Assembly: GCA_051294905.1 (NCBI GenBank)
Contig: CM119371.1
Coordinates: 38,628,001 to 38,692,000, forward strand
Length of the DNA stretch: 64,000 bases
Direction of reading: 5' to 3'
From: Botryllus schlosseri
Lineage: Eukaryota
The position numbers and the translations under genes were made by a program. Under the pieces are notes generated by a model, which made no database searches, was not told where the DNA came from, and saw only the letters and a program-made list of their open reading frames with translations. Of this stretch, positions 1-64,000 are shown piece by piece. Every line of letters starts with the position of its first letter. Position 1 is the first letter of the stretch.

Positions 1-2321
1 CTGTTGTTAAACACCCTAGCAATGCAAAACCGAAATCTATTAGTTCCGATCACAATTGTGATTTTCAGTTAGAACGCCGACGTTCAGTGTTGTACTTGGA
101 AAAGACATTTTGCACGCTTGTTAGGTGGACTCGTTTCCTATGCGCAGTTGGGTGCAAATTGTTCGTAACTATGGCCTCATTTCAATCGTAACAACTTGTT
201 CAAATCAATACTGAAAGCGAAAAGTGCCAGATGAATGCTTTCCCATCAATGAAGATTTAACTGATTGGTATTATCGGTGTCGGGGATAGCGCAGTATGTT
301 TTACTTGTAATATTATGACATTATTGTAATGAATTCGTCGCTACAATTTGAAACATCACTTGAATCCGAACATCATGCCTATCGGCGCAATGTATCAAAT
401 ACTGAGGTGAAAAATATACACCGAATTAATCAAATGTTTGGGACAACAGTAAATTATGTTGATATCGTCCTCACAAAAGAACGTGAAGAAGGCTAGTTTA
501 ACTCAGTAAGCCTTTTGTTATCAAAACGTATGTACTAACATACTGGTTATGATGATGTGTCAGGTTTGTGCGTTGTGATGAAGCTTAACCAAATGCAAAA
601 TCAGCATATCAATGAGCCGATCGCTGCCCACATATTCAAACTTCCATCCTGTCCTAAGAATCGGCACAACCTATAACCATCCTTAATTTTGACGAATTGA
701 TTGAAGATGGCTCGTCAGTGTTTCTCAACCTGGGGGCGCGAAGAAGCGGTAAACTGGAAAAAATTTTCGCGCTCGACGCGATTTGCCTCAAATTCACGCG
801 TGTTTCTCCATATACAGACCTCATTTCATATTTTAGTTCTCTCATCAACACTCATAGCCTTCCATGCCATCAAACAATCTGTTGGGGTTGCTGGCATCCT
901 GGTTGGATTTTGTGATATGAAGATAAGGGGGCGCAAAATTTTTCACTATCAAAAAGGGGGGCGTGTCTAAAAAAAGGTTGAGAACCACTGGACTGGATTA
1001 TAAAATCTTGTTAATGTTCCTGACGTATGTGCATTATCATCAAATCAATGTTAAAATTTTATTAATCCATATCTATTATAATCTCCATGTCTCCTTGGAC
1101 ACTATATAAAAGTTGGCTTATAATTCATAGGCGCCGAGTTACGGGATGACGTGGTGGCGCAGCCACCCCATTCCACATTTATGGGGTGGCGGCCACCCCA
1201 TACAATAAAACTAAACGTCCGACGTCTGCGATTTTAAATCGTCAGCGCTGTCAATTAGCGAGTCCGTGATGGCGCGTAAATGCCAACTATTTACCATCAA
1301 CCGATACACACGCGAATATTTGAATACGCAGCTTCGTCAGCGACAACAAACTTATGCTTAAAACGCCTCCAATAAATTGTAATCCGTGACTAGTAATCAG
1401 ACAATCGAAGCAACCTCGTTTACGACGTCGATTCCGACACGCTTGCGATGAGAAACAACATTTCCTCTCTCGACCAGACGAGCGAATTCACGTTCTCCTT
1501 TTCTTAATTAAATTGTATTAGCGCCCATCATTTAATAAGTAATTCTGAGCGCGAAATATGACAGTGTGTTTCTGTATGCCTGAGAATAGAAAGTCATTCC
1601 TCCGCAAAGTGCGCTATTCATTACTCTAACAAGGCTTTGCCAACTTTTATCGGGAAATGCGAAAATGCAGCTCAAACGTCGTTATAATGAGCAAACAATC
1701 GTCGTGATGTCAGATTTGGAACCCCATTGTGCTGTACGCAAGTTGAGGAATTACTGATTAGATGCGCGCTTTCTAGTTTGCTATCATCTGTAGGATACCA
1801 ATTTTTGTACGCTTGAGACACTCGTATTCACTCGAAGTCACTTGTCAGTGTTTGATTTGTTATCAATACTGCGCGATTTGCAGTGCATGGCGTTGAATTA
1901 GGTTGTCAAATATTGATGCAACACGAGATTCTCGGTGGCGCAAATTCTGAAATTATTCGATTAGATTTAACGGCCACCTTCTATGTTCCAATAAACTTCA
2001 TTGCTGGACGGACTCTATCGAGCAGAACTATATCGAGGATCGAATTCAAACCTTTGGGATGTGTATTTCTACTGATAATGTCGCGGCATGCGCCCATATT
2101 GCTCGCACTGCAATTACACATGGATATTTGAAAGATGCCAAAACTGCCAAAAATAAAAATTTGAAAATGCCAAAAATAAGCAATTTTTGGCATATGCCAA
2201 AAAAAAACACGGCCTGCCAAATAGTGTATTTCGTTCATGGTGTTGTATTAACAGGACCGCGTTACAAGCGAGAACAGCGTTTGTGGAAGGTAGGTTTCTT
2301 AATCTGGGTCCAGCCCACCCA
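1..2321 (+). repeat. Left arm (outer part) of a large, near-identical inverted duplication; partner 35064-37383; probably continues beyond the window's left edge
   Basis: Base 1 ctgttgttaaacaccctagc is the reverse complement of the sequence ending at 37383. The ORF track shows mirror ORFs (654-970 vs 36414-36730; 1883-2131 vs 35253-35501). Only scattered substitutions/indels seen by eye. Confidence 0.97.
716..990. mobile_element. hAT-type MITE (TIR CAGTG(T/G)TTCTCAACC); mirror copy at 36394-36668; diverged relative at about 7344-7627
   Basis: cagtgtttctcaacc at 716 and ggttgagaaccactg ending at 990; no clean 8-bp TSD. Confidence 0.75.
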
Positions 2322-3205
2322 GTATGTATTGAACTTGGCACCTTTTTGAAATGCATTTGCTGTATGGAATACTGGTAAGCATCACGGTGTTTTGTAAGTG
2401 AACTGGTATATCCTTAGAGAATGAATTTGATTCTGTTGCAATCGGTTATCTTTGTGATAAAGATTTTTATGAAAGTTTGCTGGTAAAATTTCACAAAAAT
2501 TGTTAACAATCCAGGAAGTATACTAACTGTGCCAGAGTAAAATTGGTGGTAACGTCATGTGCAACTTTCCATTCCATTACTCAATTATTCTATGAAATAC
2601 ACCCTTCTGTCACGCACAACTTATTGCAGAAAAAAAAACTGTATCCAGTATGATATCTGCGTGATTACTGAACAGTTCAATTGAATTGCGAATTTTTGCA
2701 ACAAATATTTTCTTTTCAATAGTCTTGGATTGATCCTCAAATTCGTTCAACTGATGTCCACTCTTTAAAAAAGCCCCCTGGGTCTACCGCGCCTGCGCTA
2801 TCAGACAATGTTGACAGTGACGTGAGGAGTCGTTCGTAACGGGTTTTGTGCCGGCACAGTCATCTTATGTGATACAGACCTTTGTCTCAAGAGCCCATGG
2901 ATACATGTGATTATGTAAGCCTATTTTTTCATTTTATATATCACCATTGATTATGTAATTTGCTGGTTTTTGCAGTCCTACTTTTCTCACGAACTATCTC
3001 GCAGAGTAGCTTACGGGCTATTCGATATGAGCTGAAAAAGGCTTTATCTGTGTACACTGCACAGTAAAGTGTACCCTGAACTGTGTACACTGAACAGAGA
3101 TGTAGTTGAACGTAATGAGCTCGTGTAACTTGTACTTTAACTATTGCTTACTGGACTATAATGGGCTAGGTCAGTGGTTCTCAGCCTGGGGGGCTGAGCA
3201 CCTCT

Positions 3206-5236
3206 CAGGGCTGTGGAGTCGGAGTCGGAGTCGGAGTCGGAGTCGGGGTAATTTTCGCTTGATGGAGTCGGTGTCGGAGTCGGAGTCGTGAAAACTATCA
3301 TAGCTGGAGTCGGAGTCGGAGTCGGAGTCGGTGGGAAACTACTGACTGGAGTCGGAGTTTGTGAGAATGACTATGACTTCGACTCCGACTCCGACTCCAA
3401 CTTCTCTATCATGAAAACATTTGCTTTCAAAGAATTTTTATTATAATTTTTATGTACCACCAATCACTGTTAATATTAAACATACAGATCAGGTGCGGCC
3501 AGCCCTTGGCACGCAGGCCAAATTTGGCACACGAGAAGGTTAGATGTGGCCTGCGAGGTAATTCTCGAAATTATTTATGACATCAGGTACAATTGCAAGG
3601 CCAACCAAAATTTGATTAGCATGACCGCGAATTTTGATGATGACTAAAACAACAGTTCTGACGCATTGACGTATCCAGGGGTCAGCCACATTTATCCCAG
3701 ATCTTCGTATATGACCATAAAATAGAATATTTCATAGCAGATTTATTTGACTTGAAATTTTTCTCGGTACTTCGCATGATTCGTTGTCACTAGATTTCTT
3801 GCATTCAGTATTTGAGCCCCCTTCTGAAAATTATAAATACATATTATTCACAGAATTTAGTCTAACTATATTCGCAATTAGGAGATACGGCTTCGCTTGT
3901 GCACGCGCAGCGAGATCGTCGACAAAACATTTGCACAAAATGATAGAGGCATATTCACTGATACGGTCGATTTTGCTATGTCTAAACGTTGAATAATCCT
4001 GTCCTTGCCAAATGAGCCCAGTGGTATACAGATGCGACCCCAATGTATGTTAGCGACATATTTATTGATATAGCTATAGCCTAATTCAGTCGTTATCTTG
4101 CAAAAAAATTTCGCCAGGGCATGATTGCGCACTGCACAGTTGCATGACATATTGTTATCAATTTTAGAACGTATTAATATAAGTCTTGTTTGCAATGTTA
4201 CCTAATTCGGTTCGCTCTTATCGATGACTAAAAAAAGGTTATCAACATTCCAGTTGCCCGCGCAATGGTTCGTAAATCTCAGGTGTCCCTTTCGCCGAAA
4301 AAGTTGCCCACCCCTATTATAGATAAAATTAGACATTACTTGCAAATTACAACTCAGTTGCAGGGGAAGAAAATCGCAGGGGAAGAAAATCGCAAGATGC
4401 GTTTTCGCGATGCAGTCAAAATTGATGCAATTTTTGGAATTATACCATGATACTGTGACAGAGAAAATGCATCGGCTGGTGTTGTAAAATTGTAAAAATG
4501 ATGTAAATATGACCAAACGATGCTTCCCACTTGAAAAAATTAAAAATATTTGTAGAGTAGCTTAGCTGTTTGGGTCGAACAAATGATTAAGAAAGACTGC
4601 AAGTCCCAATCCTTGAATACTTGATTAAGTACATGTAGACTAGACATAGGCTATGGTCTTTGACTACTTAACTAAATTCCATTTATGACCAATGTCTATT
4701 ATTAGTAGTAAGAGTGTTTGTGCTTGTAATCAGGATAGTGTGCAATGTCAAAATTAGTAAGTTCAATTTCTTTATTAGTTGCTGAGTCATACACAAGAGC
4801 TACACTTGGATTTTTTATCTACATTTTTATGATGCAGGATTGGATCTACCATATTTGAATGATTCATACATTTCAGAATATTAGAGAGTCCATGTTATAA
4901 AAACTTGAATATGGGAGGATATTTAGCAAATCTATATTTCATGTTAATTGCATAGTGGATAATTCGAGCTGTGCCACAATGCAACAATTTAGCATGCCAC
5001 AGTTAATCATATGTTCGCATATGTTTAGTGGTTGTATGATAGTCATTCAACCGACAATGTGGCATATAATTTTCGAAGTAAATTGGTAATAATGCTGGAG
5101 TCGGAGTCGGGAGTCGGACTCGGAGTCTGTACATTTAAAGACTCAGGAGTCGGAGTCGGAGTCGGTATATTGAAAATGTGTGGAGTCGGAGTCGGAGCCG
5201 GAGTCGGTGGTAAAATTTACCGACTCCACAGCCCTG
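3206..5236. mobile_element. Non-autonomous hAT element with (GGAGTC)n subterminal arrays
   Basis: 17-bp TIR CAGGGCTGTGGAGTCGG / CCGACTCCACAGCCCTG; perfect 8-bp TSD GCACCTCT (3198-3205, 5237-5244). Confidence 0.92.
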
Positions 5237-5777
5237 GCACCTCTCCTGCGCTTCTGTAACCTATCTCTGTGAAATATTTATAATTACTTCTGCATCAAAT
5301 TTACAATTTTCCTTTGTAATGTTTCGTATTTTCTAGGAGCAGCATTTGGATTTGACCAGTAAAAAAAAGATCCGCCATGGCACGCCACGAATCAGGGACT
5401 CATCAAGCCTGGGTTGCGGCTGATGGAAAGAATATGAAAAATGCCCTATTGTGCAGGTAGTATGTATTGCAATTGGCACCTTCTTGAAATGCATTTGTTG
5501 TTTTAAATACTGGTAAGCATCGCGGTATTTCGTAAGTAAACTGGTATATCCTTAGATAATGAATTTGATTCTGCTGCATTTGGTTATTTTTATGAATGTT
5601 TGCTGGTAAAATTCCACTAAAATGATTAACAATCCAGGAAAGTATGCTACTCGTGCTGTAGTAAAACTGGTGGTACGGTCACATGCAACTTTCCATTACA
5701 ATAATTATTTGTTCTATGAAAGACACCCTTTTGTCACATACAAATGTATCCAGTGTGATATCTGCGTAATACTGAAT

Positions 5778-5962
5778 GCCGGTGACGTGATATTTTGTGA
5801 TACGATTTTTGATGTACAACGTTCTTTCGAGTCCTCTACTAGTTACTGACGATTACCCCTGACGAGTCTCAGCCGAAAATATTCGGGCTCATTTCAATAT
5901 GCATATACTATTCAATTTTATATTGAAGTTTTGCACCTCGAAGAAGCTGTTCGAATATTGAA
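5778..5962 (+). mobile_element. Penelope-like element pseudo-LTR fragment
   Basis: Absent from the paralogous segment at about 2670. Flanked by aatactgaa/aatattgaa. Similar to the 3' end of the Penelope-like fragment at 37810-37995. Confidence 0.6.
5856..5887 (+). ncRNA. Minimal type I hammerhead ribozyme motif (Penelope-type), slightly degenerate stem II
   Basis: ccc-CTGACGA-gtctcagcc-GAAA-atat-TC-ggg: CUGANGA and GAAA cores, palindromic stem III (AATATT), NUH triplet and ccc/ggg stem I. Confidence 0.55.
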
Positions 5963-8496
5963 TAGTTACATTGTATTGCAAATTTTTGAAACAAGTATTT
6001 TCTTTTCAACAGTCTTGGATTGATCTTCAAATTCATCCAACTGGTGTCGACTCTTCGAAGAGACCCCCTGGTTCTACCGTGCCTGTGCTAACAGACAATG
6101 TTGATAGTGACGTGAGGAGTCATCTGAACGGATTTTGTGCCGGTGCAGTCATCTTTTGCGATAATACTTCTGCCTCAAGAACCCATGGAAACATGTGATC
6201 ATGTAAGTCTATTTACTCATTTCATATATCACCATTGATCATGTAATGTGCTGGTTTTTGCAGTCCTAATTTTCTTAATAACTATCTATATATGCGAAAT
6301 GAGCTGAAGAGAGGCTTGATCTGTGTACATTGAACAGAGGTGTTGTTGAATGTAAAGAGCTGGGGTAACTTGTATTTAAACTACTGCTTACTGATCTATA
6401 CTTGGAACATCAAATTGAGATCATTTCCCATGTCGTGCTAATTCCAAATAATTTCGTTAATTAAATTTAATCAGGAAGGAAGTATTTTGAAAGATTGAGA
6501 ACAATTACAATTACTGCAATGAAGGAAAAGTATTCAACACCTTCGATAAGATGTCACAAAGTTTTTTGTACTAAAGACAATCAATGTGTCCTTTGTCTGG
6601 TCAATTATTGTAATGGAAATCCAAACCCATAGGAATACCGATTCTACTATATTTATTTTCGGATCTTGTTTGCAATCAATTACATTTTCAGCAAAACGAG
6701 GTTGATGAAGTCAACTGTCTCCTTCTCCAAGCCAAATTGAGAGACAAGCAAATACAATCCAAGACCGAAGCGCATGTCTTATTGAAACAGGTATCGTAAT
6801 CTTTCTGTTTTGTGGACCATACAAATATACATAGACCGTTCGTAGACGTACATAGACGTTGTGCTATCAATTTCATCCTGAGTTACAGTTCTGCGTTCTC
6901 ACTGTGGCCTGTGCGTCTGAATGTCAATGTAAATGTCAAAATGGCCGAATTGAAAAAAGCGCGGACCTAATTCAAGATATTTTTATTAGTTGGTATGCGA
7001 ATTTTAGTCCTTCTTAGTGATAGGATTTCACATGTACCCGAGCGCCTTTCCTGCGCTTGTGTAACCTACAGGTGTGAAATATTTATATTTATTTCTGCAT
7101 AAAATTTAGAATTTTCATTGACATATTCAAAACTTTGGAATTTAATCACATTTTCAGGGAGCACAACTTGGAGTCGACCAGTAGAAAAGAAGCAAACATC
7201 ATGGCACGCCACGAATCAGAAATTGACCGATCCTGGATTGTAGCTGATGCCAAGAATATAAAACTGCTTCAGTGAAAATGAAGTATTCAGAAACATTGTT
7301 GACGTTTTGAGCTACTATGCATTGGATTGTCATACCCTGAAGGAGTGGTTCTCAAACAGGAGAAAGCATTTGAAGGGGCGTGAACCCGCTGTCAACTAAA
7401 ATCTTTTTCGCACATGGCAGCTTCTACTTATTTCTCTGTGTATGGTCAGAATTTAATATTTGAATGTTCTCTCATCAACAACTATTACCGTCACTGCCAT
7501 CCAACTATCAGTTGGGATTTTTAGCGTTCTGGTTGCTTTTTTTAATTTCATGATACGACGATAAGGGTGTGTGAATTTTTTTTGCTATCACAACGGGGCG
7601 TGTCCAAATATGTTCATGAACCAGTGCCCTAATGACTTCCAGATTTCATATTTTGCAGCAGACTGGCAAATGACAACAAAATCTTTTCTGTAAATCTGCA
7701 AAATTTGTATGGACTCAAAGAAACGATTTCTTTGTTATTTAAACAAAAGTGATTGGCATTAACCTGATATAAATCCTTGTAATGCAAGCCCAAGAATATT
7801 TTTGATGCCTGGTTAGCAGGCCCAATCTCATTAAGAGTAAAAAAATACTTTGTTACTTGTTTATCGTGGTAGTGGTAGTGAAACTGATATATTCATTGTT
7901 TGTTTTTTTACAATAAAATTAGAAATTTACAAGCCATAATTTGATCAATTATAAATATGTTTTAATGATTTGTGTTGATCATGTTTTCCGTTAACGGACG
8001 TAACCAATGAATTTGATTCCATGCCATTGTCACGAAAGTTTAAGATACTAAATGATATTTTGTTATCACTGTCCCTAATTCCCTATGCATTCATTTTCAT
8101 GATTGAACGAGTTGCATGATATTTGTAGTGAGTTTGCTCTTGATCATTTGTGATGTTCGTGATTTCATGGACTATTCCGGAAACGGTTTCAACTGCTGAT
8201 CTGAATTTATGAAACCCTGTCACAGCAGCTATTGGAAATTTCAATGTTTGCACGTATTTAATCACCAAGGTTGGGTATTATAAGCGTCATCTATTCATGA
8301 ATCAATAAAATCTGATTTTATTTTGAGCCCTGCGTTCCGGTGACTAGTCAACCAGCCACTTTGAGGCTGAACACTTTTTAGGTAAACACTTTTAATTTAA
8401 ACACTTCGCAACACTTCTAGGCGTTCAATTTTTGGATCACGTTTCGTGTTCAATTTTCCGGGTTGAGTAACACTTCAGAATTTACAGTGATAGGGG

Positions 8497-8766
8497 TGCA
8501 AGCATGGTGTCCTAAATGGTGTGGGCATAGCGAGATTGAACGGCTGACTGCATTTGGTTTACGTCATACTTTCCATTTGTTCAAACGCAATTTTACGACC
8601 ATTTTTTACCAGCTTGTCGAGCACTAAATTTGATAAAACGAGTATCAATGAGAAGCTGCCGCAGTACTGATTATTAAAATATAACTTATATTCTGCTCAT
8701 GGAACTGGAATCCCCAAAATCAATCACGAGTTTTGCATCGTGATCGAGTTGAGCATTGTCACGCAA
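8497..8766 (+). repeat. Second left-side segment of the inverted duplication; partner 34791-35060
   Basis: 270-bp near-identical reverse complement of 34791-35060. Confidence 0.95.
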
Positions 8767-8844
8767 CAAACTGTCTGGCTATTTCTGAGCTGCATAGTCT
8801 CGTTTTGCCAGACCGTCTTGTTGCGTCAATGTTCTTAAACAAGC

Positions 8845-9244
8845 TAACCTTCCCAGGACTCTTCCATGCGAGTTGGTAATATTAAAGCCACTTGAAGTGA
8901 CAAAAGTCCTCCGAAAATATATCGGTAGACTGAATGAGAAATGATAGTCGGGCTACTAAATAGAATATAGAATGTGTTGAGAGACAACACAGGAAACTCC
9001 TGGAAAAGGATCGAGAAAAATATTCTTTCCGCGATGAGATCGATGGCACCGGCGAAGTGATCTCTTTTCATGATGCATGGAAGATCGGTTCCTTTTGTGG
9101 ATGACCTTTTGTGGATGACTGGCAACATTCTTTCCCTCAACGGCTACTGTTGAAGCCGATTTTTCCCAGATTTGCTGGGCGAGAAATTTATTTAGGAGAA
9201 ACTTAGCTGACGTGAGTTTGGAAGCACTGTTACAGTGCAAATGA
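8845..9244 (+). pseudogene. hAT-like transposase C-terminal relic (dimerization-domain region)
   Basis: Hand translation gives NLPRTLPCELVILKP... and FCG*LATFFPSTATVEADFSQICWARNLFRRNLADVSLEALLQCK*. This fits the hAT C-terminal P-x-T/S-x-x-V-E-x-x-F-S pattern and is interrupted by stops and a 14-bp tandem duplication. Confidence 0.6.
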
Positions 9245-11517
9245 TTAAGTCTATTCAACAGCTGTAACAATCAGCTGTAGAGCGTGTTTGTTAGGCTTTT
9301 CTTTTTTTTTTTTGCTTATTGGCACCGATTCCGATGAATACTGCACATTTTGTGGTTTCGTTTGATATTAATAACCTATGAAATCGTTAGGTTTTTTCTT
9401 TTTCTCATTGTTTGTTGGCACTGATTATACGTGGATGCTGCACATTTTGTGGTGTCTTTTGATAAACTAGCCCAAATAAAGCGTTTTTGGGACTAATTCG
9501 AGGCTGAAACTATCTATTTAGAGGACGATGCCAAAACTGCCAAAAGTAAAAATCGAAAAATGCCAAAAATAAGTTATTTTTGGCAGTTTTGGCACATGCC
9601 AAAAATCACACGGCCTGGCCATAGGCCACGGGGGCTGATATTGACCAGCGCGTTGTCGGCATTAAACCCCCAGGTGCCTAGTCAGGGAGTTTCTCAATTG
9701 TAACTAGAAATCCCGTCATAAGGCCAATTATCTAATTCGTATTATCATTATCAAATTAGCAGGAATCATTTGTCTGCGAAATGGGTCATCGATATCACAT
9801 GTGCAGTGTAAACTATCGGCGATGGTTTGATTTAGCGCGTCTGCATGCAGGCCTGCTACCGTCCGCAGAAACACTTTTGCCAAACAGTAACAATCTTTGA
9901 GTGTATAATATTGTTCGCGTCTATATATCTTTTTGAATAAAACTTATGACCGCGTCTGAACAAATTGTGCTCGTTGCCATTGCCGAATCTGGGTATTTTG
10001 GTATGACTAGCGCACCCTGTATTTGTAATTTTGCGGGCTTGCGGCATGTCTGCAATTTCGTTATCAGCGCAACCTGGCCGGCCCATTGTACAGTCCGCTA
10101 CATTGGTCACTACTATGTATTTCGCACAGCGTACTGAGGCTGATTTCAGCAAACTAACGATCCTTATTAGATGTACAAATTCGACCTCATCGTTAAAAAC
10201 GTAGATTTCATCGCGCACTCTGAGAAACACCGTCTCCTATCGCGATTTGACGAATAAATATACGTTCACCTTCTTCGAATTAAAATGCATTAACTTCATC
10301 GCAAGCAAGCACCGCAAGCCGCGTTCAAAATATTTTGTGAACCATATTTGTGATAAAAATTCTCGGAGCGCAAAGTTGAACAGCGTTTTATTGTGTGTGC
10401 CTGCTATTTGGATTTTATTCCAGTGCCAATAATAATAATCCAATTATGCTTTGCGGACGTAAATAGGGAAATGCAGCAATTCAGTCAAAATCGATGTTTT
10501 TATCAGCAACCAATAATCACAATGCGAGCTATACTCAATACTAAGCAAAAACCCATTGTGTTAGCAGTAAGGGATAATTACTGATTAGTCGGACGCGTTT
10601 GTAATCATAATGCTTGTCTGTCTTTCGTGTTCCAGAATTGTCGCGCCGTGTTAATGCTCGTTGCTCAGTCCAGCGACGAATGCCGAGCGCGCGATAATCA
10701 ATGACCTAACATCGCAATCATCTCAGCGGAAGATCGCGAGGCGTTATACATTGTTCGATGCGATATGCGTGCACAGATGAATCTCGTTATTGGTCGCGGT
10801 CCCGCATAACTCTCAGAATACGACTTGTTGAATTGCATCTGGATATTAGCGTCAGAAGGGTCATTTCAAAAGGACGGCGTTTTGCGTGTCAAAAGAAGGG
10901 GGTTTCGACACCCCCCGGCTACGCGCCTGCCGCCACCCTATGCAAAAATAAAAGTCGGCGCCTATGCCTTATAATTCCGATTATACTATAATGCGGCCTG
11001 CAAATGGATTCAGATGTTAAATGTGTCTCGCGAGCTGAAAAGTTTAACCACGCCTTGTATATTTGGAGTCTAGTGATTTACTTTCGAATGCTTGTGGTTT
11101 TTGAAACGTTTTATACAATAAACACAAAATATTTAAAGTAGTACTTTTATGTGGGTTATGACACAATGGGGTGGGTGCCCAGTCTACCGAAAAAAAAAAT
11201 TGACGTTATAGAGAAAAACGAAAGTCACTTTTGAATTCAGTGCCCAAAAGTTAGTCGAAATCAATTGTCTGATCAAAGTCAACAAAAATTGTGTTTACCC
11301 CTGTTATCAGCAATTTCATGACTTCTGTAAACGGAGAAGAGGGACTCGAAGGAGGCGCTCAGCCCACAAAACAACTATGGATACGCCACTGTGCCGTTCT
11401 CACTTCGACTTGTCTCAGCTACGACAAAGATATAATTCCGACAGCTACGAAAATTAAAATAAAAAAAAAACAATGTGAATTAGTGAAAAATTATAAATTT
11501 CGAATAGTACTATCTCA

Positions 11518-11884
11518 TAGGATTACCATACGTCCTTTTGGAAATGTCCTCCGAGGAAGCCTAAATGAAGTCCTTCTTTTCAAGTCGTCGTCCGGTTCAG
11601 CTTTTACTGTTGAGATAATGGATAGATTCGAGTGAAAAGGGCCATAAATGACGCTAAATAGGAAATTCGTGGTTCGATTAAAAACGACGATCTTTTTCAG
11701 TCAACACCACCAATTTTAAGTAGTGTGTGAATTGCGAGTGTAAAAAGTGTGTAAATTGCGAGTCGGACGAAAGTGACGACTTTTTATTTTGCCAACCCAC
11801 CAAATCTTTCAGCAGAATTAGCGAAATCAGCTGATTCCAGTTTTCATCAACCAACTGTTCCGATTTCAAAATATGGTAGCCCTA
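11518..11884. mobile_element. hAT-type MITE; part of a ~1-kb direct repeat (11515-12570) also present at 63195-64000
   Basis: TIR TAGGATTACCATA / TATGGTAGCCCTA; flanks ctatctca / ctatatca (7/8); second copy at 63197-63570 with shared downstream sequence. Confidence 0.75.
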
Positions 11885-11923
11885 CTATATCATATCATCA
11901 AAAGAGCAACATGTGTGACATAT

Positions 11924-12202
11924 TTTGTTTTGTTTTGTTTTGGGGTATTCATGGTGTTTGTCGAATACTATGGTCATTCACATCGGGCCGATATTCTTCT
12001 TCTTTTTCCGTAACTGCCGACCGCCCACCTCAAGGCTTTTGTAAAACACCGATTACGCGAATGTGGGGGCAAGGAGGATCCTAGGTAAAGCTCCAACACT
12101 TGGGTATCAGAATCAGGAAGTCAACCTCAGTCGGACTCGAACCCTCACCCCTTTGTGTAGCAGTCGCGGTTTATACCACTGCGCTATCTCGCCCCACTCC
12201 CC
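11924..12202 (-). mobile_element. tRNA-derived SINE (family 1)
   Basis: Minus strand has an A box (tagcgcagtggt), a B box (ggttcgagtcc) and a (CAAAA)n tail. TSD TGACATAT. Absent from the paralogous segment near 63600-63630. Confidence 0.85.
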
Positions 12203-12837
12203 TGACATATAGTGCCAAACATATAAGCCGACTCTCAATTCTCACAGCCAAGATAACGATACATTTATCTTTAATACATTTGTTTGTTCGTTCAGGACAG
12301 GAGCTAGAATTGTAGATATCGCACTGACTGCATATTCTCATTGACGTTACTTGTAAGATGTTTGTAAATTTACCATAAGCAATGGCATGACATCATATAG
12401 GTTATTCGCATTACTTGCGCAATTGGGTATGATTTTAGACGACACTTCAACAGTCGCATCACAGGGTTTTATGCAAACCTATACTCAATTTGGTTCTGTG
12501 GATTTCGTAAAGTAAAAAGACCGGTAGGTGGGCAATCTTCATTACTTTTATGATTGAAATTGTCATATTAGATGAGCAAGATAGACCATTATCACGATGG
12601 TCGAATATGTTATCCAAAATGCCATCCATTCGTGGTCGCATTACGCATTTTGCAATTTCAAAAGTAGACACTCATCACTAACTGCTTAAATATTGCTATC
12701 AATCGACCAAATTAATTTAAGAAATTAACTCTTTGGTCGTTTCCTGACCACCATATTCTACTTTCTCCCGCTGATCAAGCTCGACACAAATTTTCGGAAC
12801 CCAATATTTACGGATTCGAAAAAGAGGACATATATAT

Positions 12838-13316
12838 CAGAGATAAGCATGGATTAGGATTAGGTTTTGGAAAAACAGGATTTGTGAAATTTTGTCGAAT
12901 TTATATTGGATTAGGATTAGAGACTTATTCTGAACGGGTTAGGATTTGGATTGGATTTACCGATTTTTTCGGGAGATTAATATGTCGTGTGGCGAATGGC
13001 GACAATTTTTATTAAGATCAGTTATTGATGTATTTATAGTACACTACACTATGGTTCACTCGGTGCAAATGAACACGAGCGGTGCAGCCCTATGCTAAGT
13101 TATCTTAATTCAAGAGAATCGTTGGTTGTGAAAGTAAATTTTCCAATCCCTCCCTTGCATAAATTAGCACTGTTTCTGAATTTCAAGTTGGAATCGGATT
13201 AGGATTGGACATGGACTTGAATATGAAAAAGTTATGGATTAGGATTAGGATTTGGATTTGAAGTTTCGGATTAGGATTGGATTAGGATATTGAATTTACA
13301 AATCCGCTCATCTCTG
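12838..13316. mobile_element. hAT-type MITE with (GGATTA/GGATTT)n subterminal repeats
   Basis: TIR CAGAGAT(A/G)AGC; 8-bp TSD ATATATAT on both sides. Confidence 0.8.
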
Positions 13317-13725
13317 ATATATATAGGCCCTACGGAAAATTTATTCAATTGACCCTAATCGCTCCTGAGTTGTCTAAATACGGTCATTTTTTTCAGAGTA
13401 GGTGCTCAGAATACCACTTTCCGCGTCTACTTTCGAGGGAGGTGACCTTTTATTAGTCACCTTTCGCGTCATATGCAGAATAAGCTTTTGGTCGTGCCAA
13501 TTAAACATATCGTGATTTACCCTGCAAAATTTCCAAAATTCAACCATTTTTTTCGTCCTAAAATCACACCTTTCTTCATGTTTATTGTCAATCGCAGTGG
13601 TAGGAGAAGGCCGATTATAGCCACCAATGAGATTACGCCACGTGTCCAGCCACGCCCACTTTCAAATTTAAATTTTCCCGCGTATTTTATTTTTAGTTTT
13701 GCTGTCACGAATTTTAATGGATTAT

Positions 13726-13960
13726 GAGAACGGATTCTCGCCGAGAATTGAACCGAGGACCTCACTACTCAGATACGTACCTTCTCCCGGAATCGAACCG
13801 CGCTCGCTCAGAACATGCGTATGTATTGAAGCTTTAAGGCCGAATGAAAACGGCTCCTTTCCCTGACTCGAACCGAGGACCCTATGACTTGTAGAACAGA
13901 ACCGTAACCACTACACTATCGCGCTCGCTTCCAATCTCTGTCTGTATTGAAGCTTTTAAA
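13726..13960 (-). repeat. tRNA-derived repeat cluster (one near-complete tRNA-like unit at 13851-13925 plus partial copies)
   Basis: Minus strand agcgcgatagtgtagtggtt...ggttcgagtcaggg has A/B boxes. Repeated pieces gaaccgaggacc and gtattgaagcttt. Acceptor stem is poor, so not called a functional tRNA. Confidence 0.55.
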
Positions 13961-13975
13961 AGGTTGTCTAATAAG

Positions 13976-15245
13976 CAGAGGTGGTCAGTAACGACGTACT
14001 TTTACTTTTTCGAAGTACTTAAGTAGTTTTCCTCTACTTCTGGTACTTACTCAAGTAGATAGAATCTTCGCTACTTCTACTTCTACTTCGTAATATTTTG
14101 TGATCTACTTACTTACTTTTCGCTATTTTCAGTTTGTCAAGTAGAAGTAGTGTAACCCTCCAATTGGAAAGAGAAACTTGGGAATTGTCGGGCTGTTTTC
14201 ACGGAGTTCTAACTTTCAATTTTAAGAAAAATAAAGTCAAACCTAGAATTTCCGTCGTCAAGTATATATAGAGTTACAAATATGTTCTCACGAAAGTTAA
14301 TATTATTTAGGTTACACGTTGCATTGCACCACATTGTCGCCCATATGACATATTTCATCACAGTAAATATGCCCCATCATAACGTTTGAAACTACCGTTT
14401 CAAAATCTAGCATTAAACCATCATATCGTAATCCTAACCCATGGCGTGTCCTATTCTGGAAATGTAGGCTCTGACTTTTTGAGCGTTAAATGTGTTCTAG
14501 CAGACCAACGTTAAAACTGCCGTGACAAAAGACATAAAATACATTTTCCGCTTTTCTGTTGTAGTATTTGTAGATCTTGTTCAATTCACAGTATCATTTA
14601 GAGTTCTAATTGGTTTCAGTTCTTTTTTCTGGGGAACATAGCCTACATGTTTAAGTTTAAAAGCAAGTATGTTGCATCGACGTCTATTTTCCTAAAATAC
14701 AATTACACTATATAGCATTTTTGCGATATGCCATATTTTGTTATCATCGTATACGAATCGCGCAAAGTGTTAATAACGTATCCATACAACTTCTCCGTAT
14801 TGCTCTTATACTAAACTAAAGGCCGTAATATGCGTGAGGGAACATGCCATGACATTTTCTAAAACGCATTATGTTCGAGTAAACAAAACATTACTATCTC
14901 ATTTCCATAGCAAAACTATCCTTGCATCTCATGATTCGGTCGAATGTTCATGCTGTCGGAAATTTATACCTCCTGGGATGCATCAATATGCTTTGTGCAT
15001 GAAGCTCTCTTCACCTTCCGCATATCTCAATTTGCAGCTTTTGAGAGTCCATGAGAACGTATTATGATCGATTTTAAAACTACTTACTTACTTGAGTAGA
15101 TTTAAAGCCAGCAAATTCTACTTCTACTTCAAGTAGTTTTAGCTTGCTCATGGAAAAAGTACTTCTACTCGTACTTGAGTAGATTTTTGCGTCGATACTT
15201 CTACTTCTACTTGAGTAGCTTTCTTGACTACTTTGACCACCTCTG
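13976..15245. mobile_element. Non-autonomous hAT element with AAGTAG/CTACTT subterminal repeats
   Basis: TIR CAGAGGTGGTCA; perfect 8-bp TSD CTAATAAG; diverged inverted relative at 49025-51209. Confidence 0.92.
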
Positions 15246-18064
15246 CTAATAAGACACAAGCATTGAAAACACATTTGTTATTGTCACCATATATTTTCCG
15301 GGATATCAACATGATAGTGCTCCCTATAATGCTCCTCATCTGAGGCGCTAAATGGCTCCCGATTTCGCGACGATTAGCATTCAAGCATTGAAACACATTT
15401 TTCCAGTTATTCTTTTAATATTGTGATATGTTTGCGATAATGTTTCTCGTCGACCTCAGAAAAGGATTCAGGTCCATTTTCCAGCCTCAAGAAAGCTGCC
15501 ATTAAATTGGAGATGGTTACCGTACGCATCCGAGCCCGCGCCCTCAATTGTACGGCGAGGCGACGAGTGTACAATTACTATTGCAGACGTACAACAAGCG
15601 CTCAATGTAAGTGGCTCTGTAAATCATGAGCAATAATAAACGACGAGTGTGCCATAACATTATAGACGTACAAACTAGCATATTCAACTAGCATTGATGC
15701 TTTATCCATATAGCGCAGTATGTGTAGCTGGATGCTAACCAATTCACATTTAACAATGCGACCCGTGCACAATTATGTAGCCCGATTTTCGTTGAATATT
15801 GACGACCCCAATAAATCGAATGAGCTCGTTTTCGCAGACATCTATGACACAGCTGTCAGTCCAATGGGCACGAAGTTGAGATTCCGTGGGGTTAAATTCC
15901 ACATCAAATAAGATCAGAGTGGCTTTTCTCGCTTTCAGAATTTGGACTGATGCGTCCGGCCTATGTCGCAACACTACAATATGTGGCAACACAAACCTGT
16001 GTACACGTACAGTTGTTATTTGTAGTGTCATCGTCGCCCGCCGATGCGATAAACTCTCAACAGCTGACACATTGGTCTTCAATCTAATACCAGCATAATT
16101 TTTGTAGGTCGAGAATAAGGGTAATTTAATTGCAACTAAGGTGCCTGCGGCTTGTTTTGGCTCGAGGGTTGAATGCAACATATGGATCCATTCGCGTGAC
16201 GCACTATAGCCTATTTAGGATGATGAGCCAAAACGCGTAGGCGAGGAAATGGAGATAATAACTAGCCTATATATTTAGAGCAAATCAAGTATTGAATTTA
16301 TGATAACGTATTCGTTATAACGTCATAAACATTTAGCGAGTTTTATAAGCTGCTTATCCTCAATAGGCCTAACCAATTTGTGGAAACTAGTGAAGAAGTG
16401 GATTGCACGGATTCTTAGAAAAGCACGAGAATCTGGTTATAGATTTGCTTATGGTACCTGCTGACAGCATCATAACCATGCGACCTTTACTTACCCGTCA
16501 GCTAATGTCTTACTATGTAAAACTTGCTTTCTGCACGTTCTTCCGTGAAGACGAACGTAATTTACTGATGTCCTAAATATTTAATTAATTCGGTTACTTT
16601 ATCTGGCAGCTCATAATTTGAAATCAGCAACGACTTCATTACATTACAAGTCTTACATTTTACGTTTCTTCTTGATCGTTTCCTTACTGCAAAAAGCGTT
16701 TATATTCAACTCGTCGCATTTTGGAGTGCTTCGAGTCGTGGCGGTAGTTATGAATAAGTTAATATTGTGCCTACTGTCCAGTGCACCTATAGATGCGGAA
16801 TCTACTTAACACGCGCATGGATCGCTTATTCCAAATAAATCGCTTAAAGTGATAAACGTGCTGGAGTTATCAATCTAAAATCACATTCATGATACGAAAT
16901 AAGTCATTGCCATTTTGAATTTATGATATTTTTATAAACTACCTTTGAAAATGCGTGCGCTCCGAAGTCAGGTCATTGCACCAGCAATAAAAAAAAAGTA
17001 ACATAGTAAGTTTAATCAGGTCGATAAAATATTATATATTTTTGAATACATTTCGTCCATATCTAAAATATATCTTGATGCTATCGTGAGCCACTAAAAT
17101 GTTGTCCGCATGTGATCCGCTAACCGTAGTTTGCTCATCCCTGGTTTTAATCATAATATTTCAAGTGAGTTCTGTTGGTAGGCAAGCCCTACCAGGGTAT
17201 ATTTTTATAAATGCGGGAGTAAATCGTTATCGAGCCCCTTTCGTTAGCAACTTCTTCAGTAACACAAAATGGGTGACCAATCGCGACCTCTCGAAGTAAA
17301 TGAACAGCATGCAATATGAACAGGACATGAAGCTACGATGTCCGATAATTCCTTTCAATTAAAGTAGAAGTATATAGCTATTTCCGACTGAGTAAAACGT
17401 TGCTCGCCATTGCGCTGTCGATAGTAGTGAGAAATGACATTCGTTTACTTTCGATAAATCAAACATACGGGCTCATGTCGAGGGCAATTTTTAGAACTCT
17501 AATATCGCATAGCCTAACTTTGCAATATTTTTCGATTTATTTAGTCATGTTTTCCTTGCAATAGCCATTCAGCATCGTGAAAATTCATAGTAGCCTACAA
17601 TTTAGAATAAACTTCTACCTTTCATCAAGGTCGTTGAAAAAGTACTTATCAACATTTAACTATCATGACATAGTAAACTTCTACTCAAGTAAGAGAAGTA
17701 CCGATTGTAAGATGATTAGAAAATTAGTATTACGGACTCAGTTTTGCCTAAAACCTAAATAACAACATGTTATCTGATCCATTCCGAGTCGCGAGATTGA
17801 ATATCCCTGAAAAATGAATAATATTCATAATATTCACATTGCTATACATGAAATTTGCTCTGACATTGGCCATAGTGACCATTTAGAATTGGATACTCAA
17901 GGAGTCGATATTTCTTCGATGCGCCTAGTGCACTAATTCGAGTGCTGAAATCCGAATCGACTATGTTTGTTATAATGATTCGAGTCGAGTTGTAAAATTT
18001 AATTAGCGAGCACTGAAATTACAGTAATATAGTTATATGACCGATGCGAAATTTGGTAGCCATT

Positions 18065-18448
18065 TCCCCGGAATAGTAATCAATCCGAAACATTATGATA
18101 AATAGATAATGTTGAAGAAACATAAAAATATCATCAATGGTGTATGTATTATGAAACTGGAAATATTGTATTTGCGGTAGACCGCAATTAGTTTCCAATT
18201 CGTAATTTCAACCGCATTGGTAGTTTTTTTCATAAAAATAAATCAACAAATACTTTGATGCTAGTTTCAAAATGACGTAAATCTCTTAATGAATTTTCCT
18301 TGAATAGTAATTAATCCGAAACATTATCATGCAAGGTCTGGGAAACATAAAAATATCATTAATGTGGTATGTATTGTGAAACAGGCAATATTTTCTTTGC
18401 GGTTACCAGAGAATATGTTCTAATTCGTAATTTCAACCCCATCATCAG
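18065..18448 (+). repeat. Diverged ~230-bp tandem duplication; the second unit is split by the LTR element and continues at 22554 into the Bcl-2 upstream region
   Basis: gaatagtaat(c/t)aatccgaaacattat at 18071 and 18302; aattcgtaatttcaacc in both units. Confidence 0.75.
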
Positions 18449-18659
18449 TGTGGTGAATTCTTGTGCGCGATTGTCTCGTCCTTTATATTTAGTTAAACCA
18501 ATTATTACTTGATTACCTGCCTTTTCCTCTATATATTGTCTCGCTCCTAATTTGTCATTTCTTGGTACCTTATAGTTGCTGGCCTAGCTGTGTTGCGTAT
18601 AGTGCTCGTTTTCAGTTAATAAAAGCCTTGGTTACTCTGTGAAATAAAGGTCATCACAA

Positions 18660-18675
18660 TTTTATTAACTGAAAA
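18660..18675 (+). promoter_or_regulatory. Non-tRNA primer-binding site complementary to the LTR (putative self-priming site)
   Basis: TTTTATTAACTGAAAA is the exact reverse complement of LTR 18609-18624 (TTTTCAGTTAATAAAA); there is no TGG start. Confidence 0.8.
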
Positions 18676-18683
18676 GATCTACT

Positions 18684-21600
18684 ATGGCGTCGAACCAGAC
18701 GCTCATTCGCGTTCCCGTGTTAAAGGCTATGCCGAGGGATGATGATGCTGGTCAGGAGTTCAAGCACTGGATGCGCATTATAAAGGCGTATCTCACGTCC
18801 GTCGATGCTGCTAGAAGAGATGGTGACCCAGAGATCGATAGTTTCAGTATAATGGCAGGGTACTTGTCGGCTGAATCTTTTTCGCTGGTTGAGGAAGAAT
18901 CGACCTTTACGGATGCGATGAAACTTCTAGAGGGCTTGTACGTGAAAAAGAAGAATCTTGTCTATGCGCGCCATGAATTAGCCACAAGGAATCAGCAGCC
19001 ATCGGAGACCATATCTGAGTACGTTCAGAGTCTCCATGCTCTGGCTAAGCAATGCGAATTCAAGGACATTTCGGCAGCACAGTACAAGGAGGAGTCCGTG
19101 ATGAATGCAATGATCACCGGATTGCGCTCTTCAAGTATACGACAAAGGTTGCTAGAGTATGAGGACCTCACACTGCAGAAGGCCATCCAAGTTGCTGATA
19201 CTCTTGAAAAAGCACAGAAGTTCTCTGAAAACTACCAGCAGCCGTTGGCATCGGTCGCCAAGGTATCTGTATGTGCGGATAGCGCTAATGACTACGCACT
19301 CGATACCAAACCAGATCCGTCTGCCATTGCTGCTTCAACCTCGAAGACTCGTAAATACCAGAAGAAATGCTGTTATTGTGGCACTCGTCATGTTTTTCGC
19401 AAGAGTCTCTGTCCCGCGAAGGATGCTGAATGCTTTGGATGTGGGAAGATCGGGCATTTCAAGAAATACTGCGATTCGCTTTATGCCGACGAACCTATCA
19501 AGGATTCGGACCGCCGACGTGTGGCATCGCTTCTGGCTGGGATTCCGAGCTCGTTAAAAGGTGCAATTATTACGATTGGTTTGGAAGGCAATGACTTGGA
19601 TGCGCTATTGGATTCGGGGGCCGCCGAGAACTACATAGATTATCAGGTGGCGTTGCGGCTGAAGTTGTCGATTACACCATGCGATGTCACCGTTGGGCTG
19701 GCATCAAAAGATGCAGTAACCAAAATGCGTGGCTCCGTAGTGGTGTCCATAAACATTTCCGGAAGCGTCTACCGTAACGTTCATTTTGGTGTCGTTTCTA
19801 ATCTATGCGCCGATGTTATCTTGGGACACGAGTTTCTAGAACAGCATAAAGAGGTGATATTTAAATTTAATGGACCTCGTGATACACTTTATGTCGGACA
19901 GTGCAACCTTGCCGCTGCTAAAACCTACGAGATTCCGAGACTGTTTCGATTTCTTGATCCGGATAGCAAACCCATAGCAACAAAATCGAGGTATTATTCC
20001 CGCCAGGATAAATCTTTCATCAATTCCGAGATTGAGAGAATGTTGGGGGAAGGGATAATAGAAAGGTCTTCCTCGCCCTGGAGGGCGCAAGTTGTCGTAA
20101 CCAAAGGCGACAGACATAAAAAACGTATGGTTATTGACTATTCACAAACGATAAACCGTTATACGTATCTGGACGCATATCCTCTGCCGAAAATTGACGA
20201 GGTCGTCAACGAGATAGCGAAAGGTAGCGTTTATAGCTCTGTTGATTTAAAGTCTGCCTACCATCAGATTCCCTTGTCGGATGACGACAAGCCGCCAACA
20301 GCGTTTGAGGCGAATGGGCGGCTGTATCAGTTTCGTAGAGTTCCATTTGGTGTGACTAATGGTGTTTCAGCTTTCCAGCGTTTCATTGACACGTTCATCG
20401 ATCGCAATAAGCTGGAAGGTACGGTGGCATATCTTGATGACATCACGATCATTGGGCGGTCACAGGAGGAACACGATAGACGTCTGAAGGCCTTCATGGA
20501 AGCTGCAAAATTGAGTAATTTAACACTGAACCTAGAGAAATCCGTTTTTTCAGTGAAAAAGCTCAGACTTCTCGGCCACTGCGTATCCCACGGTGATATC
20601 AGACCCGATCCTGAAAATCTGCGACCGCTCATGGAAATGAAACCACCTGGAAATGCTGCAGAAATGAAGCGATGCATTGGTATGTTTGCGTATTACTCTA
20701 AATGGATCGTCAATTTTTCAGAAAAGTTGAAACCTCTAACAGAAAATAGAGGGTATCGACTGGGGCAGGAGGCGTCGAACGCTTTTCGGAAGCTCAAAAA
20801 TGGTTTGCTGGAAGCCAGTCTTGGATACATATGTGATGATTCTCCGTTTGTTGTGGAGTGCGACGCATCAAACTCTGCTGTCGCTGCTGTTTTGAGCCAG
20901 AAAGGTAGGCCGGTCGCGTTCGCGTCTAGAACGCTCAATAAGACGGAACAGAACTATCCGGCCGTTGAGAAGGAAGCTGCCGCTATCATAGAAGGTTTAC
21001 GCAGATGGGGATATCTGCTTCACGGTAAAAGGTTCAAGTTGGTTACCGACCAAAAGGCTTTGTCCTTCATTTTCAAGAAATGTCATAAGAGTAAAATTAA
21101 AAACACAAAGCTTCTACTGTGGAAACTTGAACTTAGTGCATTCGATTATGAAATTGAACATCGTCCTGGAATACAGAATTTTGCTGCTGATGCTATATCA
21201 AGGATATTTTCTGTCCATTCTATTTCAGCATTGCGGGAGGCACATGTTAATTTAGGACACCCGGGAGTTCGGAGGCTTATGCATTTCGTCAGGGCTAAAA
21301 ATTTGCCCTTTTCGATTGATGACGTTAAAGCCGAATGCCGATCGTGCATGGAGTGTGCCAGAATCAAGCCTCGTTATTTTCGGCCGGCGGAGGAGTGCTT
21401 GTTGATTAAAGCTACGAAACCAATGGAGCGACTGAGTGTGGATTTCAAAGGCCCGGTTGCTGGCAGAAATAAGTATCTTTTGATAATCATTGACGAGTTC
21501 AGTCGTTTTCCGTTTGCCTACCCGTGTAGGGATATGTCTTCGAGAACAGTAATCAATCGATTGTCTCAGTTGTTCTCACTTGTCGGCGCTCCTAACTATA

Positions 21601-22289
21601 TCCATAGTGACCGGGGGATGTCGTTTCTTTCCACAGAGGTGAAGACCTTCCTTGCGAAAAGGGGGATTGCGAGCAGTCATTCAACGCCTTATCACCCGAC
21701 GGGAAACTCTCAGTGCGAAAGAGTGAACCAAACGATATGGAGAACTGTCAAGCTTCAGCTGGCCTCTCAGAATATGCGCGAAGATGACTGGGAAATGGTA
21801 CTTCCCGATGCTCTTCATTCTGTGCGTTCATTGCTGTGCACTGCAACTAATGTTACTCCGCACGAAAGGTTTTTCGCATTCCCTCGTAAGTCTACGTTCG
21901 GGCAATCTTTACCAGATTGGTTGCTTCAAAGTGATACTGTTCTGCTACGCAAGCACGTCAGAAGCAAGGATGAACCCTTGTGTGAGCCCGTGGATTTGTT
22001 GGATGCAAATTCGAAGTATGCCTCTGTCCGTTATCGCAATGGTACGGAATGGAGAGTTTCGGTGAAAGATTTAGCGCCCTATCCGAAGAACCGAGATGAC
22101 ATCGAGTCAAGAGCCGCTGCGGAACATATTGAACTTGACGACGCCGATCCTTGTGATCAGCGTAACTCACCTACTGCTCCAGAAGTCGCATTGGACCAAG
22201 ACAGCCCGCAGACGGCTGAAGATAATGATAGTCCGCCTTTACGCCGGTCTACCAGAAACCGTAAAGCCCCCGATCGTTTTCGATATTGA
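18684..22289 (+). CDS. Gag-Pol polyprotein, 1201 aa (Gag with two zinc knuckles, aspartic protease, RT, RNase H, integrase)
   Basis: Knuckles CCYCGTRH...C and CFGCGKIGHFKKYC; protease LLDSGA; RT VDLKSAYHQ, PFGV, YLDD; RNase H ECDAS; integrase H-x4-H...C-x2-C, SVDF, SDRG, ERVN. Gypsy domain order PR-RT-RH-IN. Confidence 0.98.
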   Translation: MASNQTLIRVPVLKAMPRDDDAGQEFKHWMRIIKAYLTSVDAARRDGDPEIDSFSIMAGYLSAESFSLVEEESTFTDAMKLLEGLYVKKKNLVYARHELATRNQQPSETISEYVQSLHALAKQCEFKDISAAQYKEESVMNAMITGLRSSSIRQRLLEYEDLTLQKAIQVADTLEKAQKFSENYQQPLASVAKVSVCADSANDYALDTKPDPSAIAASTSKTRKYQKKCCYCGTRHVFRKSLCPAKDAECFGCGKIGHFKKYCDSLYADEPIKDSDRRRVASLLAGIPSSLKGAIITIGLEGNDLDALLDSGAAENYIDYQVALRLKLSITPCDVTVGLASKDAVTKMRGSVVVSINISGSVYRNVHFGVVSNLCADVILGHEFLEQHKEVIFKFNGPRDTLYVGQCNLAAAKTYEIPRLFRFLDPDSKPIATKSRYYSRQDKSFINSEIERMLGEGIIERSSSPWRAQVVVTKGDRHKKRMVIDYSQTINRYTYLDAYPLPKIDEVVNEIAKGSVYSSVDLKSAYHQIPLSDDDKPPTAFEANGRLYQFRRVPFGVTNGVSAFQRFIDTFIDRNKLEGTVAYLDDITIIGRSQEEHDRRLKAFMEAAKLSNLTLNLEKSVFSVKKLRLLGHCVSHGDIRPDPENLRPLMEMKPPGNAAEMKRCIGMFAYYSKWIVNFSEKLKPLTENRGYRLGQEASNAFRKLKNGLLEASLGYICDDSPFVVECDASNSAVAAVLSQKGRPVAFASRTLNKTEQNYPAVEKEAAAIIEGLRRWGYLLHGKRFKLVTDQKALSFIFKKCHKSKIKNTKLLLWKLELSAFDYEIEHRPGIQNFAADAISRIFSVHSISALREAHVNLGHPGVRRLMHFVRAKNLPFSIDDVKAECRSCMECARIKPRYFRPAEECLLIKATKPMERLSVDFKGPVAGRNKYLLIIIDEFSRFPFAYPCRDMSSRTVINRLSQLFSLVGAPNYIHSDRGMSFLSTEVKTFLAKRGIASSHSTPYHPTGNSQCERVNQTIWRTVKLQLASQNMREDDWEMVLPDALHSVRSLLCTATNVTPHERFFAFPRKSTFGQSLPDWLLQSDTVLLRKHVRSKDEPLCEPVDLLDANSKYASVRYRNGTEWRVSVKDLAPYPKNRDDIESRAAAEHIELDDADPCDQRNSPTAPEVALDQDSPQTAEDNDSPPLRRSTRNRKAPDRFRY

Positions 22290-22657
22290 GCCAATTGCCA
22301 ATTCCCTGTACGTATTGTACGATTTCCTTTCGGACGGGGAGATTGTGGTGAATTCTTGTGCGCGATTGTCTCGTCCTTTATATTTAGTTAAACCAATTAT
22401 TACTTGATTACCTGCCTTTTCCTCTATATATTGTCTCGCTCCTAATTTGTCATTTCTTGGTACCTTATAGTTGCTGGCCTAGCTGTGTTGCGTATAGTGC
22501 TCGTTTTCAGTTAATAAAAGCCTTGGTTACTCTGTGAAATTAAGGTCATCACAATCAGTGTCTCATAATAATGAATTAGCAAATCCTTGGATCCTAATTT
22601 CAAAGTAGCTTAGCTTAGATATCTGAATGAGCTCTGACTTGCTGTTATCTTCAAACC

Positions 22658-23538
22658 ATGGAATTATTACGAGTATCACCATCGGTCACTGAAGAAAAGG
22701 ATGATATTATATCCGGGCATATTCCTTGGCTCGGAATTTTATCATGTACGAACTAGACGGTCCAAGCGTTACAGCAAATACGAATGCGGAGACAACCTTA
22801 CGGCGAGTTGGTGATGAAATGTTTGAGCGACATCGAACTGTCGTAAACGCAATCTCTAAATGTCTCCGATACAGTATTGTTGAAGTCGATGAAAAATATG
22901 AAGAATATTCTGCGGATGAGCGGATGTTTCTGATGATAGCTGATGAAATTTTTAAAGATACCCAAGAAAATTGGGGTCGGATTGTATCTGTGTTTGTGCT
23001 GGGTAGCATTCTTGCTCGCGAAAACGAGGAAGAGCATCACGGTGATAATATAGAAGGTATCATACAGTCAGTCGGGAATTACATCGGTAGAAGAAGACGA
23101 AAGTGGATAGGGGAAAATGGAGGATGGGTAAGCGATTTTGCACGCCCTGATAAGGATTTGGTAATTATCGTTTAGCTTGAGGTACTGTGTATCTGCTCTC
23201 GAGAGCCCATACCATCTATCGATAATGAAACTTAGCTTGCACTTCACCATTCGGTTTTCAATTCACATTTTGTCATAAGGCACAGAAATTTACAGACTAA
23301 GCGCTCCGATCTTTGAATTACCTAGCAAGTACGGTGACTTTCCTCTGCAAGATTAGGAACCCTTACATTTTTTTCTTTGTTTCAGGACAGATTTGTAGGA
23401 TTTTTTGATAACGCAGCTTTCGATGATAGCAAAGTTTGGAAGAGGCTCATGTTTGCCGGAATTGGACTGACATCTATTGCAATGGCAATAACAAGATCAT
23501 GGATACTCCTTTGCCATACATCATGTAATATTTTTTAA
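22658..23538 (+). CDS. Bcl-2 family protein, Mcl-1-like (exon 1 22658-23127, exon 2 23386-23538); frameshift at about 22708-22712, so either a pseudogene or initiated at ATG 22744
   Basis: BH3 TLRRVGDE; BH1 NWGRIVSVFVLG; BH2 WIGENGGW|DRFVGFF with a GT-AG intron (23128-23385) at the usual BH2 position; hydrophobic tail VWKRLMFAGIGLTSIAMAIT. ATG 22658 (accATGg) is out of frame with the BH domains, and removing 2 nt from the ATAT run restores DDIIRAYSLARNF. Confidence 0.9.
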
Positions 23539-24100
23539 ATAATATATTTCTTCGCCGTTTCATTACATCAATTTTCACTGTAGGACGGATGCAGTTTCTT
23601 CTGAGATTACATGAAAGATTGATCCATAAAACCGTCTTTATTTGGAACATTTCTATTCTTCAAATTTATCCAGCTACGTAAGGGAATTGTTAGGTTACCT
23701 AGAAAACGCCGCAGGTCATATTTGACCCAATTCCGACCATAGTTGCGACAGGGAGTTATGACATCTCAAAATTATCCATCTTTCTATGCCAAATATCGTT
23801 GATTCTCCACGACCAAATATCGTGTTCTATAAATATTGTGTATATGGAACAGATATAAATGTTGCTATTTTGTTGTTATTTACGAAGAATACTTTGCTCA
23901 GTAATTAATTTCACGGGAATTCTAAACTTCAATACATACAAGTGAGCCAAGTTACATTTACCTGGGTTAACCTGTAGTGTTATGTGATTACCTACAATTT
24001 TACCAAGACGTAGCGAACACAATAAGTAATATGAAGTGAAGGAATAAGGGGGCCAAATCCCAATGTATAGATGCATATTTATGCGGAAATATCGTCTTAC

Positions 24101-24546
24101 CGGACGAATGCAATTGTTTCCTTAAAGTGTTCCTGTCTACGCCATTCAAGCGCGGTAAGATCGGTTTGTGTTGGCGACATTCGGGATGATATTTCACGAA
24201 GCTCTGAATGGTAGTCACATATTCCTCGTCGATTCTTGTTCTATCGCTGTCACTGAGGTCGAATACCTTTAGCTGTTCATTGAATAATTGATTATTAGGC
24301 GGTTTAGATCAATTTCATAAACGAAATCTGAACTACATTGCTTTATTGAGAACCACGAGAGAGCAGGAAATAACTTACTGTAGCGCATCGTTTCCCCATC
24401 TCTTCGGTAAAATTCCTGATTTGCAATGAAAGCATCTTGCAATTACTCAGGTTAAATTCTTCAACGCGGGTTTTATGCAGGATTTCAGTTACTGTTTTGT
24501 AGCAGGAGGAAATGTCAGGATTTCTACACAAATCCGGCGAATGCAT
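24101..24546 (-). pseudogene. Two NLR/ribonuclease-inhibitor-type LRR exons (24546-24379 and 24272-24101); gene fragment
   Basis: ag|MHSPDLCRN...VEEFNLSNCKM...|gtaagt (168 nt, phase 0) and cag|LKVFDLSDSD...|gtaaga. LxxLxLxxN/C pattern. No upstream exons identified. Confidence 0.6.
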
Positions 24547-24629
24547 CTTAAACACAGTGTGATGTTCAAATATTTTACGACGCTACAAACAGCTCAGTTG
24601 CTGTAACAATGATATTTATCGACGACAGA

Positions 24630-25230
24630 GCAATAATATCAATTTCTGCGCCTCATCGTAAAACTGGTGTAATACAGAAATTGATAAACGTCGATAGGAT
24701 TTGAAAAAACTGCCGAAACTACCATTAATATGAATGAGCGATAGAAAACCTTTCGCTCATAAGCAATATGACACTTTTTATCAGCAGACGTGATCACGAA
24801 TGCCGTATTGATGGTAAATTCGCTCGCTAATTGAAATGCTATGCCTGACCTTGATTGGAACTCATATTAGTAGTACACTATGCTTGTTTATTTAACTTGC
24901 AAGAAAACAAAACAGATCTAGCTAAAATGGATCACCTCATGATTTCCGAGACCATTATTCAACGAAGTTAATGACTGTTCAGTGTTCAGTGATCATCTTA
25001 TTCGCAAGCTGAGAGTCGAACTGCCTTCGTGTTATGCCTTTTCGCGAAGCGTCCGATTTCTTGCAATCCTACCCGTTCCAAATCCCTATTGTAACTTAGA
25101 TCGAATTTATCAACCTACAAAATACAGCAAATTATTCTGAAAACGACACACAAAATTGTGGAAACGAATGGATACCTCGATTTCACCAAAACATTCAAAT
25201 GCATGAATTTCATCGGGTGTAAGGTCGCAT
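24630..25230 (+). repeat. Third (innermost) left-side segment of the inverted duplication; partner 34194-34794
   Basis: 601-bp near-identical reverse complement. Confidence 0.95.
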
Positions 25231-25384
25231 AGTTAGTAGTAAGGTAGGGTCAAATTGTTGCCCCGCCCCTCAGGCTATTTAGAATGTAAACACTCTCATA
25301 ATATAATTAACGTCGGACTATGGCCAGTCCATGCTTCCGAGAAATAAATAACATTCATTATACGTTGGATGATACTTTTCCTTG

Positions 25385-26120
25385 ATATTCTATTATGTGT
25401 ATTTAGGACTAACGCGACAACGGTAGACTATCGCCGTGTGTATTTATGAGCATCTCTCGCCGCTACACTATCGAAACTTTCCTCTGACAGTCTATTATGT
25501 GTATTTAGGACTAATGCGACAACTATTGCGTAGAATATGCGTACTGAGCTGTTTTTGAGAATATGAATTCTCGCATAATACACTTAACGTTGAACTAGAT
25601 TTCATGACATCATCACAGAGGAATTGGGCGACTATCTAGATTGTAGGTTCGATTCTTGTAGTCACCACATTTCATACGATTCACTCATTTTCATGTCACT
25701 AAAATAAGGGTAATTAAATCGACGGATGTTCGCGAGATATTCTATTATGTGTATTTAGGACGACTTGATAAGTGGCTATATTCGCCAGATAATATTATTA
25801 TGTGTATTTTAAAAAAACTTTAAAATATTGGAGTAACATTCAGTTCCACGTATAACATTGGCCGCAGCGATTTTCAAGCTAATCAATTTTTAATATTATT
25901 ATGTGTATTTAGGACTTTATATTTTCGCAGATAATATGAGCTCTCAAATAACACGTTTTTGTGAATGTGAATTTGAATTCAATTGATTTATGTGCGTATT
26001 TATATCTGCAATAACACTTTGCTAACGGAAACCAGTTATTGTCATGATAACCAAAAACTATGATGTCTATGCAAGGCTATATTCACCAGATGTTATTATT
26101 ATGTGTATTTAGGACTTTGT
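25385..26120. repeat. Cluster of six irregularly spaced TATTATGTGTATTT(AGGAC) motifs
   Basis: Copies start at about 25391, 25493, 25743, 25796 (truncated), 25897 and 26097. Confidence 0.85.
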
Positions 26121-26523
26121 ATTTTCACGGATATTATGGACAACGCTGAACTAGGTGTGGTTTTATGATGATATATCAAAATTCTACACATCATCACTAA
26201 TTACTTAATATAAAATGCGATTTTGAGCGCTGCGACTTAATAATATTAATCCCTACGCTTCTGATGCATGATTTTTTGTGATAAGGACCTAGGTAACATT
26301 CAGAGTCTGCAACGATTGTTTGGATATACATTATAGCAATACCCCACCAAACTATAGGCGGTTATATTACTCTATTGGTCAGAGATAACTCATCCGTCCA
26401 TATTTTTAAACTTGATTTTATGTCTACAAGTTACGGTCTCTGCAGCCTCCACATTTTACGACTTATTTTCATTAGACGCAGGCAAGTTCCGAGTAGTCTT
26501 GTAGAATTTTCTAAAGTCGTAAC

Positions 26524-26660
26524 AGCTTAGTAGCATATACGCGAATCCCAAGGCGAAAATTATCAAACGAACTATAGCCGCCGGCGTGCGAAGCTTCAGT
26601 AGCATATACGCAAATCCCAAGGCGAAAATAATCGAACGAAGTTTAGCCGCAGGCGCGAGA
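26524..26660. repeat. ~69-bp tandem repeat, 2 copies
   Basis: agtagcatatacgc(g/a)aatcccaaggcgaaaat occurs twice. Confidence 0.85.
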
Positions 26661-28794
26661 TTCGCCGGGCTCTAATTACACAAACACTCTCTCTGCCTGT
26701 ACGCGAACCCTAGCGTTATAACGACATGGTCTAATTAGCGCATTCTGAAGCCATAAATTTATTCAACTTCATTGAGATAGCCATGATTTAAAGATGGTAA
26801 TCGAGTGTGACAATAGCACTCGTCAAGGTTATACAAACATAACCTTAAACTAATCTTTACTTCATAACATATAAGGTTTTAAAAGTAAGCAGATTTGTAT
26901 GAAAGCACGCTACATAGAAGTGAAAGTAGTCTAGAAACATAACTACTTACTGAAAATCGTTACGTAGAAGTGGGGTTAGTCTACAAATATAACCAGTAGC
27001 TTACTTTGAAATCTCTACTTGTACTTGTATTGGAGCAGAATTGTGACCGATACATTAATGATTTTAATACTTTGTATTTTAAATTACCCACACCTATGAG
27101 TCGAAATGTTCTTAAGTAACTCATGTTTTCAATATCACCTAAACGCAAAGCTCCAAAATTTCCATGTTGATCAAATACAACAAACTTTGCTTGCTTTCAG
27201 ACTTAGTAACAAAGCGCATAACAGATTTCACCTAAATAAGTCGGTACTCCGAAAATTTTGTAAAGTAGAGCTTTTGGCGTTGGACTTAAGTTCCAATGAA
27301 CAAGTGTTCACGTAGGTTCGAGGACTGAATGAGTCTTTTAAAGTAGATAGAAACGAAAAAACTAATCGAAAAAATTTACGAAGTTTGGATGCGGCATATT
27401 TAGGTTTTTTAAAAATTATTTATACCCACGATTCGAAATATTGTTAACTAACTTATGTTTTCGCCATAAGATAAGCGTGTAGTGTACAAATTTCGATGTT
27501 GCGCAATTACTACAAACTCCGCTTGGTTTCAGAGCTAACAACTTGAGCACTACGAAAATTTACAAGTACTTTACCTTTACACGACGTTTTTTGTAAAATG
27601 AATACTGATTTTCATAAAAATAAAATAAAAAAGAGCGAAAAACTACATTTTATCTCGGAACGCAAAATGAGAAATCGTTTCGATAATATCCAACATGCTG
27701 GTTCACTTCGAGGGTAATTTGTAAAACTCAAATATTGCATGGTAGAACTTCCCAAATTTTCGATTTATTTTTGCTATTTTTCTATTTCGTTAGTGCTCCG
27801 CCTTCAAATATCATGTTATATAAATATTATGTATACGGAACAAGTATAAATCTGACTATGCTGTTGCTATTTACAAAATTACCTCCCTCAGTAACCAATT
27901 TCGCGTAGACTATGCAATTTTGTAAGGTATATAGAAAACTACTTTTTAACTGTTACACTTATACTGCGAGTAGCGTTACACTGAATATTAAGTTGCTATT
28001 CTGAAAATTTTGTCAAGTTAATAGTTTAAAAAATTATACTTCTGCACTACGAAATGTACAAGTATACTTTACCTTTACACGACGTTTTGTAAAATGATTA
28101 CTAATTTTAATGAAAAATAAAAAATAAAAAAGAGCGAAAAATTAGATTTTATCCCGGAACGCAACAAGAAAAATCGTGTGAATTTTTAAACTACGTATTC
28201 GTTACATAATAATAATTCTACTTGTACACTTTTTCACATTTCATAACACTTTAAGTCATACTTAACAGTTTCAGTTTTAAATAAAATTCGGAATATAAAT
28301 TAATCGAAAAATTCGGTAACCAATTTCGCATAGGCTATGCATACAAATGAGGAAAGTTACATCAACGCGTGGTAACTAGTTGCATCGAGTTATCGAATGA
28401 TTTTTTTCCTTACATCAAAACAACTAGAATGTGTAACTATACATTAAAAATCGTTCCTAACCCTTTACACACCAGCGATAACTCGTACAAGCAACAAGTT
28501 TCGAGTATCGAGTTTTAAATAACGTGAAAGTATCACACCACAAACTGCGCTAGCCTACAAAGTTGATAAGTAAACAAGTACTTGCACTCCATCAGAATAC
28601 CAAAGTAGCAGAAGTATAGACCTAGAATGCTAACTTTCTTCGTAAATACCCACTTCTAGCTTAACTTAATGGATTTATCTAAGATCATTGCTTTACTTAA
28701 TCTCTCCAAAATGTGCATTATACAAGTACGTCACCATCGAATCCCTCTAGCTGTATCTATCTGGCAGTATAATTGCGGCAAATACTCGAGCACT

Positions 28795-29045
28795 AATTTT
28801 AAAGTAGCTTAGGTATCTAAATGAGCTCCAGGACATTGTGATTATGCAGCATACCAAATTTCATCACACATTTCATGATGGAACAACTTTAAAACTAACG
28901 CAGTTCTTTAGCAACTTTTGCAAGTTTTAGAAAATATTATACCGACATCGCGACATCTTTCAAAAACAAAAGCATGATCAAAGCTTGAGAGATCATTTTT
29001 GCTATTTTTCATTGACATAAGTCATTCTGGAGCGCGAAAACGCAT
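28795..29045 (+). pseudogene. Highly decayed relic of Bcl-2-like exon 1 and its upstream region
   Basis: aaagtagcttaggtatctaaatgagctc matches the sequence upstream of 22658. attctggagcgcgaaaac (ILEREN) matches attcttgctcgcgaaaac (ILAREN) after BH1. Confidence 0.45.
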
Positions 29046-29067
29046 TGTACGATATAGATGAAACTTG

Positions 29068-29605
29068 AGCAAATCCTAGGATCCTCATTTTCAAAGTAGC
29101 TTAGATCTCAAAATAAGCCGGGATTTACAAATTATCTTTAGCATGAGATATATAGTGTATCTGCTCTCTAGAGTCCATATCACCTCTCGATGATAAAATT
29201 CAGCTTTACCATCTAATTCGGTTCCCAATTTATATTCTACGACACGATAACTTTCCTCCGTATGATCATTAAGGCTTCTATCTTTATTGCAGGACGGCTT
29301 TGTAGAATTCTTTGATAATACCGCTTTATACTACAATAAAGTATGGAAGGGCCTCATGTTTTTCGGAATCGGACTGACATCTATTTCAATAGCATTATCA
29401 AGATAATGGATGTTCGCATGTTTTGTCTCATGTAATATTTTAAGAATATAATTCTTCATCGTTTAATCGCGTTCATTTTTCTGTAGGATGTATACAGTTT
29501 TTCTGAGAATACTCGAAAGATTGCCCCATAAGAAAACCTTCTTTGTACTTTTAATTTGTCAAATTTCTACAGCTACGTAAGGGAATTGTTAGGGTTACCC
29601 AGAAT
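29068..29605 (+). pseudogene. Bcl-2-like paralog lacking exon 1; exon 2 (29293-29406) still open
   Basis: Upstream region and ATG (29143) are joined directly to intron sequence. Exon 2 reads cag|DGFVEFFDNTALYYNKVWKGLMFFGIGLTSISIALSR*. 3' flank is homologous to 23500-23705. Confidence 0.85.
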
Positions 29606-29608
29606 GAC

Positions 29609-30800
29609 GATTTTTTCAATATATTTGAGAAATGACATAACGCACCTTTAGGGCTGTGCAATCTGTTTCATCGTTATACGCTTGTAAGTCGCCCCGAGCA
29701 TTCGCGTGTCAACGAGTATGCAGTAATCATTTTCTTCGCTACCTGAAATGGAACGATTTAGCTTCAAACTCAACGCATTAGCATAGCCAATTTAAGTATA
29801 GACGATAAATAATATACAGTATAGCTCTACCTAATTAATTCATAATATTGTAACCACAGCGAGATTCGAGTAATAAGCGGGGCTAGATAGTCTACCCTTA
29901 ACAGAGAACTTGCATATACATTCGAATTTATGCGACTTCGGCTATATTGCCGGTTAACATTATAGCCGCGCACAGGACTCATTATTACGTTATAGCTATT
30001 TAAATGGTACGATATAGGAGAAATCTCGGTACGCCGGCGATTTTTTCATAATAGTTGAGAAATGATATAACGCACCTTTAGGGCTGTGCAATTTGTTCCA
30101 TCATCATACGCTTGTAACTCGTCGCGGGCTTGAATGTGTCCGCGAATATATGCCGTGATCATTTTCTTCGCTACATGAAATGAGACGATGTAGCTTCAAA
30201 CTCAACGCATTAGCATGCTAAATTTAAAAAAAATAGGTCGTAAATAATATAGCGAAGCTCTACTTAATTAAATCTTAATATTGTAATAGCACAAATTATG
30301 ACGTAGCGTGATCTAGGTATAACTATAGATGTAATATATGATTATTCAGCATTCGAAATGATAAAGCTTCAGCCATGATACTCTGGTGATTTTTTCAATA
30401 TAATTGAGAAATGATATAACGCACCCTTAGGACTGTGCAATCTGCTCCATCATTATACGCTTGTAAGTCGTCCTGGACTTGCGTGTGTCAACGAGTATGC
30501 AGTAATCATTTTCTTCGCTACCTGAAATGGAGCGATTTAGCTTCAAACTCAACGCATTAGCATACCGAATTTAAATATAGACGATAAGTAATATACAGTA
30601 TAGCTCCACTCAATTAATTCACAATATTGTAACCACCGCGAGATTCGAGTAATAAGCGAGGCTAGAGAGTCTACCCTTAACGGAGAACTTGCATATACAT
30701 TCGAATTTATGCGACTTCGGCTATATTGCCGGTTAACATTATATCTGCGCACAGAACTAATTATTACGTTATTAGCTATTGGAGAAATCTCAACGTAATT
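29609..30800 (-). repeat. Three tandem 350-430-bp units, each containing a putative terminal exon (29742-29648, 30521-30427; middle copy broken)
   Basis: Units start at 29609, 30039 and 30388. Copies read tttcag|(G)SEENDYCILVDTR...QIAQP*/S*; the middle copy has its acceptor mutated to cat. Confidence 0.75.
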
Positions 30801-30898
30801 CAATCTGCGTGCACAATCCACGTAAGCTAATACCGCATCGAGAAATTATAGCTAAATTTAGTTTAAATCGATACAAAAATACATGGATCCTACCTTAC

Positions 30899-32065
30899 CT
30901 GTGATGCCTGCCTCGTTCGCCGTGCACATGAAAATACTTGGAACAGAAATGTGAAGTTTTCAGAATGCGAATTCCTTTACGTCGGAAGTAAACATTCTAA
31001 TTCGTATCGCCAACGCGGCATTTTCTTGGAAACGCAACTTTATTTATAATGTTCTAATTCGCATTGTCGATGTGGCCCGACTTCTTGGAATCGTAATCAA
31101 CTATATTCGTGGCACATTTACACGCGTCAATTTCTTGGAATAGTATTCGGCAACATGCGTGGCCCCAGCAATAATCGCGCAGACCTTAATGTTTTTGAGC
31201 TGCATAGCAATGAAATCTTTTGACTGCAAGCGCGAGTTCACAACTAACAAATATGTTAGATCGCACGAAATAATAGTCCCGAGTTGCGTAAAGTTAATGT
31301 TCTCCGCGTAGCTGAGATCGAGGTTTTTCAATTTTACCTACGGAAATGAGGTATTAGGAAATATGATGGTGCTGGATAAGTTTACTCAAAATAATCAGAA
31401 AATATTCGGATCCACCACTTTCTTGCAGATTGAGCTCTGTCGAAGCACACTGCTTCATCAGTTCGCAGATTAATGGGATGAGTTTTTCAATGTCGTTGTG
31501 TGCTGTAACGCTGAGTTTTCTTATTTCGACCTGAACGAGCGCAAAACTTAACGCATAAAACGCTAAATGATCTATGAACAGCCTAACACTGATCAACTCT
31601 GACTATAGTCTATCTAGTAAGGCTATCGAGACTAATGCCTATACCAGTAGCAAATGAGCATTATTCGCTGCGATACCACCAATTCGCGCCTTAACACATT
31701 AGTAATACAGAACAATGCGATAACGATAAAGCTGTATCTCGATATTTTACGGATAACATATACTGAAATAGAACGTGAATTTATAATGATCAATGACTAC
31801 GAGCGGAATGTGCGAAGGCGTATACCTCAGATTCAAATCCGCGAATTTTATCCAATAGAATCTTGACGAGGTTTTCATTGAGATGACATTGACGAAATTC
31901 TAACTCATACACGTGAGATTGGCGAATAAGAGAATTCGCGATATTATTTATGTCTAATTCAGTCATAGTTTGGTGATAGAGCCCATAAGGAATTTTCACT
32001 TCATCATGATCCGTAAGTACTAATTCATGGTACATCCTCTTTTCAGCTTGATGATGTAGATTATC
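30899..32065 (-). pseudogene. NLR/RI-type LRR gene remnant (exons about 32065-31826, 31530-31354, 31337-31185 and 31100-30899)
   Basis: ...LDINNIANSLIRQSHVYELEFRQCHLNENLVKILLDKI...|gt; cag|VEIRKLSV...TELNLQES; tag|VKLKNLDLSYAENIN...|gt. In-frame stops in two exons. Confidence 0.6.
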
Positions 32066-34193
32066 CTAAAATTATTTACTTTTATAACTCTATATTCTAT
32101 GATATAAAAATAGTATCATAAACGCTATCGGATGATATTCAACGTCGAGCAATTCTTCTCGAATATAAGTACAAGTAGCGATTTAAAGGTGCGTAAGTAA
32201 ATGTTTGTAGACTATCTCCCCCTCTAGCGTTCAGAGACGATGAGTAGAGAAGTACTGAGTACTCAAGTAGGTTTTCCCTACATACAGAAAATACTGGAAT
32301 GTTGGTGATATAGGGTCGTTTCTACTTCAAGACTGTTTCAGTATTAAACAAAAAATAGACCCCTGAATACTAACTTTTTACTTATGCAATAGCGATTACA
32401 AAGTAAGTAACTAACTGAATATGTTTGTAGACTATATCTCCACTTCTACCGTTCAGAGATGTTGAGCAGAGAAGTATATGTACTTCTTTAAAGTACTCAA
32501 GTAGGTTTTTGTCTACACGTACCAACTGCTCAAGTGTTTATGGCGCAGGAATGATTCATTAAGTATAGCGCAAGCAGGCCAAACCTGAACTTGAGTACTC
32601 CAAAATGTACAAGTACTTCGCTATGTACTCCTTCCACGTAAAAAGTGGCTAGGTTTTAGGTTACTTTATCGTTACTTGACAGTTTCAGTTTTAGATAAAA
32701 TTTGGTAAGACTTTAAATTTTAAAGTAGTTTGAGCTTACGTTTGTATCACCTTGACAAGTAACATTATCAGACATTCAAATTATATTATCACCTAATACA
32801 GAAGTTAACACGTCAATGTGCTTCGGAATTCACGAGAAATTGCATACTAAGAGAAGTATATTCTTGTATACACAATAGTGGAGAGAATCTTTAAAATGTA
32901 GTAAGCAGGCCGATGGGTATTCGTTGAGTTGTATTTAATCCCTATTATTGGCCCCGAACCCAGAGCGGGGCGGGCGGCATCCTCAGGATTGTCTCTTTAT
33001 TGTATTCGCGGACTCTTTTTTACCAGAACGGACCCATCTTAGAACCTCGAAACTTACAATATCATAACTTAAGTCTACGACAAATAGTCACAAGTCAACG
33101 GAGCCGGGTAGCCTATTCCTCGACGGTGTACGAAGGGTGACGACGCGCAACGGATGCCGCACGAGACAACTATTTACATCGTACCGAAGGCGTAACGATA
33201 TTTATGTAGCGATAAATATGACTCAAGTAAAAAAGTTTTATTGCCGTCGACTTTGACGATTAGCTCAATTTTTTACAGTCAATTTCAAAATTTATCAATT
33301 AGCTTGTGTCATTGATGAAATTAATGATAGCTTGTTGTTAAAAAACACCTTCGTTATTACAAGTACCCTACCACGATTATAATAAAGTATATAAATTATT
33401 CTTATAAAGTAAAAACCAAAGCTTAAACTTTTTGGATGTTTATTTCTAATAATTTAGTCCATACAATACTGGAAAATAATATAGTTTTGACTCTTGGATA
33501 AACTTTATGATGATGTAATTGGATTAACTCGATATTCTCATAGCGCATAAACTGTACAATGGTTGACTAAACTCTGCAAACTAGCATGATTTAGTCTTAT
33601 GTTATTGGCATATACGTGGAGGTGTTGGTACTGGAGCAGTTTCTTGCTTGAGTATATGTGCCACGTATCATCATTTTATCCGACTTATCGAAATATTGAA
33701 ATCGTCCAACACCAAAACACATTGGATGTTGATTTGATTGAATAATAATTTCATTTTCTGATCATGAATTCACGATAATTCACATATGCTACAGGTGATA
33801 AGAGGATGTATCATCAATCAATACTTATGGATCATGATCAAGTTGAAATTCCTTATGTTGAGTAATGTAGTGAGTAATGTAGTAATGTCAATAGTCATAT
33901 TCTTTATGACTGGTTGCAAAGAGTCCATTTGAGAGGAATCACGGAAATGCTATTTTAATCTCAGAACATTTCGCTAATCTATTATGACGTGACGCGCTAA
34001 TCAACATTTCTCTGTTATAAGTTTGTGATGTTTGTCTTCATCGCCGATTAATTCTGGTCGTAAATTGTCAGTTTCCCATATTCGTTTAGCGCCAATATCT
34101 CGACATCAGTTATAATTGTCTGGATGAAGAGTGTATGGCTGCACTGCCGCCCTTATTTTGTAAAGACAAAGCAGTTAGCCTTGTGATGAAAGG

Positions 34194-37100
34194 ATGCGAC
34201 CTTACACCCGATGAAATTCATGCATTTGAATGTTTTGGTGAAATCGAGGTAGCCATTCGTTTCCACAATTTTGTGTGTCGTTTTCATTATAATTTGCTGT
34301 ATTTTGTAGGTTGATAAATTCGATCTAAGTTACAATAGGGATTTGGAACCGGTAGGATTGCAAGAAATCGGACGCTTCGCGAAAAGGCATAACACGAAGG
34401 CAGTTCGACTCTCAGCTTGCGAATAAGATGATCACTGAACACTGAACAGTCATTAACTTCGTTGAATAATGGTCTCGGAAATCATGAGGTGATCCATTTT
34501 AGCTAGATCTGTTTTGTTTTCTTGCAAGTTAAATAAACAAGCATAGTGTACTACTAATATGAGTTCCAATCAAGGTCAGGCATAGCATTTCAATTAGCGA
34601 GCGAATTTACCATCAATACGGCATTCGTGATCACGTCTGCTGATAAAAAGTGTCATATTGCTTATGAGCGGAAGGTTTTCTATCGCTCATTCATATTAAT
34701 GGTAGTTTCGGCAGTTTCTTCAAATCCTATCGACGTTTATCAATTTCTGTATTACACCAGTTTTACGATGAGGCGCAGAAATTGATATTATTGCGTGACA
34801 ATGCTCAACTCGATCACGATACAAAACTCGTGGTTGATTTTGGGGATTCCAGTTCCATGAGCAGAATACAAGTTATATTTTAATAATCAGTACTGCGGCA
34901 GCTTCTCATTGATACTCGTTTTATCAAATTTAGTGCTCGACAAGCTGGTAAAAAATGGTCGTAAAATTGCGTTTGAACAAATGGAAAGTATGACGTAAAC
35001 CAAATGCAGTCAGCCGTTCAATCTCGCTATGCCCACACCATTTAGGACACCATGCTTGCATAATGGGTGGGCTGGACCCAGATTAAGAAACCTGCCTTCC
35101 ACAAACGCTGTTCTCGCTTGTAACGCGGTCCTGTTAATACAACACCATGAACGAAATACACTATTTGGCAGGCCGTGTTTTTTTTGGCATATGCCAAAAA
35201 TTGCTTATTTTTGGCATTTTCAAATTTTTATTTTTGGCAGTTTTGGCATCTTTCAAATATCACTGTGTAATTGCAGTGCGAGCAATATGGGCGCATGCCG
35301 CGACATTATCAGTAGAAATACACATCCCAAAGGTTTGAATTCGATCCTCGATATAGTTCTGCTCGATAGAGTCCGTCCAGCAATGAAGTTTATTGGAACA
35401 TTGAAGGTGGCCGTTAAATCTAATCGAATAATTTCAGAATTTGCGCCACCGAGAATCTCGTGTTGCATCAATATTTGACAACCTAATTCAACGCCATGCA
35501 CTGCAAATCGCGCAGTATTGATAACAAATCAAACACTGACAAGTGACTTCGAGTGAATACGAGTGTCTCAAGCGTACAAAAATTGGTATCCTACAGATGA
35601 TAGCAAACTAGAAAGCGCGCATCTAATCAGTAATTCCTCAACTTGCGTACAGCACAATGGGGTTCCAAATCTGACATCACGACGATTGTTTGCTCATTAT
35701 AACGACGTTTGAGCTGCATTTTCGCATTTCCCGATAAAAGTTGGCAAAGCCTTGTTAGAGTAATGAATAGCGCACTTTGCGGAGGAATGACTTTCTATTC
35801 TCAGGCATACAGAAACACACTGTCATATTTCGCGCTCAGAATTACTTATTAAATGATGGGCGCTAATACAATTTAATTAAGAAAAGGAGAACGTGAATTC
35901 GCTCGTCTGGTCGAGAGAGGAAATGTTGTTTCTCATCGCAAGCGTGTCGGAATCGACGTCGTAAACGAGGTTGCTTCGATTGTCTGATTACTAGTCACGG
36001 ATTACAATTTATTGGAGGCGTTTTAAGCATAAGTTTGTTGTCGCTGACGAAGATGCGTATTCAAATATTCGCGTGTGTATCGGTTGATGGTAAATAGTTG
36101 GCATTTACGCGCCATCACGGACTCGCTAATTGACAGCGCTGACGATTTAAAATCGCAGACGTCGGACGTTTAGTTTTATTGTATGGGGTGGCCGCCACCC
36201 CATAAATGTGGAATGGGGTGGCTGCGCCACCACGTCATCCCGTAACTCGGCGCCTATGAATTATAAGCCAACTTTTATATAGTGTCCAAGGAGACATGGA
36301 GATTATAATAGATATAGATTAATAAAATTTTAACATTGATTTGATGATAATGCACATACGTCAGGAACATTAACAAGATTTTATAATCCAGTCCAGTGGT
36401 TCTCAACCTTTTTTTAGACACGCCCCCCTTTTTGATAGTGAAAAATTTTGCGCCCCCTTATCTTCATATCACAAAATCCAACCAGGATGCCAGCAACCCC
36501 AACAGATTGTTTGATGGCATGGAAGGCTATGAGTGTTGATGAGAGAACTAAAATATGAAATGAGGTCTGTATATGGAGAAACACGCGTGAATTTGAGGCA
36601 AATCGCGTCGAGCGCGAAAATTTTTTCCAGTTTACCGCTTCTTCGCGCCCCCAGGTTGAGAAACACTGACGAGCCATCTTCAATCAATTCGTCAAAATTA
36701 AGGATGGTTATAGGTTGTGCCGATTCTTAGGACAGGATGGAAGTTTGAATATGTGGGCAGCGATCGGCTCATTGATATGCTGATTTTGCATTTGGTTAAG
36801 CTTCATCAGAACGCACAAACCTGACACATCATCATAACCAGTATGTTAGTACATACGTTTTGATAACAAAAGGCTTACTGAGTTAAACTAGCCTTCTTCA
36901 CGTTCTTTTGTGAGGACGATATCAACATAATTTACTGTTGTCCCAAACATTTGATTAATTCGGTGTATATTTTTCACCTCAGTATTTGATACATTGCGCC
37001 GATAGGCATGATGTTCGGATTCAAGTGATGTTTCAAATTGTAGCGACGAATTCATTACAATAATGTCATAATATTACAAGTAAAACATACTGCGCTATCC

Positions 37101-37383
37101 CCGACACCGATAATACCAATCAGTTAAATCTTCATTGATGGGAAAGCATTCATCTGGCACTTTTCGCTTTCAGTATTGATTTGAACAAGTTGTTACGATT
37201 GAAATGAGGCCATAGTTACGAACAATTTGCACCCAACTGCGCATAGGAAACGAGTCCACCTAACAAGCGTGCAAAATGTCTTTTCCAAGTACAACACTGA
37301 ACGTCGGCGTTCTAACTGAAAATCACAATTGTGATCGGAACTAATAGATTTCGGTTTTGCATTGCTAGGGTGTTTAACAACAG
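34194..37383 (-). repeat. Right arm of the inverted duplication: contiguous inverted copies of 24630-25230, 8497-8766 and 1-2321
   Basis: Junctions at 34791-34794 (GCAA microhomology) and about 35059-35064 (TG microhomology). Confidence 0.95.
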
Positions 37384-37464
37384 AAACGTTTCAAAATGCG
37401 TGGGTCCCGACTCGAGATCTGGCTACCTCATCAACAGCGAAAAGAAAAAATGGAATAATATTAA

Positions 37465-37995
37465 CGCATCAAAAACATGTTCCGAGCGTTATTAGATCAC
37501 GCACATTGGACTCTCGTGAAGACGCAGCCGTAACTGATCTGCGATTACTAGAACGTAATCAGGACATGGCTATGAACTCTGCATTCGGCAAGCATTTGGC
37601 TGAGAATGCAACTTGCGCTAAAAACCATCACGATGAAAGATTTTCTATATTGGGTAGAGGCCGCACTTATTTCCATCTGTCTGCACTGGAATCGACTTAT
37701 ATTAAAATCCACCAACCGCGCTTGTGTCAGCAGAAGGAATTTTTAGTGAATCTAAAAATTGGCCACTAGCTGCGCTCGCGGTTTGCCTGTATTTCATGTT
37801 ATTTGTTTCTATGACGTCATAATTGGTTGTTTGCAATGTAGCTAGATGCATGTTTTTGAAATTCTCCATTTGCTGACGATTGCCCTTGAGAAGTGTCAGC
37901 TCAAAAAGCTTCGGGTTTTAATATATTTTACTATGAATATATTTTATTAAAATGTATATTAAAGTTCTGTACCCCAAAGATTCTCTTCAAATATT
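37465..37995 (+). mobile_element. 5'-truncated Penelope-like retroelement (GIY-YIG endonuclease C-terminus plus pseudo-LTR with decayed hammerhead)
   Basis: KHVPSVIR...SAFGKHLAENATCA...RFSILGRGRTYFHLSALESTYIKIHQPRLCQQKE is typical of PLE endonuclease tails. Downstream ccc-ttgagaa...aaaa-agct-tc-ggg mirrors the 5856 motif. Confidence 0.8.
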
Positions 37996-38063
37996 ATGAT
38001 TTTAACTTAATCGATATCATGATGAAATATCTTAGGAAAAAGTTTACCCAAGACTCTCTAGTC

Positions 38064-39280
38064 CAGGGGTTCTCAAAGGGTAGGCCACAGAGCATTTTGA
38101 GGTGGGCCACAGAGATATTTAGAAAATTTTAGAATTATTGTAACTTTAGTATTTCTTATATTATTCGCTAAAAATATATTCGTATTATCTAATTACGTAG
38201 GCTGCATAGCTACAAAGCTTTTCATCCGACCCTGATTAGACGTAGTGGCACGTGTGAAGTCAGCATGTACAAATCGGAAACGTTAGGAAGAAACGGCGGC
38301 TTTTTCTACTGTGGCTATGACAACCTACGGCTAACAGCAACTAAAATAATTTCAAGCGTATAATAACTGGAAGATAATGCTGAGGTAACCAAGTATTCCG
38401 GCAGCGTCATATGGCGTATGCCGTTAAAAGGGGTATGCAATGAACTCGCAATGAAGTGAAATTGATGCACAGATTTACTGTAGGCTACTTCGGCACGACA
38501 TATCATTGTAAGCTAAAAATAGCCATAATTGCAAATTATTAGGAACTTCTGGCGGAGGTATACTGCACCACCTACACGAATCCTAATGGATTAAGGATTT
38601 ATCGGAGTGCAATAATCTTTGAAGTCGGGTTAAAATTTCCGGCCTGGAAATCATTGTACATAATGAAACAGTCACAGGACTGGATCGTATCACTAGATTG
38701 AATATTCTGACATCGCAACTTCAGTTGCTCTGGTACAAGACATACAAAGTACATCATGCATATTGAAAAATCTTTCTTCACTTTCTTCCCCATCCACGAA
38801 TGAATTTTTCGATGCTGGCTCAGAATGAATATAATATTCCCAACAATAGTATCACTAAAGTCCCAATCACACAGTGTGGGGATCTGATCATTGTGTTTCG
38901 CGGCGCGAATGGAGCCGCGGACGAAAATAATATACTTAGGAGTTTTAGCTTCTGATCTACCAGGGCCGTAACTACCGCACCCACACCCCCAATTGAGGAA
39001 CTCGAAGGGGCCCGAGATTATGTCGTTGGTTGTTTGATGGAGGAAATCTATTCAACTTGAAAAAAAAAATTTCGCGCTTCGCGCCATTTCATGTTCCGGG
39101 AGCTCGGGATTTAAATATCATCAGTTGGAGAAAAATGCGCATATTTTGGAGAAATAGGCATATCGGCGCTGTCCATGACCACGCATTGGATAGGATTATG
39201 ACATTATGATATCAGGTGGGCCACGGCACAATTTTAAACCGGAAAATGGGTCACGGCCAAGAAAGGGCTGAGAACCCCTG
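38064..39280. mobile_element. Non-autonomous hAT element
   Basis: TIR CAGGGGTTCTCA / TGAGAACCCCTG; perfect 8-bp TSD CTCTAGTC. Confidence 0.9.
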
Positions 39281-39508
39281 CTCTAGTCATTAGATTTGCA
39301 CTAAGCATTTTATCAATATTTCAATTAAATCACTCGATGACTTCGCGGGCCGCGCAAAATTTCGTCACCTGCCGCATGCGGCCCGCAGGCCGTAGTTTGC
39401 TCAACCCTGAAATAAACATTTGCACTGCTTTAATTGGTTGATTTAAACTGATATTGCTTCTGCAGGAAATAATGTGTGAGTTTCAGCGGCCAAATTTACG
39501 CTAATAAC

Positions 39509-40064
39509 TAGGGATCGCGTGAACCTCTGAAACGTTCAGGTTCGTGTGAGCGCGAACCTTTTTAAAAAGGTTTCATGTGAACATGAAAGCGAACCTCTTG
39601 GCATCATGTGACGTCATATTGCCAATTCCAACCCAATCTTTCAATGAAGTGATAGCCTATATTAATGTACACGATATCTAGCGACGACTTGGACTACGTA
39701 TTCCTCTCGTGATTATGTGTGATTGCGGGTCAAGCTCGCAGCAAGAAATCACTAAATATTAACAAACGGAAAGCTGTATATTTTGAGCAAACTTTTGTAA
39801 AAAAGCAAGTTAAACTTTTGAGATTGTCAAGGCGCATGCTCGTTTAGTGTTGTTTTCTAATGCTGCCAGGCCATGCATAGAGTGGCCCGCAGTTGAAATG
39901 CAATAAATTTGGACCAAAGACGTCATAATGAAGTGAAAATTGCAATATGTGAAAAAGCTTCACAGTACAGAACCTACCAAGGTTTTGTTGTGAACGCGAA
40001 CCTCAAAATTTCCGAGGTTCACGTACAGAACGCGAATGTGAACCTCACATTCATACCATCCTTA
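39509..40064. mobile_element. hAT-type MITE with GAACC/GGTTC subterminal repeats
   Basis: Short imperfect TIR TAGGGAT / ATCCTTA; 8-bp TSD CTAATAAC. Confidence 0.8.
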
Positions 40065-43000
40065 CTAATAACTCATAATTCTGTGCGTTGTCTCGTTTGA
40101 CACCCGGGCAATAGTCAGCTAACATATGTGAGCTCCAATCTACTCTGAAATCATGCCCCCATCATCTTTAAATATTGAGGGATGCTTTCTCCTGGCCCAT
40201 CGAAGGTTTTCCGGGAAATTAGTAGGATATTTAGGCATTTTTTGAATGTCTGCAGTCCGACATGAACATATGGCAATGTTACATGCGTATAAGCGTTACA
40301 TTTGTATTCCTATTGTCTGACCACTAAGAAAACAAAAAATTTATAAGCTGATACTGCAAAAATCAATGTTTCTGTATTATTCACGAAGACTAGCTTAGTA
40401 TGCAAATGTTACAGTACTTAAGACGTTGCTATTTTAGAGATGTCATACTTTAGGATCCTTGTAAATATACCAATAGACATTTGACATTCACTTGAGTCGG
40501 GATTTCTATCTTCTCCAGCAACCCATGATAGTATAGTAATGCCAGTATCACGGCAATAAACAAATCTACCGAAAGTAGCCCTACGATGTAAATGCCGTTT
40601 TTCGTGATCGAAAGTGAGATATCTTAGCTCTTTTGCTAAGTATAATCTTTTCTAAATTCGCAAGAAAGCGATAATTTCCGAATATTTCTCTTTCAAGTCT
40701 CGAAGCCTGTGTCAGATCATTAACCGTGTATTGACGGACTTCTCTACTTTCTGAATCATCTTCGATTTCAAAATCTTTATCATTAGGCCTGCCATCCCTA
40801 AGATTTCAACTTGATCCAAAAAATCAAGCTTATAGGAGTTTCAAGTTACACTGCATAAGCTAGATGGGGCATTGGACCGACAGCTGATAGCAAAAGCAAT
40901 GTTTATTTTTTTGCCATATCCTGCAGTTTGCATCAGGAGTCTGAAATATCCTCGGATGACTGCATCCTCTTGCCAAAAATCGGTGAAAGCATCGGCCTTG
41001 GTCGATACCAGTACCGCTTTTTCCGAATATTTCAATCGATCCTTTGGCTACATAACTTATTATCCAATAAAATACTGGATTTCTATATGGTATGGAAAAG
41101 TAATATGGCTAAATTCGTGAAAATTTGCATATTTTGGCATATGTCATAGAGTAAAAACTCGATGTGATCAAAGAAAATCAGCGATATTTTTGGAATCAGC
41201 ATACCAAAATTAGCCTAAATCAAGTGCAAAATCTGAGTCAACAAATTTTTCGCTCAAAATTGTTGCCCAGTGCGATTGCACATTGATAAGTCCAATATAT
41301 TTTTTCATATTGGGGAAAACACGGAGCCTCCAAGTTAATTAGGGTTCTATGTTGGAGATAGTACGCGATTTTATATCGAGGTGAAGTCACAACGGTATGA
41401 ATGATGTGGAAAGTTAAATACGCTATGTAACGTTTAAGCGCCCACAAGACGAGGATATGAGGCTTAACCAAATTTACTTTTGAATGCCATTTACCTGACC
41501 ATCTGTATATTTTCCATAAGTTACAATTCACTCGCGAGAGGATTATAGGAGTGCTGAAAAGCAAATAATATGATATCGTAATATTACAATGTATTCTGAA
41601 AAATACAGTCGCAGACCTCGTATAGATTTCGTGAAATCTACATAGAACCGAAGACCGACAATGAATATAGATATGGACCGAGGCCTACGATATTCACGGC
41701 CTTATCTGGTACATTACGCCTGCAAAAGCTAACAGGCCGATGCTCACAAAACAGATATTCGTGATTATGTGCGATATCTCGTCTCACTACCAGATGCTTC
41801 ACCTCAGCTAAGCAGAATGTATTCGTACAACCGGTAAAATCAATTCAAGCACGTGAAGAAGAATTGGTGCACAACTGTGAAAAACACTTAATTTGAAAAT
41901 TATCTCGCCATCTTTTTATAGTGGCTATTCAAAATGAGTGGACTAATTTCCATCAGCTAATCCGTGTCAAATCTTTTTTTCGTTAACCGGTGATGTCTTC
42001 ATCCAAACTCCGCCATAGGCCCGTGTCAAGATAGAAACGAGTGGAAAATATATTCCCGCCTCTTTAGTCATACCTGGAATACGACTTTTCGAGATGTCAG
42101 AGTGACGAAATTTGCTACCGTAAATGCTATTATTCAAAAATTGCCAAAATATCAATTTGGCAGAGCTCGGCATGTTGTGGTTGGAATCGGGTGGAATTCG
42201 GTGTGCATTGTTTTTAGGCAACCTGACGATTTAGTCACGTAGCAAGCAAGACAGCTTTTGTGCCCAATGATTGAACAAATTTCTCATGTTGTATCTCATG
42301 CAACTATATAGATTCGCGATCTGTTGTGGTTGCAAGTCCAAATTTTAGGGAAACTACTGGAAAAATTTGAGACACGGTGTCGATCGCACTATCGATTTTG
42401 TTGTGGTATTACCCGTTGCATTCTGAGCCGCACATTACGGGCGCGAGCAACAGAGAAAGATGATGCAGCCCATAAAGAAATACCTAGCTGTAATTTGCTT
42501 CTAATATCCTCCGACTATACCCACAATAACTGACAGGAGGTCAGGAAATGATAGCATGCAACAATGGGATTTGCCCACCGGAAGATGCATCATCATCTTT
42601 AACTTAACTTTCGGAGAAACCCCATCCGTCCAATCTACCGGGAAATCTGATCCGATACTGAGAAGGTAGAAATAATATTTGATGGTAATATGTGCAACTA
42701 CTTAAATTTATGACGAAATAATAATTCACTACGGCTGGTGCGAGACAAAGTAAACGATCAGTGGGGCGTTGTAAGTCAAACAAGTTTTTACAAATGCGAC
42801 ACAACGAAAAAAGTTAAGGATACGCTTCCATTTTTCATTAAATTTATTTGAATTATTGCGCGTTGGAAAAAGTAATACATATGCACGATTTTCATCTGCA
42901 CTCCGTTTGTCATACGCACTTTGTTTTTTCATGGCACAATTGCCTACCATCCGGCAGGTTGAAAAGCGCGAGATTGTATCATATTCCTTCAAGCACTAAT

Positions 43001-43596
43001 ATGGACATTGTATTGCACGGATGAGGCAAGGGTTGGTTTTATTGTGTAAGTTTTCAGTTAGAATCTATTCTGCTTAGTAGACAACTTGCGCTAATAAATC
43101 CTAACGAAACGATAATACACTTCATTGCTAATCCAACTATGTTATCTTCGCCCTTAGTTTATTATCCATCGCCGATTATGCTTATTACTTTTTGTTCCCG
43201 AGACGAAGTGGTTGAAATCTGTCCGTGCGCGTGTTGGACAATATGGTGCATATTGACGGGACATCGTGAACCCGCTAATAGACTACTGTTGGACTCGCCA
43301 GCAATGGTATGGTAGCGTGTGATGCCAATTGAGCAGGGGGCCGACTATAGCTACGCACCTGCATAATCGTTGGCCCTATTGTAATTTTGTAGTCAATATA
43401 CAAGCGATAAGTAATTGGTGATATTGGACACTTGTGAGTCGCCTCATTTGTCACGTGACCGATCCTACATACCTATGCAAATTTAGAGATCAGAGCATTT
43501 GGTTTCAAGTATATAATTATAATTCATCCGACCAAAAAGACCATAAGATTGCATTAAAATGAGATGATAGGAAGGCGAGAGAGCGAGCCACCTTGT

Positions 43597-43846
43597 GGCG
43601 AGATAACGCAGTGGTATAATCCGCGGATGCAACACCTATGGGTTGCGGTCGACTTCAAGATTCCTATACGTAAGAGTTGGAGGTTTATCTAGGATCATCC
43701 TAGTCACCACATCCGCTTAGGCAGTATCTTACAAAAAGCCTGGAAGTGTGCCCTGCTATAAGTCAGCAGTTACGGAATAAAAATGAAGAATATCGGCCTG
43801 GTGAAATGACCATAGTGGTTGAAAAACACCATGACTACCTCAAAAA
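43597..43846 (+). mobile_element. tRNA-derived SINE (family 1); mirror copy at 56335-56588
   Basis: Head ggcgagataacgcagtggtat; body homologous to 11924-12202. Confidence 0.75.
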
Positions 43847-43849
43847 CTT

Positions 43850-44212
43850 GGGGAAGCGAGTGGCGCAGTTGTGGTTCGAATCCCGGTTCGAAATATATTC
43901 TATGTGTCGGAGGTTTAACTGGGCTCCTCATCGCTAATCTCACTGCAATAGCAGTGTCTCGAAAACCCCAGTGTGATGGTGAGCCGCGCCAGTAGGAAGT
44001 CGGCAGTAAAGAACAAGTCCGGACTCATGAAAGAGAGAGAGACTGAAGTTGAGAGCAAGCGAGTGTGGAAGTCGTCCGGAAAGAATACCAAAAAGCAAGG
44101 AATCTGAACATTACTGATATCATTGTCGTGGTGCACATGACCGATAAACATGGCGATAAACACCACTGCTGTATGTGTCAAATAAACCAAAACCTCAAAA
44201 CAAAACAAAAAA
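43850..44212 (+). mobile_element. tRNA-derived SINE (family 2) inserted in the tail of the family-1 SINE
   Basis: Head gggaagcgagtggcgcagt...ggttcgaatccc; AAACC/AAAAC tail; homologous to 50189-50563; absent from the mirror arm at about 56335. Confidence 0.8.
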
Positions 44213-45436
44213 TCAAACCCTGACTAGACCATGGTAATATGAGGCACGCACTCTCAGTGATTAGTAGCAGCAAATAATCTGTAAGCCGCAAGCCATTAAA
44301 ATGAAGTGACATGTGTCGGTAGAAGAACTTCTTTCTTGCACGCCATGCGTCATAGAGAACACAGTGATATGCAGCTAACCCATCACATAGCTCTTTGTTA
44401 TGCAAATCAAAGAGAATATAGAACCATACTACAAATAGTTTATAGCATGAATTCAAATCACCCTTTCACGTTTTGACGCGATATTGATAAAGGTTGCAGT
44501 AAAAATTGGTGTGGAAAATAAAGAAAAGTTGCAAAACGTTGCACTATAAAATCCCTCCAAAGAGCTTAAACTTCACAGTACAGAGATTCGGAATATCTAT
44601 GAAGCTGTCGGAAGCTGTAAAAAAAGTTGCAAAAACTTGCCTACTGATAACATGGAAGTTGTGCTTACACTGCTGGTGACACACCGTGGTACTTCATTCT
44701 GAACATTCTGTCTACATCACAGTTTTTCCTCATGCGCTTCTCGTTATAAGAACAACGCAATGCCCATGCAGTCTTGCTTTGACAGTTAGGATATTGAAGT
44801 ATACGTTGACCATGTAAACCTATTTATTTCATTTACCGTTTACGAGTCACAATGAGCAGACAATGGACAGTCTACAATGTTATAGGCCTATAAAGTAGGT
44901 TACAAGCTGTAAAATATCAAATTATAAGTTCACCGACAGTGCCAAATCTATAATACGAACGAAATGCAGGGGTCAAATTTTTTTCTACTTTGTAAACAAC
45001 TTTGACATGACAAAAAAAATCGCCCTACAAAATATATATCTGTATTCTACAGACTGGTCATTGAGCTGTGTTCTCACGTTAACCAAACCACTCGTCTGAT
45101 TTAAATATAACTCGATTATATTAAATTGCTTGTCATCCATTGGCGCAGGCGGCTTGACTTGTGTCTCATGGCTGTGTACGTGAATAGTGTATCGCATCAT
45201 ATCATTTCGTATCTACTTTCGGAGGTTTCGTATCTATTTTGTATTTTGCCTGATAATTATAGACTGAACCTATATAGTTATTTATGTTGTTTAACGCCTT
45301 TTTGCTTATATACTAAACTTTATGATCGCTCTTCGATTAAAAATAAATAACCACTCAATCTCTATTGCACACGGCTAACAAAATGCAACGACGATATCAT
45401 ACCTCGTACATCGAAAAGGCAGCATCACTTGAATTG

Positions 45437-45560
45437 CGACTTGACCCGTGACATGACTTGACTTGACTCAACTTGACTCGAGTCATCTCCAAAAATCGAG
45501 TAACTTGACTTGACTCGAGTCACCTTGGAAAATCAATTGACATGACTTGACTCGAGTCAA
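45437..45560. repeat. GACTT/GACTCGAGTC short-repeat array, probably the subterminal region of a decayed MITE
   Basis: Repeated gacttgactcgagtc units. Confidence 0.6.
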
Positions 45561-46188
45561 AATGTGCAATACCGTTTGATATGGCGTACGCTGCAACGAA
45601 ACCGCAAGTAATGCATTTAACCTTACTCAGAGTTCAAACTCATTTTGCGTCGGTATTCAGGAAGCGAAGCGAGAGAACGAGTTTGAGTTCGACTGGAGTC
45701 GAATTAATCACGATCTGTGATTGGATTCGAACTCAAAACGCGGCTTTTGAGCAAGAGTTTTCCGAGTTCAGCCGTGGGAAGACTCAAGGCCATACTCGTT
45801 CACGTTTTTACGGTTTGGCCGTGAATATAGAGTGGTAAATGGATTGTGAGGATGTTTGTTGCCCGAATTCACAGTTTCAATTGTAATATACTGCAATGTT
45901 ATGAGGAAATCATGTTCTAGTGCCGTATGGCTTCGTCGTTGGCTGCACACGCTATTGCAAAATCTGCGTACATTTTTCTTCAGAGAGGCTTCCAATGGAT
46001 TCGCAAAAGCGGTTAATTCCTCACAACGCCCTGTTTTAATATTGGCATATAAATCCTAACATCAAGATACGTAGATACGAATAAATGGCGGTGATGCAGC
46101 CAGAAAATACGCCGCATCAGCAGACAAATGGAATACACTTGACGCTTTATGAGTGTACGCAATTTTCAATCATCGCAATACCATAGAT

Positions 46189-48213
46189 CAGTGCTTTTCA
46201 ACCTGTGTGACGGTTCGCACTTGTGCGAATGAAAAAAATTGCAGTGCGAATGACGAAGGTGGTGCGAATAGTGTGAATGAAAATCCGGGTCAAGTGCGAA
46301 TGACGAAGGTGGTGCGAATGGTGCGAATGAAAATCCGAATCAAGTGCGAATGACAATCGTGATTAATTGCTAACTTTTCTGACGAGGAATAATTCAAATA
46401 AACTTAATAGGAAATTTAGAATCAGTGTAACTTTTGTAGTTGCGACGCAATTGTAAAAACTTAATACGACGTACCACTAATCGTAGCTCTTACAAGCCGT
46501 AGTGAATTGATATTCCCACACTATATTTATTACGTCACTAAAGTCTGGTTTGGAAGCTGGTGTAGTGGCAGTATAGAGATCTCTACAATCTCTATAGTGG
46601 CAGACATATAGTATATCAACCCGTCTGATCCTGCGACAGGCTCGAAAAATGATGTCAAAATGACTTTCTGCTTTCTTTCGCTAAACAATCACAATATTGT
46701 CGTAATAACTGTTCGATTAGCGCGAGGTACGAGGATAGTAGTAAATACCATCATCACAGCGATTCAGATCCGCAAATTTACTGTAACGTAAATTTTTACC
46801 CCTTCATGGTTATTAAGGTAGGGACCACAAAGGGTATAATTTTGGGTCGACACGGTGCCAGAGCTATCTTTTATTATGTATGTAATATTTATTGAATTTA
46901 TTGCAAAAAATCCTGCGATCGTTTTACATATCCAAGGTCACTGTGTTGGATAGGCTATTGTAGCCAATAAGCGAGACGCGCAGCAAATATGGCATATGGC
47001 ATGGAAATCATGGTCAAAAACCGTTGGGATGAACTAGTGAAGGGGTCTGCAACGAGCGAGTTCAGGCCTATGAGACTCATTCACTTCGAGGCCAACCCCT
47101 TCTGCGTCGGGACACATGAAGACGTAGTAAAGTTTTGGCGAATAAACCGCTGATAAAATGCGGTGGCAAAACATGAGCAACGACAAAACCTCGGTCTAAA
47201 AATTACCGATGCTGGATGGCCAAACCTTTCGAGATGGATTGGATATGCTCCGTTGTCGGCACGGAATAGTTGCGTTCTTGCCATCCGAGTAGACAGTATA
47301 GTACAGCTGTGATACGCCTATGAATTTAATTCGCCCTAATTTGAAATCGCGTACGTCAGACATGTGTTGTAGAGCTGTGTTGGTTAGAATTGTGATGTGC
47401 GCGTTCTGTATGTCATACATGCCCGTAACATCGTAGCATACAACTGTATTATTAAATATATATTCCTCTTCATGGGCGAGGCTCAGGTCGCGAGATGCCA
47501 CAAAAACTTTGGTGGTAGTGTAAGAGCTGGTATACCGTTATTAAACTGTTATGAATTAGATTGTAGATTGTAGATTAGATAGATATTAGATTGTTAGATT
47601 GAGGTGAAGAGTAGAACACGCAGTACCATGAGTTATTTGATCTTCTCATAAACTTGCTAGACAGAAGTTGGAGCAACATATCATAAGGTATCGAGCTCTA
47701 ATGTACAAACTCTCCTTGATCGTTTTGCACCTTATGTTCCAAAGACATAAGGCGAAAGCCTCAACACAAACATGTTGGTTTTTCATCCTTTCGGCAAACT
47801 GGAGCTTCGCGGGACCTTTGTGTCAGCTCTCAAAAACGATTTCTGCCAGCAAGCATTTTTCACTCGCGAAAAATACGCTGTATTTTGGGTAGGAGTGCAG
47901 AACAGATTTTAAGACCTTGCCATCGAAGCATTAGTAGAGCTTCTTGTAGGCCTACAAATTCCGAACAACATTGTTTGGTCGAGAAGGGTTGTATTGAAAT
48001 AGTTGGAAGTAAAACGAGCGAAAAAAGTTGCCTTTTTAATGAGACATTTGATAGCTTAAGCTACATAGTTATCCAATTTGTTGCACATCTGAACAAAATG
48101 TTGAGCAGGCCTATCTTCATCTTTTTGTATAACAATTTACGATTAGTTTGTGCGAATGAAATTTATTTCCCAAAAAAAGTGCGAATGGAGCTCAAAAAGG
48201 TTGAAAAGCACTG
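46189..48213 (+). mobile_element. Internally deleted hAT element with GTGCGAATG repeats and possible transposase C-terminal relic (about 47800-48030)
   Basis: TIR CAGTGCTTTTCAACCT / AGGTTGAAAAGCACTG; gtgcgaatg array at 46223-46333; decayed ...FW...AL...LVEKG pattern; no clean TSD. Confidence 0.75.
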
Positions 48214-49588
48214 CAGATAAAACCACACGTCCCCGTTTATGACGAAAATATCGACAACGCGGTACCATTACATATCATCAGTAATCCAAGAAATATCTGC
48301 TTTTAGGCCTGAAGACTTCAGTATGAAGTCTGCTGTTTCATTATTTGAAAATATATGCTTTGGCTACTGCAGTATGTCAAATAGTCATTAAATTGGTATT
48401 GAGCTTGGGAGGTATTATAGATTTTTACCGATATGGTGAGAATGGTATATGCGGCGAGCTATACTAAGGGTTGCATTCAGGACACAAATCAATTAGAAAT
48501 AAAAATGTTTAAAACATGACTCTAATTTAAAACATGATTTTTATCGTTTTGGTAAAGTCATAACGTCACAAATGTTGAATTGTGACGTCATAGTTGGTTG
48601 TCATTGACCAATATAGGGTAGACATATAGCTCCATTGGTGAAATATCTCTACTATTAATGTTGAACCTACTATTTCAAGGGTTCTAACCATCCCATATCG
48701 ATAAATACGTCGGTTATATCGGGTGGTAATTGTGCTTATAGGCACATGTTTTTGGAAAGTATTTACGCAATTATGGCATAATTTTAAAACTTAAAAACAC
48801 ACCATATTTTTAAAAGTCCAAAACACCGTTTGTTCAAATGCAATCCTTGCTATGCTCGATTAGTTTGAGCTATATTGATAGTACGGGTGGTTATTACAGA
48901 TAGCACGATGTTAATTCGTCTATGCATCCAGTGTATAATCCTGATATAATGCGTTGACGTGAAGGCAATATCAGGTAACCAACATCACATCTGAAATCAC
49001 TGATTCCCAGATCGCCAGAAATTACAGAGGTGGTCAAGGTAGTCAAGAAAGCTACTCAAGTAAAAGTAGAAGTAGCGACGGAAAAATATACTCAAGTACG
49101 AGTAGAAGTACTTCTTCCATGATCAACCTAAAACTACTTGAAGTATAAGTAGAATTGACTGACTTTAAAAGTACTCAAGTAAGTAGTTGAGAAAACGATC
49201 CTAATTCGTTCACATGGATTATAAAAAGGTGCAAATTGAGCTAGGCGAAAAGTGGCGAGCTTGATTCATATTGATGCATACCAGCAGGTATCCAATTTTC
49301 GATAGCATAAGCATTCGTCCACATCATGGAATGAAAATGATATTATTGATATGAAAATGCGATACTAATCATCTGTTTACTCAAACAGCACGTTTTAGAA
49401 AATATCATGATATTGCGCACTGCCCCATATCATAAGGCCTGTAGTTTAGTCGAAGAGCAATACGAAGATGTTGTGTTGGATGCGGAGTAAACACTTTGTG
49501 TGATTAGTAAAGATCAATAAAAAATATGGTGTACCGTGAAAATGCTATATTGTGTAGCTTTATTTCTGGAAATTAAAGGCATTACTAA

Positions 49589-50098
49589 TAGGGCTGGGCA
49601 CAATCATTCGATTACTCGAATCTGAATCGAGTATTAATTTTAGTGAGTGGAGTCGAGTAGTAAAATATGATTTTTTCGAGTACTGAAATTATACGCTCCT
49701 CACCACTGAAAGTTAATTTACTAACGAGAATTGTAATTTTGATACTATTTCCCACTGAGAAAGCCTTCAAACATTGATTGGACGTGTCGCAGCATACGAG
49801 TCATTGTACAAAGCTACGAACGTTACTGGAAATAACACATTTCCGAAGTCATGATCATCCCACATTGTCAAAAAGTACTATGAAATCGTTATGGTCAAAA
49901 AATTACCGAAGATTCTTTAATGTGACGGCTAACTGGCATTATGGTATTTGTGGCATAAAAGGTACATATTTGAGGCTTTGATATAGTAAATTCCGCTGTG
50001 ACGTCATAATGAGTGATACTCGAATAATCGACTAGACTCAAAGCGTAAGACGTGATTCAGAATCGAATCACCCAGGTACTCGATTTGGCCCAGCCTTA
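49589..50098. mobile_element. hAT-type MITE nested in 49025-51209
   Basis: TIR TAGGGCTGGGC / GCCCAGCCTTA; 8-bp TSD ATTACTAA. Confidence 0.85.
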
Positions 50099-50188
50099 AT
50101 TACTAACCACATGTTTTTATACTTCAAGATGTACGGTATGCATGCAAAAGAACTGATATTAATTAGAAATCGAAATATATGGTACTGG

Positions 50189-50563
50189 TTTGGTTTGGTT
50201 TATTACACACATACAAAAGTGGTGTTTATCGCCTATTAAGGTCATGTACACCACGACAATGATATCAGTAATGTTCAGGGTCTTTGCTTTCGTATTCTTT
50301 CCGGATGACTTTCACACTCGTGCGCTTCCAGCTTCGGTCTCTCTCTCTTTCATGCATCCGGACTCGTTCTTTACTGCCGACTTGTTACTGGCGCGGCTCA
50401 CCATCATACTGGCCTTTTAAAGACACTGCTATAGCAGTGAGGTTAGCGATGAGGAGCCCAGATAAACCTCCGACACATAGAAGTTGCTCCGAACCTTGAT
50501 TCGAGCCACTGCCATTGGTGTCGTGACGCTGGCGCTTAACCAACTGCGCCACCCGCTTCCCCA
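50189..50563 (-). mobile_element. tRNA-derived SINE (family 2)
   Basis: A box tggcgcagttggtt; (AAACC)n tail; 12-bp TSD ATATGGTACTGG. Confidence 0.88.
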
Positions 50564-51564
50564 ATATGGTACTGGGAATTGAAGGTGAAATATTAATCAA
50601 AAAACGGAACATGTATTTAATGTCTTTAGTCCAGAAAGTTTCGAAGGTTGGTATGCTAAAACAGCTTTAAAACTAAGAAAAAAGTCAGATCCACTTTCCC
50701 AGATTAGGACACGCCATGGACAGCTATATTACGGTATGATAAGTAATTGCTAGATTGCGAAACATCAGTTTCAGACGTTATGATAAGCCATATATACTGT
50801 GATGAAGTATTTGATATGGCGAAGGGCGACAATGCGGTGTGAACGGAACCACGCCAACCCGCTACCTAAATTATATTCACCGATATTTTCCTGAAATCAT
50901 ACTGGATACTCCGCAGTCACTGCGCGTGAAGCGCGACGAAAATACTGGGCTTAAATCAACTTTAATGAAAATTAAATGTCGATAATCCGTGAAAACAGCC
51001 CCGAAATTTCTAAGGCCTTCTTCCTGATTGAAAGATTAAACTACTTCTACTTGACAAACTGAAAATAGCAAAAAGTTAGTAAGTAGATCACAAAATATTA
51101 TGAAGTAGAAGTCGTGAAATTCAGATATTAATGAGTAAGTACCGGAAGTAGATGAAAACTACTTGAGTACTTCGAAAAAGTAGCAGTACTTCGTTACTGA
51201 CCACCTCTGCAATTACCAAACCGCTGACGTTTCTGAGCAGTCATCAGCTTTAAAATCTATAGAGTAAAGAGTAGACTAAAAACTGAGTTAAGCTTGAAAT
51301 CTTAACTGAATACCAAACGCTTTCTCGAATTGAGCTGGACTCAGCTTATGTTCCGTTAGGCACGACTTGAGTTTGTGATAAAGACGTGTCTCTGAATAAA
51401 GGATTAACAATAAAAGCAGCCTCTTCTCACAAAAAAATACAATATAAATGGCCTCCTCGTTTCAGCAGCATACTACCCTGTTCGCATTACAGTTATTGAA
51501 CGAGGACAACTACATACGTTTCTGAATATATTGCACAGAGAACGTAATAGAACACAAGTCGCGA

Positions 51565-54500
51565 TCAAATGGTTATGTGATATTGTATCCACTCATAATA
51601 CGATTGGTCGTTCGTTACGTCGGCGTAAATTGCTGGAGATCCCGTACTGCAATCATCAGGTATTCCTATGGCAATTCCGAGAAGTTTGTGGGTGCTGGCA
51701 TATCCGTCGTAAAGTGGACCACCTTGATCACCCTGCATACCGTAAACAAAGTTCGAATATGAGAAATGTCGCCTACTCGCTTTGTGCAGGCTTCAAGCAC
51801 AACACCGGACTTACCATGCACACATTCACTTCTGCCATTTGACTTCCTGCACACAAGTTTGCTTCATCTGCCCCAATTCCACAGTCGTATGATTCCCTGA
51901 GCGGTACGCTCCCGTATCTCAGGGTAGCGGAGTACGCTGACTCTGAGCTAGTCGAATATCCCCAACCAGCGATAGTAGCGGTGTCTAGGTTAACCACGTT
52001 ATCTCCGATGGTCGCAGATTCAATAGGCCGCTCGTCATGCTCTATTGCGATCTGTAGAAGGGGTTGATTAAAGACTATGTTGCTGATATAGGCTACGTGA
52101 TATGGTAGAACTGGGAAGTAATCAAGTAGTAAAGCTTATAAGATAAGCCGAAATGTTAATATGGGCACGTTGCCTTCTAGGGACAATCCTGCTGTGAGGT
52201 CAAGAAGTAGCAGCATGCAGCAAAATGACTATGAACAATTGGCTACCCGAAGATACATTATCATTTATAAATTGCCCTAAATTTTCAAACACGATTCCTC
52301 CATCGAATCTAGCGGTGACTATGATCACATGGGCTGAGAAGGGATGCATATTTGAAATTAATATGTGAAACTACTAATATTATTGACGAAGTTCATTCGT
52401 TAGTCTGTAGGAAATTTCCGCTTCACCCTACCTTAACCAGTCCCAGCAACTATTCATAACATTACCACTCTCGACTTCGGTGCCTATAGAAAGCGGATTA
52501 TGAAAAAGCAAATTAATCAGGAGTTCCACGGAAATGGCCATGGACAGATTAACATGGGTATTTGGAATCCACTTAGTTCATTACGATTATGCCATGGAAT
52601 GTAGACGTATGGTACCTTAGTAATCGAAATGCGGTCGTCAATTGCAACAAAGGCTGTCCCCTGATCTAGCTCATATAACGAGAATATGAGATTTTAGTTA
52701 AAATAGCCCGATAAGTTTAACCGCAGTCAATTATTTGGAAACGAACGATGGCAATATTAGGAATCAGTGCACGTCAGACCCCCCTCCAAAAACACTCTTA
52801 CTTTGTCTACCTGAAACATGTGTTGATTACCTTTTTTTTTTTTAAATATCAGTGATTGAAATAACTCACCAAGGTACACTGGATTATGGTACTCACTTCT
52901 AGCGTCAATATTGCAAGATCTCTGTTCACTGCAGGAGGTCTCTCCACCATATATTCTGTTCCGCTAACTCCATCGCGAGCTACGGAACCTGCAAACACCT
53001 TCCACTGCGATCTTTCGATTGAGTTACTGAAAATTTGAAAGGCAAAGTTGGAAACATTTCAATATGGTAATGAAGTCATGGACTTATTGTGACTATGCGA
53101 TCTACTAAAAGGTTAAAATAATGTCACTGTCAAGAACCGAAAGAATGCGCTTCTCACCAGTCTGCTGAGTCGATTCACTTTGACGCCACCGACTTCAAAC
53201 ATTTTCAAAGCACCAAAATCTTCCGGACATGGAATTCAGAGACTTTAATTGCAACTAGTTCTAATGCCAGTAGATTGTTCATTGAACTCTGGCTTCTTTT
53301 TTCCGTAAATTTTCAAATATCACTACCGAAGGAATTGAACTAATTTTCTAATTTAAAATAGATGGTTGTCCAAATCAAAATGTAAGCTTTTGAAGGTGCC
53401 ACTCACAAAAAACGTGGTAACTTCTGTATTTGCATGGACACTTTTTATTCTAATGAGAACATTTCTTTCGACCTATATTGTGGTTAAAGACGGGGACGGA
53501 GTCGGAGCATTACAAACTCCGACCGGGTCCAGCCAGTAGGCTATGTCAGTGGTTCTCAACCGCCTGTCCGCCGGGTATTTAAAAATATACTTTAATTTCA
53601 AGTTGAAAAAATATTGATGGCTTTTCAATGAAACATTAAATTCAAATATATTCAGAACTTCATGATGTAACATTAGGCCCGAATGCATGTTGGATTTAAC
53701 TCAGACCTGGGCAAAGTGTGACCCACGGGCTAACTTCGGCCCGCAACGTGATTCTGGCTGGTCTGCTAAAAGCAGCCTGTAATTTAGAACATAAAACCTA
53801 TTTTCGAATCGTATTATGTGAACTAAAACCAAAGACTGCATAAACTGAACGGGAAATACGTTTTCTTTGAAGTCTGTTCGTTCATCGGTACAGTGATTAC
53901 GCAGTCCACGTAAAGGTCGTATAATCTATATTCAAAATACAGGAAATATATCGAAGTATACCGAGACAATTAAAGTTAAAACCAACGGTTTCCAGATAGT
54001 TTTTGTTGCCATTTTTGCATTTCGAATCACCGGTCTGTAATTTAAATTGTTATGTCATGCGTTTCCAGTCCATAATCCGTGAAACATGTCAATCAGTGAA
54101 CGTGAGCAGCGGAAACCCAGCAACAATGAAAAGGCGTGGTAAAAATACAAATGGACGCGGGACCCTGACCAGCTTTATATTATCCCAAGTACTTTTTGAT
54201 GAATCCGTATCAAAAGGGTATGGAAAAATGTTATTTAAGTAAGTGAAACGTGTTTCGTGCTTGGCATTGCTTGGAATATTGTCACTGAATGGATCATTAT
54301 ATTTTTAAAAAATCAACCCTCACTTTCTCGTAGCCAAAATTTAACACATCCACTATAGCTAACAATGTAATTCTTTGGTCCCTATTCAGAAATAAAATCG
54401 TTTACGGAATATAGTTCAATCTTTCGGCCTGACCCGCCAACTTATTTTGGTTCACATTTTGCATGCCTAGAAAACTAATTGCCCGCCTCAATTTAACTTG

Positions 54501-55804
54501 AAGTTCAAGCCATTTCAGGTGACGACCTGCGGGCGACAAGTGCGAGCTGACTCGCTTAACCGAGGAGTTTGCACACGATCATTCGTTGTCGAATGATTCA
54601 TTTTGTTGTTGATAAACCCGTATCGCTGTTTCCGGGTGTTTTCGTGTAGCGTATTGCATACATAGTTCGACTGATGGTAGTGGAAAATGTGCAAGGTAGC
54701 ACGTCAAGGTGCCTGGTCCCACTTCGAAACGCTTCTTCGTAAAATTTTGTGGAAGAGACGAATATTATTCGAGTTGGCGCAGTGCCGTAGTCTATTAATC
54801 GACGGGAGCGAAAGATTGTAATATTTAATTACGAACAAAACTCTAACAACGTCACTCTATTGACATGCAAAAAATGGTTTTATACGTGACATTTTGGTTT
54901 GATTTCAATTTTCGATGGTCCATCGGTCCAACAATTTTCTTTAATTTACCGATCCGCTAGGTGAAAAAGGTTGAGAACCACTTGACCTATACTGAAGAGA
55001 GTGGTACCGTATTTTGGTGAATTCAACTCCACATAGGCTACAGCCCTGCTTCGACATCCGGCATCTCACGCCCCGTCTCCAACTCCAAGTTCAACAGTTA
55101 TAAATTTGTCAGCTTTATCTACTCAGATTTGAATATAGGAATTAAATATTTATCATAATAAATTTCAAATTAGGATGGATTAATACAAAAATCAAATTGG
55201 AATTCATTTTCATGAGCAGAAGAATGGCAATATATGTAACCTACAGTACACATTGAAGGCCTACAACAAACCTGGTTCATTTCACATTATACAGTTCTTC
55301 CGTAGCAATTTTAGGAAGACCACAAATAGGGATCTTATCAGTCTAATTGACTGCACGTGTTATTATGAATATTCATAATGCTAAAATTTATAGCCAAGTT
55401 ACATAGTCATTCATCCTTCCCCCCTTTCCACAACTCTGAAAATTGAGTAAGACAAGCAGAAAACCATTCCACTGTTGTAAAGACGCAAGCTAAGTTTCCA
55501 AGCATAAATATGAAGAAAAAGTGTAATTACTACGAATCGACGCAGGATTTGGACGTAATCGCTTTTGCGTAGGCGAATTTGCTTGTTGTTCGAATCATGA
55601 CGCATCCGCATTTGAAGTTATTTCTGTAAGACACATAAGCCATCGATGGAAATTGCCCTTTGCTAGCATACGCTCCGTTATAGATTCTGGTGTTCGCACC
55701 CTCGGCAACTGCAACGATCAAGAGACGTGATGAAATTTAGTTAACAATTTCGCTGAATTCTTACCTGAGAGGGCTGCAAAGACTAAGACGATTATCGCGA
55801 ACAT
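51565..55804 (-). CDS. Secreted trypsin/chymotrypsin-family (S1A) serine protease homolog, 250 aa, catalytically inactive; exons 55804-55765, 55708-55531, 53026-52897, 52051-51815, 51732-51565
   Basis: All introns are GT-AG and phase-compatible, giving a 753-nt open frame. Signal peptide MFAIIVLVFAALS; activation site TR|IYNG; GQFPSMA, CGC, DLAILTL, AGWG, LCAG, GDQGGP, PAIYADV. Catalytic His motif is ITSKSC and catalytic Ser is replaced by Gln. Confidence 0.9.
53547..54983. mobile_element. hAT-type element in intron 2 of the protease homolog, with a nested repeat
   Basis: cagtggttctcaacc ... ggttgagaaccactt; no clean TSD. Confidence 0.6.
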
Positions 55805-55883
55805 ATCTTCGAAGGTTTCGGATAGGTTTGTAGAATGGTATATGATGAGCGCTTCGAGAATGCTCACTTATAAGAAGTTTTTA

Positions 55884-56130
55884 TCATGCACTAGATAAGT
55901 TATCTTTAAATGCTCTTTTCCAAGAATTTGTTATCGTTCTATAGATACTCTATCATCAACCATAACCGCATATCCGAACACGATCAAACACGCGAGCTAA
56001 CGCAATCATGCACTAGATAAGTTATCTTGAAATGATCTTTTCCAAGAATTTGTTATCGTTCTATAGATACTCTATCATCAACCACAACCGCATATCCGAA
56101 CACGATCAAACACGCGAGTAACGCAATCAT
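55884..56130. promoter_or_regulatory. ~122-bp tandem duplication rich in GATA motifs just upstream of the protease homolog; TATA-like cttataag at about 55867
   Basis: Two near-identical units atcatgcactagataagttatctt...taacgcaatcat containing AGATAA/TTATCT/CTATCA sites. Confidence 0.55.
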
Positions 56131-56206
56131 CGAATAGGTACATTTTGTGAACTATCTCGCAAAGTAGGTCATATGTCATGCGGCATCTCGGTGTGGCATA
56201 TGCATT

Positions 56207-59200
56207 TTTCCAACCGTCACATGTCGCTTCATTTTAAAAGCTTGCGGCTTACAGATTATTTGATTATTTGCTGCTACTAATCACTGAGAGTGCGTGCCTC
56301 ATATTACCATATTCTAGTGAGGGTTTGATTTATTCTTTTGTTTTGAGGTATTCAAGGTGCTTTTCTACTACTATGGTCATTTCACCAGGCCGATATTCTT
56401 CATTTTTATTCCGTAACTGCTGACTTATAGCACGGCACACTTCTGGGCTTTTTGTAAGATTCCGCCTACGCGGATGAGGTGGCGAGGAGGATCCTATATA
56501 AACCTCCAACACTCACGTATAGGAATCTTGAAGTCGACCGCAACCCATGGTGTTGCGTCCGCGGATTATTCCACTGCGCTATCTCGCCACAAGGTGGCTC
56601 GCTCTCTCGCCTTCCAACCATCTCATTTTATCGCAATCTTATGGTGTTCTTAGTCGGATGAATTATAATTATATACTTGAAACCATATGCTCAGATCTCT
56701 AAATTTGCATTGGTATGTAGGATCGATCACGTGACAAATGAGCCGACTCACAACTGTCCAATATCACCAATTACCTATCGCTTGTAGATGGACTACGAAA
56801 CGATTATGCAGGCGCGTAGCCAGTGGGCCTCCTGCTGAATTGGCATCACACGCTACCATATCATTGCTGGCGAGTCCAACAGCAGCCTATTAGCAGGTTC
56901 GCAATATCCCGTCAATATGCACCATATTGTCCAACACGTGCACGGACAGATTTCAATCACTTCGTCTCGGGAACAAAAAGTAATAAGTATAATAGGCGAT
57001 GGCTAATAGTGGCGACTGCGAAGATAATATAGTTGGTTCAGCAAGGAAGTGGATTATCACGTTCGTTAGGATTTATTAGCGCAAGCTGTCTACTAAGCAG
57101 AATAGCTTCTAACTGAAAACTTACACAATAAAACTAACTCTTGCCTCATCTGTGCAATACAACGCCCTTATTAGTGGTGGATGGAATATGATACAATCCA
57201 GTGCTTTTCAACCTGGCGGATGGTAGGCACGTGTGCCATGAAAAAACAAAGTGCGTATGACAAACGGAGTGCGGATAAAAATCGTTCATATTTATTACTT
57301 TTTCCAACGCGCAATAATTCAAATAAATTTAATGGAAAATGGAGGCGTATCCCTAACTTATTTCGTTGTGCGGCATTTGTAAAATCTTGTTTGACTTACA
57401 ACGCCCCACTGATCGTCACTTTGTCTCGCACCAGCCGTAGTGAATTAATATTTCCGCACTAGATTATTGCATTTCATTAATAAATGTCGTCATCAATTTA
57501 AGTAGTTGCACATATAACCATGAAATATTATTTCGACTTTCTCAGTTTATGCCCTATCGGATCAGATTTTCCGGTAGATTGGACGGAGGGGGTTTCTCCG
57601 AAAGTTAAGCTATAGATGATGATGATGATGCATCTTCCGGTGGGCCAATCATATTGTTGCATGCTATCATTTCTTGACCTCCTGTCAGTTATTGTGGGTA
57701 TAGTAGGTGGATATTAGAAGCAAATTACAGCTAGGTATTTCTTAATAGGCTGCATCATCTTTCTCTGTTGCTCGCGCCTGTAATGTGCGGCTCAGAATGC
57801 AACGGGTAATACCACATCAAAATCGATAGTGCGATCGACACCGTGTCTCAGATTTCTTCAGTGGTTTCCCTAAAATTTGAACTTGCAACCATAACAGATG
57901 ACGAATCTATTTAGTTGCATGAGATATAACATGAGAAATTTGTTCTATCATTGTGAACAAAAGCTGTCTGGCTTGCTACGTCACTAAATCGTCAGGTTGC
58001 ATAAAAAAGATGTACACTGAATTCCACCCGATTCCAACCATTACATCCCGATCTCTGCCAAATTGATATTTTGCCAATTTTTGAATAATAGCATTTGCGG
58101 TAGCAAATTACGTCATTCTGACATGATGAAAAGTCGTATTCCAGGTATGACTAAAAAGACGGGAATGTCTTTTCCGCTCGTTTCCATCTTGACACGGTCC
58201 TATGGTGGAGTTTGAATGAAGACATCATCGGCTAACGAAAAAAAGATTTGACAAGGATTAGCTTATGGAAATTAGTCCACTTATTTTGAATGGCCACTAT
58301 AAAAGGATGGCGAGATAATTTTCAAATAAAGTACTTTTCACAGTTGTGCACCAATTCTTCTTCACGTGCTTGAATTGATTTTACCATGCAATAAAATGGT
58401 TTGCATGAGCAAGTCGGCGTTTTCTCACTACTTAGTCTAATTCTGCAATCGGTGGATATCTGCATCTGCAGGGCTGTCTTCTGTCACTTTGTGACGGTAA
58501 GGTAATAATTTGACCTGTTCTACGAATACATTCAGCTTATCTAAGGTGAAGCGTATCGCAGTGAGACGCGAAATTGCGCATAATCGCCAACTTCTGTTTT
58601 TTGAGCATCGGCCTGTTAGCTTTTGCAAGCGAAATGTAGGGGAGACCGGGGACAAATGTAACTAGGGGCAAATGTAACAATCGACCTCACCGCTAGAAGG
58701 ATGGAGAAATCAGCTTGATATTTTAAGTGCGCATGCAGTAGTTATCCCTCCTATTCTACCTGGAGTTACGTTGAGCTACGATTCGAAACCCCGGAATAAT
58801 TTGCAAAAAACGAAATTTTTGACCCTTGAGTAAAGTTTTTCTGGTCTGGAATAATTTGTCTAGACGAATAGTACCTCAAGTAGTTACAACGTAATATGTG
58901 TAGCTGGAACAATGTTACTATAGTCTACCGTGGTGATAGAAAGAACAGGACTTGCATCGCCGGGAAGGTACCATACTGAGACACTAATCATGGTAGAGCG
59001 TGTCAGGGGCAATCGTAACACTCTGTTACTTTTGCCCCGTTACAATATGTTATCAATTCTGAATGTCTTTGTTCATATGTTGGTATTACCATTCATCTAC
59101 TGCAGAATAATCTTGCAACAGCAAGAAGTTCACCAGAACAGATACTGCCTTGCGATACCAATTCTAACATGATCATCTGTCGCAACGGCCATACAATAGT

Positions 59201-60750
59201 GGTGATGTGAATCTGAGGGTTCGGTTATTTTCGTGATTCAACCACCCTTTCTCATCTTGATCGACCTTTAGTGTGTCGAACTTCAATAGTCATGGCTTAA
59301 TTCTCGTCCTCTGACATTGATCATGGCCCACTTACATTTTGATATTTGATATGAACAATTTATGTTAATTTTCTACAGCACAGATAAATGTCATTATAGC
59401 TTTGACGCCACACAATGTTGCGTCCTCGTTTTACTATACTATCATCGGCCCATTCAACCAAGATATGTTAGCCAGGTCGGTTTCGCACCTTCGCAGGTGG
59501 CCGAATGACCAACCCATTATGCCCGCTGAACAACAGAACCTTGGTAGAAGAGGCCGAATATGTGTAGGGAGATGATGGAATGAATGTGTCTCTTGTACAC
59601 TTTAAGCTTGAACAAGACACGAAGGGTGATATTGCATTCAGATGCCATAAATGCGATGGGGCGTAGCCTGGAAGCGTTCAAACGTCTCCTCCTTTAGTTT
59701 CATGCAATATTACAATTTGTGCTTCCGTTTTCGTTGTTCATTTAGTTTGTGTTTAGTTATAAATAACACTGTTACAATTGCCCCGCGAGGGTGGTACAAT
59801 TGCCCCTGGGTACGGGGCGATTGTAACATTTGAGCAGCGATTTTTGCGACCCAAAATCTCCATGATTGATTGTTGATTGAGTTCCAATTTAGTTTTCATA
59901 TCAACTATCGAGTTGTTGGCTTCTTTATATAAAACTTTGGAAGTGAAATTTCCACGAGAAATACACGTAATGTGGGAAAATACGAAAAGTGTTACAATTG
60001 TCCCCGGTCTCCCCTACCAGATAAGGTCGTGAATATCGTAGGCCCCGGTCCATATCTATTTTCATAGTCGGTCGTCGGTCCTATGTAGATTTCACGAAAT
60101 CTAAACGAGGTCTGCGACTGTATTTTTCAGAATACATTGTAATATTATGATATCATGTTATCTCCTTTTCAGCACTCCCATGATCCTCTCGCAAGTGAAT
60201 TGTAACTTATTGAAAATATACATGTGCTCAGGTAAATGGCATTCAAAAGTAAATTTGGTTAAGCCTTATATGCTTGTCTTGTGGTCGCCTAAACGTTACA
60301 TAGCCTATTTAACTTTCCACATCATTGATACTGTTGTGACGTCATAATGAATGATACTTGAATGCTAGATTCGAAGCCTGATACTCGATATAAAATCGCA
60401 TACTATCTCCGACGTAGACCCCTAATTACCTTGAAGGCTCCGTGTTTTCCCCAATATGAAAAAAATACATTGGACTTATAAATGTGCAATTGCACTGGGC
60501 AACAATTTTGAGCAAATAAATTGTTAACTTTTGAAATCGAAGATGATTCAGAAAGTAGAGTAGTCCATCAATCAACGTTAAATGATCTGACAGAAAGAAA
60601 TATTCGAAAATTATCGCTTTCTCGCGAATTGAGAAAAGATTATACTTGGCAAAAGAGCTAAGATATCTCACTTTCGATCACGAGAAACGGCGTTTTCATC
60701 GTAGGGCTACTTTCGGTAGATTTGTTTATTGCCGTGATACTGGCATTACT
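56207..60750 (-). repeat. Right arm of the older inverted duplication (partner 40534-44325)
   Basis: Reverse-complement similarity, interrupted by the 58639-60014 insertion. Confidence 0.93.
58639..60014. mobile_element. TA-TSD (Tc1/mariner/pogo-type) non-autonomous DNA transposon
   Basis: TIR GGGGAGACCGGGGACAA; TA duplicated at 58637-58638 and 60015-60016; the mirror arm (about 41710) shows the empty site aatgTAccag. Confidence 0.93.
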
Positions 60751-61989
60751 ACTAGCATTAGTAGTATATAGTTTGGGCGGAATGTGCCCATTCGCGATTT
60801 ATAAAAAACAAACAAACATTATCAATATAATAAACAGTGTAAGAATTAGCTCATTCTCATTTTTGCAGCAATACTTTTATGACCTTGTGTGCGGCAATCA
60901 GAAAAGGGGGAATAATTAACGATAGAGAGAAAACGAACAAAGAATCTGGACTGACCTTCGTACTCAGACATGAAACTGGAGTACTTCTACTTGTACTTTT
61001 CCACTCGCCTCCTGATTCTACCTGCCTTTATCCTAGGGTTTGCGAATATGTTGAACGTAATCAGCTTCCAAAATATCGATTGACCTTTCATACTTTGGCC
61101 AGACGTGAAACTTATTGATTAGTAATTCTACTTGTACTTTTCCACTCATGATTTAATCTGCATCGCTTGACCTCTGGACAAGGACACGAAACTACAGCTG
61201 ACTTCGGTCGTACGCGACTGGGCTTGGTAATAGTCGCCTGCCGACAAATCGCCCTGACCTATCGTTTTATGGTCCAATTTCGTGACGGGGCTTTGGGAAT
61301 AATTGCCTGTCAAACCACTCTGGTTGACTTGTCGTTTCGCGATTGACTCGATTTCGTGTCCGGTGGGGGGCATAGGAATAATTACCGGTCGTGACGTCAA
61401 TAAAGGTGCGTGTTTTAGGTGTCTATACGTTCGGCTGTGCATAGTGACGCTTTTTAGTCTGTTCCATACTGTCGTACTTGCTCTTGCTTTGTTGTCGACT
61501 TAAATAGTAAGGAGAAATGATCTGTTCTGGTTATAAGTATGTGTGTCATTTTGAGTCATATCGAGAACCAGAAAGAATGTCGTGTATTAGAAATAGGTAT
61601 TAGGAGCCCCCGACATAGATTAACTTAAATAAAGTAACATTTAGAATATAATAAGTAATTAAAGAAATAGCTCATTCTCAATTTGACTCGCATCAACGTG
61701 TTAATTTCCGGTATTGTAGTAATTGGTGCAAGCAACAACTACTGTTCCACACCTTTACCGCTTTCTAGCGTCTTAGGACAGACAGTCCCAACCAAACAAT
61801 GTATTTATGATGGGTTCTGTTACTGCTTCACGTCTGGTCAAGCGTAATCATGCCGGTGTCTGTAAATGATATACAATTTACCACGGGATATTAATTTTGT
61901 ATGCTGTACATGATATACAACTTGAATCGATCTGTTGGCGAACTAATGCTTTGCCCGTCTGTAACATACACATATCGATCACGAGCTCA

Positions 61990-62235
61990 CCACGCACTTG
62001 CCGTTCGAGGGCGACTCATTTCGCTGCAGACAATCAGTTGTGTTCGCGTGTATCGTAACATATCCTCAACACTTGTTATGCCAACACCTCCACGTATATT
62101 TACAATATCATACTAAGGAACTATTGCTTCGGCAGCCACGCACTGTCGCTCGAAGTCGATAAATTTCGCTACAGACAGTCAGTTGTGTTCACGTATGTGT
62201 CGTCAATATATCCTCAACACATGTTATGCCATATT
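61990..62235. repeat. Diverged ~145-bp tandem duplication
   Basis: cacgcact...tttcgct.cagaca.tcagttgtgttc...atatcctcaacac.tgttatgcca occurs twice. Confidence 0.75.
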
Positions 62236-63194
62236 TGCAGCATCATACCACGGATAGATTAATTTGGGCGGAGTGTTACCGTCAGAGAATTGCTTTGTCA
62301 CACCTTCGAGCCTCGCATTTTCCGTTCGAACTCGGTAACTGTGAGTACGATGTCAGATTCAGTTGTATAGTGACGAATCGGGATAGCTCGCTTCATCGGG
62401 GTGGACTTACCTTATTTTGCTGAAACGCGCTCGGTGGTGCAATAATGGGGGATGAATTGTGTCAGATCATACTCGGGTTGCCAATTCAAAGTCCAAAAAA
62501 TCCGGCTAGCACGTAAAGTCCTGTTATTTTCACATGTTGTGAGGGCAAAATACAGATAAATCCGACTCTCAAGGCCATTTGGCCGCATCCAGTCTGGCTT
62601 CGCTGAAAACTGATGAAATCTGCGCCGGGTCCGGAGATGTTTCGTGACCTCCTCCGTCCAGACAAGATTGTTATGCTGTAATATAGGTGTCGTTGTATAA
62701 TAATTTACGTACAAGGAGACTTGGTATCGCCCCTTTGGCGGAATTCTGTTTGATTCGTCTGTACAGGTGTTATTAGTGCGACCAGATTTGGCACCTCAAG
62801 GAGGATATTGGTAAAAACCGTATCACACAACGAGGACAATAACTTTACCGGTCAACAATGTACGTAAATCAGCTGTGTTCAATCGAGCGTGACACAATCG
62901 ATGTCAGCCATCAATCTGCGTCTTGATAAAACTCGCGTTTTCGGGTTGACAGCAACACAATGCGATCCATTTGATATCACCATCGACCCTCCTATTTTAA
63001 TATAGGGTTACCATGAGGCCTCCTTTAGGGGAGCATATGTCCTCCATTTCCCAGATATGTCACCCAATTCACCTAAATGTACTCTCTTTCTGTCAGTTTG
63101 TCCTCCTTGTTAGCTCAACATCTCCAAATCTTTGTTTGTTTATTATAAATTGCGAATGGGCGTCGATCGCACATTACTCATACTACTGCTAATT

Positions 63195-64000
63195 CATAGG
63201 ATTACCATACGTCCTTTTTGAAATGTCCTCCGAGGAAGCCTAAACGACATCCTTCTTATCAAGTCGTCCTCCGTTACAGCTTTTACTGTTAAGATAGTGG
63301 ATAGATTCGAGTGAAAAGGGGCGTAAATGACGCTAAATAGGAAATTCGTGGTTCGATCGGAAATTACGACCTTTTTTCCGTCAACACCACCAATTTAAAA
63401 AAAAAGTGTATAAATTTGGATTCGGACGAAAGTGAAGACCTATGTTTGGTCAATCTACCAAATCTTTCACCAGAATTACCGAAATCAGCTGATTTCAGTT
63501 TTTATCAACCGACTTTTCCGATCTGGTAAAAGTGTCCCCCATTTCCAGATCTTAAAATATGGTAGCCCTACCATATCATATCATCAAAACAGCAACATGT
63601 GGATCAAGAGTTCCGAGTTCCCGACCCCTGACATATAGTGTCAAACGTATAAGCAGATTGTCGATTCTCACAGCCAAGATAACGATACATTTATCTTTCG
63701 TAAATTTGTTTTTTCGTTCTGGACAGGAGCTAGAATCGCAGATATCGCGCCGAGTGCATATTCTTGTTGACCTCATTTGTAAGATGTTTGTAAATTTATC
63801 ATCAGCAATGGCATGACAGCATATAGGTTATTTGCATCACTTGCGCGATTGGGTATGCTTTCAGACGACACTTCAATAATCGCATCACAGGGTTTTATGC
63901 AAACCTATACTCAATTTGGTTCTGTGGATTTCGTAAAGTAAAAAGACCGGTAGGTGGGCAATCTTCATTTCTTTTATGATTCAAATTGTCATAATAAATG
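63195..64000 (+). repeat. Direct copy of 11515-12570 (MITE 63197-63570 plus flank), lacking the SINE
   Basis: Long colinear identity, e.g. cacagggttttatgcaaacctatactcaatttggttctgtgg in both. Confidence 0.9.

Follow-up and report, generated by a model that had tools for sequence, protein, structure and literature searches.

The 64-kb window (the whole stretch of Botryllus DNA that was analysed) contains a complete Ty3/Gypsy retrotransposon that carries a complement of its own LTR exactly at the priming point and that has no tRNA-type primer-binding site there. The complementarity is conserved with compensatory changes among related families. The element and its relatives probably prime reverse transcription with their own RNA in the manner of Tf1, and they would form a self-priming Ty3/Gypsy clade that lacks a chromodomain and includes tunicate, mollusc, insect, and nematode proteins.

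The retrotransposon and its putative primer-binding site

The element is a complete LTR retrotransposon of 4105 bp (window positions 18449-22553, forward strand). It is flanked by the target-site duplication ATCAG, which occupies 18444-18448 before the 5' LTR and 22554-22558 after the 3' LTR and which sets the ends of the LTRs. The 5' LTR (18449-18658, 210 nt, TGTGG...TCACA) and the 3' LTR (22344-22553) are direct repeats that are identical at 209 of 210 positions, with the sole mismatch at 18646. Two other copies are also flanked by 5-bp duplications (GTATG and CCCTG, as read from the copy alignment). The LTRs enclose a single open gag-pol frame of 1201 amino acids (18684-22289), identified from the open reading frame and the order of Pfam domains. 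The frame consists of gag (18897-19127), two CCHC-like knuckles (19368-19412, which has odd spacing, and 19431-19472), protease (19572-19844), RT (20103-20579), RNase H (20763-21143), the integrase Zn domain (21228-21374), and the integrase core (21414-21698). The polypurine tract GGACGGGGAGA plus one T (22332-22343) precedes the 3' LTR. All of these features lie on the forward strand.

The element is assigned to Ty3/Gypsy because its pol order is protease, RT, RNase H, and integrase and because its best solved relatives are the Ty3 polyprotein (7q5b, E 7.1e-65) and the Ty3 RT (4ol8, E 8.1e-53). The TG...CA ends of the LTRs, the short target duplication, and the polypurine tract before the 3' LTR are also features of Ty3/Gypsy members.

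Copies of the family were sought in the 495-Mb assembly that contains the window. Besides that of the window element, the LTR and leader are present in no fewer than 18 5' copies, and 3' or solo copies are numerous, all at 92-100% identity. Eleven same-family RT matches were found at 97-100% identity, and six of these have open frames of at least 1200 amino acids. The family is therefore young, as many of its copies are nearly identical and intact. The intact frame and the 209/210 LTR identity described in the initial annotation are both seen, in a family that is young and multi-copy.

Other repeats are present on both sides of the insertion. Direct repeats of 101 nt (18117-18217 and 18342-18442, 81% alike and 225 nt apart) lie just upstream, where Tandem Repeats Finder reported no array. 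A pair of 186-nt direct repeats (23369-23554 and 29276-29461, 74% identity, 5.9 kb apart) lies downstream of the element and may represent the LTRs of an older element.

The putative primer-binding site (18660-18675) is the exact reverse complement of a 16-nt segment of the 5' LTR (18609-18624, TTTTCAGTTAATAAAA), which is referred to here as the arm and is the proposed self-primer. The site begins 1 nt past the end of the 5' LTR, which is the position required of a primer-binding site, and the first site base (18660) pairs with the 3' end of the arm (A18624). The single spacer base A (18659) mirrors T22343 between the polypurine tract and the 3' LTR. The arm contains TCAGTT (18612-18617) and AATAAA (18618-18623), and its copy in the 3' LTR occupies 22504-22519.

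The 16-mer occurs three times in the 64-kb window, namely in both LTRs on the forward strand and at the post-LTR site on the reverse strand. One hundred dinucleotide shuffles gave a mean of 0.03 matches when one mismatch was allowed, and none gave three matches. As RNA, 18609-18683 has a folding energy of -19.4 kcal/mol (z = -4.14 against 200 shuffles). The minimum-energy fold also predicts a hairpin at 18625-18651 in which GCCUU (18625-18629) pairs with AAGGU (18647-18651), and a second AATAAA (18643-18648) lies inside this hairpin region. No TGG-type tRNA site is present in the 25 nt between the 5' LTR and the ATG at 18684, and a tRNA scan of the 64-kb window returned no genes. The perfect 16-nt complement and the initiator-like TCAGTT had been noticed in the initial annotation, and the sequence check agrees with both at every coordinate. 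Its reading that no TGG-type site follows the 5' LTR is also true of all related families read.

The arms are nearly invariant among the copies of the family. Five changes were seen, four of which are A>G, and three of the A>G changes in arm or site retain a G-U pair, in a within-family sample that is too small for any test. The changes sit in copies L009, L011, L016, L017, and L027. Copies L011 (change in the site) and L027 (change in the 3' LTR arm) are one element, and their changes lie at adjacent positions of the duplex. The A>G changes may be a footprint of A-to-I editing of double-stranded RNA or may be plain transitions, and they are too few to tell.

Conservation of the complementarity in related families

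Related elements in the same genome were identified by an RT search in which 111 of 1670 candidates were scored. Among the 111 scored, many families have 52-67% RT identity to the element, and many have open frames of 1200-1280 amino acids. All 15 elements with a readable junction, which represent 10 families including that of the window, exhibit complementarity between the post-LTR site and their own LTR. The perfect runs in the 10 families are 16, 16, 12, 12, 15, 16, 15, 16, 13, and 13 nt. Two extra copies in the same genome have one mismatch or change each. A spacer of 1 nt separates the site from the LTR end, or of 2 nt in family H. The arm and site are ATTTAAGTTAGTAAAA and TTTTACTAACTTAAAT in family F42, TTTTAGTCAATAAAA and TTTTATTGACTAAAA in family C, TTCTATGTTGCTTAAA and TTTAAGCAACATAGAA in family E, TTAGTTCATTTAA and TTAAATGAACTAA in family F, and AATATTAAAGTAG and CTACTTTAATATT in family H. 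The arms of distant families are very unlike, as the arms of families E and H illustrate. A G-rich purine tract of the GGGGAGA or GGGGTGA type precedes the 3' LTR in nearly all related families. One candidate, family D, was rejected as a separate family, as it has no LTR pair and is a 5'-truncated copy of family E.

Relatives were also identified in other organisms. The protein search returned 1458 homologues at E <= 1e-20. Among the matches listed, the named homologues are from Ciona (called K02A2.6 or zf(cchc)-8), Mytilus, two insects, and Trichuris. The Ciona relatives are named after K02A2.6 of C. elegans and not after Tf2. Metagenome contigs were scanned as well and yielded 66 loci with 37-55% identity. 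The leader region is present in 32 of them, and 28 of these share the layout of arm and site; the other four (L125, L133, L137, and L143) have no readable junction. The perfect runs in the metagenome loci are 12-18 nt. One mismatch each is found in L089, L105, and L132, and two are found in L135, and the pairing of L094 was read across the contig ends. The distance from arm to site is 24-70 nt across families. Loci L107 and L109 belong to the same family, and a G>T change in the arm is matched by a C>A change in the site between them. The complementarity that the initial annotation had read in a single element is strongly kept in its relatives, and compensatory changes accompany it.

In L103, L104, L130, L140, and several other loci, no more than 8-14 nt separate the end of the site from the gag start codon, and the site of L104 overlaps that codon. 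Where the two are this close, the arm/site helix may have an additional effect on the initiation of translation.

Several metagenome contigs have ends of note. The L094 contig (4046 nt) has its first base just after the arm and its last base at the end of the arm, which is where the proposed cut lies; this single case may reflect where a circular assembly happened to be opened. The contigs L086, L090, L091, and L096 (3.9-4.2 kb) each consist of the internal region and a single LTR in circularly permuted order, with terminal overlaps of 184 nt in L086 and 123 nt in L090. This is expected from the assembly of multi-copy elements or of one-LTR circles.

The covariation of arm and site was measured in an alignment of 24 families (A3) that runs from 20 nt before the 3' end of the arm to 20 nt into the site and covers a helix of 20 pairs. 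Positions are counted backwards from the 3' end of the arm. Family H and locus L090 were excluded, because a site that begins 2 nt past the LTR puts them in a different register and MAFFT had misplaced both in alignment A2; their own complements are 13 and 15 nt. The pairs from -12 to -1 are formed in 288 of 288 cells, although complete pairing over the first 11-12 positions is in part by construction because the families were located via the inverted repeat. The pairing of all readable junctions of the clade, its constant location at the priming position, and its extent to -16 are not by construction. Changes on both sides are found at nine of these 12 pairs, and the invariant pairs are G(-10):C and the last two A:U. 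The outer pairs are formed in 88% (-13), 63% (-14), 79% (-15), 79% (-16), and 58% (-17) of families, and the pairing beyond -17 is at background (29%, 38%, and 42%). The L103/L104 family is paired to -19 with one mismatch.

Over the whole helix, 83.8% of cells are paired, compared with 65.2 +/- 1.6% in shuffles (none of 500 as high) and 31.7-49.8% when the partner is slid by 1-3 columns. The cells that changed on both sides number 98, compared with 38.0 +/- 5.0 in shuffles and 25-37 in the slid alignments. The covariation score is 0.526, compared with 0.175 +/- 0.021 in shuffles (none of 500 as high) and 0.086-0.137 in the slid alignments. RNAalifold predicted the same helix unprompted, with 13 pairs of which 10 are compensatory. 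The arm also carries a poly(A) hexamer in many families, so its conservation is partly of another cause.

The background was measured in 85 related loci (411,165 positions). These yielded 50 12-mers that have their reverse complement 15-133 nt upstream, and at least 27 of the 50 are the post-LTR site itself. A terminal ACA (or TCA) followed by A and the site is found in 23 of the 24 aligned families.

The predicted folds contain the arm/site helix in all 26 families folded. In about 18 of the 26 families the arm is followed directly by a second predicted helix (RCCU/AGGY). This hairpin is conserved, and A or G at +1 is accompanied by U or C on the other side (ACCU/AGGU, and GCCU with AGGC or AGGU). 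In these predicted folds the putative cut would fall at the junction of two stacked helices.

Probable priming by the element's own RNA and the alternatives

The best explanation of these findings is priming by the element's own RNA. An LTR segment of 12-16 nt (up to 19 nt) in the 5' part of the transcript (18609-18624 in the window element) would fold back onto 18660-18675. The RNA would be cut at the 3' end of this segment, after A18624 and before GCC. The cut and the enzyme that performs it are modelled on Tf1, where the element's RNase H acts, and the same enzyme would presumably act here. Extension of the freed 3'-OH over the spacer A and the LTR end, from 18659 to 18625, would yield a strong-stop DNA about 35 nt long. 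This DNA would move to the 3' repeat of the RNA, provided that polyadenylation takes place downstream of the arm, and cleavage near the LTR end would be expected from the AATAAA hexamers at 18618-18623 and 18643-18648. The copying of the primer during plus-strand synthesis would rewrite the site in every cycle, which would keep both arms complementary. The 1-nt spacer A and the single T after the polypurine tract would leave each cDNA end with one extra base beyond TG...CA.

This scheme would place the arm at the 5' end of the RNA. The initial annotation had proposed a start at A18614, which would give an 11-nt primer. The triplet A-G-T/C at -11 to -9 (A in 19 and G in 24 of the 24 families) resembles an initiator, and the primer length would then equal that of Tf1. 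The covariation beyond -11, which reaches -12 in all 24 families and stays above background to -16, nevertheless argues against this start. The RNA should therefore include the bases out to about -16, and the pairing argues for a start at or upstream of 18609. In the standard scheme of reverse transcription, plus-strand transfer would need a match over the full length of primer and site, so the primer would be about as long as the duplex and the RNA would start at the 5' edge of the arm (18609-18613). The spacing of TATA boxes in two families fits such a start. In family A, TATAAAA precedes the first base of the 16-nt arm by 31 nt, and in L091, whose arm is 18 nt long, CATATAAC lies at -48. 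A TATA scan across the families found no common spacing, and the start is not readable from sequence because most families are TATA-less.

The only canonical TATA and Inr-like pair of the window element consists of TATATAT (18530-18536) and TCATTT with its A at 18557, within 18530-18560. This putative alternative start, recognised by its motifs, precedes the arm by about 50 nt. A primer that began at 18557 would greatly exceed the duplex in length and would complicate plus-strand transfer.

RNA reads on 18420-18800 from four runs are too thin to place a start or an end (13 raw reads in X24, none in X21, and 67 in X22). The 13 reads of X24 all run on into unlike sequence. The 67 reads of X22 are mostly from a diverged LTR copy that has a sequence other than the polypurine tract upstream. 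Three X22 reads have GTG and a run of A after 18658, which may mark a poly(A) site at the LTR end of the diverged copy or may result from internal priming at A's of the genomic sequence, and they are unsafe as evidence. The start of an X4 contig at 18616 was rejected as a transcription start, as it reflects the behaviour of the 31-mer graph at the polymorphic base 18646.

The same pairing could arise in other ways. The helix may be a regulatory or structural stem only (for masking of the poly(A) signal near the cap, packaging, dimerisation, or translation control at the ATG close by) while something else serves as the primer. We regard this as unlikely, even if many families have AATAAA, ATTAAA, or a hexamer of that kind at the end of the arm and several have the start codon no more than 8-30 nt from the site. 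If the arm were paired near the 5' end of the RNA and left free near the 3' end, the 3' poly(A) signal would be used selectively. Against a stem alone, the helix begins at the exact priming position in 23 of the 24 aligned families, families E and F stay paired though their AATAAA lies outside the arm, and the 25 nt between the LTR and the ATG of the window element hold no other candidate primer site. A further reading keeps the self-primer but takes it from the arm copy near the 3' end of the RNA (U3-R), on the same or a second RNA, with a start downstream of the arm. The pairing upstream of the Inr-like A(-11) would then be explained in every family even with a start at -11, and the initiator-like G(-10) and A(-11) described above would fit. 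We hold this to be very unlikely, as it needs a cut in the region of the 3' LTR and would link the cDNA to genome-length RNA, and as the TATA spacing of family A fits a start at the 5' edge of the arm. We know of no precedent for priming by an arm copy near the 3' end of the RNA.

A host RNA could also be the primer, either an internal fragment of a tRNA, as in copia, or another small RNA, in which case the likeness to the LTR would be secondary. The tRNA scan, which gave no genes, covered the 64-kb window. The CCA end of a tRNA requires TGG in the primer-binding site, and no site begins with TGG. From family to family the site changes, yet it always fits the LTR of the same element, so that a shared host tRNA is excluded and one host RNA cannot suit all families; the sites also appear too AT-rich for the stems of nuclear tRNAs. 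We therefore give a host RNA primer only a slight probability. The last alternative is a chance inverted repeat in AT-rich sequence, and both arms are indeed AT-rich. The shuffles, the 12-mer background, and the covariation are all against it, and the repeat is found at the same place in about 28 families. Chance has next to no probability and is excluded by the covariation counts.

Lineage and known self-priming systems

Priming by the element's own RNA is known or predicted in other lineages. According to passages of PMC4600332 and PMC5006619, a segment of Tf1 RNA derived from the 5' LTR loops back to the region just past the LTR and serves as the primer once it has been cut. Self-priming is presented in passages of PMC4600332, PMC6317226, and PMC6934838 as proven for Tf1, with proof limited to Tf1-type elements of fission yeast, as assumed for Tf2, Tj1, and the Tf1/sushi group, and as predicted for the Tcn1 clade and the plant copia TAR elements.

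The elements Tf1 and Tf2 of Schizosaccharomyces pombe and Tj1 of S. japonicus resemble the Botryllus clade in that they have no tRNA-type site, carry a post-LTR complement of their own LTR or 5' RNA, and need a cut at the end of the duplex for the release of the primer (excerpts of PMC4600332 and PMC5006619). Tf1 differs in that its primer has been mapped to the first 11 nt of the mRNA and that cleavage by RNase H has been demonstrated experimentally, whereas the Botryllus clade is known from sequence. The Botryllus clade in turn has a duplex of 12-19 bp, an arm that usually carries a poly(A) hexamer, and only 24-70 nt from arm to site. It also lacks a chromodomain or an SH3 domain of the Tf2-1 type, and its named relatives are all animal among the matches listed.

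The Tf1/sushi group of fungi and vertebrates and the Tcn1 clade of mosses are similar to the Botryllus clade in their predicted self-priming from LTR and primer-binding site (excerpts of PMC6317226 and PMC6934838). However, both are chromoviruses, whereas the Botryllus clade has no chromodomain and has relatives that are K02A2.6-like by their source names. The plant Ty1/copia TAR lineage (Houba and Osr-1), which is unrelated to Tf1, is predicted to prime by the same logic (passages of PMC6317226). The TAR lineage differs in superfamily (copia), in gene order, and in its plant hosts.

A chromodomain or SH3_Tf2-1 domain was found in 0 of 16 clade members at E <= 1, and PF00385 was found in none of the 120 homologues listed of the 1458. 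A defining feature of the Tf1/sushi chromoviruses is thus absent from these 16 members. The apparent absence of a chromodomain that the initial annotation had reported holds, and so does the non-chromoviral status of the element. Its placement of the element as Mag-like is unsupported by the sequence features examined, as the tRNA-Leu site TGGTGTCAGAAG, a feature of the Mag lineage, is absent from the window element and from all related families. The size of 4.1-4.2 kb, the single frame, and the Ciona relatives presumably recall Cigr-1 of Ciona.

In a tree of 32 rows, the named animal proteins nest among the loci that carry the layout. The tree is not reliably rooted because the Steamer-type copies, its sole outgroup, form a very long branch. 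We tentatively suggest, as a possibility somewhat short of probable, that an old, metazoan-wide, compact, K02A2.6-like clade without a chromodomain gained self-priming independently of Tf1/sushi and combined an initiator, a poly(A) hexamer, and the primer in a module of about 16 nt at the 5' end of the RNA.

Helices near a primer site are also found in retroviruses, where the U5-IR and U5-leader stems and the HIV-1 poly(A) hairpin flank the primer-binding site and mask a cap-proximal AAUAAA. The retroviral helices accompany a tRNA primer, whereas the Botryllus helix itself occupies the primer site.

The literature search found no claim of self-priming in invertebrate, Mag-type, or chromodomain-less Gypsy elements, with key older papers outside the search, and no description of the primer site of this clade in the literature found on Cigr-1 and K02A2.6. 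The priming logic is known; what would be new is its use in another, animal-wide Gypsy clade, with a primer fused to a poly(A) hexamer and a very short R-U5. If the clade self-primes, the mechanism would be widespread in animals and would have arisen or been kept outside the chromoviruses, which bears on the idea, put forward in passages of PMC3601003, that hairpin priming is ancestral to tRNA priming. Such elements would be independent of tRNA and hence blind to host defences aimed at tRNA primer sites, and this is relevant to the host control by tRNA fragments that target primer sites (3' tRNA fragments; excerpts of PMC7472051). Their primer site would be renewed from the LTR in each cycle. 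Annotation tools would mis-score these elements because the tools demand a tRNA-type site. The clade also offers about 28 natural covariation 'mutants' that are usable for testing.

The Steamer and SURL elements (Mag lineage, C-clade) resemble the Botryllus clade in their small size, single gag-pol frame, short LTRs that end in ACA, and animal hosts, as described in passages of PMC8905726. They differ in that a 12-nt tRNA-Leu site TGGTGTCAGAAG, which the same passages give as a feature of Steamer, C9, and C10, follows the LTR directly and in that their LTRs start with TGTAACA. ACA followed by TGGTGTCAGAAG was found 22 times in the Botryllus genome, in other elements, and the reversed control was found 0 times. 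Other lineages of the same genome therefore use tRNA priming. Two copies with the Steamer-type site, L152 (an internally deleted short derivative with 177-nt LTRs and a 657-amino-acid frame) and L153 (a broken copy), were tried as the outgroup of the tree and proved poor. They form the very long branch, and their identity to the window element in RT/RNase H is 27-30%.
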